In this document: piece after piece, positions 1-64,000 of the stretch
How positions within the stretch are numbered: position 1 is the first letter of the stretch
Layout: each line of letters opens with the position of its first letter
Origin: Escherichia phage vB_EcoM-101112UKE3-1
DNA: 64,000 nucleotides
Sequence record: MZ234013.1
Reading direction: 5' to 3' (one strand)
Notes under the pieces: generated by a model
Told to the model about the DNA's origin: nothing
The model's input: only the letters and a program-made list of their open reading frames with translations
The model's database searches: none
Made by a program: the position numbers and the translations under genes

Positions 1-203
1 CATACATAAACGTCATTAATATCATAAGTATAACCATCTATTTCTTTACGAGATTTAATCTTTCCATTAAATTCCAATAAATGAATAGAAACGAAATCAA
101 CTTCTGCCGGTGATAAATTCGGACAAATAGAATCAATAAGAAGTTTTAAATTTTCATCAGGACCTTTAACATCTTTTAAAATGTTATAATGTTTAAGACC
201 CAT
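1..203 (-). CDS. 28: baseplate hub distal subunit gp28, N-terminal part only (gene runs off the window start)
   Basis: Minus-strand ATG at 203..201; hand translation starts MGLKHYNIL, matching recalled T4 gp28 N-terminus; not in ORF track because truncated. Confidence 0.65.
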   Translation of the reverse strand, partial: MGLKHYNILKDVKGPDENLKLLIDSICPNLSPAEVDFVSIHLLEFNGKIKSRKEIDGYTYDINDVYV

Positions 204-225
204 CTTAGGAATAGAAACTTCTTTA

Positions 226-1398
226 TTACTTATTGGAAGAACTACTTTCTTCAGTGGTAGTATCAGATTTAAATTCATTTTTAACCTTAACTGGGTCTAT
301 TGTTTCCAGTTTCGTCGCATTAGTGAACATATATAGATGAGTTACTGAATTATTATTTGATAATTCATGGATAACTTCATCAACGTAAAATTCTGTTTTA
401 AATTGGTTTTTACTATCATTAAAAATAATTTTAACACCAGGAGTCAAGTTAAAATTACCGACAGTAGAACATTTAGCATAGCCATCATATTGCGCCATAG
501 TTTGAAGACGAATAGCTTCTTCATAGCCATTTCTATAAGTCATTTCAGAATAAGCACCTGACCTTGACACTACAATAGAGTTTTCACCCTTTCCTGTAGT
601 AATCATTGGCAGTGAAGAATCTAAAAACGAATGAGCATAGATAGTAGCATTTTTCATTGGATCACGTTTATGCGGGTTTGATTTAGTCAACCAAACAAAA
701 TCATATGCTAATGGATATTTCAATTCTTGGACGAATTGACCTATTAAAGTTGGCTCACCTACAATCATTGGATATGGTTCTTGATTTATCATCATATCAT
801 AGTCCATCATGTTAACTCCCATGATGTCTTGCCATACAAATACGAACTTATCGCTTCCTACCGCTAGAGCAACTTCTCTTACATAGGACAAATAATTTTC
901 AAATGTACTAGTCCATGGAATATCAGGAACATAAGCATTTATAGCATTTATTGCTGGAGTTAATAATGTGCGGTCTTGATAAATGACACCAAGCATTTCT
1001 TTTATAGATTCACCTGCATCAGGGAAAAATGGTCTACCAAATTTAAGATTTTCTATAGAATGAATAGTTCCCAATTCAATAGCAATGATGTTATCGCCTT
1101 TTGAATCTACTGACACGGAAAAATGTTTGCATCCATAAATTCGTGTTTTAACATTATTAATATCGTTTGCATTAGCTACAGAAATTTGAATTATTTCATT
1201 TCCATCCATTTTTGTATGAATGTTTTTAGAATCATAAAATTGTAGCATTCCTTCATTTCGACCATAAAGAGAGTCACGCATAGTTAATGTGGTAATAGTA
1301 GCAGCTAATTCAACAAATCTATTATTACTCCAAGCGTCATAACTCTCAAATAATTTAACGCTGAGATTTGGATATCCAGGACGTTGTAACATACTCAT
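226..1398 (-). CDS. 27: baseplate hub subunit gp27
   Basis: 390 aa ORF, length and sequence match T4 gp27 (391 aa); position between 28 and 51. Confidence 0.9.
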
Positions 1399-2147
1399 TG
1401 ATGTTTATCCTTCTCAATCAGTTTTAATACGAATCCGCGTTCGGCAGGAATCATTTTCATTATTGAATTTAAGCTATAATTACTTTTTACAAGCGTGTGA
1501 TTAATTTGATAAAAAGTAAATATCTCATCTGGATTAACTAATAGCTTAAACACATCTACTATATCAGTGTATTTTTTAATGTACTTATCACAACACGACA
1601 TGTGCAATGTTAAATTAATAGGATTCATTGCATCGAGAATTTTTTCTAATGTTTCTATCTCGATGGCGTCAACTAGTTCTATTTGACTGGACTCGCTAAT
1701 TTCCTTCCAATCATACCATATTTCATCTACTTGAACAGAATGAATATTTTCAGTAATCATCTTTGCTTTATTTTCATAAAACTCAGAAGGAAACTTTAAT
1801 TTAATTTTAACATTAGCTACATCAAAAACAGGTTCCTTTAATTCTTTTTGATATATTTCAAATGGAACTGTCTTTTCTTTTTTACATTTTGGACATACAA
1901 ATGTGACCGGTACTTTAGTTTTACCTATTGAACCTACAAATACCTGCAAAAATATAAATGGTTGCCAAGTCTTTGGATAGTCTCCAAAATAATCAGCAAT
2001 TAAATCAGCAATTACTTCTTTTTGTTCTTGTGGTGACCGATGTTCTATATCGTTTCGAACTAACAAAAAATCTCGATAATCTTCTACCGTAAATGGTTTA
2101 AAACGATGAACACCATCTGGTAATTTACAACGAATAATGTTTGCCAT
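1395..2147 (-). CDS. 51: baseplate hub assembly catalyst gp51
   Basis: 250 aa ORF; T4 synteny 26/51/27; ATGA-type overlap with gene 27. Confidence 0.85.
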
Positions 2148-2164
2148 AGATGCTCCTTTTATTC

Positions 2165-2176
2165 TATTTATAAATA
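2165..2176. promoter_or_regulatory. overlapping divergent late promoter boxes (TATAAATA on both strands) between genes 51 and 26
   Basis: tatttataaata: plus-strand TATAAATA at 2169..2176 about 22 nt before gene 26 ATG; minus-strand TATAAATA at 2172..2165 about 18 nt before gene 51 ATG. Confidence 0.5.
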
Positions 2177-2197
2177 TGATAAATAAAGGAGCTAAAT

Positions 2198-2824
2198 ATG
2201 TATGAATACAAATTTGATGTGAGAGTTGGTTCTAAAATAATCAACTGTCGCGCATTTACTCTTAAAGAATATCTAGAACTTATTACTGCTAAAAAGAATG
2301 GTTCAGTAGAAGAGATTGTTAAAAAGCTAATCAAAGACTGTACAAATGCAAAAGATTTAAACCGCCAAGAATCAGAACTATTACTGATTCATTTATGGGC
2401 GCATTCTCTTGGAGAAGTTAATCACGAAAACTCCTGGAAGTGCACCTGTGGAACTGAAATACCAACCCATATAAATCTATTACATACACAAATAGATGCA
2501 CCAGAAGACCTCTGGTATACACTGGGTGACATTAAAATTAAATTCCATTACCCTAAAATTTTTGATGATAAAAATATAGCCCACATGATAATATCATGTA
2601 TAGAAACGATTCATGCTAACGGTGAAAGCATTCCAGTTGAAGACTTAAATGAAAAAGAACTGGAAGATTTATATTCTATCATCACAGAGTCAGATATTGT
2701 AGCTATAAAAGATATGCTTTTAAAGCCTACTGTTTATTTGGCTGTTCCAATTAAATGTCCAGAGTGTGGAAAAACTCACGCTCATGTAATAAGAGGACTC
2801 AAAGAATTCTTTGAGCTATTGTAA
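2198..2824 (+). CDS. 26: baseplate hub subunit gp26
   Basis: 208 aa, same length as T4 gp26; synteny. Confidence 0.85.
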
Positions 2825-3222
2825 TGGCAAATATTAATAAGCTTTATTCTGATATTGACCCAGAGATGAAAATGGATTGGAACAAAGACGTTTCAAGATC
2901 ACTTGGATTAAGGTCAATTAAAAATAGTCTTTTAGGAATTATTACAACAAGAAAAGGTTCAAGACCGTTTGACCCTGAATTTGGATGTGATTTATCAGAC
3001 CAACTTTTTGAGAATATGACTCCTCTTACTGCTGACACGGTTGAGCGTAATATCGAAAGCGCAGTAAGAAACTATGAGCCACGTATTGATAAATTAGCAG
3101 TTAATGTAATACCGGTTTATGATGATTATACTTTGATAGTAGAAATACGCTTTTCAGTCATCGATAACCCTGATGATATTGAGCAGATAAAACTACAACT
3201 GGCTTCCAGTAATAGAGTATAA
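2824..3222 (+). CDS. 25: baseplate wedge subunit gp25
   Basis: 132 aa, same length as T4 gp25; overlaps gene 26 stop. Confidence 0.9.
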   Translation: MANINKLYSDIDPEMKMDWNKDVSRSLGLRSIKNSLLGIITTRKGSRPFDPEFGCDLSDQLFENMTPLTADTVERNIESAVRNYEPRIDKLAVNVIPVYDDYTLIVEIRFSVIDNPDDIEQIKLQLASSNRV

Positions 3223-3248
3223 TGCTTCACGTATAAACGTGGTATAAT
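3223..3248 (+). promoter_or_regulatory. candidate T4 middle-type promoter for uvsY (MotA-box-like tgcttca plus TGgTATAAT)
   Basis: tgcttca at 3223..3229, extended -10 tataat at 3243..3248, about 40 nt upstream of uvsY ATG. Confidence 0.4.
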
Positions 3249-3288
3249 GAATCTAAGTCCATCCAATAACAATTGAATAGAGAACAAT

Positions 3289-3702
3289 ATGAGATTAGAA
3301 GATCTTCAAGAAGAATTGAAGAAAGATGTATTTATAGATTCGACTAAATTACAGTATGAAGCAGCTAATAATGTGATGTTATATAGTAAATGGCTTAATA
3401 AGCATTCAAGTATTAAAAAGGAAATGCTTAGAATTGATGCACAGAAAAAAGTTGCTCTTAAAGCTAAATTAGACTACTACTCGGGACGAGGAGATGGTGA
3501 TGAATTTAGTATGGATCGTTACGAGAAATCAGAAATGAAGACAGTTCTATCAGCTGATAAGGATGTTTTAAAGGTTGATACCTCGTTACAGTATTGGGGG
3601 ATTTTATTAGATTTCTGTAGCGGAGCTCTTGATGCTATTAAATCACGTGGATTTGCTATTAAGCATATTCAAGACATGCGAGCATTTGAGGCTGGAAAAT
3701 AA
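3289..3702 (+). CDS. uvsY: recombination mediator UvsY
   Basis: 137 aa, matches T4 UvsY length and sequence (MRLEDLQEELKKDVFIDSTKLQYEAANN...). Confidence 0.9.
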   Translation: MRLEDLQEELKKDVFIDSTKLQYEAANNVMLYSKWLNKHSSIKKEMLRIDAQKKVALKAKLDYYSGRGDGDEFSMDRYEKSEMKTVLSADKDVLKVDTSLQYWGILLDFCSGALDAIKSRGFAIKHIQDMRAFEAGK

Positions 3703-3926
3703 TGAGATATAGCATTGATGATGCTTTTAATTATGAAGAAGAATTTGAAACGGAAATTCAATTCTTAATGAAAAAGCATAATCTTAAGCGTCAGGATATT
3801 CGTATCCTGGCCGACCACCCGTGCGGTGAAGATGTTCTTTATATTAAAGGAAAATTTGCCGGATATCTTGATGAATATTTTTATTCTAAAGATATGGGCA
3901 TTGATATGCATATGAGAGTTGTATAA
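3702..3926 (+). CDS. uvsY.-1-like small protein
   Basis: 74 aa ORF coupled to uvsY stop; T4 synteny. Confidence 0.65.
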   Translation: MRYSIDDAFNYEEEFETEIQFLMKKHNLKRQDIRILADHPCGEDVLYIKGKFAGYLDEYFYSKDMGIDMHMRVV

Positions 3927-3954
3927 ATAGATATATAATTCAGAGGAGACAATC

Positions 3955-4122
3955 ATGTCAGATAAGATTTGTGTTGTCTGTAAAACTCCAATCGATTCTG
4001 CATTGGTTGTTGAAACAGACAAAGGTCCTGTACATCCTGGGCCTTGCTATAATTACATTAAAGAACTACCAGTTTCAGAAAGTTCGGAAGAACAATTAAA
4101 TGAAACGCAACTTTTGCTATAG
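3955..4122 (+). CDS. uvsY.-2-like small Cys-containing protein (55 aa)
   Basis: Hand-translated MSDKICVVCKTPIDSALVVETDKGPVHPGPCYNY...; SD gaggag upstream; TATAAATA at 3922..3929; below the 60 aa track cutoff. Confidence 0.45.
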   Translation: MSDKICVVCKTPIDSALVVETDKGPVHPGPCYNYIKELPVSESSEEQLNETQLLL

Positions 4123-4145
4123 TGTGACCTTTAGTCTATAGTTTT

Positions 4146-4176
4146 GGCCCTTCCTTTTTGGTTGGGCCTTTTTTAA
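4146..4176 (+). terminator. putative terminator after the uvsY operon
   Basis: ggccc...gggcc inverted repeat followed by tttttt. Confidence 0.35.
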
Positions 4177-4177
4177 T

Positions 4178-4408
4178 TTAAAAGCTTTCTTCTACTTCAT
4201 CGTCTGAATCTTCTAATTCAGCTCTTTTTCCTGCCAAAGCATCTCTGACTGAGATGTCATCAGTATCTTTTAATTCAGTTTCTTTAACTCTTTTCTTATA
4301 ATAAGCTTCAAGTTCTTCTAAACCTTCTAATGTTTGACAAGAGGCAATTTTACCCATAAATTCATCAATAGAAGCTTCATAAAGAAATTGTTTAAATTCT
4401 AGTAACAT
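4178..4408 (-). CDS. uvsW.1: UvsW.1 (small protein downstream of UvsW)
   Basis: Track ORF begins at a TTG; first in-frame ATG at 4408 with GGAG SD gives a 76 aa acidic protein, matching recalled T4 UvsW.1. Confidence 0.7.
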   Translation of the reverse strand: MLLEFKQFLYEASIDEFMGKIASCQTLEGLEELEAYYKKRVKETELKDTDDISVRDALAGKRAELEDSDDEVEESF

Positions 4409-4433
4409 CTTTTTCTCCAAAGGGCCGAAGCCC

Positions 4434-5945
4434 TTATAAATTAACTGTTTTCATTACGTAATTAAATTTTTCATCTGCGTAGCGCTGAATACGATCAATG
4501 CCGTGTTTTAAAAGATAGTTCAAATGAACGTATTTCTTTTTCGTATTAGCAGATTTTGGCTTAACGCCACAATCATCTATGAGGTCCCAGACGGTTGCTA
4601 TTGTCTTAGAACCATGCTTACGTAATACACGACCGATTGTTTGTAATACAATGATTTTTGATTTAACACCGTGTGCTAAAACAACGTGATGCAGATTTTT
4701 AACTGAAATACCAGTAGAAAATACACCATAACTAGCTACTATAATTATTCCTTTACCGTTTTCAGCTAAGGTTTTCATTATATTGCGGGTTTCGGTATCA
4801 ACTTCCCCTGATACGTAATAAACTTTATCGTATTCATTTTTAATTAAATCGAAAATAGCTTTACCATGCGATACGTGTTTAAACATGACAAAAGCGTTTT
4901 CATCTTTTTGTGCAAGCTTAATAGCTAATTTAGCGATCCATTTATTTCTTTTACTAAGCCCAGTAATAATTTTTATTTCTTCTTGGTAAGTTTTTCCCTT
5001 TAATTTAGTAGTGAACTCATCGGGATAGCGAAGAAAAATACTATTAATTTTTAACTCAGTTACTTGTCCATCTTCCATTAATTTAGAGGTCGTTACTGGC
5101 TTAAATATTTCACCAAACATTCCAACATACTGCATGATATTGGCTTTGCCATCACGTAATGAACCAGACAAACCGAATTTGAACATGCAGTTATTTAAAC
5201 CTGATATGATAGATGAAATACTTTTTCCTGTAGCAAGATGACATTCATCATTCATCATCATTCCAAACTGTGAGAACCATTCTTTCGGTTGTTTTACTAC
5301 AGTTTGCCATGTACCAACAACGACCGGTGCATCATTTTTATATTTATCATCTTTTGATGCTCCACCACCGATTTTCTTTATCATTGCATGACTGAATAAA
5401 CGATAGTCAACAAAGTCATCAGCCATCTGAGTTGTCAGAGCAGTTGTTGGAACAATAATAAGAATTTTGCCTTCATAATTTTCCAAATAATACCGAGCAA
5501 GCAAAGCTTGAATTAAAGATTTACCTGCGGATGTTGGAAGATTAAGAATTCTACGACGATTAACTAATCCTTCGAACACTGCATCTTTTTGATACCAATG
5601 CGGTTCAATTCTTTTATTTCCTGAATAGATTTCTAATTTAGAAAGCCATTCATCAAAATCTTTTCTTGATAATTCTTCTTTTTCGTTAATCTGTGGGTCA
5701 ATCCAGGCTTTATAGCCAAAGTTATCGCAGAACTTTTTAATTTGCCCGACTAAACCGAATGGAAGAAGGCGATTATAATCTAAAAGACGAATTCGTCCAT
5801 CCCAGTGGCCATATCTGTACTTCGGATTAAAACGATACCCATCAGCTTCAAAGCTAAAGAAATCACGGAGTTCATGAAATGTACTTTCTTCACAATCAAT
5901 TCTCACGTGACTAAAATCATAAAAATGTACTTTAATGTCAGTCAT
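4434..5945 (-). CDS. uvsW: UvsW RNA-DNA/DNA helicase (SF2)
   Basis: 503 aa, near-identical to recalled T4 UvsW; helicase motifs (LNLPTSAGKS Walker A, DECH). Confidence 0.9.
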   Translation of the reverse strand: MTDIKVHFYDFSHVRIDCEESTFHELRDFFSFEADGYRFNPKYRYGHWDGRIRLLDYNRLLPFGLVGQIKKFCDNFGYKAWIDPQINEKEELSRKDFDEWLSKLEIYSGNKRIEPHWYQKDAVFEGLVNRRRILNLPTSAGKSLIQALLARYYLENYEGKILIIVPTTALTTQMADDFVDYRLFSHAMIKKIGGGASKDDKYKNDAPVVVGTWQTVVKQPKEWFSQFGMMMNDECHLATGKSISSIISGLNNCMFKFGLSGSLRDGKANIMQYVGMFGEIFKPVTTSKLMEDGQVTELKINSIFLRYPDEFTTKLKGKTYQEEIKIITGLSKRNKWIAKLAIKLAQKDENAFVMFKHVSHGKAIFDLIKNEYDKVYYVSGEVDTETRNIMKTLAENGKGIIIVASYGVFSTGISVKNLHHVVLAHGVKSKIIVLQTIGRVLRKHGSKTIATVWDLIDDCGVKPKSANTKKKYVHLNYLLKHGIDRIQRYADEKFNYVMKTVNL

Positions 5946-5974
5946 GTCTAAATACCATGTAATAAATATATCTA

Positions 5975-5982
5975 TATTTATA
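5975..5982 (-). promoter_or_regulatory. late promoter box (TATAAATA) for uvsW
   Basis: tatttata on plus strand, about 30 nt upstream of uvsW ATG. Confidence 0.4.
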
Positions 5983-5995
5983 CTGAGGAAATATT

Positions 5996-6676
5996 ATGAT
6001 AGATAAAGATTATATTGCAGAGCTGAAGGCTCTTGATGATAATAAAGAAGCTAAAGCTAAATTAGCTGAATATGCTGAACAGTTTGGTATAAAGGTCAAA
6101 AAGAATAAATCTTTTGATAATATCGTTAATGATATTGAAGAAGCTCTCCAGAAGCTCGCTAGTGAACCTATGCCAGAGACTGATGGGTTATCTATTAAAG
6201 ACTTAATTGATGCTGCTGATGCCGCAGACGGATTAAAATATGACGATGAAGAAGTCAATCCAGAGGCAGCACTTCTGATTGATTCTCCGGTTAAATCTGA
6301 CATTAAAATTGAAGTAGTAGAAACGGATAAAATTCCTGAAAATACCACTGTTTTAATTGAAGATACTCCTTTTGTTGAAGAAAAATTCGAACAGGCTGTA
6401 GCTGAGATTATTGAATCTGAAAAGCCGTCTGTATTTACTCTTCCGGAAAACTTTAGTCCGAATCTTCAGCTGATTGGAAAAAATCCAGGATTCTGCACTG
6501 TTCCTTGGTGGATTTATCAATGGATTGCTGAAACCCCAGATTGGAAATCTCACCCAACTAGTTTTGAACATGCGTCGGCACACCAAACTTTATTTAGCTT
6601 AATTTACTACATTAATCGTGACGGATCAGTTCTAATTCGTGAAACACGTAATTCTTCTTTCGTAACATTAAAATAA
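5996..6676 (+). CDS. inh: Inh, inhibitor of prohead protease gp21
   Basis: 226 aa, same length as T4 Inh; synteny next to hoc. Confidence 0.8.
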   Translation: MIDKDYIAELKALDDNKEAKAKLAEYAEQFGIKVKKNKSFDNIVNDIEEALQKLASEPMPETDGLSIKDLIDAADAADGLKYDDEEVNPEAALLIDSPVKSDIKIEVVETDKIPENTTVLIEDTPFVEEKFEQAVAEIIESEKPSVFTLPENFSPNLQLIGKNPGFCTVPWWIYQWIAETPDWKSHPTSFEHASAHQTLFSLIYYINRDGSVLIRETRNSSFVTLK

Positions 6677-6685
6677 GGATAACTT

Positions 6686-7816
6686 ATGACTTTTACAGTT
6701 GATATAACTCCTAAAACACCTACTGGAGTTATAGATCAGACTCAGCAGTTTACTGCTACACCCAGTGGTCAAACTGGAGATGGACCTATTACATATGCTT
6801 GGACTGTAGACGACGCTCCACAGGAAGAAACGTCAGCAACTTTTAGTTATGTACTAAAAGGACCTGCCGGTCAAAAGACTATTAAAGTAGTTGCAACCAA
6901 TCAAGTTGCAGAATCTGAACCTGAAACAGCAGAAATTAGTACAACTATCACAGTTCAAAATAAGACACAAACAACTACTTTAGCTGTAACTCCTGGTAGC
7001 CCTGATGCTGGAGTGATTGGAACTCCAATTGAATTTACCGCTGCCTTAGCTTCACAGCCATCAGGTGCAAACGCTACGTATCAATGGCACGTTGACGGTT
7101 CTCCTGTAGACGAAGCAACTGACGCTACATTCAATTACACTCCTGACACAAGCGGAGTTAAAAAAATCAAGTGTGTAGCTCAAGTAACTGCGGCAGATTA
7201 TGATGCACTAAGCGTTACTTCTAATGAAGTATCATTGACTGTTAATAAGAAAACAATGAATCCACAGGTTACATTGACTCCTCCTTCTATTAACGTTCAG
7301 CAAGATGCTTCGGCTACATTTACGGCTAATGTTACGGGTGCTCCAGAAGAAGCACAAATTACTTACTCATGGAAGAAAGATTCTTCTCCTGTAGAAGGGT
7401 CAACTAACGTATATACTGTCGATACCTCATCTGTTGGAAGTCAAACTATTGAAGTTACTGCTGTCGTTACTGCAACTGATTACGATAGCAAAACTATTAC
7501 AGCAGAAGGTCAAGTTCAGGTAACTGATAAAGTTGCTCCAGAACCAGAAGGTGAATTGCCTTATGTTCATCCTCTTCCACATCGTACTTCAGCTTATATC
7601 TGGTGCGGTTGGTGGGTTATGGATGAAATCCAAAAAATGACCGAAGAAGGTAAAGATTGGAAAACTGAAGATCCAGACAGTAAATACTACCTGCATCGTT
7701 ACACTCTTCAGAAGATGATGAAAGACTATCCAGAAGTTGATGTTCAAGAATCACGCAATGGATACATCATTCATAAAACTGCTTTAGAAACTGGTATCAT
7801 CTATACCTATCCATAA
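6686..7816 (+). CDS. hoc: Hoc, highly immunogenic outer capsid protein (tandem Ig-like domains)
   Basis: 376 aa, same as T4 Hoc; repeated T/S-rich beta-domain pattern; synteny. Confidence 0.85.
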   Translation: MTFTVDITPKTPTGVIDQTQQFTATPSGQTGDGPITYAWTVDDAPQEETSATFSYVLKGPAGQKTIKVVATNQVAESEPETAEISTTITVQNKTQTTTLAVTPGSPDAGVIGTPIEFTAALASQPSGANATYQWHVDGSPVDEATDATFNYTPDTSGVKKIKCVAQVTAADYDALSVTSNEVSLTVNKKTMNPQVTLTPPSINVQQDASATFTANVTGAPEEAQITYSWKKDSSPVEGSTNVYTVDTSSVGSQTIEVTAVVTATDYDSKTITAEGQVQVTDKVAPEPEGELPYVHPLPHRTSAYIWCGWWVMDEIQKMTEEGKDWKTEDPDSKYYLHRYTLQKMMKDYPEVDVQESRNGYIIHKTALETGIIYTYP

Positions 7817-7825
7817 TCATAATCA

Positions 7826-7848
7826 TAAGGGGCTTCGGCCCCTTTCTT
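7826..7848 (+). terminator. rho-independent terminator after hoc
   Basis: aaggggcttcggcccctttcttc: GC stem, tetraloop, T-rich tail. Confidence 0.6.
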
Positions 7849-7911
7849 CATTTTGAAAGCACACAAAACATACTCAGAAAATGATGTATATAATGGCATC
7901 AACTCGATAAC

Positions 7912-8109
7912 ATGAGATTGATTATGAGAACTGAGGTTGTGGTGTTTACTCTTCATGAGTCTGGAAAGTCATTCATTGAAATTGCTCGTGAATTAAACTT
8001 ACAGGCGAAAGAAGTGGCTGTATTATGGGCTCGAGCTATGACTGCTAAGAATAAATTTGAAACTCGAGAAAAAGTTGTCTATAGAAAAAGACATATTAAT
8101 AAAAGGTGA
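7912..8109 (+). CDS. 24.3-like small basic protein
   Basis: 65 aa ORF; T4 synteny between hoc and rnlB. Confidence 0.5.
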   Translation: MRLIMRTEVVVFTLHESGKSFIEIARELNLQAKEVAVLWARAMTAKNKFETREKVVYRKRHINKR

Positions 8110-8112
8110 AAA

Positions 8113-8391
8113 ATGGAACAGTATGATCTTTATGAAAATGAATCTTTTGCTAATCGATTACGCGAAAAAGCACTTAAAAGTAAACAGTTTAAGCTAGAGT
8201 GTTTTATTAAAGATTTTTCGGAACTTGCTAATAAAGCAGCTGAACAAGGTAAAACATATTTTAGTTATTATTGTACTGCTCGCGATAAATTGATTACTGA
8301 AGAAATTGGTGATTGGCTGAGAAAAGAAGGATTTAGCTTTAAAGTCAATAGTGATCAGCGTGATGGTGATTGGTTAGAAATTACATTTTGA
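8113..8391 (+). CDS. 24.2-like hypothetical protein
   Basis: 92 aa ORF; synteny. Confidence 0.55.
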   Translation: MEQYDLYENESFANRLREKALKSKQFKLECFIKDFSELANKAAEQGKTYFSYYCTARDKLITEEIGDWLRKEGFSFKVNSDQRDGDWLEITF

Positions 8392-8400
8392 GGATTAATT

Positions 8401-9405
8401 ATGTTTAAAAAGTATAGCAGTCTTGAAAATCATTACAACTCTAAATTTATTGAAAAACTTTATAGCTTGGGATTGACTGGTGGGGAGTGGGTAGCTCGTG
8501 AAAAGATTCACGGCACAAATTTCTCATTGATTATTGAGCGTGATAAAGTAACTTGCGCTAAACGCACTGGTCCTATTCTTCCTGCTGAAGATTTCTTTGG
8601 GTATGAAATTATTTTGAAGAATTACTCTGATTCCATTAAAGCAGTACAAGATATTATGGAAACTTCAGCGGTTGTATCTTATCAAGTTTTTGGCGAATTC
8701 GCTGGACCTGGCATTCAGAAGAATGTCGATTATGGCGATAAAGATTTTTATGTATTTGACATTATTGTTACTACAGAAAGTGGTGATGTGACTTATGTCG
8801 ATGATTATATGATGGAATCATTTTGTAATACATTTAAATTTAAAATGGCTCCACTTTTAGGTCGCGGTAAATTTGAAGAACTTATTAAATTGCCAAATGA
8901 TTTAGATTCTGTCGTCCAGGATTATAATTTTACGGTAGACCATGCTGGATTAGTTGATGCAAATAAATGCGTTTGGAATGCTGAAGTAAAAGGCGAAGTA
9001 TTTACCGCTGAAGGATATGTATTGAAACCTTGTTATCCTTCTTGGATGCCTAATGGCAATCGCGTAGCTATCAAATGCAAGAACTCTAAATTTAGTGAAA
9101 AGAAAAGGTCTGATAAGCCTATTAAAGCTAAAGTTGAACTGTCAGAAGCTGATAACAAATTGGTTGGAATTTTAGCTTGTTACGTTACACTGAACCGAGT
9201 AAATAACGTTATTTCTAAAATTGGTGAAATTGGTCCAAAAGATTTTGGAAAGGTGATGGGGCTAACTGTTCAAGATATTTTGGAAGAAACTTCTCGTGAA
9301 GGTATTACTCTAACTCAAGCGGATAATCCTTCTTTGATTAAGAAGGAATTAGTTAAAATGGTACAAGATGTACTTCGTCCGGCTTGGATTGAATTGGTAA
9401 GTTAA
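8401..9405 (+). CDS. rnlB: RNA ligase 2 (RnlB)
   Basis: 334 aa; KIHGTN lysine-adenylation motif; near-identical to recalled T4 Rnl2. Confidence 0.9.
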
Positions 9406-9408
9406 ATA

Positions 9409-9433
9409 AAAAGGGACCTTTCGGTCCCTTTGT
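9409..9433. terminator. bidirectional terminator between rnlB and gene 24
   Basis: aaaaagggacctttcggtccctttgtttt: GC hairpin with T-tracts on both strands. Confidence 0.65.
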
Positions 9434-9434
9434 T

Positions 9435-10718
9435 TTATTCATCAATGATAATTTTTGGTAGCTTAACACCTAATAAAACAGACAAATCTGAACGACCCGC
9501 CATTTTATCCATATCTCCACCATCAATTACTCTTGCTTCTTTTTCATCTTTTGCTACAGTGTAAGGATTTGCAGATAAAGCATATCTAACTAATAAACCG
9601 ATAGATGGCTGCAAACTTTCTGGATCAACTACAACTTTAAATGCACCTACATGTTCAGGGTCATCTAAGTCAAGACCTTCTGTATACGGAGCATAGAAAA
9701 TTGATCCAACAATTTCTTTTTCACCAATATTTTCTACTACGCCAACGATTACATAATCTAATGGACTGTTGGTATCGCAATAAAGCGGTAAACCATTAGC
9801 TAAGAACCCGTAGGCATTTTGTGAAAGATATTTATCATCTTCTGGTTTATGTTTTAACCAACCTGATGCAGCAAGAATCGCAGCGGCACGAGCTGAAGCA
9901 ACACAGAACGTTGCTGTATAAGTTGATTCTTTTTGGATATGCGAAACCATTTCACATACCATTCGGTATAATGAACGACCAGCTTCAGGTGCAGATGCAT
10001 AACTCAAATCGATGAATCCAGTATCAGTAATTCCTGTAACTTTATAGCGTTTTGACACTGTAATCAAAGACTGCAGAATATCTTTATTGATTTCATCTGC
10101 CATTTCAGTTGCAAGCAAATCTTCCAAGAAATTAGGAGCATCGAATCCATTTGCTTCTAAATCTTGTGCTAATTCAACTGTGATACCAGTTTTAAGTTTA
10201 CGAGATTTAACTGCGGTTTGCCATTTATTAATCTGGAATCTAGCATCCGCAATTTCACTATCAGAGCTTTCAAATTTGCTTGTTGACGCTGCGTCAGAAA
10301 ATAGACGAACCTTTAAAAGAACAATTGCAATCTGAAGAGCTAATTCTAAATCGCTTTCTTCAATATCAGCAAATGGTGTATCTTCTAATACTTTATAAAC
10401 GATATTATTATATTTGAATAAATCGCCCTTATTGAGAGTTAATTTAGACTCTTCTGTTAATTCTGTGATTTGTTCTCGGTCTACATATCCAGCTTCGCCA
10501 GCATAAGTAGCACCAGTTTTAAATGTAAATTCATTGTCTGGGTTAAGGTATTTGATACCATAAAAAGCAGCAACAGGTTGATTAGTTCTTTGCGTTGCTA
10601 CAATGTCAGAATATATTAATTTAGTGGTAGCGCGAGTCAAAGCAACGAGATTTGGGCGACCGATTGAGTTGCTATTCGTTGTGGTTGATTCGCGCAGAAG
10701 TTCGTTGATTTTAGCCAT
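9435..10718 (-). CDS. 24: head vertex protein gp24
   Basis: 427 aa, matches T4 gp24; paralog of gp23. Confidence 0.9.
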   Translation of the reverse strand: MAKINELLRESTTTNSNSIGRPNLVALTRATTKLIYSDIVATQRTNQPVAAFYGIKYLNPDNEFTFKTGATYAGEAGYVDREQITELTEESKLTLNKGDLFKYNNIVYKVLEDTPFADIEESDLELALQIAIVLLKVRLFSDAASTSKFESSDSEIADARFQINKWQTAVKSRKLKTGITVELAQDLEANGFDAPNFLEDLLATEMADEINKDILQSLITVSKRYKVTGITDTGFIDLSYASAPEAGRSLYRMVCEMVSHIQKESTYTATFCVASARAAAILAASGWLKHKPEDDKYLSQNAYGFLANGLPLYCDTNSPLDYVIVGVVENIGEKEIVGSIFYAPYTEGLDLDDPEHVGAFKVVVDPESLQPSIGLLVRYALSANPYTVAKDEKEARVIDGGDMDKMAGRSDLSVLLGVKLPKIIIDE

Positions 10719-10745
10719 TGCGCTTTCCTTTTGGTTTATATGATT

Positions 10746-10753
10746 TATTTATA
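10746..10753 (-). promoter_or_regulatory. late promoter box (TATAAATA) for gene 24
   Basis: tatttata on plus strand about 28 nt upstream of gene 24 ATG. Confidence 0.45.
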
Positions 10754-10768
10754 CCATAAAAACAACTA

Positions 10769-10788
10769 AAGGGACCCGAAGGTCCCTT
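10769..10788 (-). terminator. terminator downstream of gene 23
   Basis: aagggacccgaaggtccctt hairpin followed on the minus strand by a T-rich run. Confidence 0.55.
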
Positions 10789-10801
10789 AAATCGTCAAAG
10801 A

Positions 10802-12367
10802 TTAGATACCTTTAACATATACACGGCGGAAGTAAGCATTTTTACCAAGGCTATTCAGAATAGAAGGCATACCGCTCTGGATGCGAGAAGCCGGAGCCTG
10901 AGCAGCGGATTCTGCAAATGGGTTGATACCGATACCGTAACGAGTTTTGAATCCCATTACCGGTTGGAAGTTCTTCGGATCGGAACCACGCAGCGGAGTC
11001 AGAGCTACATATGGAGCGTAGTAAATACCAGCATCCATTTCGTTCGGACCTTTATAACCTACAGTGAAATAATCCTGTTTAGCATACTGGTCGATATATA
11101 CACGGTATTTACCACCCAGAACACCAGCAAATACTGACTTGGTAGTATCAGTGTTAAAGCCGGTAGCCAGACCCTGTGCAGCATAAGAAATGCCGGTATC
11201 AACTGAAGCCAGAACGTTAACTACGTTACGGGAAGCGATAATGAAGTTACCTTCGCCGCGACCAGTCTGACGAGCAATTTCAACTGCTTCTTTGTCAATC
11301 TGGAACAACAGAGCTTTAAAGGATTCACCTGCCCAGCGAGCACCACGAATATCGATTGGGTCCTGGAAGTCAAATACACCAGCTTTAGAACCCGGAGTCA
11401 GGGTCATACCAGATTTACCAACCTGAGCGGAGTAGTTAATCCAATCAACAACTTCGCGGTTGATTTCCAGCATAATTTCTGTAGCCAGAATACCAGACAG
11501 TTCAGCATCAGCATCCATACCATGAACAGCGCGGAGGTCTTGTGCTAATTCAATAGAGTAAGCAGCTTTCAGCTGACGAGATTTAGCTTCGATAACTTGT
11601 TTATCGATACGGAAGCCCATTTCATTCCATGGGTTATCGGTAGAACCGTTGAAACCTTCCTGAAGTTCAGCGATAGAAGTAGCCATACCTTCAGCGATTT
11701 CTACCAGTACACCAGCTTCCATTTGTTTCTTAATTTCAGCATCTAATTTGTCTGCGTCAGATGCGCCTGAATCAATTTGTTTAGCTGCTGTAGCTTGCAG
11801 ATATACAGTACCAGTTTCCTGGAAGAAGTGAGTATAGATATCACCTACTTTGGTTTGTGTGCTAGCAGCCAGAGCTGGGAATTTCTTAGCAGCACCCTGA
11901 CCAGAGAACATTGCATCTGGACCATACATTGGGTGGAATGCTTCTTTAGCATCAGCAGCGATTGGGTCTTTACCATATACTGCACGCAGTGCGAATACCT
12001 GGCCAGTCGGGCTATTCATTGGCTGAACACCACAAATATCGAAAGCAATCAGGTTAGGAATAGCACGACGTACCATACCCATAACAGCTGGGCCAATCTG
12101 AGTTACTGCTCCAGAAGTCTGACCTGCAGCGATGTTGGTAGCATTGTAACCGTGGTCACCACCGATTTCAGCTTCTGTTAAGAAAGAACCGAATGCCTGA
12201 GCAATTTTTTCGTCTTTATATTCCGGAGCTGTCTGGAAATCTTTTTCCTGGTTTTCAAAGATTTTAGCGATAATCGCTTGTTTGCTATTAGCAATTTCCG
12301 GTAAACCTTCACCTTCCAGTAATGGCTTCCATTTGTTCAAAAGTTCAGCTTTAGTTTTGATAGTCAT
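10802..12367 (-). CDS. 23: major capsid protein gp23
   Basis: 521 aa; N-terminus MTIKTKAELLNKWKPLLEGEG matches T4 gp23. Confidence 0.95.
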   Translation of the reverse strand: MTIKTKAELLNKWKPLLEGEGLPEIANSKQAIIAKIFENQEKDFQTAPEYKDEKIAQAFGSFLTEAEIGGDHGYNATNIAAGQTSGAVTQIGPAVMGMVRRAIPNLIAFDICGVQPMNSPTGQVFALRAVYGKDPIAADAKEAFHPMYGPDAMFSGQGAAKKFPALAASTQTKVGDIYTHFFQETGTVYLQATAAKQIDSGASDADKLDAEIKKQMEAGVLVEIAEGMATSIAELQEGFNGSTDNPWNEMGFRIDKQVIEAKSRQLKAAYSIELAQDLRAVHGMDADAELSGILATEIMLEINREVVDWINYSAQVGKSGMTLTPGSKAGVFDFQDPIDIRGARWAGESFKALLFQIDKEAVEIARQTGRGEGNFIIASRNVVNVLASVDTGISYAAQGLATGFNTDTTKSVFAGVLGGKYRVYIDQYAKQDYFTVGYKGPNEMDAGIYYAPYVALTPLRGSDPKNFQPVMGFKTRYGIGINPFAESAAQAPASRIQSGMPSILNSLGKNAYFRRVYVKGI

Positions 12368-12385
12368 TTGTGTTAACCTTTAAAA

Positions 12386-13195
12386 TTAGAAACGAGATGC
12401 GACTTTCGCATATACACTTACAATATCTTCTGCACCTTGTGCAGATTTATCTTCTACAGCTTCAGTGACGAAATTCAGTCCGGCTGCTTCAGTATCAGGA
12501 GTATTTATACTCTCAGTAATAGTGCTTTCATCTTTATTAGATTTCTTCACCATTTCTACGATTGCACTCAATTTACTTGAGAATGCATCTGAATAATCCA
12601 TACCTTCGACCAGAGCAGAGACTTTTTCTTTTTGAGACTCAGTCAGATCTTTAGTACTTTCGCTCAATGCCACTTCACGCTGCACATAATTGATATATGC
12701 GTCACGCTTATTGAGTTCTTCGAACAGACGAGCTGATTCTTCTTTATGTTCTTGCAGTTCTTCTTCCATTTCAGCTACAACATCAACTGATTCTTCTGGA
12801 ACAACAACGTTGTGTTCAACGAAGAGCTCTTTCAATCCACCAAGCATGGATTCAAACAGTTCGGCTTTGATACCTTTATCTACTGCTAATTTATTTTCAG
12901 TGAGCCATTCTTTTGCAAGATGGTCAAGGAATTTAGAAGCTTGCTCAGCGATTTTCTTCTCAGCTTTTTCTTCTGCTTCTTCTTTATTTTTTTCTACTTC
13001 TTCTTCTGCTTTTTCAGCAATTTTAGCGATATGAGATTCAGCTAATTTAACGGCGTGCTGCTTGACGGTAGCTTCGAATACAGTGCCGAAAGTTTCTTTT
13101 GCTTCCGGAGAAATATTAACTGATTCGAAAATACTATCAAGAGCAACGGAAGCATCAATTTTCTGCGCTTCGGCAATCAGTTGTTCTTTAAGCAT
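12386..13195 (-). CDS. 22: prohead core scaffold protein gp22
   Basis: 269 aa, highly charged coiled-coil, same length as T4 gp22. Confidence 0.85.
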   Translation of the reverse strand: MLKEQLIAEAQKIDASVALDSIFESVNISPEAKETFGTVFEATVKQHAVKLAESHIAKIAEKAEEEVEKNKEEAEEKAEKKIAEQASKFLDHLAKEWLTENKLAVDKGIKAELFESMLGGLKELFVEHNVVVPEESVDVVAEMEEELQEHKEESARLFEELNKRDAYINYVQREVALSESTKDLTESQKEKVSALVEGMDYSDAFSSKLSAIVEMVKKSNKDESTITESINTPDTEAAGLNFVTEAVEDKSAQGAEDIVSVYAKVASRF

Positions 13196-13222
13196 TTTGT
13201 AGTCCTGTTGTTTAGATAATAA

Positions 13223-13230
13223 TATTTATA
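13223..13230 (-). promoter_or_regulatory. late promoter box (TATAAATA) for gene 22
   Basis: tatttata about 28 nt upstream of gene 22 ATG. Confidence 0.45.
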
Positions 13231-13864
13231 ACGCTTTTTTCATGGCCTCTGCGAGAGCCATATAGGCGTCATCGGCACTTGTATCGGCTTCCGCCGTCTG
13301 TGATTCGGTAATTTCCTTAGGAGTTACCCATGCATCTGGAGCACTTGGACCCCATACTGCATCAACACCTACAGTTAATTTGAATCCTTCGTTTACGATA
13401 CGATAACCTTTATTTGTGTCAGTCAATGAACCTAATCCACGAGAAGAAACTCCTGGAATCCATCCGGCACGAATATTAGCTGCTAATTTATCTCCAGGAC
13501 CGTGGTCACCTTCAATAACACGAGCTCGTCCGTATACGTCATTTCCTTTCCACCACATATCTTCTATAATGATAGCGGCTTGCATCGGGTCAACATTAGC
13601 GCGTGGAGGATGATTTAATTCTCCGAGAGCTTGTTTAGTTAAAACTTGCTCATTAATATAGTCTTTTACCGCTTTTTCTAATATACGTTTTGGATAAAGA
13701 CGTTTATTTCTATTGACGACTTCCGCTTGCATGAATATTCCTTCGATGTATAAACCCGGTTTTAAACCTAAGTCTTTTCCATCATGAGATTCAAGCATTG
13801 GTACGCCATCAATAATTTCGCCAGGTTGACCCCAAGTTTCAATTAGTAATTGGGGTTCATTCAT
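13226..13864 (-). CDS. 21: prohead core protease gp21
   Basis: 212 aa, same as T4 gp21. Confidence 0.9.
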   Translation of the reverse strand: MNEPQLLIETWGQPGEIIDGVPMLESHDGKDLGLKPGLYIEGIFMQAEVVNRNKRLYPKRILEKAVKDYINEQVLTKQALGELNHPPRANVDPMQAAIIIEDMWWKGNDVYGRARVIEGDHGPGDKLAANIRAGWIPGVSSRGLGSLTDTNKGYRIVNEGFKLTVGVDAVWGPSAPDAWVTPKEITESQTAEADTSADDAYMALAEAMKKAL

Positions 13865-14289
13865 TAGCTTAATCCTAATGCTTTACGGCGTTTAAGAGCT
13901 TTTTTACGCTTACGCTGAGCACGAGATTGACCTGCTGGATTGGCAATCTTCGTTTTGGTAGCTTTACGAGCAATTTGTCTACGTTTTGCTTTAGACAGCC
14001 CAGTGGTTTGAAATGCATTACGTTCACGCGTTTTGCGGTCTTTGGTACGTGTAATTTCACCACGGGCGGAAACATGTTTAACGATAAATTCATTTAGCGG
14101 CATATTTTCATTAATAGAAGCTAATGCAACCGCTAAATCAGTTTCATCATCAAGCATATTCTCGACAATTGTATTTATATCGTCTTTATTTAAAGCAGAA
14201 GACAATTCGTCAAAGCGACCCTGTGCTTCAGGAATAAGTGCTTCGACATTCTCGAGAACTAATTCATGAGTTTCAGGGATCAGAAGCAT
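13864..14289 (-). CDS. 68: prohead core protein gp68
   Basis: 141 aa; synteny and length match T4 gp68. Confidence 0.75.
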
Positions 14290-14515
14290 TATTCATCATC
14301 CTCGTCTTCGTCTTTTTTGTCGTCTTTATCATCACTATCTTCGTCTTCGTCATCATCCTCGTCTTCAGGTTCTTCACCTTCGATTAAGAAATTACGAGCG
14401 ATAGCGATTTTTTCTTCTTTAATTAAATCAATCGTTCTTGCAGCCATGGCTTCAGCAAATAATTTACGAGCGGCTACGAGGTCGTTTGATTTAATAGCTT
14501 CAATTAAACCTTCCA

Positions 14516-14516
<1 letters not shown>
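14289..14516 (-). CDS. 67: prohead core protein gp67 (acidic C-terminal tail)
   Basis: 75 aa with poly-Asp/Glu tail; synteny. Confidence 0.75.
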
Positions 14517-16141
<1,625 letters not shown>

Positions 16142-16173
16142 TTAAGCAGGATGGGGATTTCTCCCCATTCATT

Positions 16174-16665
16174 TTATTCCCAATAATCGAGAGCAAGAGT
16201 TACTTCAAAGGTTTGGATTTCATTGTTTGAATCCCAATCTAATTGAAGCTCACCCACGTTAGTAGGCCACAGACCTTTAATTTCAATTTCTTTTGTTACT
16301 GTTTTAGCATCACGAGCATATTGACGAACAATAGCGCTCTTTTTATACTCTGCAGGTTTTCCACCAGTAATTTCGTTTCCTTGACCAGCAGCAATGCTTT
16401 GCCAATCAACAAACTTCTGGCGAGCATCATGAGCTTCATCGTTCATTACTGTAACAGTCCAGTCATCGAATGTACGATCGCCTGCTACGTTAATTTTACG
16501 GTTCATAAATCCAACTGGAATTTTTTCTACAATACCAGCTGGTAAAGCAGTGGCTTTACATTGGAATGTAAAATTTTGTCCAAGATAAGAAATTTCTACT
16601 TGGAATAAGTTAGGTCGAGCAAAATCACCAGATTCAAACGCTCGTGTTACATCATCTACAAACAT
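16174..16665 (-). CDS. 19: tail tube protein gp19
   Basis: 163 aa, same as T4 gp19. Confidence 0.9.
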   Translation of the reverse strand: MFVDDVTRAFESGDFARPNLFQVEISYLGQNFTFQCKATALPAGIVEKIPVGFMNRKINVAGDRTFDDWTVTVMNDEAHDARQKFVDWQSIAAGQGNEITGGKPAEYKKSAIVRQYARDAKTVTKEIEIKGLWPTNVGELQLDWDSNNEIQTFEVTLALDYWE

Positions 16666-16679
16666 ATTAGCCTCTGTAG

Positions 16680-16687
16680 TATTTATA
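16680..16687 (-). promoter_or_regulatory. late promoter box (TATAAATA) for gene 19; a second box at 16739..16746
   Basis: tatttata at 16680..16687 (GAGG SD follows) and again at 16739..16746. Confidence 0.45.
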
Positions 16688-16772
16688 TCCCTATGTTTAA
16701 CCTAGGGCATATAGAATTAAAGAATTAAGGATATAGTGTATTTATATGGCCTGCCGAAACAGGCCTTTAGAA

Positions 16773-17330
16773 TCATTCTAGTAAATCCCAAAGATCTACG
16801 CTATTTCTTTTTGACTTTTCTCGATTAGATTCCCAAGTGATTATTTCTAAATTTTTTACGCTTGCTATAATTTCCGGCGGAATTAAATTATCAAATCCAT
16901 ATTTGATAGATACTTTATGATCAAGTTGGTAAGCACCTTCTACGCCGCACACTCCTATTTTATCAGCATTCGGCCATTTTGACCAAATTTTTCTTATTTT
17001 AGCTGACTTAGTTATAGAATGAACTCTACTAGCATATAATGCAAACTCTTTTCTTTTACCAGTCCATCGAGGATGTTTATCGCCTCTTTGCCATGGTCTG
17101 CTTATTCCAGATTGAACTTCCGAATTTTTAATAGCAACTTGTTTAATGCTACATTTTCTACATGCATGTGTGGGTGTTCTATTTAAAAGCTGAATGCTTC
17201 TACTAAATTTAATACCACACAAATCACATTTAGCGTCAACCATTTTATTACTATTCTTTGGCATTAATTCTATTGGAACAGATATTGTATCATGGTATGA
17301 TACTTTATATCCCAGAATTGTCGACCACAT
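16773..17330 (-). mobile_element. free-standing HNH homing endonuclease gene inserted between genes 18 and 19
   Basis: Zn-finger-like CDLCG...CRKC plus HNH core (YQLDHKVSIKYG...WESNREKS); track ORF starts at a TTG at 17417 but a GC hairpin lies inside that N-terminus, so first ATG (17330) taken; start uncertain. Confidence 0.65.
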
Positions 17331-17395
17331 TTTTGAATGATTTCTTGGTTTTATTGTAACAAACTTAGAAATAATCACTTGTTTCCTCGAGAATA

Positions 17396-17409
17396 GGGGC
17401 CGAAGCCCC
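17396..17409 (-). other. GC hairpin between gene 18 stop and the HNH gene
   Basis: ggggccgaagcccc; no clear T-tract. Confidence 0.35.
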
Positions 17410-17421
17410 GCAATCAATCAA

Positions 17422-19401
17422 TTAACCTGCAAGACCAGTTAACTCATCGAAATCTGCACCAGTAGCAGTTGCGACGAAATTAAGTTGGATATAATTTATA
17501 CTACGAGCCGGTTGAATGTAGAATGTTGCAACAAACTCATTTCTATCAATTACTGACGGAGTGTTATTTGTTGTATCGCAAACTACACGATATTCATAAA
17601 TTCCACCGAGAGCTTTAATTCCCTGTAAGTATTGGGCAGTTTCTGTGCGGAATGATGAACGAGTAAACGCGTTGTTTAATTCGAACAAACGATATTTTGA
17701 ACTACGTCCGATATTCGTTTTCAACATATTAAACAGACGACGAACGTTAATACGATCAAATGGAGAAGGAACAGAAGTAGCTGTTTTATCACCATACAAT
17801 ACGTAACCATCGCCACCTGTACCAGTTACCGGGTTGATAGCTTCTTGGTATAAACGGTCGCGCTGAGCCTGGCGAGTTTCAATAGCAAGTTTAATAACGT
17901 TAAGAATCTGACCACGATTATAACCAGCTGGAGACATCCAAGTCTGAGATACGTTATCAGTTCTTGCGCATAAACCAGCAATATCAGCTGCTAATGGAAC
18001 CCAACGATTCACATCATTATATTTGTCATACTGATATTTGTAGTTACCATCGATTGCTGCATAGGTTGAACTGATATTAAAGTTATTATCAGTGTATGAA
18101 CCTGCTGCAGTTCTCCAATTGACTAAGTTATCAACAGCACGAGTTACAGGAATTCCAACTACAGTTTCACGCGGAGGAGAGCACAATACTAAGCAATCTT
18201 GGCGAGCATCCCCAATTGAAACGACGTGTTTTTGGACAGTAGATGCTGTTTCTAAAGATTCACCGGCACAAGAACCCGCAATAAACAATTGAACATCAAC
18301 GGATTCACGGTCAGCAAAGAAGTCCCAAGCTTCCATCAAATCTCCTGCTGTTACTTCAGCATTTGATGATAATCCACCAGACAGAGTTAAAATTCCAGAG
18401 AAGCCTTCTGGCCAGTTTTGTGCAGTTGCAAAAATATATTCTGAACCACCTTTTGCGAAAAAGTCATCGATATAGATGTTACTATCGTAAATATCTTTTT
18501 CACCACGCTTAGTTGAAAGAACAACGCTTTGAACAATAGCATCATTACGACGAACTATAATAGCGTACTGTGAATCAGTTTGTGGTCCATATCCAAACAC
18601 TGCTTTAGCAGTAGATGCACGAGTACCACCACCTGGATAAATTGGGAGTAATGCAGAAGCTCCTTTTGCATAGTCAGCTTTAGATACGATTTCAATTTCA
18701 ATTTTATCGCCCAACTCACCTGGATAAAGAGCTACTACTCCTGGAATTCCGTATTTTTCGAGATTTGCTTGAAAGTCAACCGCTGTCATAGCAGCTTCAG
18801 CATTTTCAATTTCAGCTAATAAAATACCAGAATCAGTAATAATTTTTCCAAGAGTTATTACTGCGGCTAAACCAGAGAAAGACGAAGAAATTTCTGCAGT
18901 CCAGTTAGAACCTAGTGTTGGATATTCACCGACTTCTTTCGCTTTAGCGATAATTTTTGCAGTAGGAATATTAATTTTCTTAATTTTTCCATCTGCGTCT
19001 ACTTCAGTAATTTTACCTTCAGTTTCAATATCATCTGAAACATATTTGACCGTGATTTTATCTCCAACCGCATAGTTACTACCTGGGGTAGAAATTGTGT
19101 ATTCAATATTACCAGCAATCGGAGATGAGTTTTTAGCGGTATCTCTATCGACAGCGCGCACAACTCGCAAATCATTTCCATATTGTAAGAAATTCATTGC
19201 AGACATAAAATAGTCAGCAGTTTCAGCTGTAGGTTGACCAAAAGTATTAACTAAATCTACTTCGTTTGTAACCTGTTTAATCTGAAAAGCAGGACCCCAC
19301 TGGAATTTACCGGCCAAAGCTGCTGTACCAGTAGAGTTATTAACCACGGTGCTTTGAACCGTAGTTTCTTTGAGCTCAATGCCCGGAGATAATAAAGTCA
19401 T
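17422..19401 (-). CDS. 18: tail sheath protein gp18
   Basis: 659 aa, same as T4 gp18. Confidence 0.95.
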   Translation of the reverse strand: MTLLSPGIELKETTVQSTVVNNSTGTAALAGKFQWGPAFQIKQVTNEVDLVNTFGQPTAETADYFMSAMNFLQYGNDLRVVRAVDRDTAKNSSPIAGNIEYTISTPGSNYAVGDKITVKYVSDDIETEGKITEVDADGKIKKINIPTAKIIAKAKEVGEYPTLGSNWTAEISSSFSGLAAVITLGKIITDSGILLAEIENAEAAMTAVDFQANLEKYGIPGVVALYPGELGDKIEIEIVSKADYAKGASALLPIYPGGGTRASTAKAVFGYGPQTDSQYAIIVRRNDAIVQSVVLSTKRGEKDIYDSNIYIDDFFAKGGSEYIFATAQNWPEGFSGILTLSGGLSSNAEVTAGDLMEAWDFFADRESVDVQLFIAGSCAGESLETASTVQKHVVSIGDARQDCLVLCSPPRETVVGIPVTRAVDNLVNWRTAAGSYTDNNFNISSTYAAIDGNYKYQYDKYNDVNRWVPLAADIAGLCARTDNVSQTWMSPAGYNRGQILNVIKLAIETRQAQRDRLYQEAINPVTGTGGDGYVLYGDKTATSVPSPFDRINVRRLFNMLKTNIGRSSKYRLFELNNAFTRSSFRTETAQYLQGIKALGGIYEYRVVCDTTNNTPSVIDRNEFVATFYIQPARSINYIQLNFVATATGADFDELTGLAG

Positions 19402-19429
19402 TTTTAATCCTCTTTAATATGCTTTAATA

Positions 19430-22570
<3,141 letters not shown>

Positions 22571-22611
22571 GATTTCTCCTAATCTGGGCTTTAATTAGTT
22601 TATAATATTTA

Positions 22612-25122
<2,511 letters not shown>

Positions 25123-25153
25123 TTAAAATCCTTTGGGGCCTTGCGGCCCCATG

Positions 25154-26611
25154 TTATGCTGGTGATAAAAAGGTAGAAAGTAGTACCCATTCGCCGTCTT
25201 TACGAACGTAAGCTTGGCCATCTTTTGGAGCTTCAGGAATATAACCTGCTTCTTGTAGAGCTTGAACGCTGCTCTGTAAAGAGGATATATTGTCTTTAGC
25301 TGTATTTACTTCATGTGTGACTGCCGCAATGTTAGTTTCATTCGTTTTTATAGAATTAGTTAATCCTCGTTCTTCAACAGTTGATCCGTCAGGATTATTT
25401 CCATTTATAAGTGAAGTAAGTTCAATAACTTGACCTTTAATTCCTGTTCTATTATTTCCTATTTCAACTTGTATATTTTGAACATTATTGTTTAAAACTG
25501 AAACTTCTCCTTCAAGCACTGAAACTTTATTTAATAGAGATCCAGAAGGAGACGGTTGTCCTCCGCTGGAGTCAGTTCCAACAATTTGATTTAACCACGA
25601 AACATTCGCTCTTAAACCAGACGAAGTGTTTTCACCAACAATTCCGTTTAAAGACTCAATAGAAGTTGTGTGATTTTTAATTTTTCCTTTAATACTAGAA
25701 GGAATATCATCTGAACCTATAGAAGTTTCAATAGCCGTTAAGCGCTGTTTAACACCTTCACTCTGATTTAATTCATTATTAATAGCTTCAATGCTACTTT
25801 TGTTATTATTAATTTCTGTTATTATAGAAACATTTTCTGGGTATCCAATAGAAGATTTAATTTCTGCTATATCAGAAATTATTAAAGTTTGTTTATCATC
25901 TATGGTGTTTAATCTATTATAAATATTTGGCCCAAAATCTACTGGTTTATTACCAAGTTCATCACGTAATTTACCAACTTCAACAGTTAATGATCCTACG
26001 TCAGATTCAGTAAATTTATTTTCTAATTCACTTAAACGAATGCCTTGTGAAGATAATAATGTACTATTTGTTATTATTCTGTGTTTCATTCCTGTGCTAG
26101 CATTACCAACAACAGGAAGACCGTTAATGTCTTGGCCAGAATATTGTCCTAATTCCTGTTTAATCCACAATAAATCATTTCTAATTGTTCTATAAACAGA
26201 GTTTTCTTCATCATTAAATGGACCTATATCAGCAATAATTTTGTCAACTGTATTATTAGTTCCAGTTAATATATCAGTGTGTTCACTGGTAAGTGTCTTT
26301 AAATTCGATATGTCATTTTTATTAACACTGATCTGCGATAGTGCTTCTATATCTCCTGATACATCTAAAACTCCTTGAATTGTTTTAATATCTTTCTGTG
26401 ATGTTTCAATGGCAGTTTTAAGAATTCCCACATTTTCATCAAGAACTTCGACGTTTTTAAACACGGAAACAATTGGTCTATTCATTGATCCATCATTTCC
26501 ATACTTAGTACTAGCTCCTAATATTTCTTCACCATTTTTAATCCATGAAATACGTTCCTGACCTTCGTCAGGAACGCTATCAACAAAAGGTAACTCTTTT
26601 AATTCAATCAT
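25154..26611 (-). CDS. wac: fibritin (whisker antigen control, wac)
   Basis: 485 aa coiled-coil with C-terminal foldon-like end ([27 protein letters not shown]). Confidence 0.85.
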
Positions 26612-26620
26612 TTGTAATCC

Positions 26621-28177
26621 TTAGTAATGAATTTTAATAATATAGTTTAATGATATATTCCATGGTCTAGTTTCATAACCAATTAACCCTTCGCGATTTA
26701 ACGTGCCGAACGAATCACGAGCCCCACCCATTTCAAATCCGTCGTTAGTAAAGAACAAATGGTTGTCCCAGTCGGCGCTTCTACCATTGCCCAAATATCC
26801 ACTGCCATTAGATGCGCCAAACGGTGCATAACCTCTGTTATTTCCATTTTCCCCCCAGGCGCCAGCATGTTTATGGTATGATATTTGTTGTGCTTGAACA
26901 CCGCCAACATGCATTCCATCGCATCCTACACCAAGTCTATCCTTCCCATAACCATCTTGTCCTCGTTGATTTAAAATATGACCACCGGTGCCCGCTCCTC
27001 TGACGAAAAGACCTCGCATATCAGGAATCCCTGGATTATTCCAATCCCCACCAAATCTTGTTCCAACCGTGTTTCTATAATCAGGATATTGGTCTCCTGA
27101 CACAGTTCCACCATGACACATAATCCAACCTGGAGGTGCTGAATCACCCGCAAACATCATAATAGTTCCAACCGGAACTCGTTCGGACGCATATCTTTCA
27201 GTGGCAACAGGTTGATCGCCATTTTTCCACATTCCACCGCGTGACCAAATTCCATTTGCTGTAAGATGGTCTAAATTTAAAGAACCATTAATAGTTTGTC
27301 CACCACGAGTATTAATTACATCTGCGTTCCAGGCTAATGCCCCAGAGCTATCACCTTCAGGAGCAATACCAGCTTGCGTCGTTAATTTTACTACCCCACG
27401 CATAGAACCGGTAGCTCCTCGACCATTTAGTGTTTCACCTGTTACTGCAACATCCCCCAAATTATTATTAATTTCTGCTTGTGTTCCTAGACGTATAACA
27501 CCCTTATATTCTTGTGTTGCAACAGAATTCATAAAGGTATACGGGGAAATTGCATATCCTTCGCGGAGAGTTCCTTGACGAGTTTGTGCAACAGTAGATA
27601 ATTGAACTACTCCTCTCACAGATTCTGTTGCAGTGTCTTCTGAAGGAGCTATTTGTGAAATTAATTTTATTGCAAGTTTTTGGGTTTTCAGCGGAGTCAT
27701 CGCCGTAGTATCATCAACTCCAGCCAAAGCTGCAGGTGTAGATGATATTTTAATAACCCCGTTTGATGACTCAGACGAATATCTATTTTTGAACACATCG
27801 TCAGTGTGGTATTTCAGTTTTTGTGGTGTTATTGATGAATTATTATCTGAGCCTTTTAATGTTTCTTCATTTGTTGAATAACGCGTTAAACCATATTTAG
27901 TTTCAGTAGCATTTGGATACAATAATCTTGTTGCTAATGTAGCTGGTGTAACGATTTTAGAATTATTAGTTCCATCTAAAACCTCTTGCTCTGACGCAAT
28001 CATTGCTATTCCTTTAACTTCCATAGTTGCATCAGGAATACCATTTACGCCGATATTACTTATTTTTGATAATGCAGACTGCACTGTCGTAACAGTGTCA
28101 GGAAAATTCGATCCAACTGGATCGAATTTAACATATTTTGATTCATTTGATACGTGCTGATATGTATTATTACTCAT
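26621..28177 (-). CDS. 12: short tail fiber protein gp12
   Basis: 518 aa; T4 gp12 is about 527 aa; synteny. Confidence 0.85.
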
Positions 28178-28833
28178 GCTATTCTCTCAAAATAATAAAA
28201 TACTGTAGGTTGTGTGTGACTATCTAACGTGACAGTTTGCGCACCTAATAATTGCCAAGTTCCATATCCAGGTTTAGAAGGAGAAATTATTTCTTGCTTG
28301 AAAGTAATTCCTTTATCAGAGTATTGCTCTAAGATATGTTCTTGGTTATCTAAATACTTAACTTGTATTTTATTTCCTATGGTAGGATGGTCTTCAAATG
28401 AATCAATTGCAATAAATTTTGCAACCATTTCCTGTAGAGCTATTCTAACGGCACTGGTAAATTCAATTGAAGTCATTCCGTTAGTAGCTTTAACTGGAAT
28501 ACCAAACATGTTAACAATAACTGGGTCACCTGGTTTGGCTGAAGTATCAGTAACAGTTCCTTCAAATGACCAATAGTCAGTTTGTTGTACGCCAGTAGGA
28601 GATACGCCGCTTATATTAATTAATACGGCTCCAACCTGTTGCTCTGCCATATTTCTAACATCATTGATAGCAGATTCTACATTTGGGTCATAAAAACCTT
28701 TTGCTATTTGTGAAATTGTTACAGCGCCTACCGGCTGATTATTCATAACCGAAATATCATTTTTCTTAGTTCTAAAACCAAGAAAATCTGCTAAGCGGGA
28801 AATAACTCCCGCTTTATTATTAAGTAAACTCAT
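28174..28833 (-). CDS. 11: baseplate wedge/short-fiber connector gp11
   Basis: Start at [10 protein letters not shown] gives 219 aa as in T4 gp11; ATGA overlap with gene 10 stop. Confidence 0.85.
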
Positions 28834-30638
28834 TATGCAATCCTTATCCAACGGTATACAGTAATAGACGGTTGAATATTACTAATATTAGCAGGAGGAG
28901 TATGTGAAGAGTTTGTTGTTGCGTAGTCTTCACGATATTTTGTATATATAGGACCAGTTTCGTCTGGGTCATATTGACATCCTCCAATAATAACTGATCC
29001 ATTTTCGTCTTCAATTAAAACTCTTTCATCAGTTTTAGTCGCAGGAAGATTTGCGTTTTCAAGCGTTACTGATGTTGTACCAACTGTTCCACCGGCGGTA
29101 TGTGAAGGATTTCCGCTAGAATCTAAATCATTATTGTTTAATGCAAAGTTTGGATCTGTAACATCATCATTCCATCCTACTAAAACCTGCCCTTTACCAA
29201 ATAATTTCCATGAACCAAATCCCATATAAGTCACTGGATTATTTGGATTTATAGCATTTTCATAAATTGAACCAACAGGATAAATGCTGTCGAAAATAGA
29301 TGATATTGAATTATACGTTCTAGTATAAGAATCAACTTTTTCAACATTTGGCCAACCGATTTTATCAAAATCTGTTAAGGCTACATCACCAGTAACTTCA
29401 GTAGATGATCCTTTACTAACATAACGGTCATCAGTTAATTCAATAATGTCATCTTTTTCTAAAAGAGTTCCTAAATCATTATTGAACCATGTTATAACGA
29501 TTATATCGCCGGATTCAAATTTTCTATCAAATAAAAGACTGACAGGTTTTCCATCTTCATATTCTATAGAATAATCTGTATTCGATTCTTTCCATTCACC
29601 ACCAAGAGATATACATCCTGCTTGCGTATCTGAGTTAGCACCTTCACACAAAAACAGAGGATATCCTGCTGTTCCAGCTTGTTGTTGTAAAATTCCATTA
29701 AAACGAACTTCAAGAGAATTAGGATTAATAGGTTCTCCAGGAATTAATCCAAATGCAGAGAATGGAATTGATTTCATTGTTGATAAATCAGTAACGTAAA
29801 TACTTCCTTCTAAAGAAGTTTTTGACGTTAATTTTGAATCTAATACTTTTATTTGGCGTCTTGTATATGAACTTCTCCATTGTGATATACCATCCATAAA
29901 TGTTTCAATTTGAACAGTGTCACCAATATTACAAGGCTGTCTTAACCTAATATTAAATCCATCAAGAGGAATCAATTCTCCTTCATTTTCCCCAGGAGAG
30001 CCAAAGTCACTGTTTTCACTAAATACATCGCCATAATATAATTCATTACCGCGGTGTTTTACTCGGATGTTATTAACATTATAGCTAGTTCCGCGGAAAA
30101 CATCTAAAAAGTCTGTTTGTCCTTGAACTTCGACTAAAAATTCTTTACGTGCTACATTACTAATATCTGAACTAATAATTTTGTCAATTTGTTTGTTTTT
30201 GACATATTCCCAACGTCCTGGAGCACAATAAACGAGCTCTAAATCACTAAATTGAGTATTAATTTCAACCGATGATGACGACCCTTTAATTGTATCCCCA
30301 GAAGCAGCTACTAAAGTAACTGGATTAATGTTCCATGTTGCAAATACATCCCTAGCTCTAATTACTTTATTATAATCATTAACAGTTCCTTTAGGAAGTT
30401 GTAAAGTTACTCTTCCAGAAGAGGTATTAATAGCGTATGATTTTCCCCACTTAGCTTTTAATGTTTGACCGGATGAAGCATTATAAGTTTTCCAGGCACC
30501 GGCTGAATATGGAACATCTCCATCGCCAAGTTCATAATAAAGTTCATCAAAGTTTTCATTTATTTTTATACCACCTTTACGCAGGTAGTCACCGGTACCA
30601 TCATCAACAACATTACCGATATTAATATTTTGTTTCAT
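28833..30638 (-). CDS. 10: baseplate wedge protein gp10
   Basis: 601 aa; T4 gp10 is 602 aa. Confidence 0.85.
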
Positions 30639-31504
30639 TATTGAGCCACCCCGATTTTCTGCGTAGCGATAACTTTAACTGCTGCTCTCATACCGACAGT
30701 TGAAGAACTTATAGTTGCCGTTACATAATTTTCTTTAATACTAAATGCAATATTAGCGATTTCGTCTTCTTCTGTTTCATTTCCAACCCGCATGACAGCA
30801 TATTCAGAAGAAATGACCGCTGAATTAACAGTATCTACAAGAATATTTATTTCTGCCGTTTTAATTTTTCTTCCATCTACTGATTGGCATGTAACTAACA
30901 ATTTAGCCATGTTATATTCAGTACGATGAAACAATGGAATGTCAACTGATCCGGATGTAGAAATATTCCATGTACCTTCAGCTGGTGATTCCTTTTGTCC
31001 AAACATACTTTCAATAGAATAATTCCAAACCGATGTAGAATTATCAGATGAAATACAGCGTAAAGTTACTTTACTATATGGGCTAGTTACTACTAAATTA
31101 CCTGAAACACCTTTAATTGAATCAATAGCTTGAATTGTTAAAGGATTAGTAACTGATATTGATCCATTAGAGTTAATGAATTCAACACAATCGCCGAGTT
31201 CGCCTCTTTCAATAATAACTTTAACACCTACAGTAGAGGTATCAATATCATGTCTAGTGCCAACTTTCACTGGAGTTGCGTACTCTGTAATAGAGTGTTT
31301 TTGATAATACCCAGTAGCATGGATAATTTGACCATCTGCTCCAGTGCCATTTGCTACTGCCATTTTACGCTGATCGCCAAACGCATTATAAATTGCGTTA
31401 AAATCACTATTAATTTTATTACCACCGTCGAATAAGATATCACCAGTAGAAGCGTTACCAATTTCGCCGGTATCAATCAATTTCTTTGGTTCTTGAATGA
31501 ACAT
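30638..31504 (-). CDS. 9: baseplate wedge / long tail fiber socket protein gp9
   Basis: 288 aa, same as T4 gp9. Confidence 0.85.
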   Translation of the reverse strand: MFIQEPKKLIDTGEIGNASTGDILFDGGNKINSDFNAIYNAFGDQRKMAVANGTGADGQIIHATGYYQKHSITEYATPVKVGTRHDIDTSTVGVKVIIERGELGDCVEFINSNGSISVTNPLTIQAIDSIKGVSGNLVVTSPYSKVTLRCISSDNSTSVWNYSIESMFGQKESPAEGTWNISTSGSVDIPLFHRTEYNMAKLLVTCQSVDGRKIKTAEINILVDTVNSAVISSEYAVMRVGNETEEDEIANIAFSIKENYVTATISSSTVGMRAAVKVIATQKIGVAQ

Positions 31505-31528
31505 AGCGGTTTCCTTATGAGTTTATAA

Positions 31529-31536
31529 TATTTATA
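31529..31536 (-). promoter_or_regulatory. late promoter box (TATAAATA) for gene 9
   Basis: tatttata about 25 nt upstream of gene 9 ATG. Confidence 0.45.
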
Positions 31537-31545
31537 AAGAAAAAA

Positions 31546-31563
31546 GGGAGCCCATGGGCTCCC
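31546..31563 (-). terminator. terminator after gene 8
   Basis: gggagcccatgggctccc hairpin followed on the minus strand by tttttt. Confidence 0.6.
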
Positions 31564-31568
31564 TTAAT

Positions 31569-32573
31569 TTAAAATGTAAACAGAATATTGATTTCTTCTG
31601 TTTGATCCATTGCCATAATAATAGGTGGCCTATTTTCCATATAAATCATTTCGCCCGAATGCCTCATTAAATCTTCTGGGTCATAATAATCCTTTTCAGC
31701 TTTAACGTTTGGGTCATTTGGATGAGCTTTAGCTTCAAGAGGATTCGTGATTATTGATATTTGTCTAAATCCTTTATTTCCTGGCAATGCAGCATCAGGA
31801 AAATAAACTGAATCTAAATATGCTTTAAAACGGATAGTATTTGCCTTAACCCGGTAAATTAATCCAAAATCATCTTGCTGCCAAGTGAGATTATCTTCAT
31901 ATCCCCATCTAGTCGGGTCTTCTTTTAATTCCTCAGGCCAAGGAACTACGATATATTCATTCGTGCATCTATTTATAGATACATCGGGTGGAATCTCAAA
32001 AAGATATTCCCATACATACCCGTCCCCAGGTTCAATTGTTCCTTCAGCATCTCCTCGACCTTCAGGAGGAGTCATTGACCTAACAGAAGGTGTCCATTTT
32101 CCGCCTAATTTAAGGCATTCATCCTTATCAGTTAAAGATGCGATTGAACACATTCCAGTATCAGGAACATCTAAACAACGATATACTAACCAGCCTGCGC
32201 CTGATTCAGTAGCGTTGTAAGGAGCTGAGTTACACACTACAATATCGTTAATTCTAAATGTGTATGGATCCGGATATCTAGTATCTCCCCAATCTCTGCG
32301 AGGAATAACAGCATCAAGCATTGATGGAAGAACTTTTACTGTTCCCATCATATGCGTCCACATGTCAGTTACGCCTAATACAGAATCGGTTGGATAAGGT
32401 GGGGCAAAGCCCACCTCATTTTCATTTGATGACCACGGTTCTGATCTTCCAAATGTGATAAAGATAGTGTTTTTATCCGGACCACTTCCAATTGAATTAT
32501 AAAAATTCAGCATTTTTTCTGTTCTAAATTTTGAAGTAACTATCGCACGATAGATAACACTTGAATCATTCAT
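31569..32573 (-). CDS. 8: baseplate wedge protein gp8
   Basis: 334 aa, same as T4 gp8. Confidence 0.85.
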   Translation of the reverse strand: MNDSSVIYRAIVTSKFRTEKMLNFYNSIGSGPDKNTIFITFGRSEPWSSNENEVGFAPPYPTDSVLGVTDMWTHMMGTVKVLPSMLDAVIPRRDWGDTRYPDPYTFRINDIVVCNSAPYNATESGAGWLVYRCLDVPDTGMCSIASLTDKDECLKLGGKWTPSVRSMTPPEGRGDAEGTIEPGDGYVWEYLFEIPPDVSINRCTNEYIVVPWPEELKEDPTRWGYEDNLTWQQDDFGLIYRVKANTIRFKAYLDSVYFPDAALPGNKGFRQISIITNPLEAKAHPNDPNVKAEKDYYDPEDLMRHSGEMIYMENRPPIIMAMDQTEEINILFTF

Positions 32574-35500
32574 CTATTTTAACCTGTGTTGGATTTTCAG
32601 GGTCTCTTGGATTTCCTATATTATCTTTTAGACGTTTATTAACTAAATCCCTAAATTGCGCAAATGTTGTTCCAGAAGCATCAAATAGGGGACTCATTAA
32701 TTTACGTCGTTCAGACGGCAATTGACCTTGAAATATTGAATTATTATTTTCAGCATTATAGTCATCAGGAAGAGGATATTCTACACCAGCCATTGGGCCA
32801 GGCTCATAAATTGCTTCGCCTGTTACTGAATCATACTCAATTTCACCGGTTGGAGTTAATTTAGCTACTCTATCAGCATATTCAGTAGGCAATCCAGAAT
32901 CCCATTTATAGTTTTTGTATTTATTAATTATGGTCTCTGTATGTTTAAGAGTTAAACCAACATTAATAAACATCGTTAAAAGGGTAATTGCTATAAATCC
33001 AAATCCTACTGGATGAACAAAACGAATAACGTCAGATTTCCAGCGGGAAGAAGGTAAATTGGATTTAATTTTCATTACATAGTATGATCTACTTCTATTA
33101 ATATAGTCTATATTGTTTTGAAGCAAATCCTTTCCTTTAACTCCACGAATAATTTCGCCTTCAAAACTAGGGAGTCTTTCTGCTTTAACTTCTTGCCCTG
33201 CTATTAAACGCCCCAAAAGATTATGTATAGTCACGGTCCATTGCAATTTACCATTAGAATAACTTCTTTCTATATAAGTAACATTACATCTTCCTGTAGC
33301 TGTATAAATCGTTTGTCCTACTAAATCCTCAGTCAAAGAATCAGATTGAACGATTATATCATATTCAGTACCAGCTCCAGATTCAATTTCAATTTCAACT
33401 TCTTCATTATAAAGAACTTTAAAAAGAAATTTGTATGATGCTTCAATTCCTTTAGTAGAATAAAAATCATAACTACGTGATTCAAAAAATCTTGCAACAG
33501 CATCACGTTTGTCAGCATTTAAATAAATGTTTCTTTTATATATCTCTGACCACAAATATTCCCACGCATGCTCTTCTCGTGGATACTGATTACGAATTAA
33601 ATTTCGTAAATTATTATACTGAGTTCCGTATCCGTCAGAAAGATATTGAATATATGCTTCACAAAATGCCTCAAAATTCGAATCCTGCAACAAATAAGAA
33701 TCAGGCATCATTGTGCCAATTAATGGTCTTAAATCAGGGTCAGCTAATCCATGCTCTTCTTCTGGCGACCAAGGAGTCTCATGCTCTTGGTTTTGTAAAA
33801 ATGCTTTTAAAAATACTCCAGTCGGCTTCCAAATAATTTCTACTGTATCTCTCACACGATAGTTAAAATCATAATAAGAAATTATTTCACCAGAAGATTT
33901 ATAAAAAAGCATCCCAGACGCATATTTTTTAAATCCCGTGAATTTAACATTTGGCATTACTATCGTACAATCACCATCATCCCAGTATTCATGAACTAAT
34001 CTATCTGGTGATGTTTCCGGAATATTTTCTATAACTTTAGTGTATTTTAAATCAGCATAAACTACTACAGCTCTATTAGAGTTGTTTATCCAACAGCGTG
34101 TGTTAGATTTTTTAGACCAATTAAAGAACGGTTCTGCGTAGTATTTCATTGGCTGAGGCGTAAAAGTTTCCCAATCAGACTTTTCATCTGCTATAAATGC
34201 CATCATATGATAATGCTTATCAGCTAACCATTCACGAGGAAATTCATATTTAACGGCACCGATTAACTGATATTTTGCTACAGTTTCAGGGTCATTAACA
34301 ACGTTATCATTTAAAAATTTAAAATTACTCGAAGATAGAGAAACTAATTTACCATCAGTTGACATATTCGCATACCCAGGTTGAATACGTCTTCTTTCTT
34401 CTTCAGTGTTGCCAAAAACTCTTTTCCACGTTTTTGTGTCATGATTTAAAACATATATTCCTTTATCAGTAGAATCAATTATTTTTGACGTTCTAGGATT
34501 AGCATTTAATGTTTCAACTTCACCGATAATAAGAGCAAAAACTTTATCACCAATAGAATCCATTTTATAGCATACTGCTTTAGGATTTCCAGTTATAGTC
34601 ATTGTATCAGATTCAAATAGCCTTTCCGAATATGTTGGAGATAATGGATCAGAATCTATAGGTGCATTGCTCGTTTTTATATATCTAACTTTATCTCTGG
34701 CAACAACATAGATATAATCATCCGTACAAGTAATGGCTTCAGCTATACGATATACATTCGCTGGTAAAGTCGCATAAGTACCAAAGATTTCTACATCAAA
34801 TCCTAAATGTAACTGGTCGCCAAGTTTAGCAAATGTTATATCCTGCGAACTGAATCTGACATCATCTGCTGACCATCTAACGTCAGTCGATTTACGGCCA
34901 TAGAAAATCTTGTCGTATCCTAGAACGTATGTTGTGTTCGCAGATTGGTAATATACTGTCTTAGATAAAGGATATCCTACACGGTCATTGAAGAGCTTTA
35001 CGGCTTTCCAGGTTTGTCCTTTATCATTGGATACTTTAACTACAGGTTGATAGCGCTCAAAAAGATATAGAATTCCTTCTGATTCCATCAAATAAACTCG
35101 GTTAATATCCTTACATACTTGCTGAATAGAACCTTGTATTTCATGATACTCATTTTCACCAATAATAAAATTACTTATTGATGAAACATCAACATACGAT
35201 GGGCTGAATTGAAATGATTCATTCATCAATGCAGCCATTATAGTGTCATTGTTAAAATTAACATAATCAGAATTATTAAGAGTAAATTTTTCCTGAATGA
35301 ATTTATTGGCTAATTGCATTTCAATCATGTTTTGAAATGTATAAGCATTTGTAGCAAAAGTTTCAAACTCTTCGGTATAAATCCAATCAGACTGCTCAAA
35401 ATCTTGCGCAGCTGTAGCTACTCTGATAATGTATGATGTCAATGGGTCAGCATCATCAAAAAAGAAGCTGTTATTTGCAGTATATCCTAAGTTAATCCAT

Positions 35501-35664
35501 CTGTATTGATTACTCGGGAGATTTTCCCCCGAGTTCGTTTTTGTCTCAGCGATTTCTACAAAATAGTAGAAATTAGCACCAACGTCATCCCAGCGTACTT
35601 GCACCTGATTTGCGGATAACTTGGAAATTCTGAGACTAGTGACTGAAGGTGCTTTTACTGTCAT
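32566..35664 (-). CDS. 7: baseplate wedge initiator gp7
   Basis: 1032 aa, same as T4 gp7. Confidence 0.9.
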   Translation of the reverse strand: MTVKAPSVTSLRISKLSANQVQVRWDDVGANFYYFVEIAETKTNSGENLPSNQYRWINLGYTANNSFFFDDADPLTSYIIRVATAAQDFEQSDWIYTEEFETFATNAYTFQNMIEMQLANKFIQEKFTLNNSDYVNFNNDTIMAALMNESFQFSPSYVDVSSISNFIIGENEYHEIQGSIQQVCKDINRVYLMESEGILYLFERYQPVVKVSNDKGQTWKAVKLFNDRVGYPLSKTVYYQSANTTYVLGYDKIFYGRKSTDVRWSADDVRFSSQDITFAKLGDQLHLGFDVEIFGTYATLPANVYRIAEAITCTDDYIYVVARDKVRYIKTSNAPIDSDPLSPTYSERLFESDTMTITGNPKAVCYKMDSIGDKVFALIIGEVETLNANPRTSKIIDSTDKGIYVLNHDTKTWKRVFGNTEEERRRIQPGYANMSTDGKLVSLSSSNFKFLNDNVVNDPETVAKYQLIGAVKYEFPREWLADKHYHMMAFIADEKSDWETFTPQPMKYYAEPFFNWSKKSNTRCWINNSNRAVVVYADLKYTKVIENIPETSPDRLVHEYWDDGDCTIVMPNVKFTGFKKYASGMLFYKSSGEIISYYDFNYRVRDTVEIIWKPTGVFLKAFLQNQEHETPWSPEEEHGLADPDLRPLIGTMMPDSYLLQDSNFEAFCEAYIQYLSDGYGTQYNNLRNLIRNQYPREEHAWEYLWSEIYKRNIYLNADKRDAVARFFESRSYDFYSTKGIEASYKFLFKVLYNEEVEIEIESGAGTEYDIIVQSDSLTEDLVGQTIYTATGRCNVTYIERSYSNGKLQWTVTIHNLLGRLIAGQEVKAERLPSFEGEIIRGVKGKDLLQNNIDYINRSRSYYVMKIKSNLPSSRWKSDVIRFVHPVGFGFIAITLLTMFINVGLTLKHTETIINKYKNYKWDSGLPTEYADRVAKLTPTGEIEYDSVTGEAIYEPGPMAGVEYPLPDDYNAENNNSIFQGQLPSERRKLMSPLFDASGTTFAQFRDLVNKRLKDNIGNPRDPENPTQVKIDE

Positions 35665-37643
35665 TGTGATATAGGCTCCAAATCGATAGTTAAGTATTGT
35701 GGACGTAAGTCATTTTCAAATACAATCAGTGAACCGTCGCGAGTAAAGATAACATCATCGGTTGGGTCAGAATATAATTCGATGGTCTGAACTTCAAATT
35801 TTTCAGATGTTAAATTAATTTTAGCGATATTCCAATAAATCACATCAGCTGGATAATTTATTTCACCGATAACATAGTATTTGTCGCGTCCATCAGAATT
35901 TGCTAATTTGTTAAAATCGTTGCCTGTATATGGCTGAATGTTTTCATTTTCTGTAACATCGCCAGAAGCAAATGGACCAATAATAACTTTACCAATTCCT
36001 TTAGAATCTCGGTCTGTTGATACTATGCGAACGTCATATAATACATCTTCTTCTAAACCAGTATCAGGATTTACAACCTTTCGTCCAGAATTAAATGAAA
36101 ACGTATTAGATTCCATAGAACGATCTTTTATTTGATTATTGTATTTAATACCTGCTTCAGGCGTTTTATAGAAGTTTTGTACTTCACGAACAATTTGAAT
36201 TGTCGCTGATGAGCCAATGATAGAATGATCTGCATCATCTACATATGTCAACATCTTAGATTTAGCGAAAGATGAATTAAAAATTTCTACGTCTTCGGTA
36301 TAATAACGATCAATTTTATCAATTATTTGACCTTCGAGCCACTGTTCGGATTCTTGCAGCTTATTTAAAGCATATGTGACTTTTAAATTAGTCTTAATAA
36401 AAAGATAATTAGGAGAAATAATTGATGGCGTAATAGGAGCTAAATTATAGTCTTTGAGATAATTTTTAATATCTTCACGCTGTACAGTAGTTAAATACAG
36501 ACCTGATTTAGGTTTAGCAGCAATAAATGCATAACCAGGTTTAGTAGAATCAGTGAAAGTCTGAACTGCTTGAATAATAGAACCAAATCTCTCTGAAACG
36601 AATGTATCATAGTCAGTCGCAGTTACGCAGCGTTGCTGGGTTTCGCGTTTAATAGTACCCAATTCGCGGATACGCTCAATATCTTCTGGATCACCGCCGC
36701 CATCTGCCCCAACAAAATCTGGGTCATCGTTTGGATTTTCATTAATATTGATGACAGTTATATTTGTTAATGTATCTGCGTATGAAAATCCGACTGCTCC
36801 GTTCGCGTCAGCACCATTAGTACTGATGTACTCAATAACAATCGTAGAGTTCTGAGTAGGTTTAAGACCTCCGATATAATTAGCGGTCAAAGCTCCTTCA
36901 GAAGCATTAACAGAAATTTCACCTTCACCAAAATAGAATTCAGTATTTCCATCAATAGTTTCACGCATGTAGTAAATTGTCGATGTAGAACCAGCATGAA
37001 CCATTGACTTTCTTGTCCAGTTAATCCATTCTGCTCCATCAACGTATAATTTAACCTGGTTTCTATCAATATTTTTATCATAAATGATAATAGGTGTTAA
37101 TTTATCATAAATGATTTCAGTTCTTACTATACGTCCCTGGGCCAATTTTAAACGCGGAAAATATTGGTTATTTTTATCACGAATAGCAATAACGTCTTCG
37201 GTAGAAACGAAGTTATATGGATTAACAGAAGTATCTTTTGCATATGCTAAAAAGCGAGTTCCGCGAGGAATAGTAATGTAATTCCTATTCAATGCGTCGG
37301 TGCATGTTAACATAATTTCGGTCTGCGCAGCGGATTTTGAAGTAGGTAAATATCCGTTATCTTGTGCAGCTTGAACAACTGAACTTCGTAAGTTAGCAGT
37401 ACGCATAAAGCTTTCATACACAGCAGCATTACCAAACTGTTGAATGTACAATGTATTATAAGCTAAAAGGTCACACAGAACGTTTAATCTTGAGCCTTCA
37501 AAATCATAATCCAAAAATTCATTTTGGCCATTAAGCCATTCAATGAGGTTTTGTTTTATTTCAGCAAACGTACCCCCGACGAATATCTCGGGAATAGCAT
37601 TTGCTGTTCTTGTTAATTGATAATTTACAGGGGTATTTGCCAT
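35661..37643 (-). CDS. 6: baseplate wedge protein gp6
   Basis: 660 aa, same as T4 gp6. Confidence 0.9.
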   Translation of the reverse strand: MANTPVNYQLTRTANAIPEIFVGGTFAEIKQNLIEWLNGQNEFLDYDFEGSRLNVLCDLLAYNTLYIQQFGNAAVYESFMRTANLRSSVVQAAQDNGYLPTSKSAAQTEIMLTCTDALNRNYITIPRGTRFLAYAKDTSVNPYNFVSTEDVIAIRDKNNQYFPRLKLAQGRIVRTEIIYDKLTPIIIYDKNIDRNQVKLYVDGAEWINWTRKSMVHAGSTSTIYYMRETIDGNTEFYFGEGEISVNASEGALTANYIGGLKPTQNSTIVIEYISTNGADANGAVGFSYADTLTNITVININENPNDDPDFVGADGGGDPEDIERIRELGTIKRETQQRCVTATDYDTFVSERFGSIIQAVQTFTDSTKPGYAFIAAKPKSGLYLTTVQREDIKNYLKDYNLAPITPSIISPNYLFIKTNLKVTYALNKLQESEQWLEGQIIDKIDRYYTEDVEIFNSSFAKSKMLTYVDDADHSIIGSSATIQIVREVQNFYKTPEAGIKYNNQIKDRSMESNTFSFNSGRKVVNPDTGLEEDVLYDVRIVSTDRDSKGIGKVIIGPFASGDVTENENIQPYTGNDFNKLANSDGRDKYYVIGEINYPADVIYWNIAKINLTSEKFEVQTIELYSDPTDDVIFTRDGSLIVFENDLRPQYLTIDLEPISQ

Positions 37644-37651
37644 TTTAAATC

Positions 37652-37945
37652 CTATTTAATGAATACTTTAGATGATGCCTGAGCCACAGTATCACCGCAT
37701 GATATTGGATCAGCCATTTGAACAGCTTTCTTTCCAGTGACATATACCTTAGAAGTTCTGGGTTGTGTCACTCCGCCATGTGTTTCATATGGCTTTTTAA
37801 TTTCTGTATGTTCTGTAATTGGATCACCTGCTACGAGAACAGCAATTCCTCCAGTGAATACTTTACTTTGTGTAGCATTCACAACTGTTGGAGGCCATGC
37901 TTCATGACCAGCAGTAACACATTTATCATAACTTAATCCTGACAT
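37652..37945 (-). CDS. 5.4: gp5.4 PAAR-repeat spike tip protein
   Basis: 97 aa; PAAR-like conserved Cys/His pattern; synteny. Confidence 0.8.
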
Positions 37946-38500
37946 CTATGACCTCTCATACACATAGCTTCTTAATTTATTAGCCCAACGACTCCAATTT
38001 CCAACTATAGTTTTAGTATAATTTTTAACGAGAGTTTTTCTTACTGGAGCAGGAGGATCTGTCGGTTCAGTAGTATCAGAAGATGACCTAGAATTACTGC
38101 CAGAACCTCCAGATTCACTTTGTTCTTGGTAGTCATATATTAATGTTACTTCGTAAGTGAATGTCTTCTGGAGGTTTTGAGGAGCTTTCCATAAATACAA
38201 CTGAGTATCAGAATCAGTAGGAAGTTCTTCCCATGAAGCAGCAGTTTTAAATTCATCGCCTAAACGATATTTCAACGCGTCATTTCCAAATCCAAACACA
38301 GATTCATATGTTCCGTATAAGCGATTTTCTTCTACTAAAACCCCAGGAGTTTCTTCGTAACTAGTTATATTTATAGATACTAACGTTTCACCTGTTTCTA
38401 ATTGAGCGGTAAAGGTGACGTCGATAGAAGAACCTTCCATGGATTCTCCTAAATCAGCGCTCATTGGAAGTATATTAGCCAATGTCAATCCTCGATCCAT
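37946..38500 (-). CDS. gp5.1-like protein
   Basis: Track ORF starts at a TTG; in-frame ATG at 38500 (MDRGLTLAN...); overlaps the gene 5 3' end; start uncertain. Confidence 0.55.
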
Positions 38501-40202
38501 CAATTGTGTATTGACCAGATGAAATAGAACTCATAGATGCCATTTTTTCTGTCCAATCACCACCAACGTCCCAATCAACTGTCCCAGCAACTTTCCAAGA
38601 AAGATTTCCATTTACTGTGTTAGTTTGATTTCCTTCAACTAAAGTGGTAGCATCTCCTTTAACTGTGATGTCAGCATTACCTTCAACTACAATAGTAACA
38701 TTACCTTTAACTAGGATAGTTCCATTGCCTTCAACAGTTTTCGTTTCGTCGCCACGTACAAATATTGTATTGCTTCCATCTATCTGGTGAAGACGATTAT
38801 CCATGTTGTAATAAATTTCTGATCCACCGACGTTAGTCTTTTTATCACCGGCTACCAAAAAATTACCATCAGCGTTGGTTATATCATACAAATTATCAAC
38901 AGTTTTTCTTGTTCTTCTTCCTGACGGTGATACTTCTTCATAAGTTCCAGTTGGATGAACTAATCTGTATCGTTCTTGCCCAGGGGTATCATCAAATTCC
39001 TGAATATGTCCACTTTCAGTTTCCATTGTATGCACATAAGGATATTCACCTTTATATGAAGAAACTGGTTCTTTGAATAAAATTCTCGAGTCATTTGGAA
39101 TAGGAGGGTCAGCAGGGTCAGAAGATTTAGCTACAGTAGCAGCCATTGCTGATAGAGACCTAGCTGGGGTTTTCACTTCAACGCCATATGATTCTAAATT
39201 TCCCGTAAGAATAATCATGGTAACACGGGATGCACGGCCTTTTGTTTGTTGATACCACAATGAATCACGACCGGCTTTATATGCTTTTTCCCAATCTCCT
39301 GCTAACATAGCAGTTAACATTGTGTTAAATTTAGCTACACCGCCAACACCCATCTGAAACGCCATATTTTCTAATGCCATTTGACGAGAACGGTTGACAG
39401 CTTGCCAGACTGGTCCTACTTTAGAATGTGATTTAATATCCCTTTGCATATCAGCCAAATCACGTTCAAATAAAGTCGTCGCCTCTTCCATCGTAATAGA
39501 ACCTGGGTTTCCAGTAATTTCACGACCAACTTGTTTTGATAAAACTTTATTAATTTGAGCCATATCACGAACTGGCTGCTTCATGATAAGATGACCAATA
39601 CCAATTGTCGGATATCCTTCTGTATCCCAATAGACTTTTAGTCTTAATCCTTCATCACGGCGAAGCATTTCAGCCATTGACATATTTGGATTATCATCGG
39701 TTGGAATCTCTGATAGTGGTCTATCATCGGGATTTATTGCAGTGTCTAAGTTACTATCTTGGATAATGTTAGAAGACGAATCATATCCTACTTCTCCGCC
39801 TTGGTTTAATACATTAGTATCATTTCCTAAACGTCTAGGATATTGCCCAGTTGGGTCAGAAAATCCTTCAAGTCTATTCGGTTTTTCGCGAACTATTCCA
39901 CCATACGTGCCAAGGACAATTCCGTTAGTTTTCCATTTGTCTAAAAAATGACCATAAACTCTAGTTCCTTCTACCGGTCCAGTAACAGAACCTCCAATTC
40001 CAGACATTGCTGCAGAAGTTATAGGTTGAATAACTGACATCCATGGTAATTTTTCAGTTGGAATACCCATTACATCGCCTTGTGCTCTTTGAGGTGGATG
40101 CAGACCAACCACACGAACACGAACACGACCTAATTTTAATGGGTCCATTCTATCTTCAACAACACCAACAAACCAATTAAGGTTATTACTTATCATTTCC
40201 AT
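38475..40202 (-). CDS. 5: baseplate central spike / tail lysozyme gp5
   Basis: 575 aa; N-terminal OB domain, central lysozyme domain (EGLRLKVYWDTEGYPTIGIGH), C-terminal beta-helix repeats (VxGxxTxxV). Confidence 0.9.
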   Translation of the reverse strand: MEMISNNLNWFVGVVEDRMDPLKLGRVRVRVVGLHPPQRAQGDVMGIPTEKLPWMSVIQPITSAAMSGIGGSVTGPVEGTRVYGHFLDKWKTNGIVLGTYGGIVREKPNRLEGFSDPTGQYPRRLGNDTNVLNQGGEVGYDSSSNIIQDSNLDTAINPDDRPLSEIPTDDNPNMSMAEMLRRDEGLRLKVYWDTEGYPTIGIGHLIMKQPVRDMAQINKVLSKQVGREITGNPGSITMEEATTLFERDLADMQRDIKSHSKVGPVWQAVNRSRQMALENMAFQMGVGGVAKFNTMLTAMLAGDWEKAYKAGRDSLWYQQTKGRASRVTMIILTGNLESYGVEVKTPARSLSAMAATVAKSSDPADPPIPNDSRILFKEPVSSYKGEYPYVHTMETESGHIQEFDDTPGQERYRLVHPTGTYEEVSPSGRRTRKTVDNLYDITNADGNFLVAGDKKTNVGGSEIYYNMDNRLHQIDGSNTIFVRGDETKTVEGNGTILVKGNVTIVVEGNADITVKGDATTLVEGNQTNTVNGNLSWKVAGTVDWDVGGDWTEKMASMSSISSGQYTIDGSRIDIG

Positions 40203-40776
40203 AAGATTTCTCCATTATACGTATAAGGTCGTTCATAAATGAATTAATGTCTGATTTTGCTATTATTTTTATTTGACGAAGTTTTTCATTTTCAAGAACA
40301 GCATCTTCATACGTATTAACAGCAGCAAGTGCTCCTTCATATTGAGGATATTTTCTAGCTTTATCACCTTTATCATACCAAACATATGGATTATCATCGT
40401 ATGATATTAAATTATAAAATTTTTCACCGTTCTCATTCACATGATATACTATTTGGTCTCCACCTACATTTTTGTATTTTTGTATAGATGCTTGATAAGC
40501 TGCTTCTTGTGAAGTAATCCATCCATAATACGGGTCATAATTATCATTACACATCAATAAAACCCAATACAACTGTGGATTTCCATATATAGTATTTGCT
40601 AATTCTTCCGGGCGTGGTGAACCTTTGATATAATAAGTACGTAAGCGGTATCCCGCAAGAGCGCGTTTAAAATAGTCTTTATAGTTTCTAAAAATATCTG
40701 TCATAGGAATAGTCGGCGCGTTTTTATTCACCGTTTTGGCCGCATATTCAATCGGATCAAAAAATGTAAAGAGCAT
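40186..40776 (-). CDS. 53: baseplate wedge protein gp53
   Basis: 196 aa, same as T4 gp53. Confidence 0.85.
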   Translation of the reverse strand: MLFTFFDPIEYAAKTVNKNAPTIPMTDIFRNYKDYFKRALAGYRLRTYYIKGSPRPEELANTIYGNPQLYWVLLMCNDNYDPYYGWITSQEAAYQASIQKYKNVGGDQIVYHVNENGEKFYNLISYDDNPYVWYDKGDKARKYPQYEGALAAVNTYEDAVLENEKLRQIKIIAKSDINSFMNDLIRIMEKSYGNDK

Positions 40777-40789
40777 GGGCCCTCCTGTT

Positions 40790-40812
40790 TATAAATATAT
40801 TATCTATTTATA
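40790..40812. promoter_or_regulatory. divergent late promoter boxes for gene 4 (plus) and gene 53 (minus)
   Basis: Plus-strand TATAAATA at 40790..40797; minus-strand TATAAATA at 40812..40805. Confidence 0.45.
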
Positions 40813-40823
40813 AGGAGAATCCA

Positions 40824-41276
40824 ATGGCATATTCTGGAAAATGGGTTCCTAAAAATATATCAAAGTATAGAGGTGACCCTAAAAAAATTACGTATAGATC
40901 AAATTGGGAAAAATTCTTTTTTGAATGGTTAGATAAAAATCCAGAAATTATTGCATGGGGTAGTGAAACAGCAGTAATTCCTTATTTTTGTAATGCAGAA
41001 GGGAAAAAACGTAGATACTTCATGGATATTTGGATGAAAGATTCTTCTGGACAAGAATTTTTTATTGAAATAAAACCTAAAAAAGAAACACAACCACCAG
41101 TTAAACCAGCACATCTAACAACCGCAGCGAAGAAAAGATTTATGAATGAAATTTATACATATTCTGTTAATACCGACAAATGGAAAGCAGCGCAAGCTTT
41201 AGCTGAAAAGCGTGGAATAAAATTTAGAATTCTGACAGAAGATGGATTACGAGCTCTTGGCTTTAAGGGGGCATAA
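40824..41276 (+). CDS. 4: head completion protein gp4
   Basis: 150 aa, same as T4 gp4. Confidence 0.85.
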
Positions 41277-42103
41277 TGGCTATTTTTCAAATAATTAATG
41301 AAAGCACTCCCCAAGTTCCAAAGGTTAAGCAATCATTAAACGAAAAGAAATGGATTCAGATAGGTCTTGAATATAAAAAGGCCAAAGCAAAAGGAATGAC
41401 AGGAAAGCAATTTGCTGAAGAAAGAGGAATCAAATACTCTACGTTTACTTCAGCAATGTCAAAATATGCTTCAGGAATTAAAACGGCTGAAAAGATTCAA
41501 AAGCTTGAATCAAAACCAATGAATAAACTCAATAAGCAAGAAAGACAACTGCTTATGATAAATTCATTCAGACAAACATTGCGCGATAAAATTCGTAATG
41601 AAGGTGCAGCAATTAATAATAAAACCAGAAAGTGGTTTGCTGAAACTATTAAGCAAGTAAAAGGACATAAGGTTGTTCGCCCGCAGCCGGGACGAATATA
41701 TGCTTTTGCTTATGATGCTAAACACAAGGAAACTCTTCCTTACTGGGATAAATTTCCTTTGATAATTTATCTTGGTTTAGGTAAACATAATTTAATGTAC
41801 GGATTAAACTTGCACTATATTCCACCTAAAGCTCGTCAGCAATTTCTAGAAGAGCTTTTAAAGCAATATTCAAATACACCTACTATTACTAATAAAACGA
41901 AATTAAAAATTGATTGGAGTCAAGTGAAAGGATTTAGGGGTGCAGACCAAATGATTAAGGCATATATACCTGGTAATATTATGGGTAGCCTTGTTGAAAT
42001 CGCCCCGAAAGACTGGGCGAACGTTGTGTTAATGCCACTCCAAAGCTTCTACTCCAAAGGAAAACGTTTCTCTGCAAACAAAGTTTGGAGCAATGTACGA
42101 TGA
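41276..42103 (+). CDS. 2: DNA end protector protein gp2
   Basis: 275 aa; T4 gp2 is 274 aa. Confidence 0.85.
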
Positions 42104-42759
42104 ATTATGAAAAAATTTATAATTTACTAATTGATAGGGCTCGCAATAGAGCCCTTATTGGATATAAAGAAAGACATCATATTATTCCGAAATGTTTAGG
42201 CGGTAGTAATGATGCTTCTAACTTGGTTGATTTAACTCCAGAAGAGCATTATGTTGCACATCAGCTATTAGTAAAAATACACCCAAATTCTTTAAAATTA
42301 TCTTATGCAGCCATAAAAATGACGGTTTCAACTAAATATGTTAGGAGAAATAATAAAGTTTATGGTTGGTTAAAAAGAAAACATGCAAATAATATTTCAA
42401 ATACACAAACTGGACGAAAATATTATAATAATGGTAAAAGATGTATAAAATTACATGATGGAGATATAATTCCTGAGGGATTTATTTTAGGAAGAGGATG
42501 GAGTCCGACACAAGGAACAACTCATTCTAGAAAAAATGACACATTTAAAAACAAAAAGCTTCAATCTGCTTTAGCTAATAAACGGTGGGAAAAAGAAAAG
42601 AAAATAATGTTAGATAACTTTGGAGTTAACACTATTGATGAAGCAAAGAAAATTGTTCTTGATTTTAAATCAACTTGTCATCCAAGATATTGGCGAAAGC
42701 CAACTTTAGAAAAATTTCCATTTATGACTTCTGCTCGTTTAAGAAGTCTAATAAATTAA
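42100..42759 (+). mobile_element. free-standing HNH homing endonuclease (219 aa) inserted between genes 2 and 3; paralog of the 13/14 insert
   Basis: [17 protein letters not shown]...ERHHIIPKCLGGSNDASNLVDLTPEEHYVAHQLLVKIHPNS parallels the 23384..24196 protein; ATGA overlap with gene 2 stop. Confidence 0.75.
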
Positions 42760-42865
42760 TTCTATTATCTTCCATTCTTTTCTGTTGTTTGTTCTAAATG
42801 GAATTGAATGGAAGGGACTTAGACCCATTATACCACCAACAGTTATAAAGCATTATGAGGAATAT

Positions 42866-43396
42866 ATGTCGCAAGCACTGCAACAAATTTTTAACCAAGC
42901 AAATACAACTAACTTTGTAGTATCAATACCACATAGTAATACTACATCTGCTTTTACTTTAAATGCTCAGTCAGTTCCTATTCCAGGAATTAGAATACCT
43001 GTTACTGATACCGTGACTGGGCCGTTTGGACTGGGCCGAGCACAACGTCCAGGTGCTACATTTGAGTACGATCCACTCATCGTGAGATTTATAGTTGATG
43101 AAGAACTTAAGTCATGGATAGGAATGTATGAATGGATGCTAGGAACTAGCAACTATCTTACAGGTGAAAATACTGCCCAAAAAACAGGTCCTGAATACAT
43201 TACGCTTTACATTTTAGATAATAGCAAAACTGAAATCGTGATGTCAATAAATTTTTATAAGCCTTGGGTTTCTGACCTATCTGAAGTAGAATTTAGCTAC
43301 ACAGAAGATTCAGACCCGGCTTTAGTATGTACAGCAACGATTCCTTATACGTATTTTCAAGTAGAAAAAGATGGAAAAATTATAGCGGAAGTTTAA
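42866..43396 (+). CDS. 3: tail tube terminator / sheath stabilizer gp3
   Basis: Internal ATG with gagga SD gives 176 aa as in T4 gp3. Confidence 0.8.
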   Translation: MSQALQQIFNQANTTNFVVSIPHSNTTSAFTLNAQSVPIPGIRIPVTDTVTGPFGLGRAQRPGATFEYDPLIVRFIVDEELKSWIGMYEWMLGTSNYLTGENTAQKTGPEYITLYILDNSKTEIVMSINFYKPWVSDLSEVEFSYTEDSDPALVCTATIPYTYFQVEKDGKIIAEV

Positions 43397-43445
43397 TGCT
43401 TCAGTTTCATGTGTTATAATCTTAACTAAATTTGAGGAGAAACAT

Positions 43446-44170
43446 ATGAAACTAATCTTTTTAAGCGGTGTAAAGCGTAGTGGAAAAGATACTACTGCTG
43501 ATTTTATCATGAGCAATTATTCTGCAGTTAAATACCAACTTGCTGGTCCTATTAAGGATGCATTGGCTTATGCATGGGGAGTATTTGCTGCAAATACTGA
43601 CTATCCTTGCTTAACTCGTAAAGAGTTTGAAGGAATTGACTATGATCGTGAGACTAATTTAAATCTAACTAAATTAGAAGTAATCACGATTATGGAACAA
43701 GCATTTTGCTATCTTAATGGTAAAAGCCCAATTAAAGGTGTGTTTGTTTTTGATGACGAAGGACAAGAATCAGTTAATTCCGTAGCATTTAACAAGATTA
43801 TTGACGTTATAAATAATATTGAAGATCAATGGTCAGTCCGTCGTCTGATGCAAGCCCTAGGTACGGATTTGATTGTTAATAACTTCGACCGCATGTACTG
43901 GGTAAAATTATTTGCTTTAGATTATCTTGATAAATTTAACTCAGGTTATGATTATTATATCGTTCCTGATACCCGTCAAGATCATGAAATGGATGCGGCT
44001 AGGGCGATGGGTGCTACAGTAATTCATGTAGTTCGTCCTGGTCAAAAATCCAATGATACACATATTACAGAAGCTGGATTGCCAATTCGTGATGGCGATT
44101 TAGTAATTACAAACGATGGTTCTCTTGAAGAACTTTTTTCTAAAATTAAAAATACACTAAAGGTACTATA

Positions 44171-44171
<1 letters not shown>
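43446..44171 (+). CDS. 1: dNMP kinase gp1
   Basis: 241 aa, same as T4 gp1; P-loop GVKRSGKDT. Confidence 0.9.
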
Positions 44172-44856
<685 letters not shown>

Positions 44857-44868
44857 TTTCACAAAGTT

Positions 44869-44898
44869 GTTTACATACTGATGAGGTAGTGATACTAT
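44869..44898 (+). promoter_or_regulatory. T4 early-type promoter with stem-loop (PeSL-like)
   Basis: gtttac -35, 18 nt spacer, TGaTACTAT extended -10; -10 sits in the loop of hairpin tgatgaggta/tacctcatca. Confidence 0.6.
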
Positions 44899-44929
44899 TA
44901 CCTCATCAAAATTAATTAGGAAAATAAAA

Positions 44930-45187
44930 ATGAAAACTTTCAAAGAGTTTGCTACAAAAACTACTATCACTGAATCTTCCCACGGTATGGAAGTAAAGCT
45001 TGGAATGGCTTTAGCTGAAGCTGAGCGTCTTTTCTCTCGTATTAAAGAACTTGCTGCTGCGGTCGATCCTTCATCTTTTAAAGGAGACCAAACTAAAGTT
45101 AAAGCACTTTTAGCATTATGCTCCGATGCAGGAGAAATTGCTAAAAATGGCTCTAAGATGAAGAAACGATTAGAAGATTTAAAATAA
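44930..45187 (+). CDS. internal-protein-like small protein with capsid-targeting-like N-terminus
   Basis: 85 aa; MKTFKEFATK...ITE resembles the T4 internal protein leader (MKTYQEFIAE) cleaved by gp21. Confidence 0.5.
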   Translation: MKTFKEFATKTTITESSHGMEVKLGMALAEAERLFSRIKELAAAVDPSSFKGDQTKVKALLALCSDAGEIAKNGSKMKKRLEDLK

Positions 45188-45199
45188 TTTCACAAAGTT

Positions 45200-45229
45200 G
45201 TTTACATAGGGTTTTAGTTGTGATACTAT
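45200..45229 (+). promoter_or_regulatory. T4 early-type promoter with stem-loop (PeSL-like)
   Basis: 32 nt identical to the 44869 copy, then a different stem (ataggg/ccctat) around the conserved gtgatactat loop. Confidence 0.6.
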
Positions 45230-45263
45230 TACCCTATCAAAACAAAACCAAATGGAAATCAAA

Positions 45264-45497
45264 ATGAAAACTTACCAAGAATTTATTGCTGAAACTGCTG
45301 ATGTAAAAGTTGAGTTTATTTACACTGGCAAGAAAGATAAAATGGGTGAAATGCCTCATGGAGTTCTTCGTGATGCATTAGATAATTTCGGTCAACTCGC
45401 CGCAGAAGATTACGGTGATAAAATTGTTGTTACTGGTCCTGCTGCAGTTATTGAAAAATGGGCAGCAGAAAATAAATCAATTTTTCGTAAAAAATAA
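45264..45497 (+). CDS. internal protein (IP) with canonical capsid targeting sequence
   Basis: Starts MKTYQEFIAE, the T4 IP leader; 77 aa from the ATG at 45264 (track ORF starts at an upstream ATG, 45252). Confidence 0.6.
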   Translation: MKTYQEFIAETADVKVEFIYTGKKDKMGEMPHGVLRDALDNFGQLAAEDYGDKIVVTGPAAVIEKWAAENKSIFRKK

Positions 45498-45527
45498 GTT
45501 TACTTTTAGATAGGGTAGTGATACTAT
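45498..45527 (+). promoter_or_regulatory. T4 early-type promoter with stem-loop (PeSL-like)
   Basis: gtttac, 18 nt, tgatactat inside hairpin gatagggtag/ctaccctatc. Confidence 0.55.
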
Positions 45528-45555
45528 TACCCTATCTACTACTGAGGAGAATAAA

Positions 45556-45741
45556 ATGAAACGTTGTGAATTAATTCGAAATGTTGCTATTGCAATTTCT
45601 GCTTCCGCTTTCAGTTTTTCAATGTTTGTTGGATTTATATGCGGATTATTGACTACGGCAGAAAATGTTTTTTCACTTGTAGTAGCATTTTTAATTGGTT
45701 TAATTGCTATTGTTATGGATAAAATTTCTAAAGGTGAATAA
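45556..45741 (+). CDS. small hydrophobic membrane protein
   Basis: 61 aa, two hydrophobic segments; SD gaggag. Confidence 0.45.
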   Translation: MKRCELIRNVAIAISASAFSFSMFVGFICGLLTTAENVFSLVVAFLIGLIAIVMDKISKGE

Positions 45742-46139
45742 TGAACGTTGAATATTATGTATATGCGGATTACGAAAATAATCCGTCTAAAGATGAAGAT
45801 AATCGTTTAGGTGTAGATGCTTTCGATTCCCCTGCGGCGGCATGGCAATGGGTTGAAAGAACCGATATTCCTTACCGTTATATTGAAGTGGTTGACCACG
45901 CAGGAAACAAGTATCCTAAGGAAGCATATGTTCCTTCCGGGAAGGTAAATTTCCTTTTGTTTGCAGGTGATAATTATTATCCACGTGGTGGGTATACCGA
46001 TTTAATCGCTAAAGCATTCTCTGAAGATGAACTCCGTGACATTATCAAAGAAAATGAAAACAAACCGATGGGTTCTAATCGCTTTGACTGGTGGCAAATC
46101 GTAAATGCCAATACTCATACTATTGTTGATGAAGGCTGA
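45741..46139 (+). CDS. hypothetical protein
   Basis: 132 aa ORF coupled (ATGA) to the upstream ORF. Confidence 0.5.
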   Translation: MNVEYYVYADYENNPSKDEDNRLGVDAFDSPAAAWQWVERTDIPYRYIEVVDHAGNKYPKEAYVPSGKVNFLLFAGDNYYPRGGYTDLIAKAFSEDELRDIIKENENKPMGSNRFDWWQIVNANTHTIVDEG

Positions 46140-46141
46140 TA

Positions 46142-46429
46142 ATGATTCTTTATGCTAAAGTATCATCCATTGAAAATGGATATAAATATGATCAAGAAGC
46201 AGCTAAAGCCTTGATTGATGATTATGGCATTTTAACCTGTTTTGAAGTTGAAAAGGTTTACATTGACCGTTCATCTTCTCAAGTTAAATTAGTGAAGGAA
46301 GACCGTAAATTTAACACAGTTAACTTTGATTTCTTTATTGAAACGGAAAAAGGTCCTCTTGAATATAATATTTTCAAGAATCCTTTGGGTCTTGAATGTA
46401 TCGTAAATACGTATTATCATAAATGGTAA
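46142..46429 (+). CDS. hypothetical protein
   Basis: 95 aa ORF immediately after the previous stop. Confidence 0.5.
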   Translation: MILYAKVSSIENGYKYDQEAAKALIDDYGILTCFEVEKVYIDRSSSQVKLVKEDRKFNTVNFDFFIETEKGPLEYNIFKNPLGLECIVNTYYHKW

Positions 46430-46526
46430 ATATGCTTTAAGAATTATTTGTTATTATTAACTCATATCGCACTGATTAATACCCTCTATCATCAAGGGTT
46501 CTTGCTTAAGAGCCTTTGTTAATAAT

Positions 46527-46599
46527 TGGGAATTAGCCAAGTTGGTAAGGCACTGGATTTTGATTCCAGGATGCAAAGGTTCGAGTCCTTTATTCCCAG
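46527..46599 (+). tRNA. tRNA-Gln (UUG)
   Basis: Cloverleaf by eye: acceptor tgggaat/attccca, anticodon loop ttTTGat, T-arm ggttcgagtcc. Confidence 0.85.
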
Positions 46600-46600
46600 C

Positions 46601-46687
46601 GCGAGAATGGCCAAATTGGTAAAGGCACAGCACTTAAAATGCTGCGGAATGATTTCCTTGTGGGTTCGAGTCCCACTTCTCGCACCA
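46601..46687 (+). tRNA. tRNA-Leu (UAA), class II, encoded CCA
   Basis: Acceptor gcgagaa/ttctcgc, anticodon loop ctTAAaa, long variable arm, gggttcgagtccc T-arm. Confidence 0.85.
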
Positions 46688-46692
46688 AATTT

Positions 46693-46766
<74 letters not shown>

Positions 46767-46776
46767 ATTTAATTTA

Positions 46777-46850
46777 CTCCGTGTAGCTCAGTTTGGTAGA
46801 GCGTCTGCTTTGGGAGCAGAATGTCGTAGGTTCAAATCCTGCCACGGAGA
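46777..46850 (+). tRNA. tRNA-Pro (UGG)
   Basis: Acceptor ctccgtg/cacggag, anticodon loop ttTGGga, T-arm ggttcaaatcc. Confidence 0.85.
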
Positions 46851-46852
46851 CT

Positions 46853-46939
46853 GGAGGCGTGGCAGAGTGGTTTAATGCACCGGTCTTGAAAACCGGCAGT
46901 CGCTCCGGCGACTCATAGGTTCAAATCCTATCGCCTCCG
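46853..46939 (+). tRNA. tRNA-Ser (UGA), class II
   Basis: Acceptor ggaggcg/cgcctcc, anticodon loop ctTGAaa, long variable arm. Confidence 0.85.
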
Positions 46940-46941
46940 TT

Positions 46942-47017
46942 GCTGATTTAGCTCAGTAGGTAGAGCAACTCACTTGTAATGAGAAGGTCGGCGGTTCGAT
47001 TCCGTCAATCAGCACCA
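46942..47017 (+). tRNA. tRNA-Thr (UGU)
   Basis: Acceptor gctgatt/aatcagc, anticodon loop ctTGTaa, ggttcgattcc T-arm, CCA. Confidence 0.85.
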
Positions 47018-47018
47018 A

Positions 47019-47095
47019 GGCCCTGTAGCTCAATGGTTAGCAGCAGTCCCCTCATAAGGGAAAGGTTACCAGTTCAAATCTGGTCTGGGTCACCA
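47019..47095 (+). tRNA. tRNA-Ile (anticodon CAU, lysidine type; a naive predictor would call Met)
   Basis: Anticodon loop ctCATaa, T-arm agttcaaatct, CCA; T4 carries a CAU-anticodon tRNA-Ile at this position. Confidence 0.8.
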
Positions 47096-47104
47096 AATTA
47101 ATTA

Positions 47105-47191
47105 GGGGAGTTATCCCGTAGAGGTAGCGGTGTGGACTGTAAATCCATTGTCATTGCGACTCGGGTGGTTCGACTCCATCACTCCCCACCA
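47105..47191 (+). tRNA. candidate tRNA-Tyr (GUA), class II with long variable arm
   Basis: Perfect 7-bp acceptor ggggagt/actcccc, anticodon loop ctGTAaa, 15-nt variable arm, T-arm ggtgg-ttcgact-ccatc, CCA; resembles E. coli tRNA-Tyr. Confidence 0.65.
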
Positions 47192-47237
47192 ATTTATGAC
47201 TCGTCGTGAGACGCTCAGTTCTTTATTAAGGACTGAT

Positions 47238-47903
47238 ATGCATTTTTATCTTTATAAAATAACAAATAAAATTAATAATAAAATTTATATTGGTGTGCAT
47301 TCTACCGAAAATTTAGATGATGGATATATGGGTTCTGGTAAATTATTAAAAAGAGCCCAAGACAGGTATGGTATAGAAAATTTTTCTAAAGAAATATTAG
47401 AATATTTTGATGATAAAGAATCTATGCTTGAAGCCGAGAAAAATATTGTTACAGAAGAGTTTTTAAATAGACCAGATGTGTATAATTTAAAACTTGGCGG
47501 TGAAGGCGGATGGGATCATATAAATATTCCTGAGATGCTAAATCAGAAGAAAGACGCTAGTTTAAAAGGAGCTAAATCGTTTAAGTCACGTTTTAAAAAT
47601 GATATTTTACTTCAAGAAAAATATCGTCAAAATGGTTCAAATGTATTTAAACGTTTATGGTCAACTCCTGAATACAAGGAAAAATTTTTAAATAATAGCA
47701 GATTTTTAAATAAGCATCATACTCTTGAAACTATTAATAAAATGAAAGAAATTCACGCTAAAAATAATCACCAGAAAGGTGAAAAGAATTCCCAATTTGG
47801 TATGATGTGGATTCATTCATTAGATGAAAAAGTTTCTAAACGTATTAAGAAAACTGACCCAATTCCAGAAGGATGGTTTAAAGGTCGAAAAATGAAATTT
47901 TAA
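47238..47903 (+). mobile_element. segB: GIY-YIG homing endonuclease SegB in the tRNA cluster
   Basis: MHFYLYKITNKINNKIYIGVHST...GYMGSG GIY-YIG motif; 221 aa from the ATG at 47238, as T4 SegB; the longer track ORF would start inside the tRNA. Confidence 0.8.
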
Positions 47904-47908
47904 ATTAC

Positions 47909-47983
47909 GTCCCGCTGGTGTAATGGATAGCATACGATCCTTCTAAGTTTGCGGTCCTGGTTCGATCCCAGGGCGGGATACCA
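47909..47983 (+). tRNA. tRNA-Arg (UCU)
   Basis: Acceptor gtcccgc/gcgggat, anticodon loop ctTCTaa, T-arm cctggttcgatcccagg, CCA. Confidence 0.85.
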
Positions 47984-47989
47984 AATGAG

Positions 47990-48296
47990 AAACCGGGTCG
48001 CTACCGGTAAGTCGTCGGACTGATGTTCCCTGTTTAAGGACTGGCATTAATAAATCTTTATGTTTTGTTAATGCCCCCTTATATCACAGCAGAAACGGCG
48101 CACCGAATTATCGATTCGAGGAAATATCTTTGCCATAAGCCGAGTAGCGTTTTTGACGGAACGTTCGGATATGGTCGAGATATGGCCTTTTAAAAATATT
48201 GAGTAGCGTCAACTGCTTAATAACCGGGTTCGAATCCCGGCGTTTCGTACAAACACTTGCCTTAGCAGGTGGAACCCCGACAAGGTTGCCGCAAGG
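47990..48296 (+). ncRNA. candidate small stable RNAs downstream of tRNA-Arg (T4 species 1 / species 2 RNA-like)
   Basis: About 300 nt with no ORF, GC-rich helices and a tRNA-like T-arm (ccgggttcgaatcccgg); T4 has rnaC/rnaD next to tRNA-Arg. Boundaries not determined. Confidence 0.3.
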
Positions 48297-48330
48297 CTTA
48301 GCCCCGACCGAAAGGTTGGGGCTTTTTAGT
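48297..48330 (+). terminator. rho-independent terminator (copy 1 of a duplicated terminator)
   Basis: cttagccccgaccgaaaggttggggcttttt: 8-bp stem, GAAA loop, T-tract; followed by TATAAATA at 48330..48337. Confidence 0.65.
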
Positions 48331-48373
48331 ATAAATAAGTATATTAAAACCCCGAATTAAAACAGGAAATAAG

Positions 48374-48847
48374 ATGAAATCATATACTCAATTTTTAAAT
48401 GAAGCGGTGTTAAATGAAGCATCTAGCACTGAAATTCAAGCTGTTGCAAAAGCTGCCATTGCCGCGGGTAAATATTCCTATAAAGATGCTTCCGATGAAT
48501 CACGATTCCAATTTGCTCGTGATATGAAAGCCGAAGGATTTACAGGGAATGCAGTTAGTATGGCTTGGAAAAGTTTAGTTGCTACTGGAGCTGCTTTTGC
48601 AAAGGCTTCAGGTAAACCTGCTCCTAAAGCAGATCCTAAAGTCACACAAGAGAAAAATATTGTTAAAGGAATTATCTCCAAATATGAAGCTATCCTTAAA
48701 GAGCTTTTAGTAATCAAAACTGAAGGCCAAAAGCTAGCTCGTGCTTATAGTTTCAAAGATAACCCACATGTTCACTCTCTTGAGTATGTTGAAGACATCC
48801 AAAAAATTATTAAAGACCGCATTTGGTCTGCTAAACAAATCAAATAA
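48374..48847 (+). CDS. internal-protein-like protein with capsid-targeting-like leader
   Basis: 157 aa; MKSYTQFLNE-A resembles the IP leader; late promoter box about 37 nt upstream; flanked by duplicated terminators. Confidence 0.5.
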   Translation: MKSYTQFLNEAVLNEASSTEIQAVAKAAIAAGKYSYKDASDESRFQFARDMKAEGFTGNAVSMAWKSLVATGAAFAKASGKPAPKADPKVTQEKNIVKGIISKYEAILKELLVIKTEGQKLARAYSFKDNPHVHSLEYVEDIQKIIKDRIWSAKQIK

Positions 48848-48851
48848 CATT

Positions 48852-48885
48852 CTTAGCCCCGACCAAAAGGTTGGGGCTTTTTGGT
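48852..48885 (+). terminator. rho-independent terminator (copy 2, near-identical to 48297..48330)
   Basis: cttagccccgaccaaaaggttggggcttttt. Confidence 0.65.
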
Positions 48886-49015
48886 ATCTAGGCCTTTCCG
48901 GGCCTCTCTAGACATCATTTAGTTTCTACCCTTTATAATATATTATCCTATCTTTTAATTGCCCCTCCCTGCCCTAGAATTCCCTAAAACTTTTTAAAAA
49001 TTTTTTCACAAAACT

Positions 49016-49045
49016 GTTTACATCCCTGTTCTTCCATGGTACTAT
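49016..49045 (+). promoter_or_regulatory. T4 early-type promoter (class with tggtactatacaactatc)
   Basis: gtttac, 18 nt, TGgTACTAT; same module at about 59868 and 63456. Confidence 0.55.
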
Positions 49046-49087
49046 ACAACTATCAACTACTGATACAAAAACAACTTGGAGAATGAA

Positions 49088-49351
49088 ATGGATAATTACG
49101 GCGAACTGTTCAACTTCTTTATGAAATGTGTTTCAGAAGATTTCGGTCGTACAGTGAATGATATTAAAGTTATCGGTCCTGACCATCCGATGTTTGAAAC
49201 CTATGCAGTAATGGGTAATGAAGATGGTCAGTGGTATACTGTAAAGGTTGTGATTAACATGTTCACTGCTGAAGGTTATGTTAAACTGTCTTCTAAAGTT
49301 TACCATGATAACGATGAAATCGCAGAAGAATATTTCAATAATATGAAATAA
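49088..49351 (+). CDS. hypothetical protein
   Basis: 87 aa from the ATG at 49088 (SD ggag); track ORF starts at a TTG at 49076. Confidence 0.5.
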   Translation: MDNYGELFNFFMKCVSEDFGRTVNDIKVIGPDHPMFETYAVMGNEDGQWYTVKVVINMFTAEGYVKLSSKVYHDNDEIAEEYFNNMK

Positions 49352-49420
49352 TTGTGTACAAACGCCAAGGACGGTGTTATTATAGACTTATCAAAACAAA
49401 TACAGAAAACGGAGAAATAA

Positions 49421-49597
49421 ATGACTACTTTAATTATTTGGTTCGACGAAAATGAAGAAACATACTGCGTGAACATTGGCGAAAGCCCAATGCCAGAATT
49501 TGAATCTTCGGATAAAAACTCGGTTGTATCTTGGGCTGAAGGTTATAAAGCAGCAAAAGGCGATGTTGAAATAGTTTACAAACTATCCGGAGTATAA
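49421..49597 (+). CDS. small hypothetical protein (58 aa)
   Basis: Hand-translated MTTLIIWFDENEETYCVNIGESPMPEF...; SD ggag; below track cutoff; preferred over the antisense track ORF 49434..49622. Confidence 0.4.
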   Translation: MTTLIIWFDENEETYCVNIGESPMPEFESSDKNSVVSWAEGYKAAKGDVEIVYKLSGV

Positions 49598-49640
49598 TAC
49601 TCTCATGGATTTTAAATCTCAATTAACCTAAGGAAATACT

Positions 49641-50234
49641 ATGAACACACTGAAGAAAATTGTTGAGTTTATTCGCACTAAACTTGGTTCTGCTATGGCT
49701 AAAAATCTATCTGTCGAAGAACAGTATACTGCTGCAGCAGCAAAACTACTTGATAAAATTAAAGATCTAAAAACTGCTTCTGTTAAATCTATTAACGAAG
49801 AAAAACGTATTCGTGAACTTGTTATCGAAAAGAATCGACAGGCCGAATCAAAAGAGCGTGAAATTCGTAAACTTCTTTCCGAAGGCCAAGATGTAACAAT
49901 GCATGCTAAACTCGGTTTACTATATCGTCGAACAGCTGAGCAGTTGACTACTAAGGCTGACGGTTATGCTGAAATGCGAATTGAAATCGCCAAGAAAGTA
50001 GTTGAGTTAGATGATGCTCGTCAAGAACTTGCGGTTAAATTGGAATATATCCGTGAAACTCGTGCAGCAAATGCCCTTGGAATTAGTACTGCCGATGATG
50101 TAGTTGAAATTGCAGCACTGACTAAGGTTGATATTGAAGATACCCTTGCTCGAGTTGAAACCTTTAACGGTAATATTTCTGGGGTTGAAACTACCTCTGC
50201 CGATGTTCAGGAATACATTAATTCTCTGAAATAA
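49641..50234 (+). CDS. hypothetical coiled-coil protein
   Basis: 197 aa, heptad-rich charged sequence; SD aaggaa. Confidence 0.55.
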
Positions 50235-50236
50235 TG

Positions 50237-50258
50237 ATAAGGGGCTTCGGCCCCTTAT
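50237..50258 (+). other. GC hairpin after the 49641 ORF (possible terminator or processing site)
   Basis: ataaggggcttcggccccttat; weak T-tract. Confidence 0.35.
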
Positions 50259-50275
50259 ACTTGGAGTAAATAGGA

Positions 50276-50884
50276 ATGAAAATGCAAAGTGATTTCAATT
50301 CAATGTTTGAAGAGTTCCAAAGACAGGTTGATGTTCCAGACCAATTACTAAATGCTCTTAAACGCATGGCAGAAGGACGTAATTACTATTGGGGGTCTTC
50401 ATATGAAACTGATGAAAGCCTTTCCGGAAGATTTTCTAGAGGTAAAAAGTCTTTAATACGTCCTGGAATACTCATTAACAGTATTGAATCAATTCATTCA
50501 TTGACGTGTGATTTTGATGTTGAATTTACTGATTTCATTTCTCCTGAATGGACGGTTTGTTATTTAAACGACGATTTTGATTATCTCGGTGTTTATAGTT
50601 TAAGTGACGCATGGTTTAAACGTAATTTACAAAAGTCAAATTTATTTTATATTGATACTACTGTAAAATTTCAGGGCAAGAAATATTTCTTTACTCTTAT
50701 AGTTGATTCTGAAACGAAGCATGAAAATAAACGTATTCTTAGTAAAAAGAATATCTTAACTATTGTTGATGATCTTTTTGATAAATTTGTAGAAAATCCC
50801 AATTTTGAAAGTGATTTATTACTAGAAAAATTTGTTAAGGAATGTAGAGAATATGTCAAAACCATCACTATACCTTCCAAGTAA
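50276..50884 (+). CDS. hypothetical protein ending in the F-V-x-E-C-R junction motif
   Basis: 202 aa; C-terminus EKFVKECREYVKTITIPSK overlaps the next gene's RBS. Confidence 0.5.
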   Translation: MKMQSDFNSMFEEFQRQVDVPDQLLNALKRMAEGRNYYWGSSYETDESLSGRFSRGKKSLIRPGILINSIESIHSLTCDFDVEFTDFISPEWTVCYLNDDFDYLGVYSLSDAWFKRNLQKSNLFYIDTTVKFQGKKYFFTLIVDSETKHENKRILSKKNILTIVDDLFDKFVENPNFESDLLLEKFVKECREYVKTITIPSK

Positions 50885-51245
50885 ACCTGTGAAGTATGAA
50901 CCAAAGCGTCAGATAATTTCTACTGATGTGTTAATAGGTCCTGTTATACTCATATCATTTGTAATTCTATTGATTATTGGAGGTGTTTTAGATGTTATGA
51001 CTGATATTGATTCTGGCGAAATACTTGTGTTAATGCTAATTCTTCCATTAATAGTTCCACTTTTATTAGTACCCGTAAATTGGGTAGGATACTGGTATCA
51101 AGGAAGACATTATCGTAAACGTGTACGTGATTGGAAAGCTCAGTGTAAAAAGATTAAAAAGGAACACCAGCTTAAGCTAGATATGTATGAATTTGATGAA
51201 ATTATGAAATTTGTTAAGGAATCACGATGCAAAAGCCAAAACTAA
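50853..51245 (+). CDS. small membrane protein (two predicted TM helices)
   Basis: 130 aa from the ATG at 50853 (track ORF starts at a TTG); ends MKFVKESRCKSQN. Confidence 0.5.
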   Translation: MSKPSLYLPSKPVKYEPKRQIISTDVLIGPVILISFVILLIIGGVLDVMTDIDSGEILVLMLILPLIVPLLLVPVNWVGYWYQGRHYRKRVRDWKAQCKKIKKEHQLKLDMYEFDEIMKFVKESRCKSQN

Positions 51246-51589
51246 ATAAAGTCAAATATTCGTTTCCTGAGGCACTATTAATTCTTGCTGTATCAGTATT
51301 TACAGCTCTTGCGGGTAGTCTTATTGGATTGTTAATTGACTGTTTTATTTTAAATATCGACGGCACAGTAATTATAACAGAGGTTTGGAGTGAACTTCGT
51401 TTTACTATAGCGATTTCATTATTTTCATTCTTTGGTACCATGTTATATTTTCATTATGATAATTTTAAAATAAATTGGCAAAGAAAAAAGGATTACAAAA
51501 TACAATTAAAAGAATATAATAGCTACATGTCTTATATTGAAAATGAGTCAATGAAAGAGTTTGTGAGTGATTGTAGGAAAATTAAATGA
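51227..51589 (+). CDS. small membrane protein (two predicted TM helices)
   Basis: 120 aa; ends KEFVSDCRKIK. Confidence 0.5.
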   Translation: MQKPKLNKVKYSFPEALLILAVSVFTALAGSLIGLLIDCFILNIDGTVIITEVWSELRFTIAISLFSFFGTMLYFHYDNFKINWQRKKDYKIQLKEYNSYMSYIENESMKEFVSDCRKIK

Positions 51590-52074
51590 TTTTAAAAACT
51601 CGCTGGTATGATTTAGATGATGGGGACGATGGCATTTCAGTTGATAGAGTTGACTGGAATGGTTGTTCCGAAGATATGAAAAATTTGTTGATTAGGGAGT
51701 TTAGAATGGGATATCAAGCAGCTAAGCCATTTACTGTAACAGATGATAAGTTCGTATGTATTCAAAACGGTCGCGCTAAGTTAACGAATGCTGATTGGTT
51801 CACAGATAAGAAGGTTCTTCTGTGGTATATCATTAGTCTTCCTATATCATCGTTCGTATTTTACTTTTTTATAAAAAATCCAATGGACAGAATAGGAGAT
51901 TGGGTTCTTTTAACTATACTTGTTAATATTTTTACAGCAGCAGTATTATCAGGAATATGGCGTATGTTCATTGAAATGCCATGGCGTTTACGCAGACAAC
52001 AAAAGATTTTTGATGAAAAGAAATATACTCAAAATTTAAATAACTTTATCACTGAATGCAGGAAATTAAAATGA
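51586..52074 (+). CDS. small membrane protein (two predicted TM helices)
   Basis: 162 aa; ends NNFITECRKLK. Confidence 0.5.
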   Translation: MILKTRWYDLDDGDDGISVDRVDWNGCSEDMKNLLIREFRMGYQAAKPFTVTDDKFVCIQNGRAKLTNADWFTDKKVLLWYIISLPISSFVFYFFIKNPMDRIGDWVLLTILVNIFTAAVLSGIWRMFIEMPWRLRRQQKIFDEKKYTQNLNNFITECRKLK

Positions 52075-52511
52075 AAACACTATCAGCTGGTATTATCTTT
52101 ATGACAGAAGATAAAGATTTATTTATGGGTCGGGTTACTGGTTCTCGTAAGCCTGGAATGATGGCACATCGCTGGGATATTCCAAAGGGCCGCGTAGAAA
52201 GTTCTGATTTGAATGCACTGGAAGCTGCAAAAAGAGAATGCTTAGAAGAGACCGGTTTTAGCAATTATAATCCAGACCTTCTAGAAGACCTAGGTGTATT
52301 TAAATATTCTAGTAATAAAGACTTACAGTTATTTTATTATACGATTCCAGTAGAGCATGAGATGTTTAGAAATTGCCATTGCGAGTCTTATTTTGAAAAT
52401 AAAGATGGCGTTATGATTCCAGAGATGGATGCTTTTGCTCTTATTCCTCGTACTCAGTGGCAATATGTGATGGGTCCTTCACTTTACCGAATAATGAACA
52501 GCCTCTTTTAA
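52056..52511 (+). CDS. nudE: Nudix hydrolase NudE (e.1)
   Basis: Nudix box GRVESSDLNALEAAKRECLEETG; 151 aa from the ATG at 52056; alternative start 52071 has the better SD (aggaaa). Confidence 0.75.
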   Translation: MQEIKMKTLSAGIIFMTEDKDLFMGRVTGSRKPGMMAHRWDIPKGRVESSDLNALEAAKRECLEETGFSNYNPDLLEDLGVFKYSSNKDLQLFYYTIPVEHEMFRNCHCESYFENKDGVMIPEMDAFALIPRTQWQYVMGPSLYRIMNSLF

Positions 52512-53042
<531 letters not shown>

Positions 53043-53046
53043 AGTT

Positions 53047-53077
53047 GTTTACTTTCTCCTAGAATTGTGATAGTATA
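53047..53077 (+). promoter_or_regulatory. T4 early-type promoter upstream of denV
   Basis: gtttac, spacer, tgtgatagtat. Confidence 0.5.
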
Positions 53078-53101
53078 TTCACAGTTACTTGGAGGGATAA
53101 A

Positions 53102-53518
53102 ATGACTCGTATTAATTTGACTTTAGTATCTGAACTTGCTGATCAACATTTAATCGCAGAATACCGTGAATTGCCGCGTGTTTTTGGTATAGTTCGTAAG
53201 CATGTGGCAAACGGTAAGCGCGTTAAAGATTTTAAAATATCTTCTAAATTTATTTTAGGTTCTGGTCATGTTACTTTCTTTTACGATAAGTTAGAATTTT
53301 TGCGAAAGCGTCAATCGGACATTATAACGGAATGCTTAAAACGCGGGTTCAGTATAAAAGATACTGAAGTTCCTGACATCAGCGATATTCCAGTAGAATG
53401 GAAAAATGATTATAATCCATGTAAATCAGCTATTAAGTTGAGTCAACAACGACTCGATGAAAAAATTTTAATGAAGCCACACTGGTATAAGTATTACGGC
53501 AAAAATATTTACATTTAA
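53102..53518 (+). CDS. denV: endonuclease V (pyrimidine dimer DNA glycosylase, DenV)
   Basis: 138 aa; [29 protein letters not shown] matches T4 endonuclease V. Confidence 0.9.
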
Positions 53519-53663
53519 ATAACATGGGAATAACCTGGACCTCATGATTCTGTGAGGGATTCCCGCCAACCTGTAATAAGGTCGAGCCCAAGTGCGGTAA
53601 TGGGTAAATACAGAAATGGACAATTCATGCGCCATGGAATGGCCCAAACCTAGAGAGAACAAA

Positions 53664-54206
53664 ATGAGAACATTTTTAACTGGTCCTTATCTATCCCTGA
53701 TGAATGCTTTTACACACCATTCTGATGCTAGAGTAGAAGAAATTTGTAAAAACGAATATATCCCGCCATTTGAAGACTTACTTAAACAGTATTGCACACT
53801 TCGACTAGACGGTGGACGTCAATCTGGTAAATCAATTGCTGTGACTAACTTTGCTGCTAATTGGTTGTATGATGGCGGAACAGTTATTGTTCTTTCTAAT
53901 ACTTCAGCTTACGCTAAAATTTCTGCAAATAACATTAAAAAGGAATTTTCGCGTTATTCTAATGATGATATACGTTTTCGTTTATTTACTGATTCTGTCC
54001 GTAGTTTTGTTGGTAATAGAGGTAGCAAGTTCAGAGGTTTATCGCTTTCACGAATTTTGTATATAATTGATGAGCCTGTTAAATCTCCTGATATGGATAA
54101 AATTTACGATATTCATATTGAAACTGTGCAACACTGCTGCTGTAATATTAAATGTTGCATTGGTGGTATTACTCGTCCACAGTTTTTCGTAATCGGAATG
54201 CAATGA
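53664..54206 (+). CDS. hypothetical P-loop NTPase-like protein with Cys-rich C-terminus
   Basis: Walker A-like GGRQSGKS, Walker B-like ILYIIDEP, C-terminal HCCCNIKCC; start at ATG 53664 (MRTFLTG). Confidence 0.45.
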   Translation: MRTFLTGPYLSLMNAFTHHSDARVEEICKNEYIPPFEDLLKQYCTLRLDGGRQSGKSIAVTNFAANWLYDGGTVIVLSNTSAYAKISANNIKKEFSRYSNDDIRFRLFTDSVRSFVGNRGSKFRGLSLSRILYIIDEPVKSPDMDKIYDIHIETVQHCCCNIKCCIGGITRPQFFVIGMQ

Positions 54207-54532
54207 TGACAGACACTCAGCTTTTCGAATATCTTTATTTTTCGCCAAAAACTATTAAAAATAAATTGGTGAATCATTTTGAAATTTTGGCAAAAAATAA
54301 CATTTTGAGCGAATTTTATCCCAAGCAATACAAATTACAAAAAGGCGTATTCAAAGGATGCAGAGTTTTGTGCACGGCTCCTAATGCACGGCTAATGAAT
54401 AAAATTCCATATTTTACCATGGAATTTATTGATGGGCCTTTTAAAGGACTAATCACACAGAGTTTAATGGCATATGATTCTGAGCCATTTTTAATTAAAG
54501 AACAATCTTGGATAAATTTATTTTCTAATTGA
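54203..54532 (+). CDS. hypothetical protein
   Basis: ATGATG start overlapping the upstream stop; about 110 aa. Confidence 0.45.
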   Translation: MMTDTQLFEYLYFSPKTIKNKLVNHFEILAKNNILSEFYPKQYKLQKGVFKGCRVLCTAPNARLMNKIPYFTMEFIDGPFKGLITQSLMAYDSEPFLIKEQSWINLFSN

Positions 54533-54538
54533 GGTTAT

Positions 54539-54901
54539 ATGAAAGCATATCAAATTCTTGAAGGCACACATAAAGGTACTATTTATTTTGAAGATGGTAT
54601 TCAAGCACGAATTATTGTCTCTAAAACCTTTAAAGAGGACTCTTTTGTAGACCCAGAAATTTTCTATGGTTTGCATGCCCGTGAAATTGAAATTGAGCAA
54701 CAGCCTACAGTTAAAATTGAAGGTGGTCAACACCTGAACGTTAACGTTCTGCGTCGTGAAACTCTGGAAGATGCAGTTAAGCATCCGGAAAAATATCCGC
54801 AGCTGACCATCCGTGTATCCGGTTATGCAGTTCGCTTTAACTCTCTGACTCCGGAACAGCAGCGCGACGTTATCGCTCGTACCTTCACCGAGAGTTTGTA
54901 A
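54539..54901 (+). CDS. autonomous glycyl radical cofactor (GrcA/YfiD-like)
   Basis: C-terminal 60 aa carry the glycyl-radical signature [25 protein letters not shown]; T4 is reported to encode such a YfiD homolog. Confidence 0.8.
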
Positions 54902-55122
54902 TGGCAAAGATAATTATTGAAGGTTCTGAAGATGTGCTAAATGCTTTCGCCGAGTGGTTTAGTAATTCAGGCGAACAGCAATTTAATGAAGCGTGGAATA
55001 TGGGTGATATTAGTGGAATTTATCCTACGACAGAAATTTCTGTTCAGGGATATGGCATTCATGAACCTATTCGTTTAGTTGAATACGATTTATGTACTGG
55101 TGAGGAAGTCAAATATGATTGA
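54901..55122 (+). CDS. hypothetical protein
   Basis: 73 aa, TAATG overlap with upstream stop. Confidence 0.4.
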   Translation: MAKIIIEGSEDVLNAFAEWFSNSGEQQFNEAWNMGDISGIYPTTEISVQGYGIHEPIRLVEYDLCTGEEVKYD

Positions 55123-55381
55123 AGATATTAAAGGTTATAAGCCACATACCGACGAAAAAATCGGTAAAGTAAATGCTATTAAAGACGCTGAAGTTCGTTT
55201 AGGACTTATCTTTGATGCTTTATATGATGAATTCTGGGAAGCACTAGATAATTGCGAAGACTTTGAACTCGCGAAGAATTATGCTGAAAGCCTCGATCAG
55301 TTAGCTATTGCTAAAACGAAACTCAAAGAAGCTAGTATGTGGGCTTGTCGTGCTGTGTTCCAACCAGAGGAAAAATATTAA
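55115..55381 (+). CDS. hypothetical protein
   Basis: In-frame ATG at 55115 overlapping the upstream stop; about 88 aa. Confidence 0.4.
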
Positions 55382-55659
55382 TGGCTCAATTAAGCGCAGG
55401 GTTTGGTTATGAGTATTATACTGCCCCTCGTCGTGTGTCTGCTGCTCCTAAGAAAATTCAAAGTCTTGATGACTTCCAGGAAGTAGTCCGTAACGCTTTC
55501 CAGGACTATGCACGGTATCTTAAAGAAGATTCACAGGACTGTCTCGAAGAAGATGAAATTGCTTACTATGAGCAGCGTCTTGAACAGCTCAAAAATCTAC
55601 ATGAGGTTCGTGCAGAAGTTTCAAAGTCTATGAATAAATTGATTAGATTTAAAGAATAA
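55381..55659 (+). CDS. hypothetical protein
   Basis: ATG at 55381 abutting the upstream stop; about 92 aa. Confidence 0.45.
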
Positions 55660-55662
55660 CTG

Positions 55663-55691
55663 TTTACTTTTCCTCTTGACTGTGGTATAAT
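55663..55691 (+). promoter_or_regulatory. T4 early-type promoter upstream of regB
   Basis: gtttac, 17 nt, TGgTATAAT (perfect extended -10). Confidence 0.6.
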
Positions 55692-55718
55692 TTTTCTATC
55701 AGTTAAGAGGAGAATAAC

Positions 55719-56180
55719 ATGACTATCAATACAGAAGTTTTTATCCGTAGAAATAAGCTTCGTCGTCATTTTGAGTCGGAGTTTCGTCAAATTAACAATG
55801 AGATTCGTGAGGCATCAAAAGCAGCAGGGGTCTCATCGTTTCATCTAAAATATTCTCAGCATCTTCTTGATCGTGCAATTCAACGGGAGATTGATGAGAC
55901 ATATGTTTTTGAATTATTCCACAAAATAAAAGACCATGTTTTAGAAGTTAATGAATTCCTGAGTATGCCTCCGCGTCCTGACATTGACGAGGATTTTATT
56001 GATGGGGTTGAATATCGTCCTGGACGTTTAGAAATCACAGATGGAAATCTTTGGCTTGGATTTACAGTTTGTAAACCTAACGCGAAGTTCAAAGACCCGT
56101 CACTTCAATGTAGGATGGCAATTATCAACAGTCGTCGTTTACCAGGAAAGGCTTCTAAAGCAGTAATTAAAACTCAATGA
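55719..56180 (+). CDS. regB: RegB site-specific endoribonuclease
   Basis: 153 aa, same as T4 RegB; SD gaggag. Confidence 0.85.
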   Translation: MTINTEVFIRRNKLRRHFESEFRQINNEIREASKAAGVSSFHLKYSQHLLDRAIQREIDETYVFELFHKIKDHVLEVNEFLSMPPRPDIDEDFIDGVEYRPGRLEITDGNLWLGFTVCKPNAKFKDPSLQCRMAIINSRRLPGKASKAVIKTQ

Positions 56181-56187
56181 GGTAAGC

Positions 56188-56733
56188 ATGAGAAAAGCAC
56201 TACTCGCTGGTCTATTGGCCATTTCAATGATGGCACATAGCTCCGAGCATACTTTCAGTAATGTCCAACTCGATAACATGCGTTACGCGTATCAATTCGG
56301 GGAACAATTTTCTAAGGATGGAAAATATAAAACACACAAAAATATCCACAAGAGCGGATTAGGTCATATAATGGCTGCTATTTTATGGCAAGAAAGCTCT
56401 GGCGGAGTTAATTTAAAATCTAAACCAAAGCATCACGCTTATGGAATGTTCCAAAATTATTTGCCTACTATGCGAGCAAGAGTTAAGGAACTTGGTTATA
56501 ATATGACCGATGCTGAAATAAAAAGAATGTTGAATAAACGATCCAATTCAGCTTCCTGGGCGTACATTGAACTTTCTTATTGGTTAAATATACATAAGGG
56601 CGATATAAGAAAAGCAATATCCTCTTATAATTCGGGATGGAATGTTAAAGCTGGTTCTAAATATGCTTCTGAAGTCCTAGAAAAGGCTAATTACCTTAAA
56701 AATAATAAACTTTTGGAAATAGTAAATGACTAA
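56188..56733 (+). CDS. secreted lytic transglycosylase-like protein (SLT domain)
   Basis: Signal peptide MRKALLAGLLAISMMAHS; SLT-like motifs WQESSGG, YGMFQ, SYNSGWN. Confidence 0.6.
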   Translation: MRKALLAGLLAISMMAHSSEHTFSNVQLDNMRYAYQFGEQFSKDGKYKTHKNIHKSGLGHIMAAILWQESSGGVNLKSKPKHHAYGMFQNYLPTMRARVKELGYNMTDAEIKRMLNKRSNSASWAYIELSYWLNIHKGDIRKAISSYNSGWNVKAGSKYASEVLEKANYLKNNKLLEIVND

Positions 56734-57067
56734 AATTTTGGTTTTATGTATAGGATTAATTTCATTTTCTGCGTTAGCAGATACATCATATACTGAAATT
56801 AGAGAGTATGTAAACCGTACTGCCGCGGATTATTGTGGGAAAAATAAAGCATGCCAAGCTGAATTTGCGCAGAAATTAATATATGCATATAAAGACGGAG
56901 AAAGAGATAAATCAAGCAGATACAAAAACGATACATTATTAAAACGATATGCTAAAAAGTGGAATACCTTAGAATGTTCAGTTGCGGAGGAGAAAGATAA
57001 AGCCGCTTGTCATTCAATGGTTGACCGTTTGGTAGATTCTTATAATCGAGGATTGAGTACTAGATGA
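56726..57067 (+). CDS. secreted hypothetical protein (signal peptide, four Cys)
   Basis: MTKILVLCIGLISFSALA leader; 113 aa; overlaps upstream stop. Confidence 0.5.
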   Translation: MTKILVLCIGLISFSALADTSYTEIREYVNRTAADYCGKNKACQAEFAQKLIYAYKDGERDKSSRYKNDTLLKRYAKKWNTLECSVAEEKDKAACHSMVDRLVDSYNRGLSTR

Positions 57068-57531
57068 TTGTAAAATATATCAAGGGCGATATTGTCGCCC
57101 TTTTCGCTGAAGGTAAAAATATTGCGCATGGATGCAATTGTTTTCATACTATGGGTTCAGGCGTAGCGGGTCAATTAACCAAAGCTTTCCCTAAAATTTT
57201 GGAAGCTGATAAATTACAGACTGAATGGGGTGATGTAACTAAACTCGGTTCTTACTCAGTCTATGAAAAATACTTTAGGACTCATAAAGCGTATTGCTTC
57301 AACCTTTATACTCAATTTCAACCAGGGCCAAATTTTGAGTATTCCGCTTTAATGAATTGTATGCTAGAATTAAATGAGTTTGGTGAAAATAAACTGATTA
57401 AACCTACAATCTATATGCCTAGGATTGGTGCAGGCATAGGTAAAGGGAACTGGGATATTATTGAGGGGATTTTAGATACATATTCCTCTAAATTAGAAAT
57501 TGTGATTGTTGATTGGGAACCGTTATTATGA
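57064..57531 (+). CDS. TARG1/OARD1-like macrodomain protein (putative ADP-ribosyl hydrolase)
   Basis: YIKGDI...NIAHGCNCFHTMGSGVAGQL...MPRIGAGIGKG aligns by eye with human TARG1 (VKGDLF...SLAHCISEDCRMGAGIA...MPRIGCGLDRL). Confidence 0.6.
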   Translation: MIVKYIKGDIVALFAEGKNIAHGCNCFHTMGSGVAGQLTKAFPKILEADKLQTEWGDVTKLGSYSVYEKYFRTHKAYCFNLYTQFQPGPNFEYSALMNCMLELNEFGENKLIKPTIYMPRIGAGIGKGNWDIIEGILDTYSSKLEIVIVDWEPLL

Positions 57532-57740
57532 ATATACATTATCCACATCCATATGACCCAAAGAATAAGGCAGTAATTATTCGTCAATGGGAACGCATTT
57601 GCCGTACTAAATGTCCAATTAATAGTCCGCATGATGTAGATAAAGACTACATTGGAACATTCGTTGAATATACCTTTATTGATAAGAAAGGTCGTAAACA
57701 GCATGTAGAAGAATACTGCTTAAAGGTTACATGGTTATGA
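57528..57740 (+). CDS. hypothetical protein
   Basis: 70 aa from the ATG at 57528 overlapping the upstream stop. Confidence 0.4.
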   Translation: MNIHYPHPYDPKNKAVIIRQWERICRTKCPINSPHDVDKDYIGTFVEYTFIDKKGRKQHVEEYCLKVTWL

Positions 57741-57943
57741 GCCAAACTAGTATTCTTAAAAATGCCCATTGTGAAAAGTGTAAATGGCCAGTTGTTTTTG
57801 CTTTATGCAACGATGAAATGGCTTGTGATTTCGATTATTGGTGCTATTGTTCTAATAAAGGATGCATCAATCATAAAGGTGAAGGATTTTATTCGGGATT
57901 TTATCCTTATCCAGATTTCGTTAAAGAAGGTAAACCGAAATGA
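57731..57943 (+). CDS. Cys-rich small protein (possible Zn-binding)
   Basis: 70 aa with CEKC...C...C...CYC...GC pattern; SD aaggt. Confidence 0.4.
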   Translation: MVMSQTSILKNAHCEKCKWPVVFALCNDEMACDFDYWCYCSNKGCINHKGEGFYSGFYPYPDFVKEGKPK

Positions 57944-58113
57944 ATAGTTTTGAGTTACAGTATGAAGTGTTACGTGAGCTTGATAATTTAATTGAACTCG
58001 CTGTCAATAAAGGTTTTGCCATTGGAATCGGTCAAAAAGATACTGGTCATTTAACTATGGAAATATTTAAGCAAAAGCGAATTATTTTAAAACTCCTGGA
58101 AATTAATATATGA
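57940..58113 (+). CDS. small hypothetical protein (57 aa)
   Basis: Hand-translated MNSFELQYEVLRELDNLIELAVNKGF...; ATGA overlaps at both ends; below track cutoff. Confidence 0.35.
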   Translation: MNSFELQYEVLRELDNLIELAVNKGFAIGIGQKDTGHLTMEIFKQKRIILKLLEINI

Positions 58114-58295
58114 GTCTGAGTAAAGAACAAAAAGATAAATTGTTTGAGCTTATCCATGAACTTCTAGATGAGCATACAGAAGCAAACACCTTTTATGATG
58201 AATACGGCCCGCTATCTCCCGAACAGCAAGAAGAATTTGCTGATCGGTTTGATAAGAAAGAAAACGAATTAATAGCTTATGTGAATATGCTTTAA
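58110..58295 (+). CDS. small acidic hypothetical protein
   Basis: 61 aa; coupled to neighbours. Confidence 0.45.
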   Translation: MSLSKEQKDKLFELIHELLDEHTEANTFYDEYGPLSPEQQEEFADRFDKKENELIAYVNML

Positions 58296-58304
58296 GAAGG
58301 TGAT

Positions 58305-58886
58305 ATGGCGAGTTTAATTTTTACTTACGCAGCAATGAATGCTGGAAAATCTGCTTCTCTTTTGACTGCTGCACATAATTATAAAGAACGCGGAATGGGT
58401 GTATTAGTTCTTAAGCCTGCTATTGATACTCGCGATTCTGTCTGTGAAGTCGTTTCTCGCATTGGAATTAAGCAGGAAGCGAATATTATTACGGATGATA
58501 TGGATATTTTTGAGTTCTATAAATGGGCTGAAGCACAAAAAGATATTCATTGTGTATTTGTAGATGAAGCTCAGTTTTTAAAAACTGAACAGGTGCATCA
58601 ATTAAGTCGAATTGTTGATACATATAATGTTCCTGTTATGGCTTATGGGCTAAGGACTGATTTCGCTGGAAAATTATTTGAAGGTTCTAAAGAACTTTTG
58701 GCGATTGCAGATAAACTTATTGAACTAAAGGCAGTTTGTCATTGTGGTAAAAAAGCTATTATGACAGCTCGATTAATGGAAGATGGAACACCAGTTAAAG
58801 AAGGTAATCAAATCTGTATTGGTGATGAAATTTATGTTTCTTTGTGTAGAAAACATTGGAATGAATTAACTAAAAAGCTCGGTTAG
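58305..58886 (+). CDS. tk: thymidine kinase
   Basis: 193 aa; P-loop AAMNAGKS; C-terminal Zn-ribbon Cys pairs; matches T4 Tk. Confidence 0.9.
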   Translation: MASLIFTYAAMNAGKSASLLTAAHNYKERGMGVLVLKPAIDTRDSVCEVVSRIGIKQEANIITDDMDIFEFYKWAEAQKDIHCVFVDEAQFLKTEQVHQLSRIVDTYNVPVMAYGLRTDFAGKLFEGSKELLAIADKLIELKAVCHCGKKAIMTARLMEDGTPVKEGNQICIGDEIYVSLCRKHWNELTKKLG

Positions 58887-58928
58887 TGCAAAAGTTATAA
58901 ATAGGTTTATCTAACTAAAGGGGTATAT

Positions 58929-59141
58929 ATGCTACAATTAACTGAAAAGCAACTTCGCAATCTTACTGTTCTTCAATTAGATGAAATTCGTAGGGAAGTT
59001 GGAAATATCATTTCAGCTTTGCGTCGAGAAGTATCACTCAACCAATCTCCGGCAGACTATACTAGATTGCGAAATTTTGAAAAATACCTTGATAAAGTTA
59101 AGGCCGTGCATCGGCATAAAGTAAATACAGGACAAAAATGA
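58929..59141 (+). CDS. rI.-1-like small protein
   Basis: 70 aa; immediately upstream of rI. Confidence 0.5.
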
Positions 59142-59153
59142 TAGGAGGCCTTT

Positions 59154-59447
59154 ATGGCCTTAAAAGCAACGGCACTATTTGCCATGCTAGGATTAGCGTT
59201 TGCTTTATCTCCACCAATTGAAGCGAATGTCGATCCTCATTTTGATAAATTTATGGAATCTGGTATTAGACACGTTTATATGCTTTTTGAAAATAAAAGC
59301 GTAGAATCATCTGAACAGTTCTATAGTTTTATGCGAACGACTTATAAAAATGACCCATGCTCTTCCGATTTTGAATGTATAGAGCGAGGCGCGGAGATGG
59401 CACAATCATACGCTAGAATTATGAACATTAAATTGGAGACTGAATGA
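59154..59447 (+). CDS. rI: RI lysis-inhibition regulator (antiholin)
   Basis: 97 aa with signal-anchor MALKATALFAMLGLAFALSPPIEA; near-identical to recalled T4 RI. Confidence 0.85.
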   Translation: MALKATALFAMLGLAFALSPPIEANVDPHFDKFMESGIRHVYMLFENKSVESSEQFYSFMRTTYKNDPCSSDFECIERGAEMAQSYARIMNIKLETE

Positions 59448-59830
59448 AATTCAGCGACTTTTCACAAAGTGGAAAACCTTCAAAGGCAGATGAGTACTTA
59501 GGTTTATTAATGGCTGCACAAGCTTATTTTCATTCTGCACATTTTGAAACTAAAAGTTATGCTAGACACAAAGCATACGATTTTATTTTCTCCGAGTTGC
59601 CAGATTTGATTGATAAATTTGGTGAGCAATATTTGGGGTATTCTGGTAGAAAATACACGCCTTCAATTCCAGATGCCAGTAAACTTCCTACCGACACAAT
59701 TAAAATGATTGATCGCATACTAGACCAATCTAACAGCATTTATAAAGAAATGCCTCCAGCCATTCAAAGCACGATAGATGATATTACTGGAATGTTTTAC
59801 CAGAGTAAGTATCTTCTTTCCCTCGAATAA
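59444..59830 (+). CDS. rI.1-like protein
   Basis: 128 aa, coupled to rI stop. Confidence 0.55.
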
Positions 59831-59834
59831 CATT

Positions 59835-59858
59835 AGTCTCCTTCGGGAGACTTTTTTC
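59835..59858 (+). terminator. rho-independent terminator after rI.1
   Basis: agtctccttcgggagact hairpin plus tttttt. Confidence 0.7.
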
Positions 59859-59867
59859 ATTTTGCCG

Positions 59868-59897
59868 GTTTACTTTCCGTTTGAGCTGTGGTACTAT
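59868..59897 (+). promoter_or_regulatory. T4 early-type promoter (tggtactatacaactatc class)
   Basis: gtttac, 18 nt, TGgTACTAT. Confidence 0.55.
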
Positions 59898-59925
59898 ACA
59901 ACTATCGGATAAAGAGGAGAACATC

Positions 59926-60114
59926 ATGAAAATTGAAGCACTCAATCAAGAAGGAAATATCTACGTCATCATTAATGGTGATTTTTTCGTCGACATGGAT
60001 GAAGTTACTAGTGAAGAACTTGTAGAACTTCTTAAGAAACGTTATGATATGTGTGATGAAGCTGCAACTCATATGGCGTGTGCAATATTCTCTCTTTCAT
60101 ATGTGGTGGAATAA
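59926..60114 (+). CDS. small hypothetical protein
   Basis: ATG at 59926 with SD agaggag just downstream of the promoter; 62 aa. Confidence 0.45.
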
Positions 60115-60317
60115 TGACTAGAATTGAACAAGCAGATAAAATTAAAGAATTGGTAGCTTTAATTCGCAAAGCAGATGAGGAACTTAGTGACTTTGCTTGG
60201 TTTTCGGCAGGCATTGCAAATAAAGGCGCTGAAGAACTTGAAGCTAAAGTTGATAATGCTATAGAAGCGTTAGATATGTTTCTTGATGAAATTATCGATC
60301 ATAATACGAGAGTGTAA
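60114..60317 (+). CDS. small hypothetical protein
   Basis: ATG at 60114 overlapping the upstream stop; about 67 aa. Confidence 0.45.
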   Translation: MTRIEQADKIKELVALIRKADEELSDFAWFSAGIANKGAEELEAKVDNAIEALDMFLDEIIDHNTRV

Positions 60318-60319
60318 GT

Positions 60320-60514
60320 ATGCTAACACGCGAACAGTTTGAAAAAATCATTAAATTAGCACGTGATATTGAAATAGATTCATATCAATTAGCAGTTGAG
60401 CATTGTGAAGGATATTCATACGATGGTATAGAAGCAGCTAAAAAGGATTTGGATAAATCTAAAGCTAAGTTAGTTCAATATCTTGAAATGATTAGGTGGA
60501 ACAATGAAAACTGA
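60320..60514 (+). CDS. small hypothetical protein
   Basis: 64 aa ORF. Confidence 0.45.
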   Translation: MLTREQFEKIIKLARDIEIDSYQLAVEHCEGYSYDGIEAAKKDLDKSKAKLVQYLEMIRWNNEN

Positions 60515-60677
60515 AAAGCAGATGTTTTTAATGAAACTAATTGAAGAATATGCTAATGCAGTTTCTGACTATGAGTGTTCTTCTCGGGAAAGAGGTACAG
60601 CTTTCGCCAAAGAAGAAATGAAAATCATGGTTGATGCTCACACAAAGCTTCAGAATTTTATTGAAAACGTCATTTAA
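60504..60677 (+). CDS. small hypothetical protein (57 aa)
   Basis: Hand-translated MKTEKQMFLMKLIEEYANAVSDYECSS...; overlaps upstream ORF; below track cutoff. Confidence 0.35.
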   Translation: MKTEKQMFLMKLIEEYANAVSDYECSSRERGTAFAKEEMKIMVDAHTKLQNFIENVI

Positions 60678-60679
60678 TG

Positions 60680-60709
60680 GTTTACAAGTTGACAAGATTA
60701 TGATATAGT
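60680..60709 (+). promoter_or_regulatory. T4 early-type promoter with stem-loop
   Basis: gtttac, 18 nt, TGaTATAGT; -10 in the loop of hairpin ttgacaagatta/taatcttgtcaa. Confidence 0.5.
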
Positions 60710-60844
60710 AATCTTGTCAACTGCCAAGGAGAAGAGAATGAAAGTTTTGTTTGTTGTGTATGTGATGATTCAATATAATTATCCAATGTTTACTTATAAT
60801 CTGGTGAACAACATTATTGATATTATTCAAAGGAGTATGTAATT

Positions 60845-61402
60845 GTGGGTGAGTCGAAGAGAATCAATATGAAACGATTAGTATTAGAAGTTAGTCCGCT
60901 TTTTGGTGAATTAGCTATAGAAAAAGTAAATAATATGTATCGTTTGACACAAGAAGACGATATGCTATATTTTACGCCTAGTGAAATCATTCATTTAACC
61001 CAAATTGAATATCCTTATACTGATAAAATAGTAAGCATCAATGATGAGCACAAAATTCATTTTTATTCTTCATGCCCAGGATTTAATATTAAAAGTGAGT
61101 CAATGTGTTTATCAGTTATCCATTGGGATAGTTTTATAGATAAGATTAAATATTTTTATTATTCTAATGAAAGAAAACATAGTTTAAAATGGCTCAAAAA
61201 TTGCAATGCTATTATTACTAACGCTTGCAATCAGAATGATGAAACTGTTTTAAACGTATCAAAATGCTATGAAGATGGTGATGTCTTAACTATTCGTCAA
61301 ATTGATGATTTTCGATCGTATATTGTCACATTTACCAAAGACGAAGCTATTGCGCTAAAGACTTATCTCGATTCTGTCATTCCAACTATGATTTCAAAGT
61401 GA
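60845..61402 (+). CDS. hypothetical protein, tandem paralog A
   Basis: 185 aa from GTG with aggag SD 9 nt upstream (alternative ATG at 60869); shares motifs with the next ORF. Confidence 0.45.
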   Translation: MGESKRINMKRLVLEVSPLFGELAIEKVNNMYRLTQEDDMLYFTPSEIIHLTQIEYPYTDKIVSINDEHKIHFYSSCPGFNIKSESMCLSVIHWDSFIDKIKYFYYSNERKHSLKWLKNCNAIITNACNQNDETVLNVSKCYEDGDVLTIRQIDDFRSYIVTFTKDEAIALKTYLDSVIPTMISK

Positions 61403-61408
61403 GGAAAT

Positions 61409-61930
61409 ATGTTTATTTCAAGTGGAAGTGGTTTAATTCGTGTTGAATTTAAAAATGACATCTTTCTTATTCAAGGAGATGATATTATTAAAATGAGTTA
61501 TGACGAAATCAAGAAAATTTGTCATGCTCTTGAAAGTCATGGAAAAGTGAACGCTGTTATTGATATTGGCGATTTATGGGTGACACTTTATGAAGTATCC
61601 GAAGGATTTAACATTGAAGATGAAAATAACATTTTAGCTATTGATAAAAGAAGTGATTTGTTTGATGTATTAAAAGTTTATGAACAGTCAAATGGCGGAA
61701 GAAAAGCTGTATTGATTTATCAAAAACCGCATTCATGTGGAACTGCTTCAATCATTTCAGATATTGAAGATGAAACTGATACTTATATGTGTGTTTTAAA
61801 AGCTGGTGGTGACCGTCATCCGGATTTTATTTCTATTCGTCAAAACAATGAAGAAATTTCATTATCAAAATCAGAAGCTGAAGCTATGATTAAGTATTTA
61901 ACAACTGTTACACCTTCAATGAAAGGATAA
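61409..61930 (+). CDS. hypothetical protein, tandem paralog B
   Basis: 173 aa; QGDDIIKMSYDEI and C-terminus KYLTTVTPSM parallel TQEDDMLYFTPSEI and TYLDSVIPTM in paralog A. Confidence 0.5.
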   Translation: MFISSGSGLIRVEFKNDIFLIQGDDIIKMSYDEIKKICHALESHGKVNAVIDIGDLWVTLYEVSEGFNIEDENNILAIDKRSDLFDVLKVYEQSNGGRKAVLIYQKPHSCGTASIISDIEDETDTYMCVLKAGGDRHPDFISIRQNNEEISLSKSEAEAMIKYLTTVTPSMKG

Positions 61931-61932
61931 TT

Positions 61933-62394
61933 ATGATTATTAATGAAAACTCTTGGCACTATAAATTATTCAAATTGTTTAACGATGAATGGCAACGACC
62001 TAAGACGCTGTGCGCATACTTTTGGTCTATTGTTATCCCTACATTTTTCGTTTCTTTTTTCGGATGTACTATACTCGTAGGTCTAACTATCATCTGCGCA
62101 GAAATCATACAGAAATGGCTTATTTTTGGTAGTTTATGGACTCTTATTCCATCAGCATTTATACTTGCCATTTTGCTTGTTTTACTTATTATCGGTTCAT
62201 TTGTTATTCCTGCACAACTGCGTGAAAAATATAAAGATTATAAATGGAAAAAGGATTATGCTTTACACGTAGAAAATATTGATAGGGCGTATAAAGGTTT
62301 ACCTCCTATTCAACCCAAGAAATCGATTATCGTTGAATTTTTAAAAGCTCGTAAAGCTAAAGTATGTCCTGTTATTGAATATAAGGCTGAATGA
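61933..62394 (+). CDS. integral membrane protein (about three TM helices)
   Basis: 153 aa, long hydrophobic segments. Confidence 0.5.
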   Translation: MIINENSWHYKLFKLFNDEWQRPKTLCAYFWSIVIPTFFVSFFGCTILVGLTIICAEIIQKWLIFGSLWTLIPSAFILAILLVLLIIGSFVIPAQLREKYKDYKWKKDYALHVENIDRAYKGLPPIQPKKSIIVEFLKARKAKVCPVIEYKAE

Positions 62395-63404
62395 TGAAAA
62401 CAGTAATGAAAAGCTATTTTGGTAGTCATCTTTATGGAACTTCTACCCCAGAATCTGATGTAGATTTTAAAGAAATCTTTGTTCCTCCTGCTCGTGATAT
62501 TCTTATCGGAAATGTTAAAGAGCACATGAGTAAAAACACTAACAACACATCATCTAAAAACACTAAAGATGATATTGACCATGAACTATACAGTCTTAAA
62601 TATTTCTTTAAATTAGCAGCAGATGGTGAAACTGTAGCGTTAGATATGCTTCACACTCCACCTGAACTAGTGGTTAAATCTGATTTGCCTGATGTGTGGA
62701 AGTTTATTCAAGACAATCGTTCTCGTTTTTATACGACTAACATGAAATCCTATTTAGGATATGTCCGTAAGCAAGCTTCTAAATACGGCGTTAAGGGTTC
62801 TCGTTTGGCTGCATTACGTGATGTATTGAAAGTAGTTAATCAAATCCCTGAGCAATGGGTTGATTACCAAGAAGATGGTTCTATTAAGCAGCGTCGTACT
62901 AAAGTTGAAGATATTAAGCATCGTCTTCCAGAAAACGAATTCTGTGAATGGGTGTTCCATAATCATGAGAAAACAGGCCCACAGACGTTCTACACAGTGT
63001 TGGGTCGTAAATATCAGACAACGCTTTCTCTTATTGAGCTTAAGCAGTCACTGAACAAATTAGATGCTGAATACGGTGAACGTGCTCGTAAGGCCGAAGC
63101 CAATGAAGGTATTGACTGGAAAGCTCTGAGTCATGCTTGCCGTGGTGGACTCCAACTATTGGAAATTTACAAAACTGGTGACTTGGTTTATCCACTCCAA
63201 GATGCTCCATTTATTCTCGACGTGAAGTTGGGTAAACATCCATTTAAAACGGTTCAAGAGTTTTTGGAAGATGTGGTCGATCAAGTAGAAGCAGCATCTA
63301 CTGAAGCTTCTAAGAACGGTATGCAGCAAAAAGTGGACATGGGTTTTTGGGATGACTTCCTTGAGAAGGTCTATCTTGAAAACCACCGAAGTTATTATAA
63401 ATGA
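62391..63404 (+). CDS. predicted nucleotidyltransferase (Pol-beta superfamily fold)
   Basis: N-terminal GSHLYGTSTPESDVDF matches the G[GS]-x(9-13)-D-x-[DE] signature; 337 aa; ATGA overlap with upstream gene. Confidence 0.5.
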   Translation: MMKTVMKSYFGSHLYGTSTPESDVDFKEIFVPPARDILIGNVKEHMSKNTNNTSSKNTKDDIDHELYSLKYFFKLAADGETVALDMLHTPPELVVKSDLPDVWKFIQDNRSRFYTTNMKSYLGYVRKQASKYGVKGSRLAALRDVLKVVNQIPEQWVDYQEDGSIKQRRTKVEDIKHRLPENEFCEWVFHNHEKTGPQTFYTVLGRKYQTTLSLIELKQSLNKLDAEYGERARKAEANEGIDWKALSHACRGGLQLLEIYKTGDLVYPLQDAPFILDVKLGKHPFKTVQEFLEDVVDQVEAASTEASKNGMQQKVDMGFWDDFLEKVYLENHRSYYK

Positions 63405-63406
63405 TA

Positions 63407-63431
63407 GGGAGCCTTCGGGCTCCCTTTTTTT
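63407..63431 (+). terminator. rho-independent terminator
   Basis: gggagccttcgggctccc hairpin plus ttttttt. Confidence 0.7.
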
Positions 63432-63455
63432 ATTTCAAAAATTTTTCACAAAACT

Positions 63456-63485
63456 GTTTACAAGCATAAAGCTTTATGGTACTAT
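63456..63485 (+). promoter_or_regulatory. T4 early-type promoter (tggtactatacaactatc class)
   Basis: gtttac, 18 nt, TGgTACTAT; upstream A-tract shared with the 49016 copy. Confidence 0.55.
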
Positions 63486-63521
63486 ACAACTATCAAAACA
63501 AACACTTAAACGGAAAACAAA

Positions 63522-63671
63522 ATGAAAATTACACCAATTGAAGTAAAAAAGTTGATTGATACAGAAGAAATTTCAGAGTGTTTTGAAAGTTTCTTAGAAG
63601 ACGCAACTGAAGATAACGCGGTTTATCTTGCCCAGAAAATTATCGAAACTTATTTGGAGAAGAATCAATGA
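63522..63671 (+). CDS. small acidic hypothetical protein (49 aa)
   Basis: Hand-translated MKITPIEVKKLIDTEEISECFESF...; ATGA overlap with next gene; below track cutoff. Confidence 0.35.
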   Translation: MKITPIEVKKLIDTEEISECFESFLEDATEDNAVYLAQKIIETYLEKNQ

Positions 63672-63931
63672 CAGTTTACGTAGATGTTTTAATGAATCAT
63701 GGATGGAAACTTCACGGTCATCCAACTAAAAATTGTCATATGTTCACTGATGGAGATATTGAAGAGCTTCATGAAATGGCAGAAGCAATAGGAATGAAAC
63801 GTTCTTGGTTTCAAGATAAACGCATTAAACATTATGACTTACACGCTCGCCGACGCCAAAAAGCTGTAGAACTTGGAGCTGTAGAAGTATCTCGCCGTGA
63901 AGCGGTAAAAATTTGGCGAACGTTAAAATAA
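63668..63931 (+). CDS. hypothetical protein
   Basis: 87 aa ORF coupled to the upstream small ORF. Confidence 0.45.
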   Translation: MTVYVDVLMNHGWKLHGHPTKNCHMFTDGDIEELHEMAEAIGMKRSWFQDKRIKHYDLHARRRQKAVELGAVEVSRREAVKIWRTLK

Positions 63932-63934
63932 ATT

Positions 63935-63964
63935 GTTTACAGAAGGGTAGTAGTGTGATACTAT
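63935..63964 (+). promoter_or_regulatory. T4 early-type promoter with stem-loop (PeSL-like)
   Basis: gtttac, spacer, gtgatactat inside hairpin agggtag/ctaccct. Confidence 0.55.
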
Positions 63965-64000
63965 TACCCTATCAAAACAAATGTGAGATTGGAGAATAAA

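Follow-up and report, generated by a model that had tools for sequence, protein, structure and literature searches.

Free-standing homing endonuclease genes (HEGs) are well known in T-even phages, and the kind of element described here is in that sense ordinary. Hef and SegH (phage U5), as well as SegF and SegG, break a conserved gene next to the HEG at a distance of tens to hundreds of base pairs; markers on the flanks undergo co-conversion, and protective polymorphisms distinguish the carrier allele. MobE and the other Mob enzymes of T4 (mobA-E) are analogous to the gene analysed here in several respects: a free-standing gene occupies an intergenic gap beside a conserved essential T-even gene, its occurrence among relatives is sporadic, an HNH-type nuclease (a predicted one in our case) is combined with a separate DNA-binding module, and the target is expected in the neighbouring gene, away from the insertion point (Edgell et al. 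2010, PMC2988022). Among the T4 mobile elements listed in the same review there is none between genes 18 and 19 (PMC2988022). Petrov et al. counted one ‘other HNH’ in T6, giving no location, and none in RB3 (PMC2993671); despite this count, RB3 carries one of the two alleles described below (the RB6 type). The family to which the gene belongs is itself uncharacterised: it has neither a Pfam or NCBIfam model nor a solved structure, it is often misnamed in GenBank, and our literature search found no experimental work on it, whether biochemistry or a genetic cross.

The window analysed here is the whole 64,000-nucleotide stretch of Escherichia phage vB_EcoM-101112UKE3-1 (MZ234013.1). The region of interest is a Tequatrovirus (T6-like) segment, with 99.0% identity to Escherichia phage vB_EcoM_WL-3 and 98.1% to T6, in which the late morphogenesis genes 17, 18, 19 and 20 and the additional open reading frame (ORF) between 18 and 19 all lie on the minus strand (Table 1). 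The gene 18 product is 98.5-99.5% identical to gp18 of T4 and T6, which is annotated as tail sheath in both, and the gene 19 product is 100% identical to T4 gp19. The original prediction placed an ORF with Zn-finger-like and HNH-like motifs between the sheath and tube genes, and all of these elements were found. We assign a probability of about 0.8 to the reading that this ORF is a free-standing HNH homing endonuclease gene, with predicted activity.

Table 1. Features of the gene 18/19 region and its surroundings, with positions counted in the window.
Feature	Position	Strand	Details
Gene 17 (terminase)	19433-21265	-	ORF list
Gene 18, tail sheath, 659 aa	17422..19401	-	directly upstream of insert; stop codon 17422-17424; ORF list
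Recoded gene 18 3′ block, candidate target	17473..17509	-	51-87 nt before stop-codon end; encodes RSINYIQLNFV
Insert relative to T4, 648 bp	16774..17421	-	replaces 8 nt TACGGTGC; three-way alignment of window, T4 and T6, and junction sequences
Insert-borne hairpin GGGGC-UUCG-GCCCC	17396..17409	-	12 nt past gene 18 stop; -11.0 kcal/mol, z -2.2
Shine-Dalgarno GAGGAAA of the endonuclease ORF	17382..17388	-	from sequence; all carriers keep GAGGAA[A/T]CAAGTG
Endonuclease ORF, GTG start, 201 aa + stop	16773..17378	-	T6ORF160; member of PHROG 5104
CxxC...CxxC zinc-ribbon (treble-clef-like) core of the N-terminal putative DNA-binding domain	17151..17228	-	residues 51-76
Divergent HNH (beta-beta-alpha-metal) core, predicted	16815..16931	-	residues 150-188, YQLDH...NLEIITWESNREK
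Native gene 18 3′ hairpin GGCCUGU-UUCG-GCAGGCC, now 3′ of the endonuclease gene	16748..16765	-	identical in T4 right after gene 18; -12.8 kcal/mol, z -3.7
Late-promoter box 1, TATAAATA, native to the 18/19 gap	16739..16746	-	exact match; identical in T4
Late-promoter box 2, TATAAATA, just upstream of gene 19	16680..16687	-	exact match; identical in T4
Gene 19, tail tube, 163 aa	16174..16665	-	start 16665; ORF list
Gene 20 (portal)	14516-16102	-	ORF list

The gene belongs to the late morphogenesis cluster, with terminase gene 17 about 2 kb away and portal gene 20 a short distance downstream, which could suggest an HNH accessory factor of DNA packaging, like the terminase-adjacent HNH proteins of HK97-like cos phages. 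The gene is not terminase-adjacent, however, as the 2-kb gene 18 lies between. In T4-type phages gp16/gp17 suffice for packaging, which is by the headful mechanism, and the gene is missing from T4 and most of its relatives, whose viability with an empty site effectively refutes a packaging role. We rejected this idea on gene order and dispensability and regard its probability as negligible.

Comparison with T4 identified the unoccupied form of the site. In the T4 allele, the TAA of gene 18 is followed by TACGGTGC, the hairpin ATTCTAAAGGCCTGTTTCGGCAGGCC, the two TATAAATA boxes and gene 19, while in both the window and T6 these 8 nt are replaced by 648 bp. The final base of the TGA of the ORF is the first base held in common with the T4 empty site. 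These junctions indicate that the cassette, made up of a UUCG hairpin, a ribosome-binding site and the 201-aa ORF, entered between the stop codon of gene 18 and the native hairpin of that gene. Since T4 already has the downstream hairpin, the upstream one was brought by the insert; it is missing in T4, is kept in both insert alleles, and likely substitutes for the native 3′ hairpin of gene 18. Aligning the 18/19 region of T4-like phages, which had been suggested as a check, thus returned empty and occupied alleles at the same place. The full T6-type insert is present in 69 of 654 related records, and an insert with the same leader in 117-118 Tequatrovirus records, numbers that count related records rather than independent samples. 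An empty-junction query was covered in 533 records, approximately 380 of them at Tequatrovirus-level identity as estimated by even-step sampling. Most relatives are therefore empty, and the ORF is not a fixture of this position conserved in all of them, which the original prediction had named as an outcome that would count against it.

Several structural details of the original prediction could be compared with these junctions. The GC hairpin just after gene 18 and the two late-promoter boxes before gene 19 are where they were expected; the hairpin after the endonuclease gene is also present, although at 16748-16765 and not at 16747-16764. Insertion into a terminator/promoter gap agrees with the T4 empty site in its location, but the term terminator does not hold: a terminator scan found no T-run after either hairpin, and neither is therefore a canonical intrinsic terminator. 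We rejected that assignment for both and describe them as stable UUCG-tetraloop hairpins, the native one being more stable than all of its shuffled versions (0/200 shuffles as stable). The site of insertion is accordingly refined to the interval between the gene 18 stop and its hairpin, with the insert carrying a replacement.

The start codon of the ORF had been considered uncertain, as the longest version begins at a TTG and runs through the upstream hairpin. This longest ORF is indeed present (16773-17417, 214 aa), and the start could be settled as GTG 17378 from four observations. A GAGG lies 6 nt upstream of the GTG. The N-termini of the family have a conserved M/V-I-I-S/T-K in an alignment of 30 homologues, and members with longer N-termini show V-I-I-S/D-K at the position aligned with the conserved start. 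The full-length match to PHROG 5104 (E 2.5e-82) pairs residues 14-213 of the TTG ORF with profile positions 1-209 of 228, so that the alignment begins at residue 14. Finally, a 606-nt CDS is annotated in the T6 and Ptacy1496 records. The TTG start at 17417 was rejected in favour of the GTG on the PHROG profile, the T6 annotation and the family alignment. The PHROG entry has no functional annotation, and GenBank names for family members are mostly ‘hypothetical protein’, occasionally HNH or homing endonuclease, and in some cases wrong (holin, head morphogenesis protein). For annotation, the value of the analysis is a fixed start codon and a defensible product name.

Expression of the gene would most likely be late and at a low level, by read-through of the gene 18 late transcript across a hairpin that has no U-run. 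We favour read-through because no TATAAATA is found between gene 18 and the GTG; in a scan of the window, which holds 26 copies of the box against 10.2 expected, the nearest one upstream is at 19430-19437. No promoter was identified for the ORF. The possibility of a leader hairpin that sequesters the ribosome site was rejected, as the 101-nt leader folds into an isolated hairpin only, with an overall z of -0.34.

The predicted protein has two recognizable domains. The N-terminal one is beta-rich and contains four cysteines, C51, C54, C73 and C76 (201-aa numbering), that are invariant or nearly so in 30 homologues. Weak matches to DUF4379, a treble-clef zinc finger, were obtained in 11 of 30 family members (best E 8e-4). 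We presume that this zinc-ribbon domain is a sequence-specific DNA-binding module. In the C-terminal domain, which is the most conserved portion of the protein, D153, H154, N176 and N185 are invariant in 30 homologues of 28-68% identity and again in a 21-sequence domain alignment, and Y150, Q151, S157, G161, L177, W182, R186 and K188 are further invariant residues among the 30 homologues. The conserved residues follow the D-H...N...N pattern of HNH enzymes, with N rather than H in the last metal-ligand position. In an AlphaFold model (AF2; pLDDT 89.9, pTM 0.51) they fall on strand 150-154, strand 177-181 and helix 182-187, forming a beta-hairpin plus helix (beta-beta-alpha) fold around a predicted metal site. 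The low pTM despite a high pLDDT, together with a dip in confidence at residues 81-110, points to two domains joined by a flexible linker. D153/H154 would serve as the general base and N176/N185 would contribute to structure and metal binding.

Sequence profiles recognize this nuclease domain poorly. A Pfam search with the window protein gave no HNH match and only weak DUF4379, NCBIfam returned nothing, PDB searches by sequence (phmmer) and by profile returned no HNH but only zinc-finger and spurious leucine-rich-repeat matches, and Foldseek with the whole model was empty. Across these curated collections no HNH profile rose above threshold. Sub-threshold matches to HNH_4 occur in four relatives (E 0.078, 0.0016, 0.021 and 0.1), recurring at the same motif, one of them from a Pfam scan of 30 family members; the JGI pipeline labels three relatives McrA. 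The original HNH assignment is therefore upheld by the invariant D-H/N/N residues, the recurrent HNH_4 matches and the McrA labels, but not by any curated profile. Taken together, this remote evidence from alignment and model suggests a divergent HNH nuclease domain, recognizable at the level of the fold and belonging to no curated HNH sequence family. The description of the ORF as unrelated to other endonucleases is also consistent with our results: a scan of the 64-kb window with the family profile gave no second match, and hence no paralogue, and comparison with I-TevIII and MobE by hhalign was negative.

The sub-threshold profiles, the asparagine in the last ligand position and co-transcription with late structural genes would also suit a catalytically dead remnant, or a zinc-finger DNA/RNA-binding regulator of the tail gene cluster. 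H-N-N variants are nonetheless active in known HNH enzymes such as I-HmuI, and the invariance of D-H, N and N over more than 30 diverse members, in the domain that changes least, is not what a dead enzyme would be expected to display. Moreover, most relatives lack the gene, which would not be expected if it regulated essential tail genes. We consider a dead or purely regulatory protein very unlikely.

Tequatrovirus phages carry the insert in two allelic forms. The RB6-type allele, a 205-aa ORF at the same place, is found in RB6, P922, ZCEC14, ADUt, sb1 and sb2. It is identical to the 201-aa T6 type of the window over the leader and the first 22 nt of the ORF, and approximately 89% identical to it over the last 210 nt, which encode the nuclease core, whereas the roughly 370 nt between are unrelated at the DNA level; the two proteins are about 50% identical overall. 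The insert alleles are thus modular mosaics, and their structure points to the swapping of an N-terminal/central module onto a common nuclease and leader. The dN/dS ratio is 0.03-0.11 among T6-type alleles and 0.03-0.17 over both allele types, values which indicate that both alleles are under purifying selection.

Beyond Tequatrovirus, the family is wide in range and strict in location. Isolates with a member (242 records, a single copy per genome) comprise Tequatrovirus and phages of Enterobacter, Klebsiella, Salmonella, Serratia, Acinetobacter and Sinorhizobium. Scanning IMG/VR with the family profile gave 80 loci, and the family member is flanked by gp18 and/or gp19 in all of the 41 best loci and in 53 of the 80 overall. 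Whenever gp18 is present on the contig of these loci, at 33-72% identity to that of the window, the family member is immediately downstream of it; one locus (L040) is inverted. The other 27 loci have no gp18 or gp19 within the flanks examined, and most of their matches span the nuclease domain only. In a few low-identity loci among these 27, the match reaches further towards the N-terminus. Spot checks of Bp7, STP4-a and Sinorhizobium phage phiM7 placed the member right after the sheath gene in each; in phiM7 the gene that follows it lacks a tail tube annotation, which indicates that the anchor of the element is the end of gp18.

Occupation of the site is sporadic. Three lineage samples were seeded on gp19 and were thus blind to the insert (seeds L020, L011 and L070), and 181 of their 192 sites are empty. 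The L020 lineage has a gp18-gp19 gap of 25-114 nt at 75 of 78 sites, and these include empty relatives with a 42-nt gap whose gp19 is 90-100% identical to that of the carrier L020. The L011 and L070 lineages are empty at 106 of 114 sites, the seeds themselves being the sole family carriers; no close empty relatives of these two carriers were found in the samples, the gp19 of the nearest empties being only 81% and 76% identical, respectively. Different genes are found at the few remaining occupied sites. In L152 it holds an ORF that looks like a GIY-YIG nuclease, and in L148 a 551-aa protein on the opposite strand, of which the first ~100 residues are homologous to the zinc-ribbon domain of the endonuclease family and the remainder has a weak match to PD-(D/E)XK restriction endonucleases; a related 444-aa ORF is found in L163. 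The presence of different nuclease genes in the same place suggests that the site after gp18 is a hotspot for them, and the reuse of the zinc ribbon in L148 suggests that the N-terminal domain can be carried from one nuclease to another as a site-specific unit.

One possible alternative is a domesticated or accessory nuclease that is kept for the benefit of the phage and is not a homing element. Such an enzyme might act against co-infecting relatives or satellites, by excluding or degrading them, or might amplify nearby genes by triggering recombination. Strong purifying selection and carriage by about a quarter of Tequatrovirus isolates would be expected of such a gene, and HEG-derived nucleases with defensive or anti-defence roles are on record (PMC10448857; for SegB in T6, PMC13096335). 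The gene is rare in environmental lineages, however, as the samples above illustrate, and its strict fidelity to one site and its co-movement with the gp18 tail, described below, are predictions of homing that a defence gene acting in trans has no need of. The two roles can also coexist. We consider an exclusively accessory role unlikely, although less so than the other alternatives, and homing remains the preferred explanation.

Evidence for homing is also found in the flanking DNA. Between the carriers L020 and L025, nucleotide identity is 85-97% over a stretch that begins approximately 90 nt ahead of the gp18 stop and takes in the entire endonuclease gene, compared to 45-82% in gp19 and gp20, with the exception of one 60-nt window at 95%. 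As read from this comparison, the endonuclease gene has moved laterally together with the gp18 tail, which is the signature of co-conversion. The L020 insert ends in ACGCTTCTAA, a repeat of the last 10 nt of gene 18 in empty alleles, and the carrier’s own gene 18 end is recoded as GCGTTTTTAA.

In the window, the gene 18 tail differs from that of T4 in a highly localized manner. The last 400 nt contain 21 differences, of which 14 are concentrated in 33 nt and 7 are spread over the other 367. The 14 substitutions lie 51-83 nt before the end of the gene 18 stop codon and result in one amino-acid change, T to Q. This RSINYITLNFVA-coding block encodes the motif RSINYIxLNFVA, found conserved in all T4-like loci examined. 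Homing would explain such a dense, local patch of synonymous change among phages that are otherwise 99% identical. The recoded block also contains TATAAATT, a candidate promoter. The L020 carrier, with a gp19 only ~34% identical, and the window both have ATCCAACTTAATTT, and the empty L020 relatives use other codons. All T6-type carriers examined have the same gene 18 block as the window, and a chimeric-query search turned up no T6-type carrier with the T4-type block.

The association between block and insert is nevertheless imperfect. RB6-type carriers with a T4-type block include sb1, which was read directly, and apparently sb3 and YwIITB1, judging from identity to a chimeric query. Conversely, sampling gives an estimate of ~137 empty genomes with non-T4-type blocks, among which TB004 was confirmed to have the carrier-type block. 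A perfect association was rejected on the sb1-type carriers and the TB004-type empty genomes. It follows that the block could be hitch-hiking donor sequence and not the determinant of immunity. The gene 18 block could thus be a recoded, immune target or a co-converted passenger of the donor, and either would fit homing. We propose, at slightly worse than even odds, that the target of the endonuclease is the conserved RSINYIxLNFVA-coding block of gene 18, recoded in carriers; the window has a variant, possibly immune, form of the block.

These observations suggest a mechanism for the spread of the cassette. In a mixed infection, the enzyme would nick or cut the insert-less allele of a co-infecting phage, most likely in the RSINYIxLNFVA-coding sequence of gene 18, at a distance of 50-90 bp upstream of where the cassette is inserted. 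Repair by recombination with the carrier genome would then copy the cassette, along with the adjacent gene 18 tail, into the recipient, and carriers would escape self-cleavage by means of their recoded block.

A broader hypothesis, with the odds somewhat against it, joins these elements into an uncharacterised homing lineage. Under it, the zinc-ribbon module would have tracked one site, the RSINYIxLNFVA-coding sequence at the C-terminal end of gp18, throughout the history of the T4 superfamily, in coliphages, Acinetobacter and Sinorhizobium phages and uncultured environmental T4-like phages. Different nuclease domains may have been joined to the module, among them HNH, a PD-(D/E)XK-like one (L148) and long versions with DUF7487 repeats. 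Carriers may evade self-cleavage through synonymous changes in the sheath gene, which would lead to a multi-allelic contest within an essential structural gene, with the T4-type, T6-type, RB6-type and L086-type blocks as its possible alleles. Long-term site tracking and target recoding in an essential structural gene could both be tested in this family; if the hypothesis is true, it provides a new compact scaffold of zinc ribbon and HNH whose natural target is defined, as well as a natural system in which target-site immunity can be studied.

Compared with the systems introduced above, the ORF resembles the Mob enzymes in the organization of its locus and differs in the architecture of its protein. 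In Mob and I-TevIII the HNH is N-terminal (Pfam HNH at 21-44 of MobE; HNH_3 at 4-48 of I-TevIII), whereas the order is reversed in the ORF protein, with an N-terminal zinc ribbon and the HNH core at 150-188 of 201. The combination that defines the T4 Mob / I-HmuI-type / I-TevIII class, an N-terminal HNH, a C-terminal NUMOD/HTH and detectable homology, was not found, and kinship with I-TevIII and MobE was rejected at hhalign probabilities of 0.4% and 0.7%. The locus, after gene 18, is also a different one, and the ORF enzyme is a predicted one. The predicted mode of spread is like that of Hef, SegH, SegF and SegG, with different nuclease families and loci; in contrast to those enzymes, the cleavage site proposed here is placed from the recoded gene 18 block only. 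The nicking endonucleases Gme HNH (PDB 4h9d) and phage GVE2 HNH (PDB 5h0o), at 9-18% sequence identity to the ORF, are small stand-alone proteins with CxxC zinc sites within the nuclease domain, whereas the ORF protein has its four-cysteine site in a separate N-terminal domain and helices inserted between the two strands of the nuclease core.

The site between tail sheath gene 18 and tail tube gene 19 (the gp18/gp19 gap) appears to be a hotspot for homing-type genes in general. Other environmental T4-like contigs carry different nuclease-like genes in this gap (L152, L148, L163 and L303; see table). The L152 ORF has no Pfam match at E 0.01. In L148, the N-terminus of the ORF is homologous to the zinc-ribbon domain of the window endonuclease family, and the remainder has a weak match to REase_MTES_1575 (PD-(D/E)XK). 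Long versions of the family itself (239-362 aa) are found at the same site in three further loci, L060, L039 and L031. The L060 protein carries additional repeats, which match Pfam DUF7487, between its zinc ribbon and its HNH core. Such a beads-on-a-string arrangement points to DUF7487 being a DNA-binding repeat in homing endonucleases. In Escherichia phage Bp7, where a family member follows gp18, the annotation places a second 'HNH endonuclease' between gp19 and gp20 and splits the portal gene into gp20' and gp20.

Features at the gp18/gp19 site and in related loci
Sequence	Feature	Position	Strand	Remarks
Window	TATAAATT	17491-17498	minus	in recoded gene 18 block; 7/8 match to T4 late-promoter box
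Window	spacer, gene 18 stop to hairpin	17410-17421
L060	long family member	2300-3388
L039	long family member	763-1509
L031	long family member	3554-4273
L152	ORF	1839-2456		205 aa; N-terminus GIY-YIG-looking
L148	ORF	756-2411	minus	551 aa
L163	ORF	1046-2380		444 aa; HTH repeats
L303	gp18/gp19 gap			1455 nt
L190 (Escherichia phage Bp7)	regions of note	3769-4350 and 4408-5630

By calling this gene the 'third' HNH endonuclease, the original prediction implied two other HNH endonuclease genes in the window. Neither matches the family profile, as a scan of the 64-kb window with it gave 16773-17417 as the sole match. In GenBank (records MW883059, OP168898, MT968995, AP018814, PQ657792, MG010123, OR584013), homologues of the window ORF are labelled 'holin', 'putative head morphogenesis protein' or 'type II restriction endonuclease', and T4-like sequence containing the insert is also filed as 'Staphylococcus phage SAJK-IND' (32 kb) and 'Pseudomonas phage PsgM02F'. 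Such records are probably mislabelled or contaminated.

The gene 18 block of the carrier type reads GTATAAATTATAT on the minus strand of the window and includes TATAAATT, which precedes the endonuclease GTG by approximately 110 nt. No comparable late-promoter-box match is present in the T4-type block (GCATTAACTACAT). The match in the window could represent either a dedicated late promoter or a chance result of AT-rich codon choice. Further downstream, the spacer that separates the gene 18 stop from the hairpin differs in length among carriers: TTGATTGATTGC (window), TTGATTGATTGT (Ptacy1496), TTGATTAT (T6), and TTGATAT or TTGATAA (RB6 and P922). The window form resembles a 4-nt duplication (TGAT/GATT).

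Comparison of the environmental carrier L020 (140-700) with L104-L108 showed that its insert ends in ACGCTTCTAA, a repeat of the final 10 nt of gene 18 in empty alleles, while gene 18 of L020 itself has a recoded end, GCGTTTTTAA. No nucleotide separates the gene 18 stop from the endonuclease ATG in L020 (TAAATG), which suggests that the two genes are translationally coupled. Unlike this junction, the Tequatrovirus endonuclease gene has a hairpin-plus-SD leader.

Follow-up and report, generated by a model that had tools for sequence, protein, structure and literature searches.

Introduction

In the mob genes of phage T4, a common HNH domain is joined to C-terminal regions that differ from gene to gene and presumably bind DNA (PMC2988022). 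Among them, mobE sits between nrdA and nrdB in the early/middle nrd region, encodes a protein of 141 aa and has its presumed target in the downstream gene, nrdB. Deletion of the HNH motif of MobE abolishes nicking as well as high-frequency inheritance (PMC2790892). Like several other T4 endonuclease genes, mobE is promoter-less (PMC2790892; PMC2988022), and an internal terminator located "27 nt downstream of the AUG" has been experimentally proven (PMC2790892). In phage RB32, two mob-like HNH genes were reported by Petrov et al. 2010 (PMC2993671).

Here we describe a gene of this kind in a 64,000-nucleotide stretch (the window) of Escherichia phage vB_EcoM-101112UKE3-1 (MZ234013.1). The gene lies between T4-type genes 2 and 3 and is referred to below as the 2/3 gene. 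It resembles mobE in several respects: it is probably promoter-less and read from the transcript of the upstream gene, its start codon overlaps the upstream stop, a hairpin lies ~30-36 nt into the coding region, and its presumed target is in a conserved neighbour gene with polymorphisms between carriers and non-carriers. The two genes also differ. The presumed target of the 2/3 gene is gene 2, on its upstream side, whereas that of mobE lies downstream; its 219-aa protein has a C-terminal module unrelated to that of MobE; it resides in a late structural operon rather than in the early/middle nrd region; and the U tract after its hairpin is weaker than in mobE. A further HNH gene in the window, between genes 13 and 14 (the 13/14 gene), encodes a protein that shares with the 2/3 protein, and with I-TevIII and I-HmuI, an HNH motif and a layout of nuclease plus DNA-binding domain, with binding putative in the window proteins. 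I-TevIII and I-HmuI are intron-encoded, whereas both window genes are free-standing.

Results

The window is a T4-like (Tequatrovirus) late-gene region. A total of 518 phage records match the 3-kb stretch around the 2/3 gene, mostly at 95-99% identity, and the best record match of the first 24 kb of the window reaches ~96.7% identity. The genes surrounding the locus are as follows.

40824-41276, + strand: gene 4 (T4-like late region)
41276..42103, + strand: gene 2 (DNA end protector), the upstream host gene, its 3' end being the presumed target (annotation of near-identical phages)
42100..42759, + strand: free-standing Mob-family HNH endonuclease gene, 219 aa plus stop (ORF, BLASTP, PHROG, alignment)
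42760-42865, + strand: intergenic spacer of 106 nt, the same in empty genomes (comparison with empty genomes)
42866..43396, + strand: gene 3 (tail completion/sheath stabiliser), the downstream neighbour (annotation of near-identical phages)
43446-44171, + strand: gene 1 (T4-like late region)

Genes 5 and 53, together with baseplate, neck and terminase genes, occupy the - strand of the window. The 2/3 gene is an intact ORF with its ATG at 42100 and its stop codon at 42757-42759, in agreement with the first-pass annotation, which had placed an HNH endonuclease at exactly these coordinates. The ORF list starts the gene at TTG 42085; because an MNY... N-terminus is common to all family members, we regard ATG 42100 as the true start. 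The gene stands free on the same strand as its neighbours, between complete genes 2 and 3 that are likewise intact in empty genomes. An intron-encoded arrangement, with the ORF inside a self-splicing group I intron, was rejected, as the insert sits past the end of gene 2 and inside no gene. The term "intron-like" in GenBank is a similarity name only.

Sequence similarity places the ORF in the T4 Mob family (MobA-E) as a free-standing gene for an HNH homing endonuclease. BLASTP matched the N-terminal domain of its protein to MobB (E 1e-29), MobE (2e-25), MobD (1e-21), MobC (8e-17) and the MobA fragment (7e-6). Among the T4 proteins, MobB gave the strongest match overall, at 45% identity across 126 aa, and MobE is 62% identical over 63 aa of the HNH domain. 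The 13/14 protein likewise matched all five, MobA again as a fragment, by way of its N-terminal domain. The endonuclease identity given by the first-pass annotation is corroborated both by the matches to MobB, MobD and MobE and by PHROG 655, "homing endonuclease", which matches the 2/3 protein (E 1.7e-57) as well as the 13/14 protein (E 2.7e-52). Residues H26, H27, N41, H50 and H54 are invariant across 33 aligned homologues. The Pfam models HNH_5 and HNH hit at 17.6 and 16.4 bits, under their curated thresholds of 27.5 and 21.4. The protein is organized as follows.

Residues 1-~60: HNH nuclease core, H26 H27 ... N41 ... H50 ... H54 (alignment)
Residues ~60-132: linker and beta-hairpin region (YYNNG..IKL...PEGF.GR), common to many homologues (alignment)
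Residues ~133-219: helical C-terminal module, restricted to the lineage found after gene 2 (alignment, AlphaFold2)

An AlphaFold2 model built from the 33-sequence alignment (mean pLDDT 89.7) showed an N-terminal core of helix-strand-strand-helix, beta-hairpins at residues 107-118 and a confidently modelled four-helix C-terminal module at residues 152-218. The top PDB matches of this model in Foldseek were HNH domains at non-significant values (E >= 0.56), so that the HNH assignment derives from Mob-family homology and not from the fold search. The protein had no sequence match among solved structures, and the C-terminal module had no significant structural match. By BLASTP, residues ~133-219 have no counterpart in T4 MobA-E, and they are kept only in homologues located after gene 2. 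Among 2861 database homologues, full-length alignment was confined to about two dozen clusters, while the remainder share only the first 44-68% of the protein. This pattern fits a target-specific C-terminal module, which we consider a putative DNA-binding region.

As the first-pass annotation had suggested, we compared the 2/3 junction across genomes. The full gene was present in 36 of the 518 matching records (~7%), at 98.3-99.7% identity; these represent ~32 distinct phages, four records being RefSeq/GenBank duplicates. The other ~480 records, T4 included, have a precise empty site, as shown in T4, fFiEco06, SG1 and BYEP01, in which AAAGTCTGGTCAAATATCTAA is directly followed by TTCTATTATC. 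The carrier instead reads AAAGTTTGGAGCAATGTACGATGAATTATG, then the gene ending in AATAAATTAA, then TTCTATTATC. The cassette thus recodes the end of gene 2 (SNI-stop to SNVR-stop) and stops at the original stop-codon position, for a net gain of 659 bp. Decayed copies were also found. CT01 has kept the cassette edges with an internal deletion of ~486 bp that removes the HNH motif, and FL23 and FL44 have a 1-nt deletion in the gene, annotated in FL23 as a split ORF (two ORFs). An exact-pattern scan of the junction in IMG/VR returned only two contigs, both with empty sites.

The gene itself is already known, as an ordinary, annotated selfish gene in RB32 and many other genomes. The RB32 copy (DQ904452/NC_008515) has 99.5% nucleotide identity to the window gene over all 660 nt; it is the same gene at the same site and differs in nothing material. 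RB32/RB33 annotation calls it a "putative site-specific intron-like DNA endonuclease" or "homing endonuclease". A literature search for experimental work on the gene 2/3 endonuclease returned none, only papers that count or annotate it.

Orthologues with 66-70% nucleotide identity lie directly 3' of gene 2 across Tevenvirinae, in X20 and Gravdalen (Winklervirus), VR25 and P479 (Gaprivervirus), NM4.3 (Moonvirus), Kosakonia phage 305 (Kanagawavirus) and C6 (Dhakavirus; the annotated start is late and the full ORF is present). With the genus of the window, at least six genera are represented. Full-length orthologue proteins are 59-63% identical to the window copy, similar to the neighbouring proteins (gp4 62-68%, gp2 69-71%, gp3 52-54%, gp1 53-54%). 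With dN/dS values of 0.07-0.27, sequence divergence indicates that the orthologues in these six genera are under purifying selection. Homologues of lower identity (46-53%), from Serratia phages SP1 and 4S and from a Logan contig, likewise lie 3' of the gp2 gene. In the Logan contig, the gene downstream of the endonuclease homologue is gp4-like rather than gene 3. Since homologues follow the gp2 gene even where gene 3 is not downstream, the endonuclease lineage is associated with gene 2.

Comparison of carriers with T4-type empty genomes revealed two clusters of substitutions, both within the final 64 nt of gene 2, as listed below (all from genome comparison).

42040..42055, + strand: 9 substitutions over 16 nt of gene 2, giving LQSFYS in carriers where T4-type empties have LQQFVS
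42056..42084, + strand: 29-nt gene 2 block with no difference between carriers and empties
42085..42099, + strand: recoded last codons of gene 2 in carriers (...VWSNVR-stop against ...VWSNI-stop); left cassette edge

Across nine genomes, these two clusters were the only flanking sites separating carriers from T4-type empties, other variable sites being mosaic. Relative to the empty genome fFiEco06, the window has a single difference in the downstream 1744 nt, and upstream the 42040-42055 cluster and the recoded gene end. The carrier Elenatom and the empty fFiEco06 have the same flanking haplotype and, over gene 2, the spacer and gene 3, differ at 42037, at 42784, in the two gene 2 clusters and by the 659-bp insert. 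These differences bound the exchanged unit between 41871 and ~42784, and the near-isogenic pair indicates recent gain or loss of the 2/3 gene. As the two genomes are set apart by the insert and a short tract beside it, they lend indirect support to biased inheritance with co-conversion of the flanks.

Target and immunity region probably both fall in these last 64 nt of gene 2. On the model of MobE (PMC2790892), the block at 42056-42084 is a candidate binding site for the putative DNA-binding module of the endonuclease. The 42040-42055 cluster is a candidate cleavage or immunity region. When the last 123 nt of carrier-type gene 2 were used as query, 52 records matched at >=95% identity and 451 at 80-95%. 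About 15 empty genomes (e.g. SG1 and BYEP01) combine a carrier-type 42040-42055 cluster with an empty-type gene end, which eliminates the cluster as a strict carrier marker. Because it is not strictly tied to the insert, its role in immunity is uncertain. The SG1/BYEP01-type alleles could be resistant empty sites, or could reflect loss by recombination within the 29-nt block.

The following expression signals were found in and upstream of the gene.

40790..40797, + strand: T4 late-promoter consensus TATAAATA before gene 4, the only one upstream of the endonuclease gene
42087..42090, + strand: GGAG lying 9 nt ahead of the ATG, possibly a Shine-Dalgarno sequence, present in carriers only, with empties reading TGGTCAAATATCTAA (sequence reading)
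42136..42155, + strand: RNA hairpin at codons 13-19, 7-bp stem AGGGCUC/GAGCCCU with a 6-nt loop (folding, covariation)

No late promoter was found on the + strand between 40797 and the endonuclease gene. Because the sole upstream consensus precedes gene 4, the 2/3 gene looks promoter-less and is probably a passenger on the gene 4-gene 2 late transcript. A scan of 40700-43500 for sigma-70 promoters and terminators gave no more hits than shuffled sequences and found no terminator in the gene. The start codon of the endonuclease lies on the stop of gene 2 as an ATGA overlap (42100..42103, + strand), which suggests translational coupling or re-initiation, and the GGAG would be a putative Shine-Dalgarno sequence by its position. 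The same 4-nt overlap occurs in four of the six annotated orthologues (X20, VR25, P479 and Gravdalen), the annotated overlap with gene 2 being 1 nt in NM4.3 and Kosakonia phage 305.

The hairpin starts 36 nt after the A of the AUG (local fold z = -3.8). Each of the eight orthologues examined has it, and 96% of the cells are paired. At two of its pairs, both partners are exchanged by way of synonymous third positions (G-C/C-G/U-A and U-A/C-G). In a sample of only about 4-5 independent lineages, the covariation score was 0.352, compared with 0.179 in shuffles, none of 500 of which reached 0.352, and at most 0.102 in slid controls. The tail that follows, UUAUUGGA, has 4 U in 8, a poor U tract, and the terminator scan made no call there. 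The proven internal terminator of mobE folds at equivalent codons; no hairpin was found at the equivalent codons of T4 mobB, mobC and mobD. Compensatory change of this kind makes a regulatory role likely, with termination as one candidate mode, although the hairpin may act otherwise.

The other HNH gene of the window is located as follows.

23384..24196, - strand: Mob-family HNH endonuclease gene of 270 aa at the 13/14 junction (ORF, BLASTP)

Its ATG overlaps the gene 13 stop as ATGA, as that of the 2/3 gene does at gene 2, and its 3' end falls where gene 13 stops in T4 (TAATATG). The gene 14 side of the insert is 99.5% identical to T4, whereas identity drops to 89.7% over the last 204 nt of gene 13, most of all beside the insert. 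A 9-bp hairpin at 24140-24161 occupies the same codons as that of the 2/3 gene. The C-terminus of the protein contains a cysteine/histidine-rich, zinc-finger-like region that resembles the I-TevIII C-terminus (E 9e-7). The insert is apparently carried by 46 of 507 records (>=80% query coverage), T6 included. Since ESh30, fPS-2 and CJY920 are the only phages in both carrier lists, the two elements have spread independently.

The first-pass annotation had described the 2/3 gene as a second paralogue of the 13/14 insert, ~18 kb away, alike over the N-terminal part of the protein, and had inferred that one family had colonised two conserved structural-gene junctions. The likeness is real: the quoted motif string is correct, and BLASTP of the two proteins gave 52/116 identities (45%, E 6e-26), confined to residues 1-111, which is far beyond both chance and the generic HNH motif. 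The start codons are 17.9 kb apart, on opposite strands, and both junctions lie between late structural genes. The C-terminal halves, however, are unrelated. Set against the identities to the T4 Mobs (2/3 and 13/14 protein, respectively: MobB 45% and 50%, MobD 53% and 47%, MobE 62% and 43%), the mutual identity of 45-48%, N-terminal only, puts the pair no nearer to one another than to that family. "Paralogous" therefore holds at the level of the family and fails as a duplication within the genome. Given these identities and the lack of relation between the C-terminal halves, the comparison identifies the two genes as independent invasions by different family members.

Discussion

Taken together, we consider it very likely that the 2/3 ORF is a free-standing Mob (HNH) homing endonuclease gene of a lineage that keeps to the 3' end of gene 2. 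By analogy with MobE, the gene would be carried along on the gene 4 and gene 2 transcript made from the 40790 late promoter and translated at a low level through re-initiation at the ATGA overlap, and the hairpin 36 nt into the coding region may damp expression further. In a mixed infection, the C-terminal module would bind the conserved gene 2 block of an insert-less phage, and we infer that the N-terminal HNH domain would be enzymatically active, nicking or cutting near this block. Recombinational repair off the carrier genome would then copy the endonuclease gene together with at most the last ~64-230 nt of gene 2, the carrier presumably being protected by its substitutions at 42040-42055 and/or 42085-42099.

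The gene might instead be a relic that is no longer mobile, an inactive passenger kept by drift or hitch-hiking. The decayed copies in CT01 (internal deletion) and in FL23 and FL44 (1-nt deletion), the low carrier frequency of ~7% of records, and the fact that activity was never shown for several T4 mob genes (Table 1, PMC2988022) all speak for this reading. We nevertheless regard it as unlikely, because the window gene is complete and retains every catalytic residue, the Tequatrovirus copies in 36 records remain 98.3-99.7% identical, full length has been kept in six genera at dN/dS of 0.07-0.27, and the near-isogenic carrier/empty pair indicates recent gain or loss. Purifying selection could also signify domestication for another phage function, such as exclusion of competitor genomes or work with gp2 on DNA ends late in infection, and the long residence beside gene 2, with divergence like that of the flanking genes, and late co-transcription with head-completion genes are consistent with this. 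The site is empty, however, in ~93% of close and fully viable relatives, including T4, T2 and T6-type genomes, nothing in the endonuclease sequence points to a gp2 function, and marker exclusion is a by-product of homing anyway (PMC2988022). Domestication is accordingly still less probable than a relic, and a mobile Mob-type endonuclease tied to gene 2 remains the reading that we prefer.

A last alternative concerns the origin of the pair, in which the two HNH genes would have arisen by duplication within the genome and would act as dispersed repeats promoting rearrangement. Their common N-terminal domain and their presence 17.9 kb apart in one genome prompt this idea, and the first-pass annotation had indeed listed them as potential recombination substrates. 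At the sequence level, duplication is refuted, and we assign it almost no probability: each protein is as close or closer to a T4 Mob than to the other, the C-terminal halves are unrelated, and most carriers have just one gene, with ESh30, fPS-2 and CJY920 alone in both lists. The best nucleotide alignment between the genes spans 49 nt at 77.6%, and the longest exact word common to both is 13 nt and out of register, so that the genes would be poor substrates for homologous recombination. Moreover, they are oppositely oriented, so that recombination between them would flip the intervening stretch instead of removing it. In genome scanning, then, a pair of such genes in a single phage does not by itself imply duplication or a risk of recombination.

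Three points may be new here: the lineage has stayed with gene 2 from genus to genus, polymorphisms mark a candidate target and immunity region, and the mobE-like hairpin covaries. We offer, as a tentative proposal that could well prove wrong, that the hairpin, kept up by compensatory synonymous changes, is a conserved cis-regulatory feature of a Mob subset (mobE, 2/3 and 13/14) that throttles expression in essential late operons, that the 2/3 lineage has tracked the C-terminal codons of gp2 through at least six genera, and that the SG1/BYEP01 alleles are resistant empty sites. The locus has modest value as a clean natural system for Mob-type endonucleases, whose mechanism remains poorly known, offering near-isogenic genomes with and without the gene, a candidate target that is short and lies in a conserved gene, alleles that may be resistant, decayed copies and a covarying hairpin. 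Past correct annotation, the gene is otherwise of little import, being one more ordinary case of the homing endonucleases that T-even phages carry. Some GenBank records name it "mobB" or "similar to MobB". T4 MobB, encoded between alpha-gt and alpha-gt.2, has another C-terminal half and another genomic site, and mobB has no 5' hairpin, unlike the 2/3 gene; given these three differences, the 2/3 gene is not an orthologue of mobB.

The endonuclease gene between genes 13 and 14

Divergence from T4 at the 13/14 junction is one-sided and lies with the upstream gene. Gene 13 shares 89.7% identity with T4 over its final 204 nt (24197-24400, minus strand), with 21 differences that are most dense beside the insert, versus 99.5% identity at the start of gene 14 (23200-23386, minus strand). 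The 2/3 junction shows this pattern too. Two features were located within the 13/14 endonuclease gene:

24140-24161, minus strand: hairpin with a 9-bp stem and a 4-nt loop, at codons ~13-19
23402-23623, minus strand: C-terminal ~75 aa of the endonuclease, with CPHC...H..C repeats and similarity to I-TevIII

The hairpin is identical in position to the hairpin of the 2/3 gene and to the T4 mobE terminator; it differs from both in sequence, and the tail 3' of it is A-rich rather than U-rich. The last ~75 aa of the enzyme resemble the C-terminal part of the I-TevIII ORF of T4, which is defective (34% identity, E 9e-7). This suggests that an intron-encoded HNH enzyme and a Mob gene that is free-standing share a zinc-finger-type DNA-binding module.

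Empty and decayed alleles at the 2/3 junction

Salmonella phage SG1 (record stretch L009, local positions 901-1021) and BYEP01 (L010, 901-1020) have empty sites, yet their gene 2 contains the carrier-type QSFYS substitution cluster alongside a T4-type gene end. The same combination of empty site, carrier-type cluster and T4-type end was observed in ~15 records. Such alleles may be resistant empty alleles or else footprints of endonuclease loss. Decay of the endonuclease gene was observed in Shigella phage CT01, where an internal deletion of ~486 bp has left a remnant ORF; it joins GATAGGG to TTAGCAC at a point slightly within the hairpin's 5' arm:

L003 (CT01 stretch, local coordinates) 1601-1774: remnant ORF, 174 nt

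Gene 2 neighborhoods and flanking elements

On the distant, T4-like Logan contig SRR13090265_42399 (L019, 92-2221), the order is gp2, endonuclease and a gp4-like gene, in contrast to gp4, gp2, endonuclease and gp3 in the window; the endonuclease remains joined to gene 2 although the neighborhood is rearranged. Escherichia phage P479 (L014, 1-352) carries an additional annotated 'homing endonuclease' (648-nt CDS) directly upstream of gene 2 as well as an endonuclease gene downstream, so that gene 2 of this phage has an endonuclease gene on either side.

The gene 2-gene 3 spacer contains a 9-nt inverted repeat:

42769-42777 and 42806-42814: CTTCCATTC ... GAATGGAAG

Because empty genomes such as T4 also have this repeat, it is part of the host spacer and not of the insert.

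Across the whole window, the late-promoter consensus TATAAATA was matched 26 times versus ~10 expected by chance, including a back-to-back pair spanning 40790-40812 in the divergent gene 53/gene 4 intergenic region:

40790-40797, plus strand: late-promoter consensus
40805-40812, minus strand: late-promoter consensus

Follow-up and report, generated by a model that had tools for sequence, protein, structure and literature searches.

The window, as we call the 64,000-nt stretch of Escherichia phage vB_EcoM-101112UKE3-1 (MZ234013.1) analysed here, comes not from T4 itself but from a T4-like Tequatrovirus whose closest record over positions 44000-50000 is Escherichia phage UPWr_E4 (98.5%). ARAGORN places a cluster of nine tRNA genes at 46527-47983, the eighth of which is a tRNA-Tyr(gta) gene of 87 nt on the plus strand at exactly 47105-47191. 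An earlier sequence-only reading of this DNA had proposed a class II tRNA-Tyr(GUA) at the same coordinates, and the features on which it drew, a perfect 7-bp acceptor stem, a CTGTAAA anticodon loop, a 15-nt variable arm, a TTCGACT T-loop and an encoded CCA, are all present in the ARAGORN call. The gene is preceded on the same strand by the tRNA array Gln-Leu-Gly-Pro-Ser-Thr-Ile (46527-47095; ARAGORN and Rfam), which ends 9 nt before it. It is followed by segB (47238-47903, plus strand), encoding a GIY-YIG homing endonuclease of 221 aa (Pfam PF01541, 26.1 bits against a cut-off of 22.6), and by tRNA-Arg(UCU) (47909-47983, plus strand; ARAGORN and Rfam), which forms the downstream flank of the segB module. 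Two stable RNAs, rnaD (species 2) and rnaC (species 1), lie 3' of tRNA-Arg at approximately 47985-48250 on the plus strand and are near-identical to those of T4 and T6.

Anatomy of the tRNA-Tyr gene

The acceptor stem joins GGGGAGU (47105-47111) to ACUCCCC (47181-47187) in seven of seven Watson-Crick pairs, five of which change on both sides across the family, and is followed by the discriminator A (47188) and the encoded CCA (47189-47191), all on the plus strand, as are the remaining elements. A 4-nt connector, UAUC (47112-47115), separates the acceptor and D stems according to the alignment, RNAalifold and the fit of the Rfam model. In the D arm (47116-47130), CCGU (47116-47119) pairs with GCGG (47127-47130) around the loop AGAGGUA (47120-47126), an assignment drawn from pair counts and RNAalifold. 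The anticodon arm (47132-47148) has the stem GUGGA/UCCAU and the loop CUGUAAA, with the anticodon GUA at 47139-47141; 100% of its alignment cells are paired and three of five pairs change on both sides. The variable region, UGUCAUUGCGACUCG (47149-47163, 15 nt), forms a covarying 3-bp stem, GUC/GAC, with the loop AUUGC and is identical to that of phage T6. It includes C48 (47152), the position cut by Septu PtuAB in the tRNA-Tyr of both T6 and E. coli (PMC13096335). The T arm (47164-47180), with stem GGUGG/CCAUC and loop UUCGACU, is 98.8% paired across the family, with double-sided changes in four of five pairs.

Compared with the general features of such tRNAs, the gene has the acceptor stem with G1:C72, A73 and CCA, an anticodon arm with U33 and a purine at 37, a UUCRANU T-loop and a long variable arm. 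A paired D arm with A14, R15, G18-G19 and A21 appears only when the D stem is read in a shifted register, and the connector has 4 nt rather than the 2 nt of positions 8-9. The identity elements of bacterial TyrRS are G1:C72, A73, G34-U35-A36 and the long variable arm, and the window gene has every one of these. Together these data support the assignment of the gene as a genuine class II tRNA-Tyr(GUA).

Scores from standard models were less clear-cut. The gene reached 30.2 bits with the Rfam tRNA model (RF00005), marginally above the cut-off of 29, while its eight neighbouring tRNAs scored 48.8-72.9 bits. A tRNA-Sec identity was rejected, the match to RF01852 being 34.4 bits, below the cut-off of 47, and the anticodon being GUA; this match stems from the length of the variable arm and from the additional bases on the 5' side. 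Minimum free energy folding of the lone window sequence gave z = -0.91 and no cloverleaf. Single-sequence folding is usually uninformative for tRNAs, and this result was not used as evidence.

Covariation, the D-arm register and the connector

We aligned the window copy with 15 other phage and plasmid copies (74-98% identical to the window) and with E. coli tyrU. When the cloverleaf was imposed on this 17-sequence alignment, 96.8% of cells were standard pairs and 15 of 24 pairs showed double-sided changes, values reached by none of 500 shuffles. Sliding the 3' partners by 1-3 columns as a control lowered pairing to 44-57%. RNAalifold, applied to 13 phage copies with no structure supplied, arrived at the identical cloverleaf, compensation being seen in 14 of its 24 pairs. 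Compensatory changes are present in all five helices, including the variable-arm stem, in which U-A becomes C-G in five sequences, while no variation occurs in the anticodon loop, T-loop, A73 or CCA across the alignment. The features of a tRNA-Tyr occur here far more than chance would give.

The D arm, which the sequence-only reading had described as imperfectly paired, proved to be intact; the imperfection is an artefact of the register adopted by ARAGORN. That register pairs raw positions 10-13 with 23-26 and was rejected, as it leaves only 63.2% of cells paired and a C.C mismatch in 16 of 17 sequences. The shifted register, in which raw positions 12-15 (CCGU) pair with 23-26 (GCGG), is paired in 97.1% of cells across the same alignment, and two T5-family copies, NBSal005 and VAC35, carry a C-G to U-A double change in this stem. 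RNAalifold independently selects the shifted D-stem and leaves columns 8-11 unpaired. The Rfam model selects it too, but slides the acceptor stem by 2 and accepts mispairs in doing so.

Given a D-stem at raw 12-15/23-26, the connector is 4 nt long rather than the usual 2. In canonical tRNAs the acceptor and D stems lie 2 nt apart, and the marginal Rfam score (30.2 against 29) arises because the model can fit the longer connector only through the acceptor slide. The 'pseudo' labels in some records have the same cause, a 4-nt connector in place of 2. By established tRNA numbering of the D-loop positions, the equivalents of A14, R15, G18-G19 and A21 are at their canonical places in the loop, which is AGAGGUA in the window and AAGUGGUA in T5-like copies. 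Across the family the connector begins with a conserved UA followed by two variable bases, and the Entb_43 and ESCO5 copies have a 5-nt connector. We considered whether the two extra connector bases pair with the constant UCG that follows the variable stem, and dropped the idea, since those connector bases vary, the UCG does not and covariation is absent.

We also scanned IMG/VR for class II GUA tRNAs with a matching T-loop, which gave 101 distinct sequences, and scored their D-stems at connector lengths of 1-6 nt. Fully paired (4/4) D-stems were found in 25 sequences at 2 nt and in 25 at 4 nt, against 1, 4, 2 and 0 at 1, 3, 5 and 6 nt, respectively; choosing the best of six registers somewhat inflates these pairing counts. 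Two such sharp peaks would not be expected by chance. The 4-nt group includes divergent D stems, CAGG/CCUG, CCCG/CGGG and UCAG/CUGA, for which the canonical register yields 0-2 pairs. A third group of class II tRNA-Tyr in IMG/VR (for example, those starting GGGGAAATATGCATAGTGGCGATTGC; 14 distinct sequences) fits best with a 3-nt connector and 3-4 D pairs, and connector length in phage tRNA-Tyr may be more varied than 2 or 4 nt. We found no description of a 4-nt acceptor/D connector in phage tRNAs in the searchable literature.

The tRNA-Tyr-segB module and its relatives

In T4 (NC_000866) only 41 nt separate tRNA-Ile from segB and there is no tRNA-Tyr, in agreement with the proposal of the sequence-only reading that the gene is additional to the eight tRNAs of T4. 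The gene is carried by T6, T2L and RB3, and alignment of the window and T6 with T4 shows its absence from T4. T6 (AP018814 / MH550421) has the same arrangement as the window: tRNA-Ile, a 9-nt spacer, tRNA-Tyr, a 46-nt spacer and segB. The block that the window and T6 have in common, and that T4 lacks, runs from immediately after the tRNA-Ile discriminator to the first few codons of segB. SegB begins MHFYLY in the window and MFYYTY in T4; the window protein is identical to that of T6 at 221 of 221 residues and to that of T4 at 209 of 221. The tRNA-Tyr genes of T6 and the window agree at 85 of 87 positions (97.7%), including the whole variable arm and its GUC|A site. The two transitions, U41 in T6 for C41 in the window (anticodon stem) and C74 in T6 for U74 in the window (T stem), are both G-C/G-U swaps inside stems. 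T6 lacks tRNA-Pro and tRNA-Ser, both of which the window keeps, giving it nine tRNAs. The window phage therefore combines the T4 tRNA set with a T6-type Tyr-segB module.

Some smaller differences accompany this block. The CCA of tRNA-Ile is encoded in the window (47093-47095) and in T6, and not in T4 (near position 3461 of the compared T4 locus). Both tRNA-Ile and tRNA-Tyr end in CCAA, and CCAR is the context after which SegB reportedly cuts (PMC2330249). The T6 record also annotates a tRNA-Thr(UGU) (positions 1348-1422 of the compared T6 locus) that ARAGORN does not call, while the window tRNA-Thr is called at 46942-47017.

The module is bounded by a short repeat. ATTAG occurs at the 5' edge of tRNA-Tyr (47101-47105, plus strand) and again inside the 3' part of segB (47819-47823, plus strand), at an offset of exactly 718 bp, and the T6 pair has equal spacing. 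A 5-mer alone is weak evidence, since 6 of 201 offsets give a match of at least 5 nt, and the pair carries weight because its spacing matches the published T6 unit. From the sequence, recombination at this pair would drop approximately 26 C-terminal residues of SegB; the amplification junction of T6 has a 28-aa SegB truncation (PMC13096335). No sigma-70-like site was found between tRNA-Ile and tRNA-Tyr, and a promoter scan for a dedicated tRNA-Tyr promoter gave sites no more numerous than in shuffled sequence. The common strand and 9-nt gap suggest that tRNA-Tyr is co-transcribed with the upstream array.

SegB cuts within tRNA genes, including the tRNA-Tyr of T2L (PMC2330249). The exact SegB SITE-seq motif, RAWTSGAAC, is absent from the window tRNA-Tyr and occurs in tRNA-Gly, tRNA-Thr and rnaC; it is not enriched in the window, with 11 matches against 5.8 expected and 5 of 100 shuffles reaching 11. 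The rnaC match (48228-48236) lies in its 3' part, which also contains a tRNA-like T-arm, GGTTCGAATCC, and a weak tRNA-Sec-model match at 48156-48248. Upstream of segB, a 9-bp hairpin, TCAGTTCTT-TATT-AAGGACTGA (47215-47236, plus strand), ends 1 nt 5' of the ATG and holds the likely Shine-Dalgarno sequence AAGGA; the T4 sequence here is unrelated. This hairpin could limit SegB translation.

The tRNA regions of T2L, RB1 and RB3 (EMBL AJ880101, AJ884577 and AJ884578), which contain tRNA-Tyr, were sequenced in 2008 (Brok-Volchanskaya et al., PMC2330249). The RB3 copy is a 100% match to the window tRNA-Tyr together with its 9-nt upstream spacer. Unlike the window, these three phages lack segB and have a different tRNA-Tyr neighbourhood, which in T2L is Met-Tyr-Asn-Arg with two ORFs (PMC2330249). 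More distantly, sampled copies of the T5-family lineage (T5, SP15) are about 80-84% identical to the window, and resemble it in the variable arm, GUCAUUGCGAC or a near variant, in the 4-nt connector and in the D arm.

A resemblance to E. coli tRNA-Tyr, also claimed by the sequence-only reading, holds in part. The host genes tyrU and tyrT are likewise class II, with the CUGUAAA loop, the GUC/GAC variable stem, A73, G1:C72 and CCA, and have the same 20 nt between acceptor and anticodon stems, but overall identity to tyrU is only 65%. Those 20 nt are also arranged differently. In E. coli tRNA-Tyr the connector is 2 nt, the D stem 3 bp plus a G.A pair and the D-loop 9 nt, and the variable loop is shorter; the lengths of connector, D stem and D-loop in the window gene are 4 nt, 4 bp and 7 nt. 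A host-derived copy of tyrT or tyrU is ruled out by the 65% identity and by the absence of any match to the window tRNA-Tyr on E. coli chromosomes (distant blastn, E up to 10; 5,426 complete genomes).

The same 5,426 genomes gave 273 matches in 269 genomes, all on plasmids of approximately 70-120 kb and 90-94% identical to the window. The one plasmid inspected, NZ_CP024264.1 (copy at positions 3001-3087 of the extracted locus), is linear and 72 kb long; it carries four clustered tRNA genes (Asn-Tyr-Thr-Ser) alongside genes for a DNA ligase, a PhoH fragment and a tyrosine recombinase, and looks like a phage-plasmid. The 87-nt sequence also matched 1354 phage records, which comprise T4-like, rV5-like (LL12, 96.6%), Karamvirus (93%), Phapecoctavirus (86%), Felix O1-like (84-87%), T5-like (81-84%), Klebsiella T4-like (81%) and Enterococcus phages (approximately 78%). 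A scan of GTDB genomes of 185,579 species with a narrow D-arm and anticodon pattern, which bears on the chromosomal rarity of this lineage only and not on 4-nt-connector tRNAs with other D-loops, gave 42 matches, five of them true family members. All five have the 4-nt connector; the other 37 are chance matches that lack a T arm. The tRNA-Tyr lineage is borne by mobile elements, its carriers being E. coli plasmids and phages of at least six groups.

Annotation of the lineage is uneven. A tRNA-Tyr is annotated in T6, T2L, RB3, PST and hundreds of other records, while the copy in AYO145A is labelled 'tRNA-Pseudo-GTA', that in NBSal005 'tRNA-OTHER', and those in ESCO5, SUSP2 and Enterococcus phage EFGrNG are unannotated. 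The inconsistently annotated copies are L004 1496-1583, L006 401-488, L007 401-488, L010 401-487, L012 401-488 and L013 396-483 in our compared loci. ARAGORN makes no call for four family copies (Entb_43, ESCO5, SUSP2 and EFGrNG). Phage LL12 further carries a 99-nt tRNA-like gene (L003 1892-1990), called by ARAGORN as tRNA-??? with a four-base anticodon (atcc) and annotated as tRNA-Lys with 'isotype prediction inconsistent'.

Function and competing explanations

The function of this tRNA has been addressed experimentally in close and distant relatives. PtuAB of Septu EcB88 cuts the tRNA-Tyr of E. coli at C48/A49 and that of T6 at C48, in the variable arm (Chihara et al., Nat Commun 2026, PMC13096335). 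The same study detected T6 tRNA-Tyr by northern blot and tRF-seq, and found that its overexpression rescues T6, that deletion of the tRNA region sensitises T6 to Septu, and that T4, which has no tRNA-Tyr, cannot escape. T6 escapers amplify a 718-bp unit of tRNA-Tyr and segB in a SegB-dependent manner (PMC13096335). The T6-type tRNA-Tyr is itself cut by Septu EcB88, relies on gene dosage and seems less stable than the host tRNA (PMC13096335), which makes its benefit a matter of quantity and leaves wild-type T6 with partial protection only. In a separate system, the retron-Eco7 effectors PtuAB degrade tRNA-Tyr and a T5-family phage tRNA-Tyr restores infection, an effect abolished by anticodon or stem mutations (Azam et al., Nat Commun 2024, PMC11555353). 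The T5-family tRNA-Tyr has its own strong promoter and is reported to be resistant to retron-Eco7 cleavage (PMC11555353).

The window gene is orthologous to a characterised anti-PtuAB tRNA-Tyr, being 97.7% identical to that of T6 at the same genomic position. The PtuAB target C48 is present in GUC|A within a variable arm identical to that of T6, and SegB and the ATTAG pair form a putative 718-bp amplification module. We put at roughly 80% the probability of the reading that follows from this: a functional tRNA-Tyr from a mobile-element lineage, with an anti-PtuAB role and SegB/ATTAG amplification. At 97.7% identity, the window copy is likely to behave as the T6 copy does in expression, charging and defence phenotype. 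The conserved identity elements and the T5-family anticodon mutants likewise point to probable aminoacylation by TyrRS and use in translation, on the assumption, drawn from the genetics, that TyrRS and the ribosome accept the 4-nt connector.

These data allow us to propose a sequence of events. The host TyrRS probably charges the tRNA-Tyr, which is likely to be transcribed along with the rest of the phage tRNA array. For the phage, the tRNA-Tyr would serve chiefly to sustain tyrosine decoding while PtuAB-type nucleases (Septu, retron-Eco7) cut the variable arm of tRNA-Tyr, and the protection would be dose-dependent. Breaks that the neighbouring SegB can probably introduce into the tRNA region may then lead, through recombination between the ATTAG copies spaced by 718 bp, to tandem tRNA-Tyr/segB amplification and with it to more tRNA-Tyr under Septu pressure.

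A simpler account would be plain supply, in which the gene raises tRNA-Tyr abundance for a late phage proteome rich in tyrosine and in TAT, independently of defence, as in classical codon compensation. Tyrosine makes up 4.41% of the 16,419 codons in 54 long ORFs of the window, a share higher than that of E. coli, and 79% of these codons are TAT. Codon compensation is also cited as the prevailing view in the discussion of the Septu study (PMC13096335). Tyrosine is, however, read by the anticodon GUA alone, one that the host already possesses, and the gene brings no additional decoding capacity, whereas the anticodons of the other eight phage tRNAs are of the U34 or lysidine type and read A-ending codons. 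Moreover, T4 does without tRNA-Tyr on a similar genome, the sensitivity caused by the T6 tRNA-region deletion is specific to Septu, and the escapers amplify exactly tRNA-Tyr (PMC13096335). We doubt that supply is the principal explanation, although it is compatible with a defence role and plausible as a contributor.

The phage tRNA could instead serve mainly as a decoy that soaks up PtuAB and spares the host tRNA-Tyr, rather than in decoding. T6 tRNA-Tyr is cut by Septu at the same C48 as the host tRNA, within a GUC|A kept in the window, overexpression of the phage tRNA partly suppresses degradation of host tRNA-Tyr, and the authors themselves write of a 'decoy or supplement' (PMC13096335). 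In the T5 family, on the other hand, a change of anticodon alone ends the rescue from retron-Eco7, which points to decoding (PMC11555353). A pure decoy would also have no need of the TyrRS identity elements and encoded CCA, all of which are conserved family-wide. A mainly decoy function is therefore improbable.

The suggestion of the sequence-only reading that this might be a pseudo-tRNA or processing element, which we extend to a degenerate sequence that no longer acts as a tRNA and is retained for RNA processing or as a recognition or homing site for SegB, could appeal to the marginal Rfam score, the tRNAscan-derived 'tRNA-Pseudo-GTA' and 'tRNA-OTHER' labels, the four members missed by ARAGORN and the SegB cut inside T2L tRNA-Tyr (PMC2330249), but is largely refuted and in effect excluded by covariation and the T6 RNA data: the stems covary in all five helices around an intact D arm, no change is seen in the anticodon loop, T-loop, A73 or CCA, the 4-nt connector explains the low scores, exact RAWTSGAAC is absent from the gene, and the 97.7%-identical T6 copy is detected as a functional RNA (PMC13096335).

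A further, tentative idea concerns the connector. The tRNA-Tyr of phages and phage-like plasmids might form a distinct structural class, with a conserved UA+NN connector of 4 nt, a D stem of 4 bp and a D-loop that is short and canonical, nearly confined to mobile elements and kept for altered handling by defence nucleases, modification enzymes or TyrRS. In the resident class II tRNA-Tyr of bacteria the connector measures 2 nt, the D stem has 3 bp and the loop is large. Were this so, which we consider rather unlikely, standard tRNA finders would systematically under-call or mislabel an anti-defence tRNA.

The window tRNA-Tyr gene and its function are already known and are not a new discovery; the connector architecture is the only detail that is possibly new. 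For annotation, a marginal covariance-model score or a 'pseudo' label in this lineage reflects the 4-nt connector and not decay; such copies are best regarded as probably functional, whether they come from rV5-like, Felix O1-like, T5-like or Klebsiella phages or from phage-plasmid-like replicons of E. coli. In practice, phages with tRNA-Tyr and segB have a published route of escape from Septu-type defence that T4 does not, a difference that matters for predicting the behaviour of therapeutic phages on hosts with tRNA-targeting defences.

Follow-up and report, generated by a model that had tools for sequence, protein, structure and literature searches.

The DNA analysed here, a stretch of 64,000 nucleotides (64 kb; hereafter the window), belongs to a T4-like phage of the genus Tequatrovirus. 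Its gene order agrees with that of T4, and its + strand is equivalent to the minus strand of T4. The site described below occupies the interval that separates the tRNA/rnaD/rnaC unit from the e.8 early promoter (Table 1) and that in T4 holds no gene; T4 ipI lies on the opposite side of the tRNA cluster. Located 5′ of rnaD and rnaC are eight tRNAs, a segB-like GIY-YIG ORF and a tRNA-Arg. Comparison of the cassette region with Rfam returned tRNAs only, this database holding no model for rnaC or rnaD and no cis-regulatory family that matches the hairpins. The earlier note had reported a 157-aa gene between two terminator copies in this interval, and an ORF of that length starting with ATG, here called gene A, is found there. 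An ORF on the opposite strand (48478–48717) was dismissed because selection at the codon level fits the + frame. A 1.5-kb query retrieved 753 phage records, nearly all of them from Tequatrovirus and other T4-like coliphages and their relatives; an even-step sample of 699 records contained several size classes of the site, and representatives of each class were read. A terminator scan of IMG/VR yielded no more than 5 contigs, which does not suffice for population counts, and GenBank phage records were therefore used.

Table 1. Features of the rnaC–e.8 interval and its surroundings (positions in the window).
Feature	Position	Strand	Basis and remarks
rnaD (species 2 RNA) homologue	47985..48104	+	Coordinates transferred by eye from T4 annotation/sequence
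rnaC (species 1 RNA) homologue	48111..48249	+	From T4 annotation; final gene of the tRNA/stable-RNA unit
Terminator copy 1 (T1), predicted	48297..48332	+	Repeat finder, fold; hairpin 48300–48323, T-run 48323–48327
Late-promoter consensus box TATAAATA	48330..48337	+	Motif; first 3 nt inside repeat T1
Shine-Dalgarno-like AGGA	48364..48367	+	Read from sequence; 6 nt before ATG
Gene A	48374..48847	+	ORF, profile match (phrog_2280); 157 aa, basic, Lys-rich, predicted all-helical
Leader MKSYTQFLNE/AVLNE/A, capsid-targeting-sequence-like	48374..48418	+	L-x-E prohead-protease motif present twice, ending at residues 10 and 15 (slashes)
Terminator copy 2 (T2), predicted	48852..48887	+	Repeat finder, fold; hairpin 48855–48878
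e.8 early promoter, sigma-70-type	49017..49045	+	Promoter scan; TTTACA-17-TACTAT with TG; identical sequence in T4
e.8 homologue	49085..49351	+	ORF list, T4 comparison; 88 aa, nearest conserved gene rightward

Gene A is flanked by two direct copies of a 36-nt element, T1 (CTTAGCCCCGACCGAAAGGTTGGGGCTTTTTAGTAT) and T2 (CTTAGCCCCGACCAAAAGGTTGGGGCTTTTTGGTAT), which form a single repeat family, are 34/36 (94%) identical, with mismatches at positions 14 and 32 of the repeat, and lie 555 bp apart from start to start. The earlier note had counted the copies and their two differences correctly, while giving a length of 34 nt. In each copy a predicted 10-bp stem with 7 G-C pairs is closed by a tetraloop and followed by TTTTT, the layout expected of an intrinsic terminator (a G+C-rich hairpin directly before a U-run), with calculated fold energies of −20.3 kcal/mol (z = −3.6) for T1 and −19.7 kcal/mol (z = −4.3) for T2. 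Other groups have annotated elements of this type as terminators in NBG2, G8 and fPS-90. We infer that T1 ends the tRNA/rnaC unit and that T2 ends the late transcript of gene A.

Strong terminators tend to look alike, and T1 and T2 might be independent elements of this kind that play no role in the gain or loss of the gene between them. The extent and nature of their similarity argue against this. With up to 3 mismatches allowed, the 31-nt core of the repeat has just two occurrences in the window and none in 100 shuffles, a match of this length being expected 0 times by chance. The identity includes non-structural bases, namely CTT 5′ of the stem and, on the 3′ side, the T-run plus 5 nt (xGTAT), as well as the loop, which is the same in both copies in some genomes. 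Within Tequatrovirus genomes generally, T1 and T2 agree at 34–35/36 positions. Moreover, the two copies share variants of the 5′ arm: GACC, which gives a perfect stem, in 7 Tequatrovirus-type genomes, and TTCC, which gives a 2x2 internal mismatch and a weaker hairpin, in 4 Mosigvirus-type genomes. An uncompensated, lineage-specific stem variant present in both copies points to shared ancestry or gene conversion and not to parallel selection. Judged by these comparisons, T1 and T2 are homologous sequences and not independent inventions, and part of their similarity could be secondary, through gene conversion.

Late transcription in T4, which depends on gp55, gp33 and gp45, relies on an 8-bp late box that needs no upstream or −35 element. 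The sequence TATAAATA, which the earlier note had seen between the first terminator and the gene, overlaps the final 3 nt of T1 and ends 36 nt before the ATG, at the distance (about 30–40 nt 5′ of a start codon) expected of a late promoter, and is a predicted promoter on this basis. The window contains 26 occurrences of it, where 10.2 would be expected, and the annotators of fPS-90 likewise predicted the box to be a late promoter. All of the Tequatrovirus-type A alleles that were read (9/9) have kept it, the spacer after the box being only 54–91% identical. In Mosigvirus-type A alleles and in a second cassette, B (see below), AATAAATA is found in its place, and alleles that lack the gene have TATCTAGG at this position. 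A promoter scan returned no sigma-70-like early promoter in 48290–48373 or 48848–48900. With a promoter of 8 bp and a terminator of about 30 bp, the 555-bp unit would constitute a complete portable expression module. Furthermore, the late box takes its first 3 nt from the end of the repeat, and a deletion between T1 and T2 would for this reason remove the promoter cleanly and leave TATCTAGG, the sequence present in T4.

Gene A has dN/dS values of 0.03–0.17, which indicate purifying selection and therefore a real gene. The predicted mature protein has a mass of about 16 kDa, 20 lysines and a pI of 9.5, the same pI as the product of B; in size and in basic, Lys-rich composition it resembles the T4 internal proteins (IPs) IPII and IPIII, whose pI values are 9.3–9.5. 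Sequence searches against Pfam, NCBIfam and PDB gave no match. In its AlphaFold2 model (pLDDT 75), which is all helical, a three-helix N-domain appears to be joined through a Lys/Pro/Ala linker to a long helical hairpin. Comparison of this model with PDB and BFVD structures yielded no relative apart from its own orthologues, and the fold thus gives no functional lead. The family is very small: when 1.84 billion representative proteins were searched exhaustively with a profile, only 13 members emerged, all of the T4-like-phage type. In every record found, genes A and B are annotated as “hypothetical protein.” Both match phrog_2280 over the full length of that family, but a paralogous relationship was rejected as unsupported because BLASTP and profile comparison align only the leader of 10–11 aa.

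The resemblance of the N-terminus of gene A to a capsid-targeting leader, proposed in the earlier note, is borne out at the positions that matter experimentally. The first 10 residues of IPIII suffice for capsid targeting; within this capsid-targeting sequence (CTS), positions 4 and 7 are important for targeting and positions 8 and 10 for processing, with the prohead protease gp21 cutting after L/I-x-E (PMC9026906). The gene A N-terminus, MKSYTQFLNEA, matches the leader of T4 IPII and IPIII, MKTYQEFIAEA, and has Y4, F7, L8 and E10, that is, 4/4 of the functionally mapped positions. The motif LNE occurs twice (residues 8–10 and 13–15), providing two candidate gp21 sites. Across the six frames of the window the leader pattern was found in 3 ORFs, against 0.02 expected by chance; the other two are genes of the window’s own ipI locus, and their PHROGs are annotated as internal head or virion protein. 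The leader is retained in the most distant members of the gene A family. It is also all that aligns between A and B or between A and the product of a third cassette, C, the three proteins having no other similarity, and gene A thus has the character of a family whose members share only a leader and are small and mostly basic.

Virion data are available for an orthologue in another phage, fD1 g140, which is identical to gene A at 155/157 aa (99%). In LC-MS/MS of purified virions, fD1 g140 was classed as particle-associated (PPAP) at the strict threshold, while its neighbors g139 (e.8) and g138 are absent from the particle-associated list (PMC8309999 Table S3). The particle proteome of fD1 is little specific, with 113–137/277 gene products called particle-associated, many of them non-structural (PMC8309999). 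This breadth would also accommodate a different role for gene A, as a late protein with a cytoplasmic function or an assembly factor that merely resembles internal proteins in its leader. Such a role would be in keeping with the missing Pfam, NCBIfam and structural matches, with the uniform “hypothetical protein” annotation and with a locus unlike the classical internal-protein loci. We nevertheless consider it unlikely, given that the leader is the sole conserved part among the otherwise unrelated A, B and C, that all four critical CTS positions are kept, that size and composition are those of IPII and IPIII, and that the orthologue passes the strict threshold in virions when its neighbors do not. 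Gene A is a probable internal (capsid-packaged) protein. By analogy with known internal proteins, its product is presumably injected with the DNA, and our best guess as to its function, drawn purely from the example of Ip1–3, is an anti-defence role.

The earlier note had suggested looking for relatives with one terminator and no gene, and several have exactly this arrangement. In T4, T2, RB6, PST, Salmonella phage Lv5cm, CJY920 and ACG-C40 the site is empty, and a single terminator is joined to the same two flanks. In T4 the tail of rnaC is followed by GCCGCAACGG, TTAGCCCCGACCGAAAGGTTGGGGCTTTTTGGTATCTAAGCC and then a right flank as in the window, such that the lone terminator has the flank of T1 on its left side and that of T2 on its right. 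Correspondingly, T1 is the counterpart of the lone terminator at the empty T4/T2 site, and the tail of T2 and its right flank run on as they do there. The frequency of empty sites was assessed with an 88-nt query spanning the empty junction, for which coverage of ≥80% is possible only if the site is empty. This query was contiguous in 78/565 matching records, including T2, PST and ACG-C40; the remaining records matched over ≤70%, either as left flank plus terminator or as terminator plus right flank. The distance from an anchor in rnaC to e.8 is 253 nt in empty genomes versus 807 nt in the window, and the difference of 554 nt equals one repeat period, ±1 nt.

The lone terminators themselves carry traces of both copies. 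That of CJY920 has the loop AAAA, the state of copy 2 in the window. In the Mosigvirus LF82-4, whose site is also empty, the lone terminator is chimeric, being T1-like through a GAAA loop and T2-like from GGTAT onward, which places the crossover junction within about 16 shared bases (GGTTGGGGCTTTTTGG). The end-points of the indels in T4, T2, CJY920 and LF82-4 all lie exactly inside the terminator copies.

Occupied alleles have their boundaries at the same positions. Identity between genomes drops sharply at both terminators, from 95–99% in the flanks to 54–77% in the interior. Between the window and G8, for example, identity is 0.96 in the left flank, 0.94 in T1, 0.54 in the spacer between promoter and ATG and 0.77 in gene A; rightward of the gene it is 1.00 in T2, 0.95 in the right spacer and 0.99 in e.8. 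Among relatives the left flank (rnaC side) is 88–99% identical, and in Tequatrovirus relatives with a gene A identity of only 77–84% the nucleotide identity of e.8 is 98–99%. Synonymous divergence follows the same pattern, with dS values of 0.6–1.1 for gene A versus 0.09–0.14 for the adjacent e.8. These identity breaks and the contrast in dS show that the interior of the cassette and its flanks differ in history, with the terminators as the seams. On the alignments, T1 and T2 are best read as recombination end-points for loss of the cassette and for allele exchange.

The same site can carry other genes. Using tblastn, gene A was found in 511 records, or about 470–510 sequenced phages, and gene B in 165 records; neither was ever present in more than one copy. 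Cassette B encodes a protein of 187 aa with the leader MKTYAEFLTEA, and is found either alone, as in FL12 and ESh27, or after A; in fPS-90 and HZ_ZJUN4 the order is a terminator of the T1/T2 type (T), gene A, T, and then B. The hairpin that ends cassette B, CCCTATCTAAATGATAGGG, has only GGGCTTTTTGGTATCT in common with T, and the junctions of B cassettes share only GGGCTTTT(T), which contains a GGGC motif. In the Mosigvirus-type genomes JK45, SF, DCP548 and AV109, gene A is 75% identical and the two flanking hairpins are about 26/36 identical to each other. Also in Mosigvirus, cassette C of mar005P1 consists of T1, TATAAATA, a 208-aa ORF with the leader MYTFNEFLAE, and an unrelated terminator of its own. 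In Klebsiella phage KpV477 (Jiaodavirus), GGGGCTTTTTAGTATAAATA lies 5′ of a gene that has its N-terminal domain in common with gene A, and the downstream hairpin is mostly unlike the upstream one. Cassettes A, B and C each have the same type of leader and a late-box-like sequence.

Since B, C and the Klebsiella version end in terminators unlike T1, twin copies are not required for turnover. This qualifies the idea of the earlier note that the repeats are the basis of the cassette, B and C turning over at the site with unrelated terminators. The arrangement with unrelated flanking sequences, which that note would have taken as a sign of independent terminators, does occur in part among distant relatives, the terminators of KpV477 being largely dissimilar. 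A layout of terminator, late box, gene and terminator that is kept in B, C and KpV477 with an unrelated downstream terminator is indeed what independent terminators would predict. For the window and its close relatives, however, that reading is already largely refuted by the similarities described above, by indel end-points that fall within the copies and by identity that breaks there, and we regard it as very improbable.

The earlier note had further proposed that the cassette can be gained or lost by recombination. The empty alleles support such an exchange, and loss appears likelier than gain. In Tequatrovirus, Mosigvirus and Jiaodavirus alike, this position holds gene A or its N-domain, and the identity of the gene tracks genus: 95–100% in Tequatrovirus, about 75% in Mosigvirus and, for the N-domain, about 50% in Jiaodavirus. 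Presence in three genera with a divergence that parallels that of the genomes argues for long residence. Moreover, empty alleles are in the minority (78/565, as above), and they occur in two backgrounds, Tequatrovirus and Mosigvirus, with different chimeric terminator states, as repeated losses would give. We infer from these patterns that the empty allele probably arose when an old resident gene was lost by copy-to-copy recombination, a recent gain of the cassette being less likely. The junctions alone give no direction, since a chimeric lone terminator fits an ancestral target that preceded insertion equally well.

In the converse scenario the single-terminator site of T4 and T2 would be ancestral, and the cassette would have entered by homologous recombination between terminators from a small circular or linear donor, as in the mini-circle model proposed for promoter-early stem-loop (PeSL) elements, leaving one terminator on each side. 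Mini-circles formed via flanking stem-loops have been demonstrated in RB49 and phi1, and one crossover in that study mapped inside the hairpin loop (PMC2839356). The presence of A, B and C at one site in differing combinations would also suit gain, and the close match between T1 and T2 in Tequatrovirus looks young beside the divergence of gene A. Set against the genus-wise divergence of gene A at a constant site, the scarcity of empty alleles and their differing terminators, gain of gene A seems doubtful. By analogy with the mini-circles, insertion via a circular intermediate may explain the arrival of B and C.

We thus favor, with a probability of roughly 0.7, the reading that gene A forms a polymorphic accessory cassette at a third internal-protein locus, with the terminator copies as end-points and with loss giving the empty allele. 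Under this scheme, T1 would stop transcription arriving from the tRNA/rnaD/rnaC unit. Late in infection, late machinery of the gp55 type would initiate at TATAAATA to produce the gene A mRNA, which T2 would stop before the e.8 early promoter. The 10-residue leader would carry the product into the prohead core, where gp21 would cut it off after L-N-E, and the basic mature protein would be packaged with the DNA, presumably injected and, if it resembles Ip1–3, act against host defence. Recombination between T1 and T2, or replication slippage, would remove the cassette and leave one chimeric terminator, as in T4, and divergent alleles could be swapped at the terminator copies between co-infecting phages.

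The interval between rnaC and e.8 is best read as an internal-protein locus that has gone unannotated in T-even phages, the third of its kind. Its emptiness in T4 may be why its genes are annotated as “hypothetical protein.” The mechanism of gene turnover will not surprise a specialist; the locus and its proteins are apparently unannotated. The A and B proteins are ready candidates for new injected anti-defence factors, and isolates that are naturally A+, B+, A+B+ or empty, their flanks being nearly identical, are built-in comparison strains. A bolder idea, which we consider quite unlikely, is that the terminator hairpin plus late box is a late-gene counterpart of PeSL elements, a structure-prone recombination site that moves A, B and C modules via circles. 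If this were true, rnaC–e.8 would serve specifically as a hotspot at which genes for injected anti-defence proteins integrate, with candidate targets such as new variants of GmrSD or other type IV restriction systems, and modules made up of a late promoter, a CTS-bearing gene and a terminator would move within and between co-infecting T-even phages.

Several known systems resemble parts of this arrangement. Singer and co-workers, and also Mosig, reportedly described T4 deletions between short direct repeats, including GGGC-associated deletions (cited in PMC2839356). Precise deletion with end-points in a short direct repeat is common to those events and to the site described here, as is GGGC to the latter and to the B-cassette junctions, though the T4 deletions were laboratory-selected and the alleles compared here across genomes are natural. 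The terminator of the T4 tRNA/species 1 RNA unit is a closer relative, T1 being the orthologue of the lone hairpin after rnaC; it is single in T4 and duplicated here, where copy 2 would serve a late transcription unit.

Polymorphic internal-protein loci (ipI and ipII/ipIII) with a conserved leader and repeated flanks are said to have been described by Repoila et al. in 1994 (EMBO J 13:4181), and T-even internal proteins were reportedly also treated by Mullaney and Black in 1996. The subject has been reviewed (PMC3012670; PMC9026906). The T4 internal proteins are encoded in two loci, and Ip1, Ip2 and Ip3 were recently shown to be specific inhibitors of GmrSD type IV restriction enzymes, with a separate target for each (PMC12373910). 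Gene A shares with IPI–III the type of leader, of about 10 aa with an aromatic residue at position 4, F7, L/I8 and E10, and is unrelated to them in sequence and predicted fold. The wider T-even family likewise consists of small basic proteins that are alike only in the leader and whose presence varies among close relatives, with a repeated regulatory sequence on both sides of the gene; for gene A as well, an orthologue is found in virions. The loci differ, in that the family is known from two classical loci and gene A occupies a third, rnaC–e.8, which is without a gene in T4. Their flanks differ as well. An early promoter of ~70 bp with an overlapping inverted repeat is seen around T4 ipI, ipII and ipIII and around the genes of the window’s own ipI locus, whereas the gene A site lacks this element and has terminator copies and a late box, which makes the rnaC–e.8 locus atypical for the family.

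The concept of a repeat-flanked cassette that comes and goes, as put forward in the earlier note, is not new, having been established both for the internal-protein loci of T-even phages and for PeSL elements, the mobile regulatory cassettes found in T4-type phages (Arbiol et al., 2010, PMC2839356; Comeau et al., 2014, PMC4122927) that extend the idea of repeat-flanked genes to other hyperplastic regions (PMC2839356; PMC4122927). Like PeSLs, the elements described here are repeated intergenic stem-loop terminators around single non-essential ORFs, with the end-points of indels and replacements in the repeats: the predicted 10-bp hairpins with a T-run are stable, putative intergenic terminators, and copies flank ORFans whose empty alleles and identity breaks end within them. 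The composite PeSL motif includes a sigma-70-like early promoter; the repeat described here is without one, its place being taken by a late box of which only part falls within the repeat. Within this group of systems, the rnaC–e.8 site is a very clean natural example of the loss and exchange of a terminator-bounded module, in which chimeras map the crossover to about 16 nt.

Cassette C, a 208-aa ORF (MYTFNEFLAETEVITEA...) that occupies the gene A site in Escherichia virus vB_Eco_mar005P1, is preceded by T1, the first of the two terminator copies flanking gene A, and by a perfect TATAAATA, and is followed by its own GGGGACTTCGGTCCCC terminator. Its leader is the sole part held in common with gene A, the 157-aa probable internal-protein ORF, and with cassette B, the 187-aa ORF found at this site in other relatives. 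A and B both match phrog_2280 over their full length, and PHROGs treats them as one family; pairwise and profile comparisons found no similarity between A and B outside the leader. Because their similarity stops there, phrog_2280 looks like a composite family joined by the capsid-targeting sequence (CTS).

The two junctions of cassette B have only GGGCTTTT(T) in common, within which lies a GGGC motif. GGGC has been described at T4 deletion end-points in the work of Mosig, as cited in PMC2839356. Since the cassette B junctions share nothing beyond this GGGC-containing sequence, their comparison suggests that microhomology is sufficient for turnover at the gene A/B/C site.

Members of the gene A family also occur in Klebsiella phages. 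In KpV477 an in-frame TAA breaks the gene off at codon 78, and the annotation splits it into two small CDSs. An intact 177-aa protein (P0010) is found in other Klebsiella phages; the TAA in KpV477 stems either from a sequencing error or from decay of the gene into a pseudogene.

The window carries nine tRNA genes vs. eight in T4, the additional one being tRNA-Tyr. The GTG start assigned by the ORF finder to the segB-like GIY-YIG gene (47130) falls within tRNA-Tyr, and the real start is therefore probably more internal, near MHFYLYKITNK. A 2.9-kb contig from a public sequencing run encodes a 94-aa chimeric ORF (P0013), in which a trna.3-like N-terminal part continues in frame into the final ~32 residues of gene A. 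This fusion implies a natural loss of the entire tRNA/segB/rnaD/rnaC region, with one end-point within gene A.

Positions of features in the window and in related phages
Feature	Sequence	Position	Details
ipI locus	window	44855-45545	
First ipI-locus CTS gene	window	44930-45187	leader MKTFKEFATKTTITE; phrog_3499
Second ipI-locus CTS gene	window	45264-45497	leader MKTYQEFIAE; phrog_8111
trna.3	window	45741-46139	
tRNA genes	window	46527-47983	
tRNA-Tyr	window	47105-47191	
Gene A	window	48374-48847	
e/denV junction	window	53030-53110	e end 53042; denV start 53102
Cassette B junctions	L003	1330-1345; 1995-2030	
Cassette B junctions	L004	770-790; 1440-1465	
Cassette C	L026	2340-3090	
KpV477 gene A-family gene	L007	1795-2330	

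A classical internal-protein (IP) locus, the one between e and denV, is a mirror image of the gene A site. T4 has the order e, ipIII, ipII, denV, with one early-promoter/inverted-repeat element ahead of each gene, whereas the window phage lacks ipIII and ipII, and denV directly adjoins the lysozyme gene e with a single copy of the element between them. This junction is an 'empty' allele of the locus; here the window phage has the empty site and T4 the filled one. At the ipI locus the window has two CTS genes, each with direct repeats (aatttcacaaagttgtttacata...gtgatactattaccc) on both sides, and these repeats, which consist of an early promoter and an inverted repeat, agree with a promoter-early stem-loop (PeSL)/Repoila-type flank.

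Follow-up and report, generated by a model that had tools for sequence, protein, structure and literature searches.

Four consecutive genes of a Tequatrovirus, the homologues of T4 e.5, e.4, e.3 and e.2, share a tail peptide with the consensus F-[V/I]-x-[E/D]-C-R. The most probable reading, which we put at about 60%, is that the membrane protein genes of this array are diverged tandem duplicates, with a tail peptide that is selected as protein and whose DNA hosts the Shine-Dalgarno sequence of the next gene as well as crossover points for recombination. In the window, the 64,000-nucleotide stretch of phage DNA that was analysed, the four genes are followed by nudE and e; they are part of the accessory region that is flanked by the tRNA/segB cluster on one side and the lysozyme gene on the other. 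The initial annotation had reported four consecutive ORFs with a common C-terminal motif, and the ORFs and their C-termini are as described there. That the motif ends each ORF is correct for e.3 and e.2; in e.5 and e.4, it is located directly before the next ATG and not at the extreme end. The features of the locus are collected in Table 1.

Table 1. Features of the e.6-nudE locus, with positions in the window. TM, transmembrane.
Feature	Position	Strand	Remarks
e.6 homologue	49641..50234	+	197 aa; upstream neighbour without the motif; e.6 in the RB32 and T4 annotation; phrog_1203
GC-rich palindromic stem-loop ATAAGGGGCTTCGGCCCCTTAT	50237..50258	.	between e.6 and e.5; terminator-like match
e.5	50276..50884	+	202 aa; soluble, no TM segment; C-terminus ...EKFVKECREYVKTITIPSK; tail ...LLLEKFVKECREYVKTITIPSK; phrog_2607
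e.5 motif F-V-K-E-C-R	50831..50848	+	Lys-Glu codons AAGGAA at 50837-50842, 10 nt before the e.4 ATG (50853)
e.4	50853..51245	+	130 aa; 32-nt overlap with e.5; two TM segments (~50943-50999, ~51021-51077) and a 55-aa basic tail by a crude hydropathy scan; C-terminus ...MKFVKESRCKSQN; phrog_2604
e.4 internal motif-like segment W-K-A-Q-C-K-K-I-K	51132..51158	+	aligned by MAFFT with the C-terminal motifs of e.3 and e.2
e.4 terminal motif F-V-K-E-S-R-C-K	51210..51233	+	AAGGAA at 51216-51221, 5 nt before the e.3 ATG (51227)
e.3	51227..51589	+	120 aa; membrane protein; 19-nt overlap with e.4; strong TM1 (~51281-51337), weaker TM2 (~51395-51457) and a basic tail by a crude hydropathy scan; ends ...EFVSDCRKIK; phrog_2330
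e.3 motif F-V-S-D-C-R-K-I-K	51560..51586	+	AGGAAA at 51575-51580 as Shine-Dalgarno-like run for e.2; ATGA overlap 51586-51589
e.2	51586..52074	+	162 aa; N-terminal soluble domain, two TM segments (~51817-51873, ~51901-51957) and a 38-aa basic tail; ends ...NFITECRKLK; phrog_2203
e.2 motif F-I-T-E-C-R-K-L-K	52045..52071	+	AGGAAA at 52060-52065 as Shine-Dalgarno-like run for nudE; ATGA overlap 52071-52074
nudE (e.1)	52071..52511	+	Nudix hydrolase; Pfam NUDIX E = 3e-13; phrog_1185; last gene putatively coupled to the array, without the motif

In the annotation of the T4 record L13089 and of phage G10400, the stem-loop between e.6 and e.5 is a putative stem_loop or terminator. It is likely the upstream boundary of the putatively coupled e.5-nudE block. 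PHROGs placed e.5, e.4, e.3 and e.2 in four separate families of unknown function, and searches of Pfam (models without PF26873 and PF26896), NCBIfam and PDB sequences yielded no significant match for any of the four. Database proteins with 97-99% identity carry the Pfam accessions PF26873 (e.4-like) and PF26896 (e.2-like), and on this identity the window e.4 and e.2 are very likely members of these families. PF26873 and PF26896 are two separate families; no link was found between them, to e.3 or to the tail motif. AlphaFold2 models were too poor for fold searches, with a pLDDT of 50 for e.2 (12-sequence alignment) and of 38 for e.5 (single sequence). Literature searches with e.2-e.5, the UniProt names y06M-P and nudE/segB revealed nothing on e.2-e.5.

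The strict motif F[VI]x[ED]CR has three matches in the six frames of the window, all in the tails of e.5, e.3 and e.2. The genome-wide expectation is approximately 0.26 matches, and none of 200 shuffles reached three. The other 106 kb of the genome of the nearest relative (approximately 170 kb in total) contain no match. If serine is allowed in place of the cysteine, e.4 is the sole added match. The C-termini at the other 33 tight junctions in the window lack the motif.

The peptide is present beyond the genus. Mosigvirus has it in e.5, e.4, e.3, e.2 and a gene of 101 amino acids, and Dhakavirus and fDHCT2 have it in e.2, at overall identities of 30-46%. The Mosigvirus e.5 homologue, 46% identical, retains QFIMECREYVK. 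The 101-aa gene is a fifth gene found only in Mosigvirus; it codes for a small inner-membrane hairpin protein with a terminal motif. Over 11 tails, the arginine of the motif is encoded by AGA (four), AGG (three), CGA (two) and CGT (two); across homologues, cysteine is TGT or TGC and phenylalanine TTT or TTC. Among 14 Tequatrovirus loci, changes in the motif are nearly all synonymous third-position changes or affect the x position, with a valine to alanine exchange in one locus as the exception. For three of the four genes the motif segment is less variable than the gene as a whole; for e.3, tail and gene are about equally variable. Because it is kept in Mosigvirus and Dhakavirus with varied codons, the motif is a conserved protein feature and not a by-product of Shine-Dalgarno sequence and ATG. 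A similarity confined to the Shine-Dalgarno-ATG core, the outcome named by the initial annotation as contrary to its proposal, was not observed. On the comparison of codons and residues, the peptide is evidently maintained by selection on the protein. A profile search against 1.84 billion representative proteins had only nine matches, all of T-even e.2, e.3 or e.4 types; it overlooked the Mosigvirus 101-aa gene and the Dhakavirus e.2, and relatives with only the motif may exist elsewhere. On searches that overlooked some known members, the family appears to be confined to T-even phages. The motif was absent upstream of nudE in the distant nudE-containing viral contigs L007-L014.

The DNA of the motif was proposed to double as the ribosome-binding module of the next gene. 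This was borne out by a Shine-Dalgarno-like run in all 11 tails: a purine run containing GGA precedes the ATG of the next gene by 4-10 nt, and the codons read it in three registers. In the window, AAGGAA or AGGAAA is present 5-10 nt before each ATG. AAGGAA, read as Lys-Glu codons, serves e.4 and e.3, and AGGAAA, read as Arg-Lys codons, serves e.2 and nudE. AGG-AAx or CGA-GGA appears in precisely those tails whose x-Glu codons fail to give (A/G)AGGAA. Purine-rich codons supply the Shine-Dalgarno sequence in the register that is available: Lys/Glu-Glu, Arg-Lys/Asn or Arg-Gly. The genes overlap head to tail by 32, 19, 4 and 4 nt; therefore, the Shine-Dalgarno sequence of the next gene must lie in tail codons. 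The genes e.5 to nudE would be one unit with translational coupling. Tight junctions are common throughout this genome, with an overlap or a distance of at most 15 nt at 37 of the 62 same-strand junctions.

On the DNA level, the four junctions are two pairs. The e.5/e.4 and e.4/e.3 junctions have a common 16-nt string, AAATTTGTTAAGGAAT, with positions 51207-51222 identical to 50828-50843. Similarity within the pairs, e.5/e.4 with e.4/e.3 and e.3/e.2 with e.2/nudE, was significant (shuffle p <= 0.0005 each), and both within-pair scores exceeded those of 190 out of 190 background junction pairs. Across the two pairs, similarity was not significant (shuffle p 0.3-0.9). An alignment of the junctions shows the protein motif in all four and, for the DNA, two pairs instead of a four-way cassette. 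The single DNA consensus that had been suggested describes e.3/e.2 and e.2/nudE, not e.5/e.4 and e.4/e.3. The 16 identical nucleotides of the e.5 and e.4 tails are present in Tequatrovirus and absent in Mosigvirus. Immediately downstream of their ATGs, e.2 and nudE are similar at 15/19 nt, probably by chance; the reading frames differ, and Mosigvirus does not conserve this similarity. Within 48800-53200, no sigma-70-like -35/-10 promoter is consistently present at the four junctions, and internal promoters were rejected with 21 promoter-like sites against 19 +/- 4 in shuffles. The junctions have no GC-rich stem-loop; the sole GC-rich hairpin is the one upstream of e.5.

Natural isolates support the claim that the junctions permit in-register recombination by an e.2 deletion and an e.4::e.2 hybrid, both in frame. 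The gene e.2 is absent in T2, RB32, RB33, PP01, PST and others; here, e.3 ends with CRKLK and is joined to the ATG of nudE. The deletion junction reads GAT TGY AGGAAA TTAAAATGA, and 53 of the 60 matches listed are single-piece. The left breakpoint is in the e.3 motif and the right breakpoint in the e.2 motif. By counts, approximately 55 of some 500 Tequatrovirus records (~10%) are without e.2. Three haplotypes of the e.3 tail carry the deletion, a distribution compatible with recurrence. Mosigvirus has retained e.2, joined to nudE by ATGA; the e.2-less state is therefore derived. UFV05/06/11 have an in-frame fusion of e.4 and e.2, with the join in a 9-nt identity, CCTGTGACA, where TM1 begins. 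As these outcomes show, the recombination system of the phage crosses over at short stretches of identical nucleotides, found in neighbouring tails and at the starts of TM1. A deletion of e.4 between the two AAATTTGTTAAGGAAT copies was not present among the best 25 matches to the synthetic junction. Several isolates have e.3 frameshifted in an A-run with loss of the tail, although a part of these frameshifts may be sequencing errors. Given these frameshifts and the truncated e.2 of T4, the tail may be dispensable.

The genes e.4, e.3 and e.2 encode small inner-membrane hairpin proteins. The description of three of the four proteins as small with two TM segments is, by the crude hydropathy scan, accurate for e.2 and e.4; e.3 has one strong and one weaker segment, and e.5 has none. 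A plan of two hydrophobic segments, a short loop of acidic or neutral character, a basic tail of 30-55 amino acids and the terminal motif is common to the proteins of e.4, e.3, e.2 and the 101-aa gene of Mosigvirus. Their genes are adjacent and co-oriented. The architecture of e.5 differs. The N-terminus M-[Q/S]-K-P-x-L is common to e.3 and e.4 in two genera. The motif-like segment inside e.4, which has a partial counterpart in the Mosigvirus homologue (EWKVQCAKAQ), suggests that e.4 may consist of a core and a 28-aa extension with a second copy of the motif. Comparisons between the families by hhalign with the motif included had P = 2e-5 to 2.5e-4, with a best reversed-sequence control of 3.4e-4; with the motif trimmed, all pairs had P >= 0.01 on shallow profiles, a failure to show homology and not counter-evidence. 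A homology over 37-65 columns, first suggested by hhalign, was essentially the signal of the motif according to the reversed-sequence and motif-trimmed controls. The e.5 protein matches the other families over 10-14 motif columns only. The hhalign signal is marginal against the controls and gone without the motif; therefore, we infer the common descent of whole genes from architecture and adjacency, on which tandem paralogy is plausible. Undetected homology is weak evidence because small TM proteins lose detectable similarity quickly. The initial alternative of a tandem paralogous family or a junction cassette was partly supported on both sides, except for a four-way cassette and for whole-gene paralogy from the sequences themselves.

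Several other explanations were weighed. AT-rich DNA with AGGA before an ATG could give similar C-terminal codons by chance or by the Shine-Dalgarno constraint alone. Purine-rich Shine-Dalgarno runs do encode lysine, glutamate and arginine, and tight junctions are common here, but phenylalanine, valine or isoleucine and cysteine are unaccounted for. With three clustered matches against 0.26 expected, none at the other tight junctions and conservation in three genera, the tight-junction, expectation and codon data effectively refute this origin, and its probability is negligible. It is very improbable that the junctions are RNA-level operators with an incidental peptide, where the A/U-rich AGGAAA(A)UUAAA(A)UGA would be the site for a regulator such as T4 RegA or part of an RNA structure. 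RegA binds A/U-rich sites that overlap initiation codons, and its site in gene 44 resembles GAGGAAAUUAUG. Of the four junctions, e.3/e.2 has a more stable fold than its shuffles (-13.7 kcal/mol, z = -2.4), but the other three do not, and an RNA structure common to the junctions was rejected on this basis. The DNA also differs at the e.5/e.4 and e.4/e.3 junctions, and other genera hold the peptide and alter nucleotides and the distance to the ATG. A selected recombination cassette, a junction that exists to promote in-register gene gain and loss like PeSL or integron sites, is improbable as well. It would account for deletion breakpoints within the repeat, for the three haplotypes with the deletion and for the frequency of e.2-less records. 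It does not agree with two junction pairs without four-way DNA similarity, identities of only 6-16 nt, the lack of promoter enrichment and of a common stem-loop, and the UFV hybrid, which arose at another identity inside TM1. Conservation across genera concerns amino acids with changed codons, the opposite of the prediction for a DNA site. Recombination is a by-product of the common sequence and not a selected function; there is no sign that selection shaped the junction for this purpose.

Non-paralogous genes may have acquired the tail as a portable module, with the peptide, Shine-Dalgarno sequence and ATG copied by boundary recombination and the peptide acting as a common targeting or docking signal. 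This is unlikely, but several observations favour it: e.5 is soluble and resembles the others in motif columns only, e.4 has two motif copies, the 16 identical nucleotides of the e.5 and e.4 tails are confined to Tequatrovirus, trimming of the motif removes significant similarity between the families, and nature shows recombination at exactly these sites. Against it stand the three or four membrane members that are alike in architecture, tail length and adjacent position, the N-terminal M-x-K-P-x-L that e.3 and e.4 also have in common, and the quick loss of detectable similarity in small TM proteins. A rather doubtful, more specific proposal takes F-[V/I]-x-E-C-R-K for a portable address or docking tag in the cytoplasm, which would bring e.5 and the hairpin proteins to a common partner or a Cys-linked assembly. 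The coding DNA would supply the Shine-Dalgarno sequence and the homology for tail swaps, with the e.5 tail and the double e.4 tail as swap products. The leader of the T-even internal proteins functions in capsid targeting, and the docking tag would be the C-terminal mirror image of this N-terminal leader. In the preferred reading of diverged tandem duplicates, the tail peptide alone would still be recognisable, and the e.5 tail and the second e.4 tail may be remnants of fusions with family members. The charge distribution places both ends of the hairpin proteins putatively in the cytoplasm. Their basic tail, 30-55 residues long and cytoplasmic in this topology, is probably helical and would end with [N/E/K]-F-[V/I]-x-[E/D]-C-R-[K/G/N]; e.5 would be a soluble protein with this peptide near its C-terminus. 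The peptide may be a common cytoplasmic contact or oligomerisation element with an essential cysteine.

Boundary sequences of related kinds are known. In T4-type phages, PeSL (promoter-early stem-loop) cassettes combine a sigma-70-like promoter with a GC-rich stem-loop and are located between genes (Arbiol et al. 2010, PMC2839356; Comeau et al. 2014, PMC4122927). Like PeSLs, the e.5-nudE junctions are short conserved boundary sequences in hyperplastic regions, include the downstream Shine-Dalgarno sequence and ATG, and are crossover points for loss and gain of small accessory ORFs (PMC2839356). In contrast to PeSLs, they are coding overlaps without promoter enrichment or common hairpin, conserved as a peptide rather than as DNA. 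The genes of T-even internal proteins have a conserved 5' motif including an early promoter, as summarised in PMC2839356 (citing Repoila et al. 1994). As far as this summary describes it, that motif is likewise a short conserved segment common to otherwise dissimilar small genes at a polymorphic T-even locus, and it is thought to have a role on the protein level and to provide homology for gene shuffling (PMC2839356). It is located at the 5' end and N-terminus, whereas the motif of e.5-e.2 is C-terminal and inside an operon. Only deletion and fusion, and no shuffling of different genes, were seen between the e.5-nudE junctions. The stop/start overlaps of 4-32 nt with a Shine-Dalgarno sequence in the last upstream codons resemble the translationally coupled overlapping genes of T4 and other compact phages. 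What goes beyond such generic overlaps is that, across 11 genes, a single conserved peptide accommodates the Shine-Dalgarno sequence in any of three codon registers.

The locus is a natural example of three constraints that meet within 20-30 nt, namely peptide function, the translation start of the following gene and homology for recombination, and in it the Shine-Dalgarno sequence shifts between codon registers and the peptide stays fixed. For the uncharacterised T4 accessory genes e.2-e.5, a Cys-containing tail in three genera is a concrete handle. The feature is real and tidy and of known kinds, and the current understanding of T4 biology is unchanged. T4 itself has e.2 frameshifted to 102 amino acids; the T4 reference e.2 is a frameshifted remnant, and the full-length gene is the 162-aa form present in the window.

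The ORF translations confirmed exactly the four C-termini proposed in the initial annotation. The tail peptide F-[VI]-x-[ED]-C-R had three matches in six frames of the 64-kb window, all in the tails of e.5, e.3 and e.2. Allowing Ser for Cys added e.4 alone. The nearest relative's genome gave no further match in its other 106 kb; about 0.26 matches were expected genome-wide, and 0 of 200 shuffles had three. None of 33 other tightly joined window genes had a similar C-terminus. The motif is thus real and specific.

Sequence comparison places the window in a Tequatrovirus genome. Positions 50200-52600 matched 513 phage records, with 99.7% identity to Yersinia phage PYPS2T. The array is followed by nudE, the lysozyme gene e and denV. 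Older T4 records name the e.2-e.5 genes msp4-msp7. PHROGs assigned e.5, e.4, e.3 and e.2 to four separate families of unknown function. None had a match in the Pfam copy used, NCBIfam or PDB; two newer Pfam accessions, PF26873 and PF26896, are attached to database entries nearly identical to e.4 and e.2, respectively. GenBank labels on e.3, e.4 and e.6 homologues vary ('sulfurtransferase', 'host specificity protein', 'DNA primase', 'phosphoserine phosphatase'), and family searches backed none of these names. The interval between e and denV is a known polymorphic internal-protein locus, holding ipIII and ipII in T4 and Ip4 in RB32, and is empty here.

Features of the e.5-nudE locus and comparison loci (names of e.5-e.2 from RB32 and T4 annotations)
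Feature	Genome	Position	Length	Tail or remark
GC-rich hairpin	window	50237-50258		upstream of e.5
e.5	window	50276-50884	202 aa	
e.4	window	50853-51245	130 aa	
WKAQCKKIK	window	51132-51158		internal to e.4
e.3	window	51227-51589	120 aa	
e.3 A6 run	window	51484-51489		WQRKKD codons; RB32 4285-4300
e.2	window	51586-52074	162 aa	
e.2 soluble N-terminal part	window	51586-51810		
GCTGGTATGATTTAGATGA	window	51602-51620		
e.2 A-run	window	51873-51878		T4 record about 3790-3810
nudE	window	52071-52511		follows e.2
GCTGGTATTATCTTTATGA	window	52086-52104		
e-denV interval	window	53043-53101		
e.5 homologue	Mosigvirus S143_2			46% identical; ...QFIMECREYVK...
e.4	Mosigvirus S143_2			...EFVKEIRCKSLNS
e.3	Mosigvirus S143_2			...NFIKECRK
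extra gene	Mosigvirus S143_2		101 aa	two TM; ...NFIKECRGK
e.2 homologue	Mosigvirus S143_2			...RFITECRNLR; ATGA overlap with nudE
three tandem genes	Mosigvirus S143_2	5284-6078	101, 90, 65 aa	
e.2 homologue	Dhakavirus dhaeg			...FIEECRK
e.2 homologue	fDHCT2			...FIKECRK
acidic gene	Dhakavirus dhaeg	3992-4228	78 aa	between e.2 homologue and nudE
acidic gene	fDHCT2	3998-4234	78 aa	between e.2 homologue and nudE

The peptide persists in e.2 homologues of Dhakavirus dhaeg and fDHCT2 with 32-46% identity, and is common to five gene families of T-even phages. The codons differ. Among 11 tails, Arg is encoded by AGA (4), AGG (3), CGA (2) or CGT (2), Cys by TGT or TGC and Phe by TTT or TTC. In 14 Tequatrovirus loci, nearly all changes within the motif are third-position synonymous or at the x position; the single other is Val to Ala in one locus. 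Variable columns amount to 0-8% in three motif segments, 20% in the e.3 segment and 13-25% in the whole genes. Retention of the motif despite changed DNA, with mostly synonymous changes, reflects purifying selection on the peptide.

All 11 tails contain a purine run with GGA, 4-10 nt ahead of the next gene's ATG. The Shine-Dalgarno sequence shifts inside the tail codons while the peptide is constant. It lies in the x-Glu codons (AAG or GAG plus GAA; weaker in Mosigvirus e.5, ATG GAA), in Arg-Lys/Asn codons (AGG plus AAA or AAT) or in Arg-Gly codons (CGA GGA). AGG or CGA-GGA is found exactly where the x-Glu codons cannot make (A/G)AGGAA. The proposal that the motif doubles as the next gene's ribosome-binding module was therefore right. 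The tail peptide of e.2-e.5 is a real, well-delimited feature, with the ribosome-binding site of the next gene in its codons. A Shine-Dalgarno sequence in the upstream tail is an ordinary arrangement for this genome: 37 of 62 same-strand junctions in the window overlap or are at most 15 nt apart, and translational coupling via stop/start codon overlap is generic. The four junctions share no RNA structure; only e.3/e.2 folds better than shuffles (z = -2.4), and promoter-like sites are not in excess. A GC-rich hairpin precedes e.5. Most simply, the e.5-nudE block would be one translationally coupled unit.

A single DNA consensus for all four junctions did not hold. The junctions form two pairs: e.5/e.4 and e.4/e.3 have an exact 16-mer in common, AAATTTGTTAAGGAAT, and e.3/e.2 aligns with e.2/nudE over about 50 nt. 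Both within-pair comparisons were significant (shuffle p <= 0.0005) and outscored each of the 190 pairings made from other tight junctions. Between pairs p was 0.3-0.9 in shuffles, so the four-way resemblance is confined to the peptide level. Downstream of the ATGs, the e.3/e.2-e.2/nudE similarity is carried by GCTGGTATGATTTAGATGA and GCTGGTATTATCTTTATGA, which match in 15 of 19 nt. They lie 15-16 nt past the e.2 and nudE start codons and are read in different frames. This match is probably due to chance, because the Mosigvirus e.2 protein has Y-W-S instead of R-W-Y here, which excludes the shared GCTGGTAT.

In natural variants, genes have been lost or fused in frame, with breakpoints in the short DNA identities of the array. 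RB32 precisely lacks e.2; its e.3 tail, ...FVSDCRKLK, leads by ATGA into nudE, and e.3-type sequence gives way to e.2-type sequence inside TGY-AGGAAA. This junction also occurs in T2, RB33, PP01, PST and many others, and 53 of the 60 matches listed were single-piece. Since 502 records have e.5 but only 447 have e.2 (>= 80% identity), about one in ten Tequatrovirus records lacks e.2. The e.2-less state is derived, because e.2 also abuts nudE in Mosigvirus. The deletion is found on three e.3-tail haplotypes, each also present in phages having e.2, which fits either recurrence or later exchange. In UFV05, UFV06 and UFV11, which have lost e.3, the e.4 N-terminus is joined in frame to the membrane domain and tail of e.2. 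The join spans nine identical nucleotides, CCTGTGACA, encoding Pro-Val-Thr where TM1 begins. A predicted e.4 deletion between the 16-mers was sought with a synthetic junction, and the 25 best matches did not include it. The suggested in-register recombination thus finds support in the e.2 deletion and the e.4-e.2 fusion at shared sequences, but not as a four-way cassette.

Other length variants were seen. A 1-nt deletion in an A-run of T4 e.2 leaves a 102-aa truncation without TM2 and tail in the T4 reference; the window gene is intact. The e.3 A6 run is longer or shorter in RB32 and several database variants, giving 97-aa forms that end ...WQRKKGLQNTIKRI without the tail motif. Either genuine variation or a sequencing error in the homopolymer could account for this. 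The 78-aa gene of Dhakavirus dhaeg and fDHCT2 starts with ATGAGTA, as does nudE, which suggests insertion at start-codon microhomology.

A crude hydropathy scan called two TM segments each in e.2 and e.4, one strong and one weaker segment in e.3 and none in e.5. Short loops of acidic or neutral character, together with basic tails, suggest a cytoplasmic location for both termini. In its soluble N-terminal part, e.2 keeps W-x-[D/N]-[L/I]-D-D-[G/A]-[D/N]-[E/D]-G-I-S...V-D-W-x-x-C in three genera; with its Cys and the tail Cys, two or more conserved Cys would face the cytoplasm.

For the tandem paralogous family initially considered, there is evidence on both sides. In its favour, the membrane members have one common architecture and adjacent positions, the N-termini of e.3 and e.4 have M-[Q/S]-K-P-x-L in common in two genera, and DNA similarity within pairs spans the junctions. 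MAFFT aligned the internal e.4 segment WKAQCKKIK with the e.2 and e.3 termini, suggesting that e.4 consists of a core and a 28-aa extension with a second motif copy. Against paralogy, hhalign between the small family profiles gave P of 2e-5 to 2.5e-4, with reversed-sequence controls barely worse (3.4e-4), and the between-family signal was gone once the motif was trimmed. A portable tail is an alternative to whole-gene paralogy, particularly for e.5, which matches the other families over the motif only. For the membrane genes, common descent is the most likely reading.

The closest described mechanisms are the promoter-early stem-loop (PeSL) cassettes and internal-protein gene 5' motifs of T4-type phages, in which small ORFs are lost and gained through conserved boundary sequences that contain the Shine-Dalgarno sequence and ATG (PMC2839356; PMC4122927). 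Like these, the e.5-nudE junctions act as crossover points. They lack the promoter, stem-loop and intergenic position that define PeSL cassettes, and are conserved as peptide, not as DNA. Among 5.8 billion proteins, e.3 and e.4 had no relatives outside T-even phages, and a joint profile found nine proteins, all T-even, among 1.84 billion representatives. The motif was absent at the distant nudE loci examined. The extra 101-aa gene is limited to Mosigvirus (150 records). Between the e.3 homologue and the remaining array, Mosigvirus S143_2 has three tandem genes, all ending W-[V/I]-[S/A]-S-S-x-x-C, with TAAGGAAnCAnTATG after each of the first two. The three resemble a second tandem family in which C-terminus and junction are conserved.

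Follow-up and report, generated by a model that had tools for sequence, protein, structure and literature searches.

Introduction

How can a gene of a lytic T-even phage come to contain, in the middle of an otherwise phage-type reading frame, a run of nucleotides identical to a chromosomal gene of its host? Because T-even phages break down the DNA of their host and have modified cytosine in their own, recombination from host to phage should be rare. The question is nonetheless raised by one open reading frame (ORF) of Escherichia phage vB_EcoM-101112UKE3-1, situated in a stretch of 64,000 nucleotides from sequence record MZ234013.1 (the whole of this stretch is hereafter called the window). 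An earlier note, made from the letters of the window, had described this ORF as a chimeric, GrcA-like gene with a recently host-derived 3' end. The analysis presented here addresses the identity of the gene, the extent and donor of its host-like segment, and the number of events by which that segment was acquired.

The gene and its locus

On its sequence, the ORF is the ortholog of T4 vs.6 (Y06I) and encodes a predicted GrcA-like autonomous glycyl-radical cofactor. The gene class is already known, and the T4 homolog which the earlier note mentioned from the literature is this same Vs.6/Y06I. The features of the locus are as follows.

52548..53042: lysozyme gene e, just upstream of the vs.6 block
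53102..53518: denV, just upstream of the vs.6 block
54531..54534, plus strand: GAGG, a putative Shine-Dalgarno-like element read from the sequence, 4 nt 5' of the vs.6 ATG
54539..54901, plus strand: vs.6, complete ORF of 120 aa (from the ORF list)

The window protein is identical to T4 Vs.6 at 118 of 120 positions, the exceptions being Q54 (P in T4) and R73 (H in T4). The two genes have in common their locus position, their 5' junction and the E. coli-identical patch described below; apart from the two amino acids, a few synonymous changes near the 3' end distinguish them, and their 5' halves (heads) differ at 2 of 177 nt. At the nucleotide level, vs.6 of the window is 100% identical to that of phages Pinarejo and REP2 and 99.2% identical to that of T2, the source phage being a T2/T4-like Tequatrovirus. 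The gene order in the window (e, denV, vs.8-like, vs.7-like, vs.6, vs.5-like) agrees with the annotation of T4 and RB69. Within 52548-53518, denV directly follows the lysozyme gene e, where T4 has ipIII and ipII in between; in phage SP18, e adjoins denV as it does in the window.

The TGA stop codon of the upstream vs.7-like ORF (54530-54532) overlaps the GAGG element, and a scan for promoters and terminators around vs.6 returned nothing beyond the shuffled expectation. The gene is missing from Dhakavirus JS98 and Gaprivervirus SP18, where vs.7 is directly followed by the vs.5-like ORF; vs.6 is therefore dispensable and accessory within the Tevenvirinae. The corresponding regions are the following.

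Phage JS98, locus L100, 1098-1605: vs.7/vs.5-like region without vs.6
Phage SP18, locus L101, 539-1046: vs.7/vs.5-like region without vs.6

Protein family and predicted function

Residues 60-101 of the window protein match the Pfam model Gly_radical (PF01228) with 67 bits (cutoff 22.2), while the best-scoring model is the NCBIfam GrcA equivalog TIGR04365 (154.9 bits, E = 1.2e-45, residues 20-120). The curated cutoff of the latter (170 bits) is not reached because the N-terminal half of the protein has diverged. The best PDB match, obtained with phmmer, is 6OWR, the NMR structure of E. coli YfiD/GrcA, whose domain is near-identical (E = 9e-42, residues 22-120), and residues 58-120 align with residues 697-759 at the C-terminus of PflB (1H16, 2PFL; E = 5e-26). 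The C-terminal 60 residues had been described in the earlier note as matching E. coli GrcA essentially residue for residue, and so they do: E61..L120 is identical to E68..L127 of GrcA, RVSGYAVRF included. The RVSGYAV motif occupies residues 92-98 and contains the predicted radical site, whose assignment in GrcA and PflB is taken from the literature (PMC8683613).

54821..54823, plus strand: GGT codon of Gly95 in RVSGYAV, corresponding to Gly102 of GrcA and Gly734 of PflB; predicted glycyl-radical site

The window protein is a stand-alone product of 120 aa, whose ORF has a start codon, a stop codon and a Shine-Dalgarno-like element of its own. The protein resembles in this E. coli GrcA, likewise a stand-alone protein of ~14 kDa with RVSGYAV, and the two are identical over the C-terminal 60 residues as well as over 169 nt of the underlying DNA. 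They differ in the N-terminal half, which in the window protein is 7 residues shorter and only ~35% identical over 40 aa, and in genetic context: E. coli grcA lies in the order ung-grcA-eamB, whereas the window gene occupies a phage locus and is translationally coupled to the next gene. PflB, in contrast to both, is an enzyme of 759 aa, and its C-terminal glycyl-radical domain is the part that is replaced by the spare-part protein.

Only two spare-part proteins have been validated biochemically, T4 Y06I and E. coli YfiD, which were activated by PFL activase and then restored the activity of oxygen-cleaved PflB (Wagner et al., 2001, as related in PMC8683613). By analogy with Y06I, from which it is 2 of 120 residues apart, the window protein would be expected to perform the same function. 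Oxygen would cleave host PflB at its radical glycine, the host activase PflA would activate the small protein with its equivalent glycyl-radical domain, and the activated spare-part protein would bind the cleaved PflB and restore its activity. With host gene expression shut off, as it is by T4, a phage copy would sustain anaerobic or microaerobic energy metabolism during infection.

A host-identical patch inside the gene

The gene can be divided into the following segments.

54539..54716, plus strand: phage-type 5' half (M1..I60), an AT-rich and strongly diverged homolog of the GrcA N-terminus
54717..54885, plus strand: host-derived patch, probably a conversion tract, whose 169 nt match E. coli grcA without exception; it encodes E61..F116
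54892..54901, plus strand: phage-type 3' end, consisting of the third base of GAG followed by AGT TTG TAA

The 185 nt from 54717 to 54901 are 97.3% identical to grcA in each of the 5,426 complete genomes of E. coli that were searched; the same search gave no nucleotide match to the 5' half of vs.6. A maximum chi-square breakpoint test (codon-aware alignment to E. coli grcA, 5,000 permutations) gave a value of 105.5, whereas no permutation exceeded 22.1; the identity was 48% to the left of the breakpoint and 97.3% to its right. The 3' half is thus closer to host grcA at the nucleotide level (~97%) than the 5' half (~48%), as the idea of a host-derived end implied. No other segment of the 64-kb window matches E. 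coli chromosomes at the level of identity that megablast detects. The patch may reach as far as 54891, in which case 54886 and 54889 would be synonymous differences private to this lineage.

The G+C content of the 3' half (tail) is 0.492; the head has 0.337 and the window as a whole 0.356. Among all 185-nt segments of the window, 0.75% have a G+C content at least as high as the tail, and these fall into 7 regions, one of which is a tRNA cluster; the compositional shift that had been noticed by eye therefore places the tail in the top 0.75% of the background. GC3 likewise differs between tail and head (0.46 vs 0.20; Fisher p = 0.004). The codons named earlier as preferred by E. coli were found in part: CTG (5 of 6 Leu codons), CGT (with CGC, 6 of 6 Arg codons) and CCG (3 of 3 Pro codons) are indeed used in the tail, but GCG is not, the Ala codons being GCA, GCA and GCT. 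Further 185-nt segments with a G+C content equal to or above that of the patch are located at 10812-12182, 26678-27035 and 48125-48331; in E. coli genomes, megablast gave no match to any of them.

Limits of the patch

At the 5' border, the window gene reads AAA ATT, as does Jiaodavirus, and the hosts read CGC GTT; the A at 54716 is common to distant phage homologs and differs from the hosts. In some Mosigviruses, BLAST matches began ~45 nt further upstream, which suggested different 5' breakpoints. This extension was rejected on base-by-base alignment, where it proved to be weak chance similarity preceding the usual junction.

At the 3' border, all 22 of the 22 sampled hosts end in GAA AGC CTG TAA, whereas Mosigvirus and Slopekvirus genes end in GAG AGT CTA TAA and those of Jiaodavirus have GAG GCA CTA. 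The host-derived part of the 3' end therefore stops short of the TAA, and the three codons with which the window gene finishes are phage-type. The stop codon is overlapped by the ATG of the next gene (54901-54903) as TAATG, and the GAG at 54890-54892, 8 nt upstream of that start, is likely its Shine-Dalgarno element, with a presumed regulatory role; in the annotation of phage Matisse, the same GAG is marked as the ribosome-binding site of the next gene. Retention of this ribosome-binding element is a plausible reason for the tract to end where it does. When the E. coli query was extended, no host sequence past the stop codon was found in the phages examined; a match of 7-8 nt past the stop in Mosigviruses was set aside as too short to be meaningful.

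Phage OES_C-2 (vs.6 at locus L102, 329-685) carries the host-type AGC CTG at the 3' end while keeping GAG, and that GAG accounts for the single mismatch to E. coli grcA in the 185 nt of its tail. The host-type end could be due to a longer tract or to two point changes. The head of the same gene has a 6-nt in-frame deletion (REIETQ vs REIEIEQQ).

The sharp junction, the lack of nucleotide similarity upstream of it and the break in composition are all features that would be left by a new chimera, in which an unrelated phage N-terminal domain had been joined to a captured host 3' end by illegitimate recombination. Such an origin is nevertheless very improbable. The head is itself homologous to the N-terminus of E. 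coli GrcA (35% identity over 40 aa, E = 5e-6 in BLASTP), and the model and structure alignments already start at residues 20-22. Moreover, the gene is of phage type rather than host type in its last three codons and around the stop, host sequence is missing after the stop codon, and the same full-length architecture recurs in distant phages whose tails are not host-like. As the N-terminal half is a diverged GrcA N-terminus, the gene is to be regarded as an old phage grcA homolog that was partly overwritten, and not as a new fusion. The host-derived segment of the earlier note is thus retained, provided that its word chimeric is not understood as the joining of unrelated domains.

Donor and direction of transfer

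Over the last 186 nt, the phage genes show 4-7 mismatches to E. coli, 6-9 to cryptic-clade Escherichia and 18-21 to Citrobacter amalonaticus; for comparison, E. coli and Salmonella have 29 differences over this length. A neighbour-joining tree of the tail nucleotides, constructed without bootstrap, places the Tequatrovirus and Mosigvirus sequences beside E. coli inside the Escherichia clade, apart from the tails of Jiaodavirus, Karamvirus and Slopekvirus. The pflB gene was also considered as a donor and was dismissed, its nucleotide identity to the patch being only ~80%.

Near-identity by itself gives no direction, and a transfer of the 3' half from a T-even phage into E. coli grcA would produce the same match. 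However, the composition and codon usage of the patch are host-like and not phage-like. Furthermore, the head and tail of E. coli grcA diverge in parallel from those of its relatives (23 and 14 for Citrobacter, 31 and 29 for Salmonella) and in the order of the species tree, on which account E. coli grcA is considered vertically inherited and hence the donor. An artefact, through assembly chimerism or host contamination, is contradicted by the occurrence of the patch in T4, in RB69 and in 638 phage records that were sequenced independently, the surrounding phage gene being the same each time. Reverse transfer and artefact are consequently given a negligible probability. Of the first 13 changes in the core of the tail that are private to the phages, 9 are GC to AT, as expected for host DNA drifting towards phage composition. 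The data show that the transfer went from host to phage and that it was recent.

Distribution among phages

In 638 phage records, the tail matches E. coli grcA with an identity of 95% or more. The same 5' junction is present in 11 of the 11 Tequatrovirus and Mosigvirus genes that were aligned, T4 and RB69 included, which answers the question posed earlier of whether the break is shared with T4: it is, and with RB69 also. More distant homologs in Jiaodavirus, Karamvirus, Slopekvirus and Krischvirus, in Aeromonas and Vibrio phages and in T5-like phages have the same two-part architecture, and their tails lie 15-30% from any sampled host. In all phage homologs, the tail is better conserved than the head.

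The host set used for the tail comparison comprised 80 loci, K. pneumoniae grcA not being among these. When the tails were searched against all phages, none was found to be >95% identical to sampled Klebsiella or Salmonella grcA; recurrent capture is thus documented only for phages of E. coli. The tails of Klebsiella phages differ from those of all sampled hosts at 24-33 of 186 nt. Codons 76-80 in Klebsiella phages of Jiaodavirus (L004, L105) and Slopekvirus (L086) lie in ETLLDAVEH, as in Klebsiella GrcA, and E. coli phages have ETLEDAVKH, as in E. coli GrcA. The Klebsiella-type residues in these phages could represent old conversions or convergent selection.

In phage vB_Eco_Some (OZ034686; locus L099, 223-664), a 79-bp tandem duplication of gene nt 269-347, within the patch, causes a frameshift. 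It is either a real disruptive event or an assembly error.

Age of the patch

Base-by-base comparison was carried out on 11 Tequatrovirus and Mosigvirus alleles. Between the two genera, 17-20 of 177 nt differ in the head and 23-35% of positions in the next gene, against 0-5 of 174 nt in the core, and Aplg8 (Tequatrovirus) and RPN187 (Mosigvirus) have 0 core differences. The contrast persists at synonymous codons: summed over all pairs between the genera, 165 of 786 differ in the head and 36 of 862 in the core, and for T4 and RB69 the counts are 11 of 53 and 0 of 56, respectively (p = 2e-4). Along the locus, the identity of the window to RB69 is 53-87% in vs.7 and 87-95% across the head; it rises to 95-100% within the patch and falls to 65-77% in vs.5. 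Since the core differs far less between the genera than the head or the next gene, the patch must be younger than the Tequatrovirus-Mosigvirus split. The recent host-derived 3' end of the earlier note is accordingly upheld with refinements, in that the gene is an old homolog, the host-derived segment is an internal patch, and two genera carry it.

Within each genus, head and core show similar divergence, so that the core cannot be under a special constraint at the nucleotide level. This finding bears on a further explanation, namely a single ancient acquisition in the T-even ancestor followed by freezing of the 3' half, synonymous sites included, through purifying selection. The C-terminal 60 aa are almost invariant in hosts and phages and, as stated above, the tail is the better conserved half of every phage homolog, both of which would agree with strong selection on this part of the protein. 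Nevertheless, host orthologs vary freely at synonymous sites (14-33 differences from E. coli in 186 nt), the core changes as fast as the head within each phage genus, and the tails of the other phage genera are 15-30% away from any sampled host. In addition, the tail is nearest to E. coli specifically, before the cryptic Escherichia clade or Citrobacter. The chance that an ancient acquisition explains the patch is accordingly put at a few in a hundred at the very most, lower still than for a new chimera.

Number of acquisition events

A patch younger than the split implies at least two captures from E. coli, or one capture plus passage between the genera. Only one core variant common to both genera was found, a homoplasy at position 42 (EcNP1 and RB69), and neither diagnostic host SNP haplotypes nor clearly different tract ends were detected among the 11 alleles. 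The most divergent Tequatrovirus alleles, those of EcNP1 and IME537, were considered as unconverted relics; they have 6 derived core changes in common, which match distant phage homologs inconsistently, and these are read as ordinary mutations.

A single capture by one phage lineage, followed by phage-to-phage spread between Tequatrovirus and Mosigvirus during co-infection, would fit the 11 alleles in that all share one 5' junction and their 3' limits almost coincide, and T-even phages are known to recombine very actively with each other. The similar divergence of head and core within the genera also means that conversion is not visibly ongoing. On the other hand, the stretch of low divergence between the genera coincides at both ends with the limits of host homology, the identity dropping to 87-90% in the head and to 65-77% right after the stop codon, and a tract passed from phage to phage would have no cause to end precisely there. 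Besides, the identity with E. coli extends in both genera to the very edges of the patch, and no unconverted sites are left over. A single capture is thus regarded as rather unlikely, though it retains an appreciable share of the probability. With a patch younger than the split and limits that coincide with host homology, at least two host-templated conversions are favoured, and probably more than one such event took place.

Proposed origin

It is very probable that vs.6 is a spare-part gene whose 3' half was converted by E. coli grcA after the two genera had split, a history that favours repeated conversion. The starting point would be an old, AT-rich phage grcA homolog, in which the central 169-175 nt of the conserved 3' half (E61 to ~T117) would have been overwritten by E. 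coli grcA. The presumed mechanism is homologous recombination (gene conversion) with host DNA during infection. The tract fills almost the whole of the host-phage homology, starting at the E-G-G codons, where this homology sets in, and ending before the last three codons, and the annealing of single-stranded host fragments would fit this shape.

A more far-reaching version may be put forward tentatively, although it is judged to be wrong somewhat more readily than right. According to it, the radical half of vs.6 would be kept identical to the grcA of the current host by repeated host-templated conversion, with selection for an exact match, since the protein has to be recognised by the host activase and to fit into the cleaved host PflB. 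A lytic phage gene and a chromosomal gene would then evolve in concert, possibly via single-stranded fragments of degraded host DNA, and ETLLDAVEH in Klebsiella phages would be an older trace of the same process.

Significance and relation to known cases

The mosaics of cyanophage psbA are examples of host-phage intragenic recombination in auxiliary metabolic genes. In psbA, as in vs.6, a phage metabolic gene contains a near-identical segment of host composition which is bounded inside the gene. The case of vs.6 differs in that the phage is a strictly lytic coliphage with modified DNA, which destroys the host chromosome, and in that the segment measures ~170 nt, is essentially identical to a single host species and occurs in two phage genera. 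The patch thus provides clean natural evidence that recombination from host to T-even phage occurs and becomes fixed, and offers a simple test system for the rate and pathway by which lytic phages copy host sequences. It further suggests selection for an exact match of the radical domain to the host protein.

No description of the host-identical patch was found in the searchable literature, the T4 genome review of Miller et al. (2003) lying outside this search, and on vs.6 a Pfam match alone is mentioned by Nolan et al. (2006). The patch is therefore apparently an unreported case of gene conversion from a host to a lytic phage in an auxiliary metabolic gene.

The tRNA cluster of the window

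The tRNA cluster at 46527-47191 and 47909-47983 comprises 9 tRNA genes. Its tRNA-Tyr gene (47105-47191) is, besides the grcA patch, the sole megablast match of the window to E. coli genomes: it is 90-94% identical to tRNA-Tyr on plasmids of ~80-115 kb in 255 E. coli genomes, and the matches were never on chromosomes.
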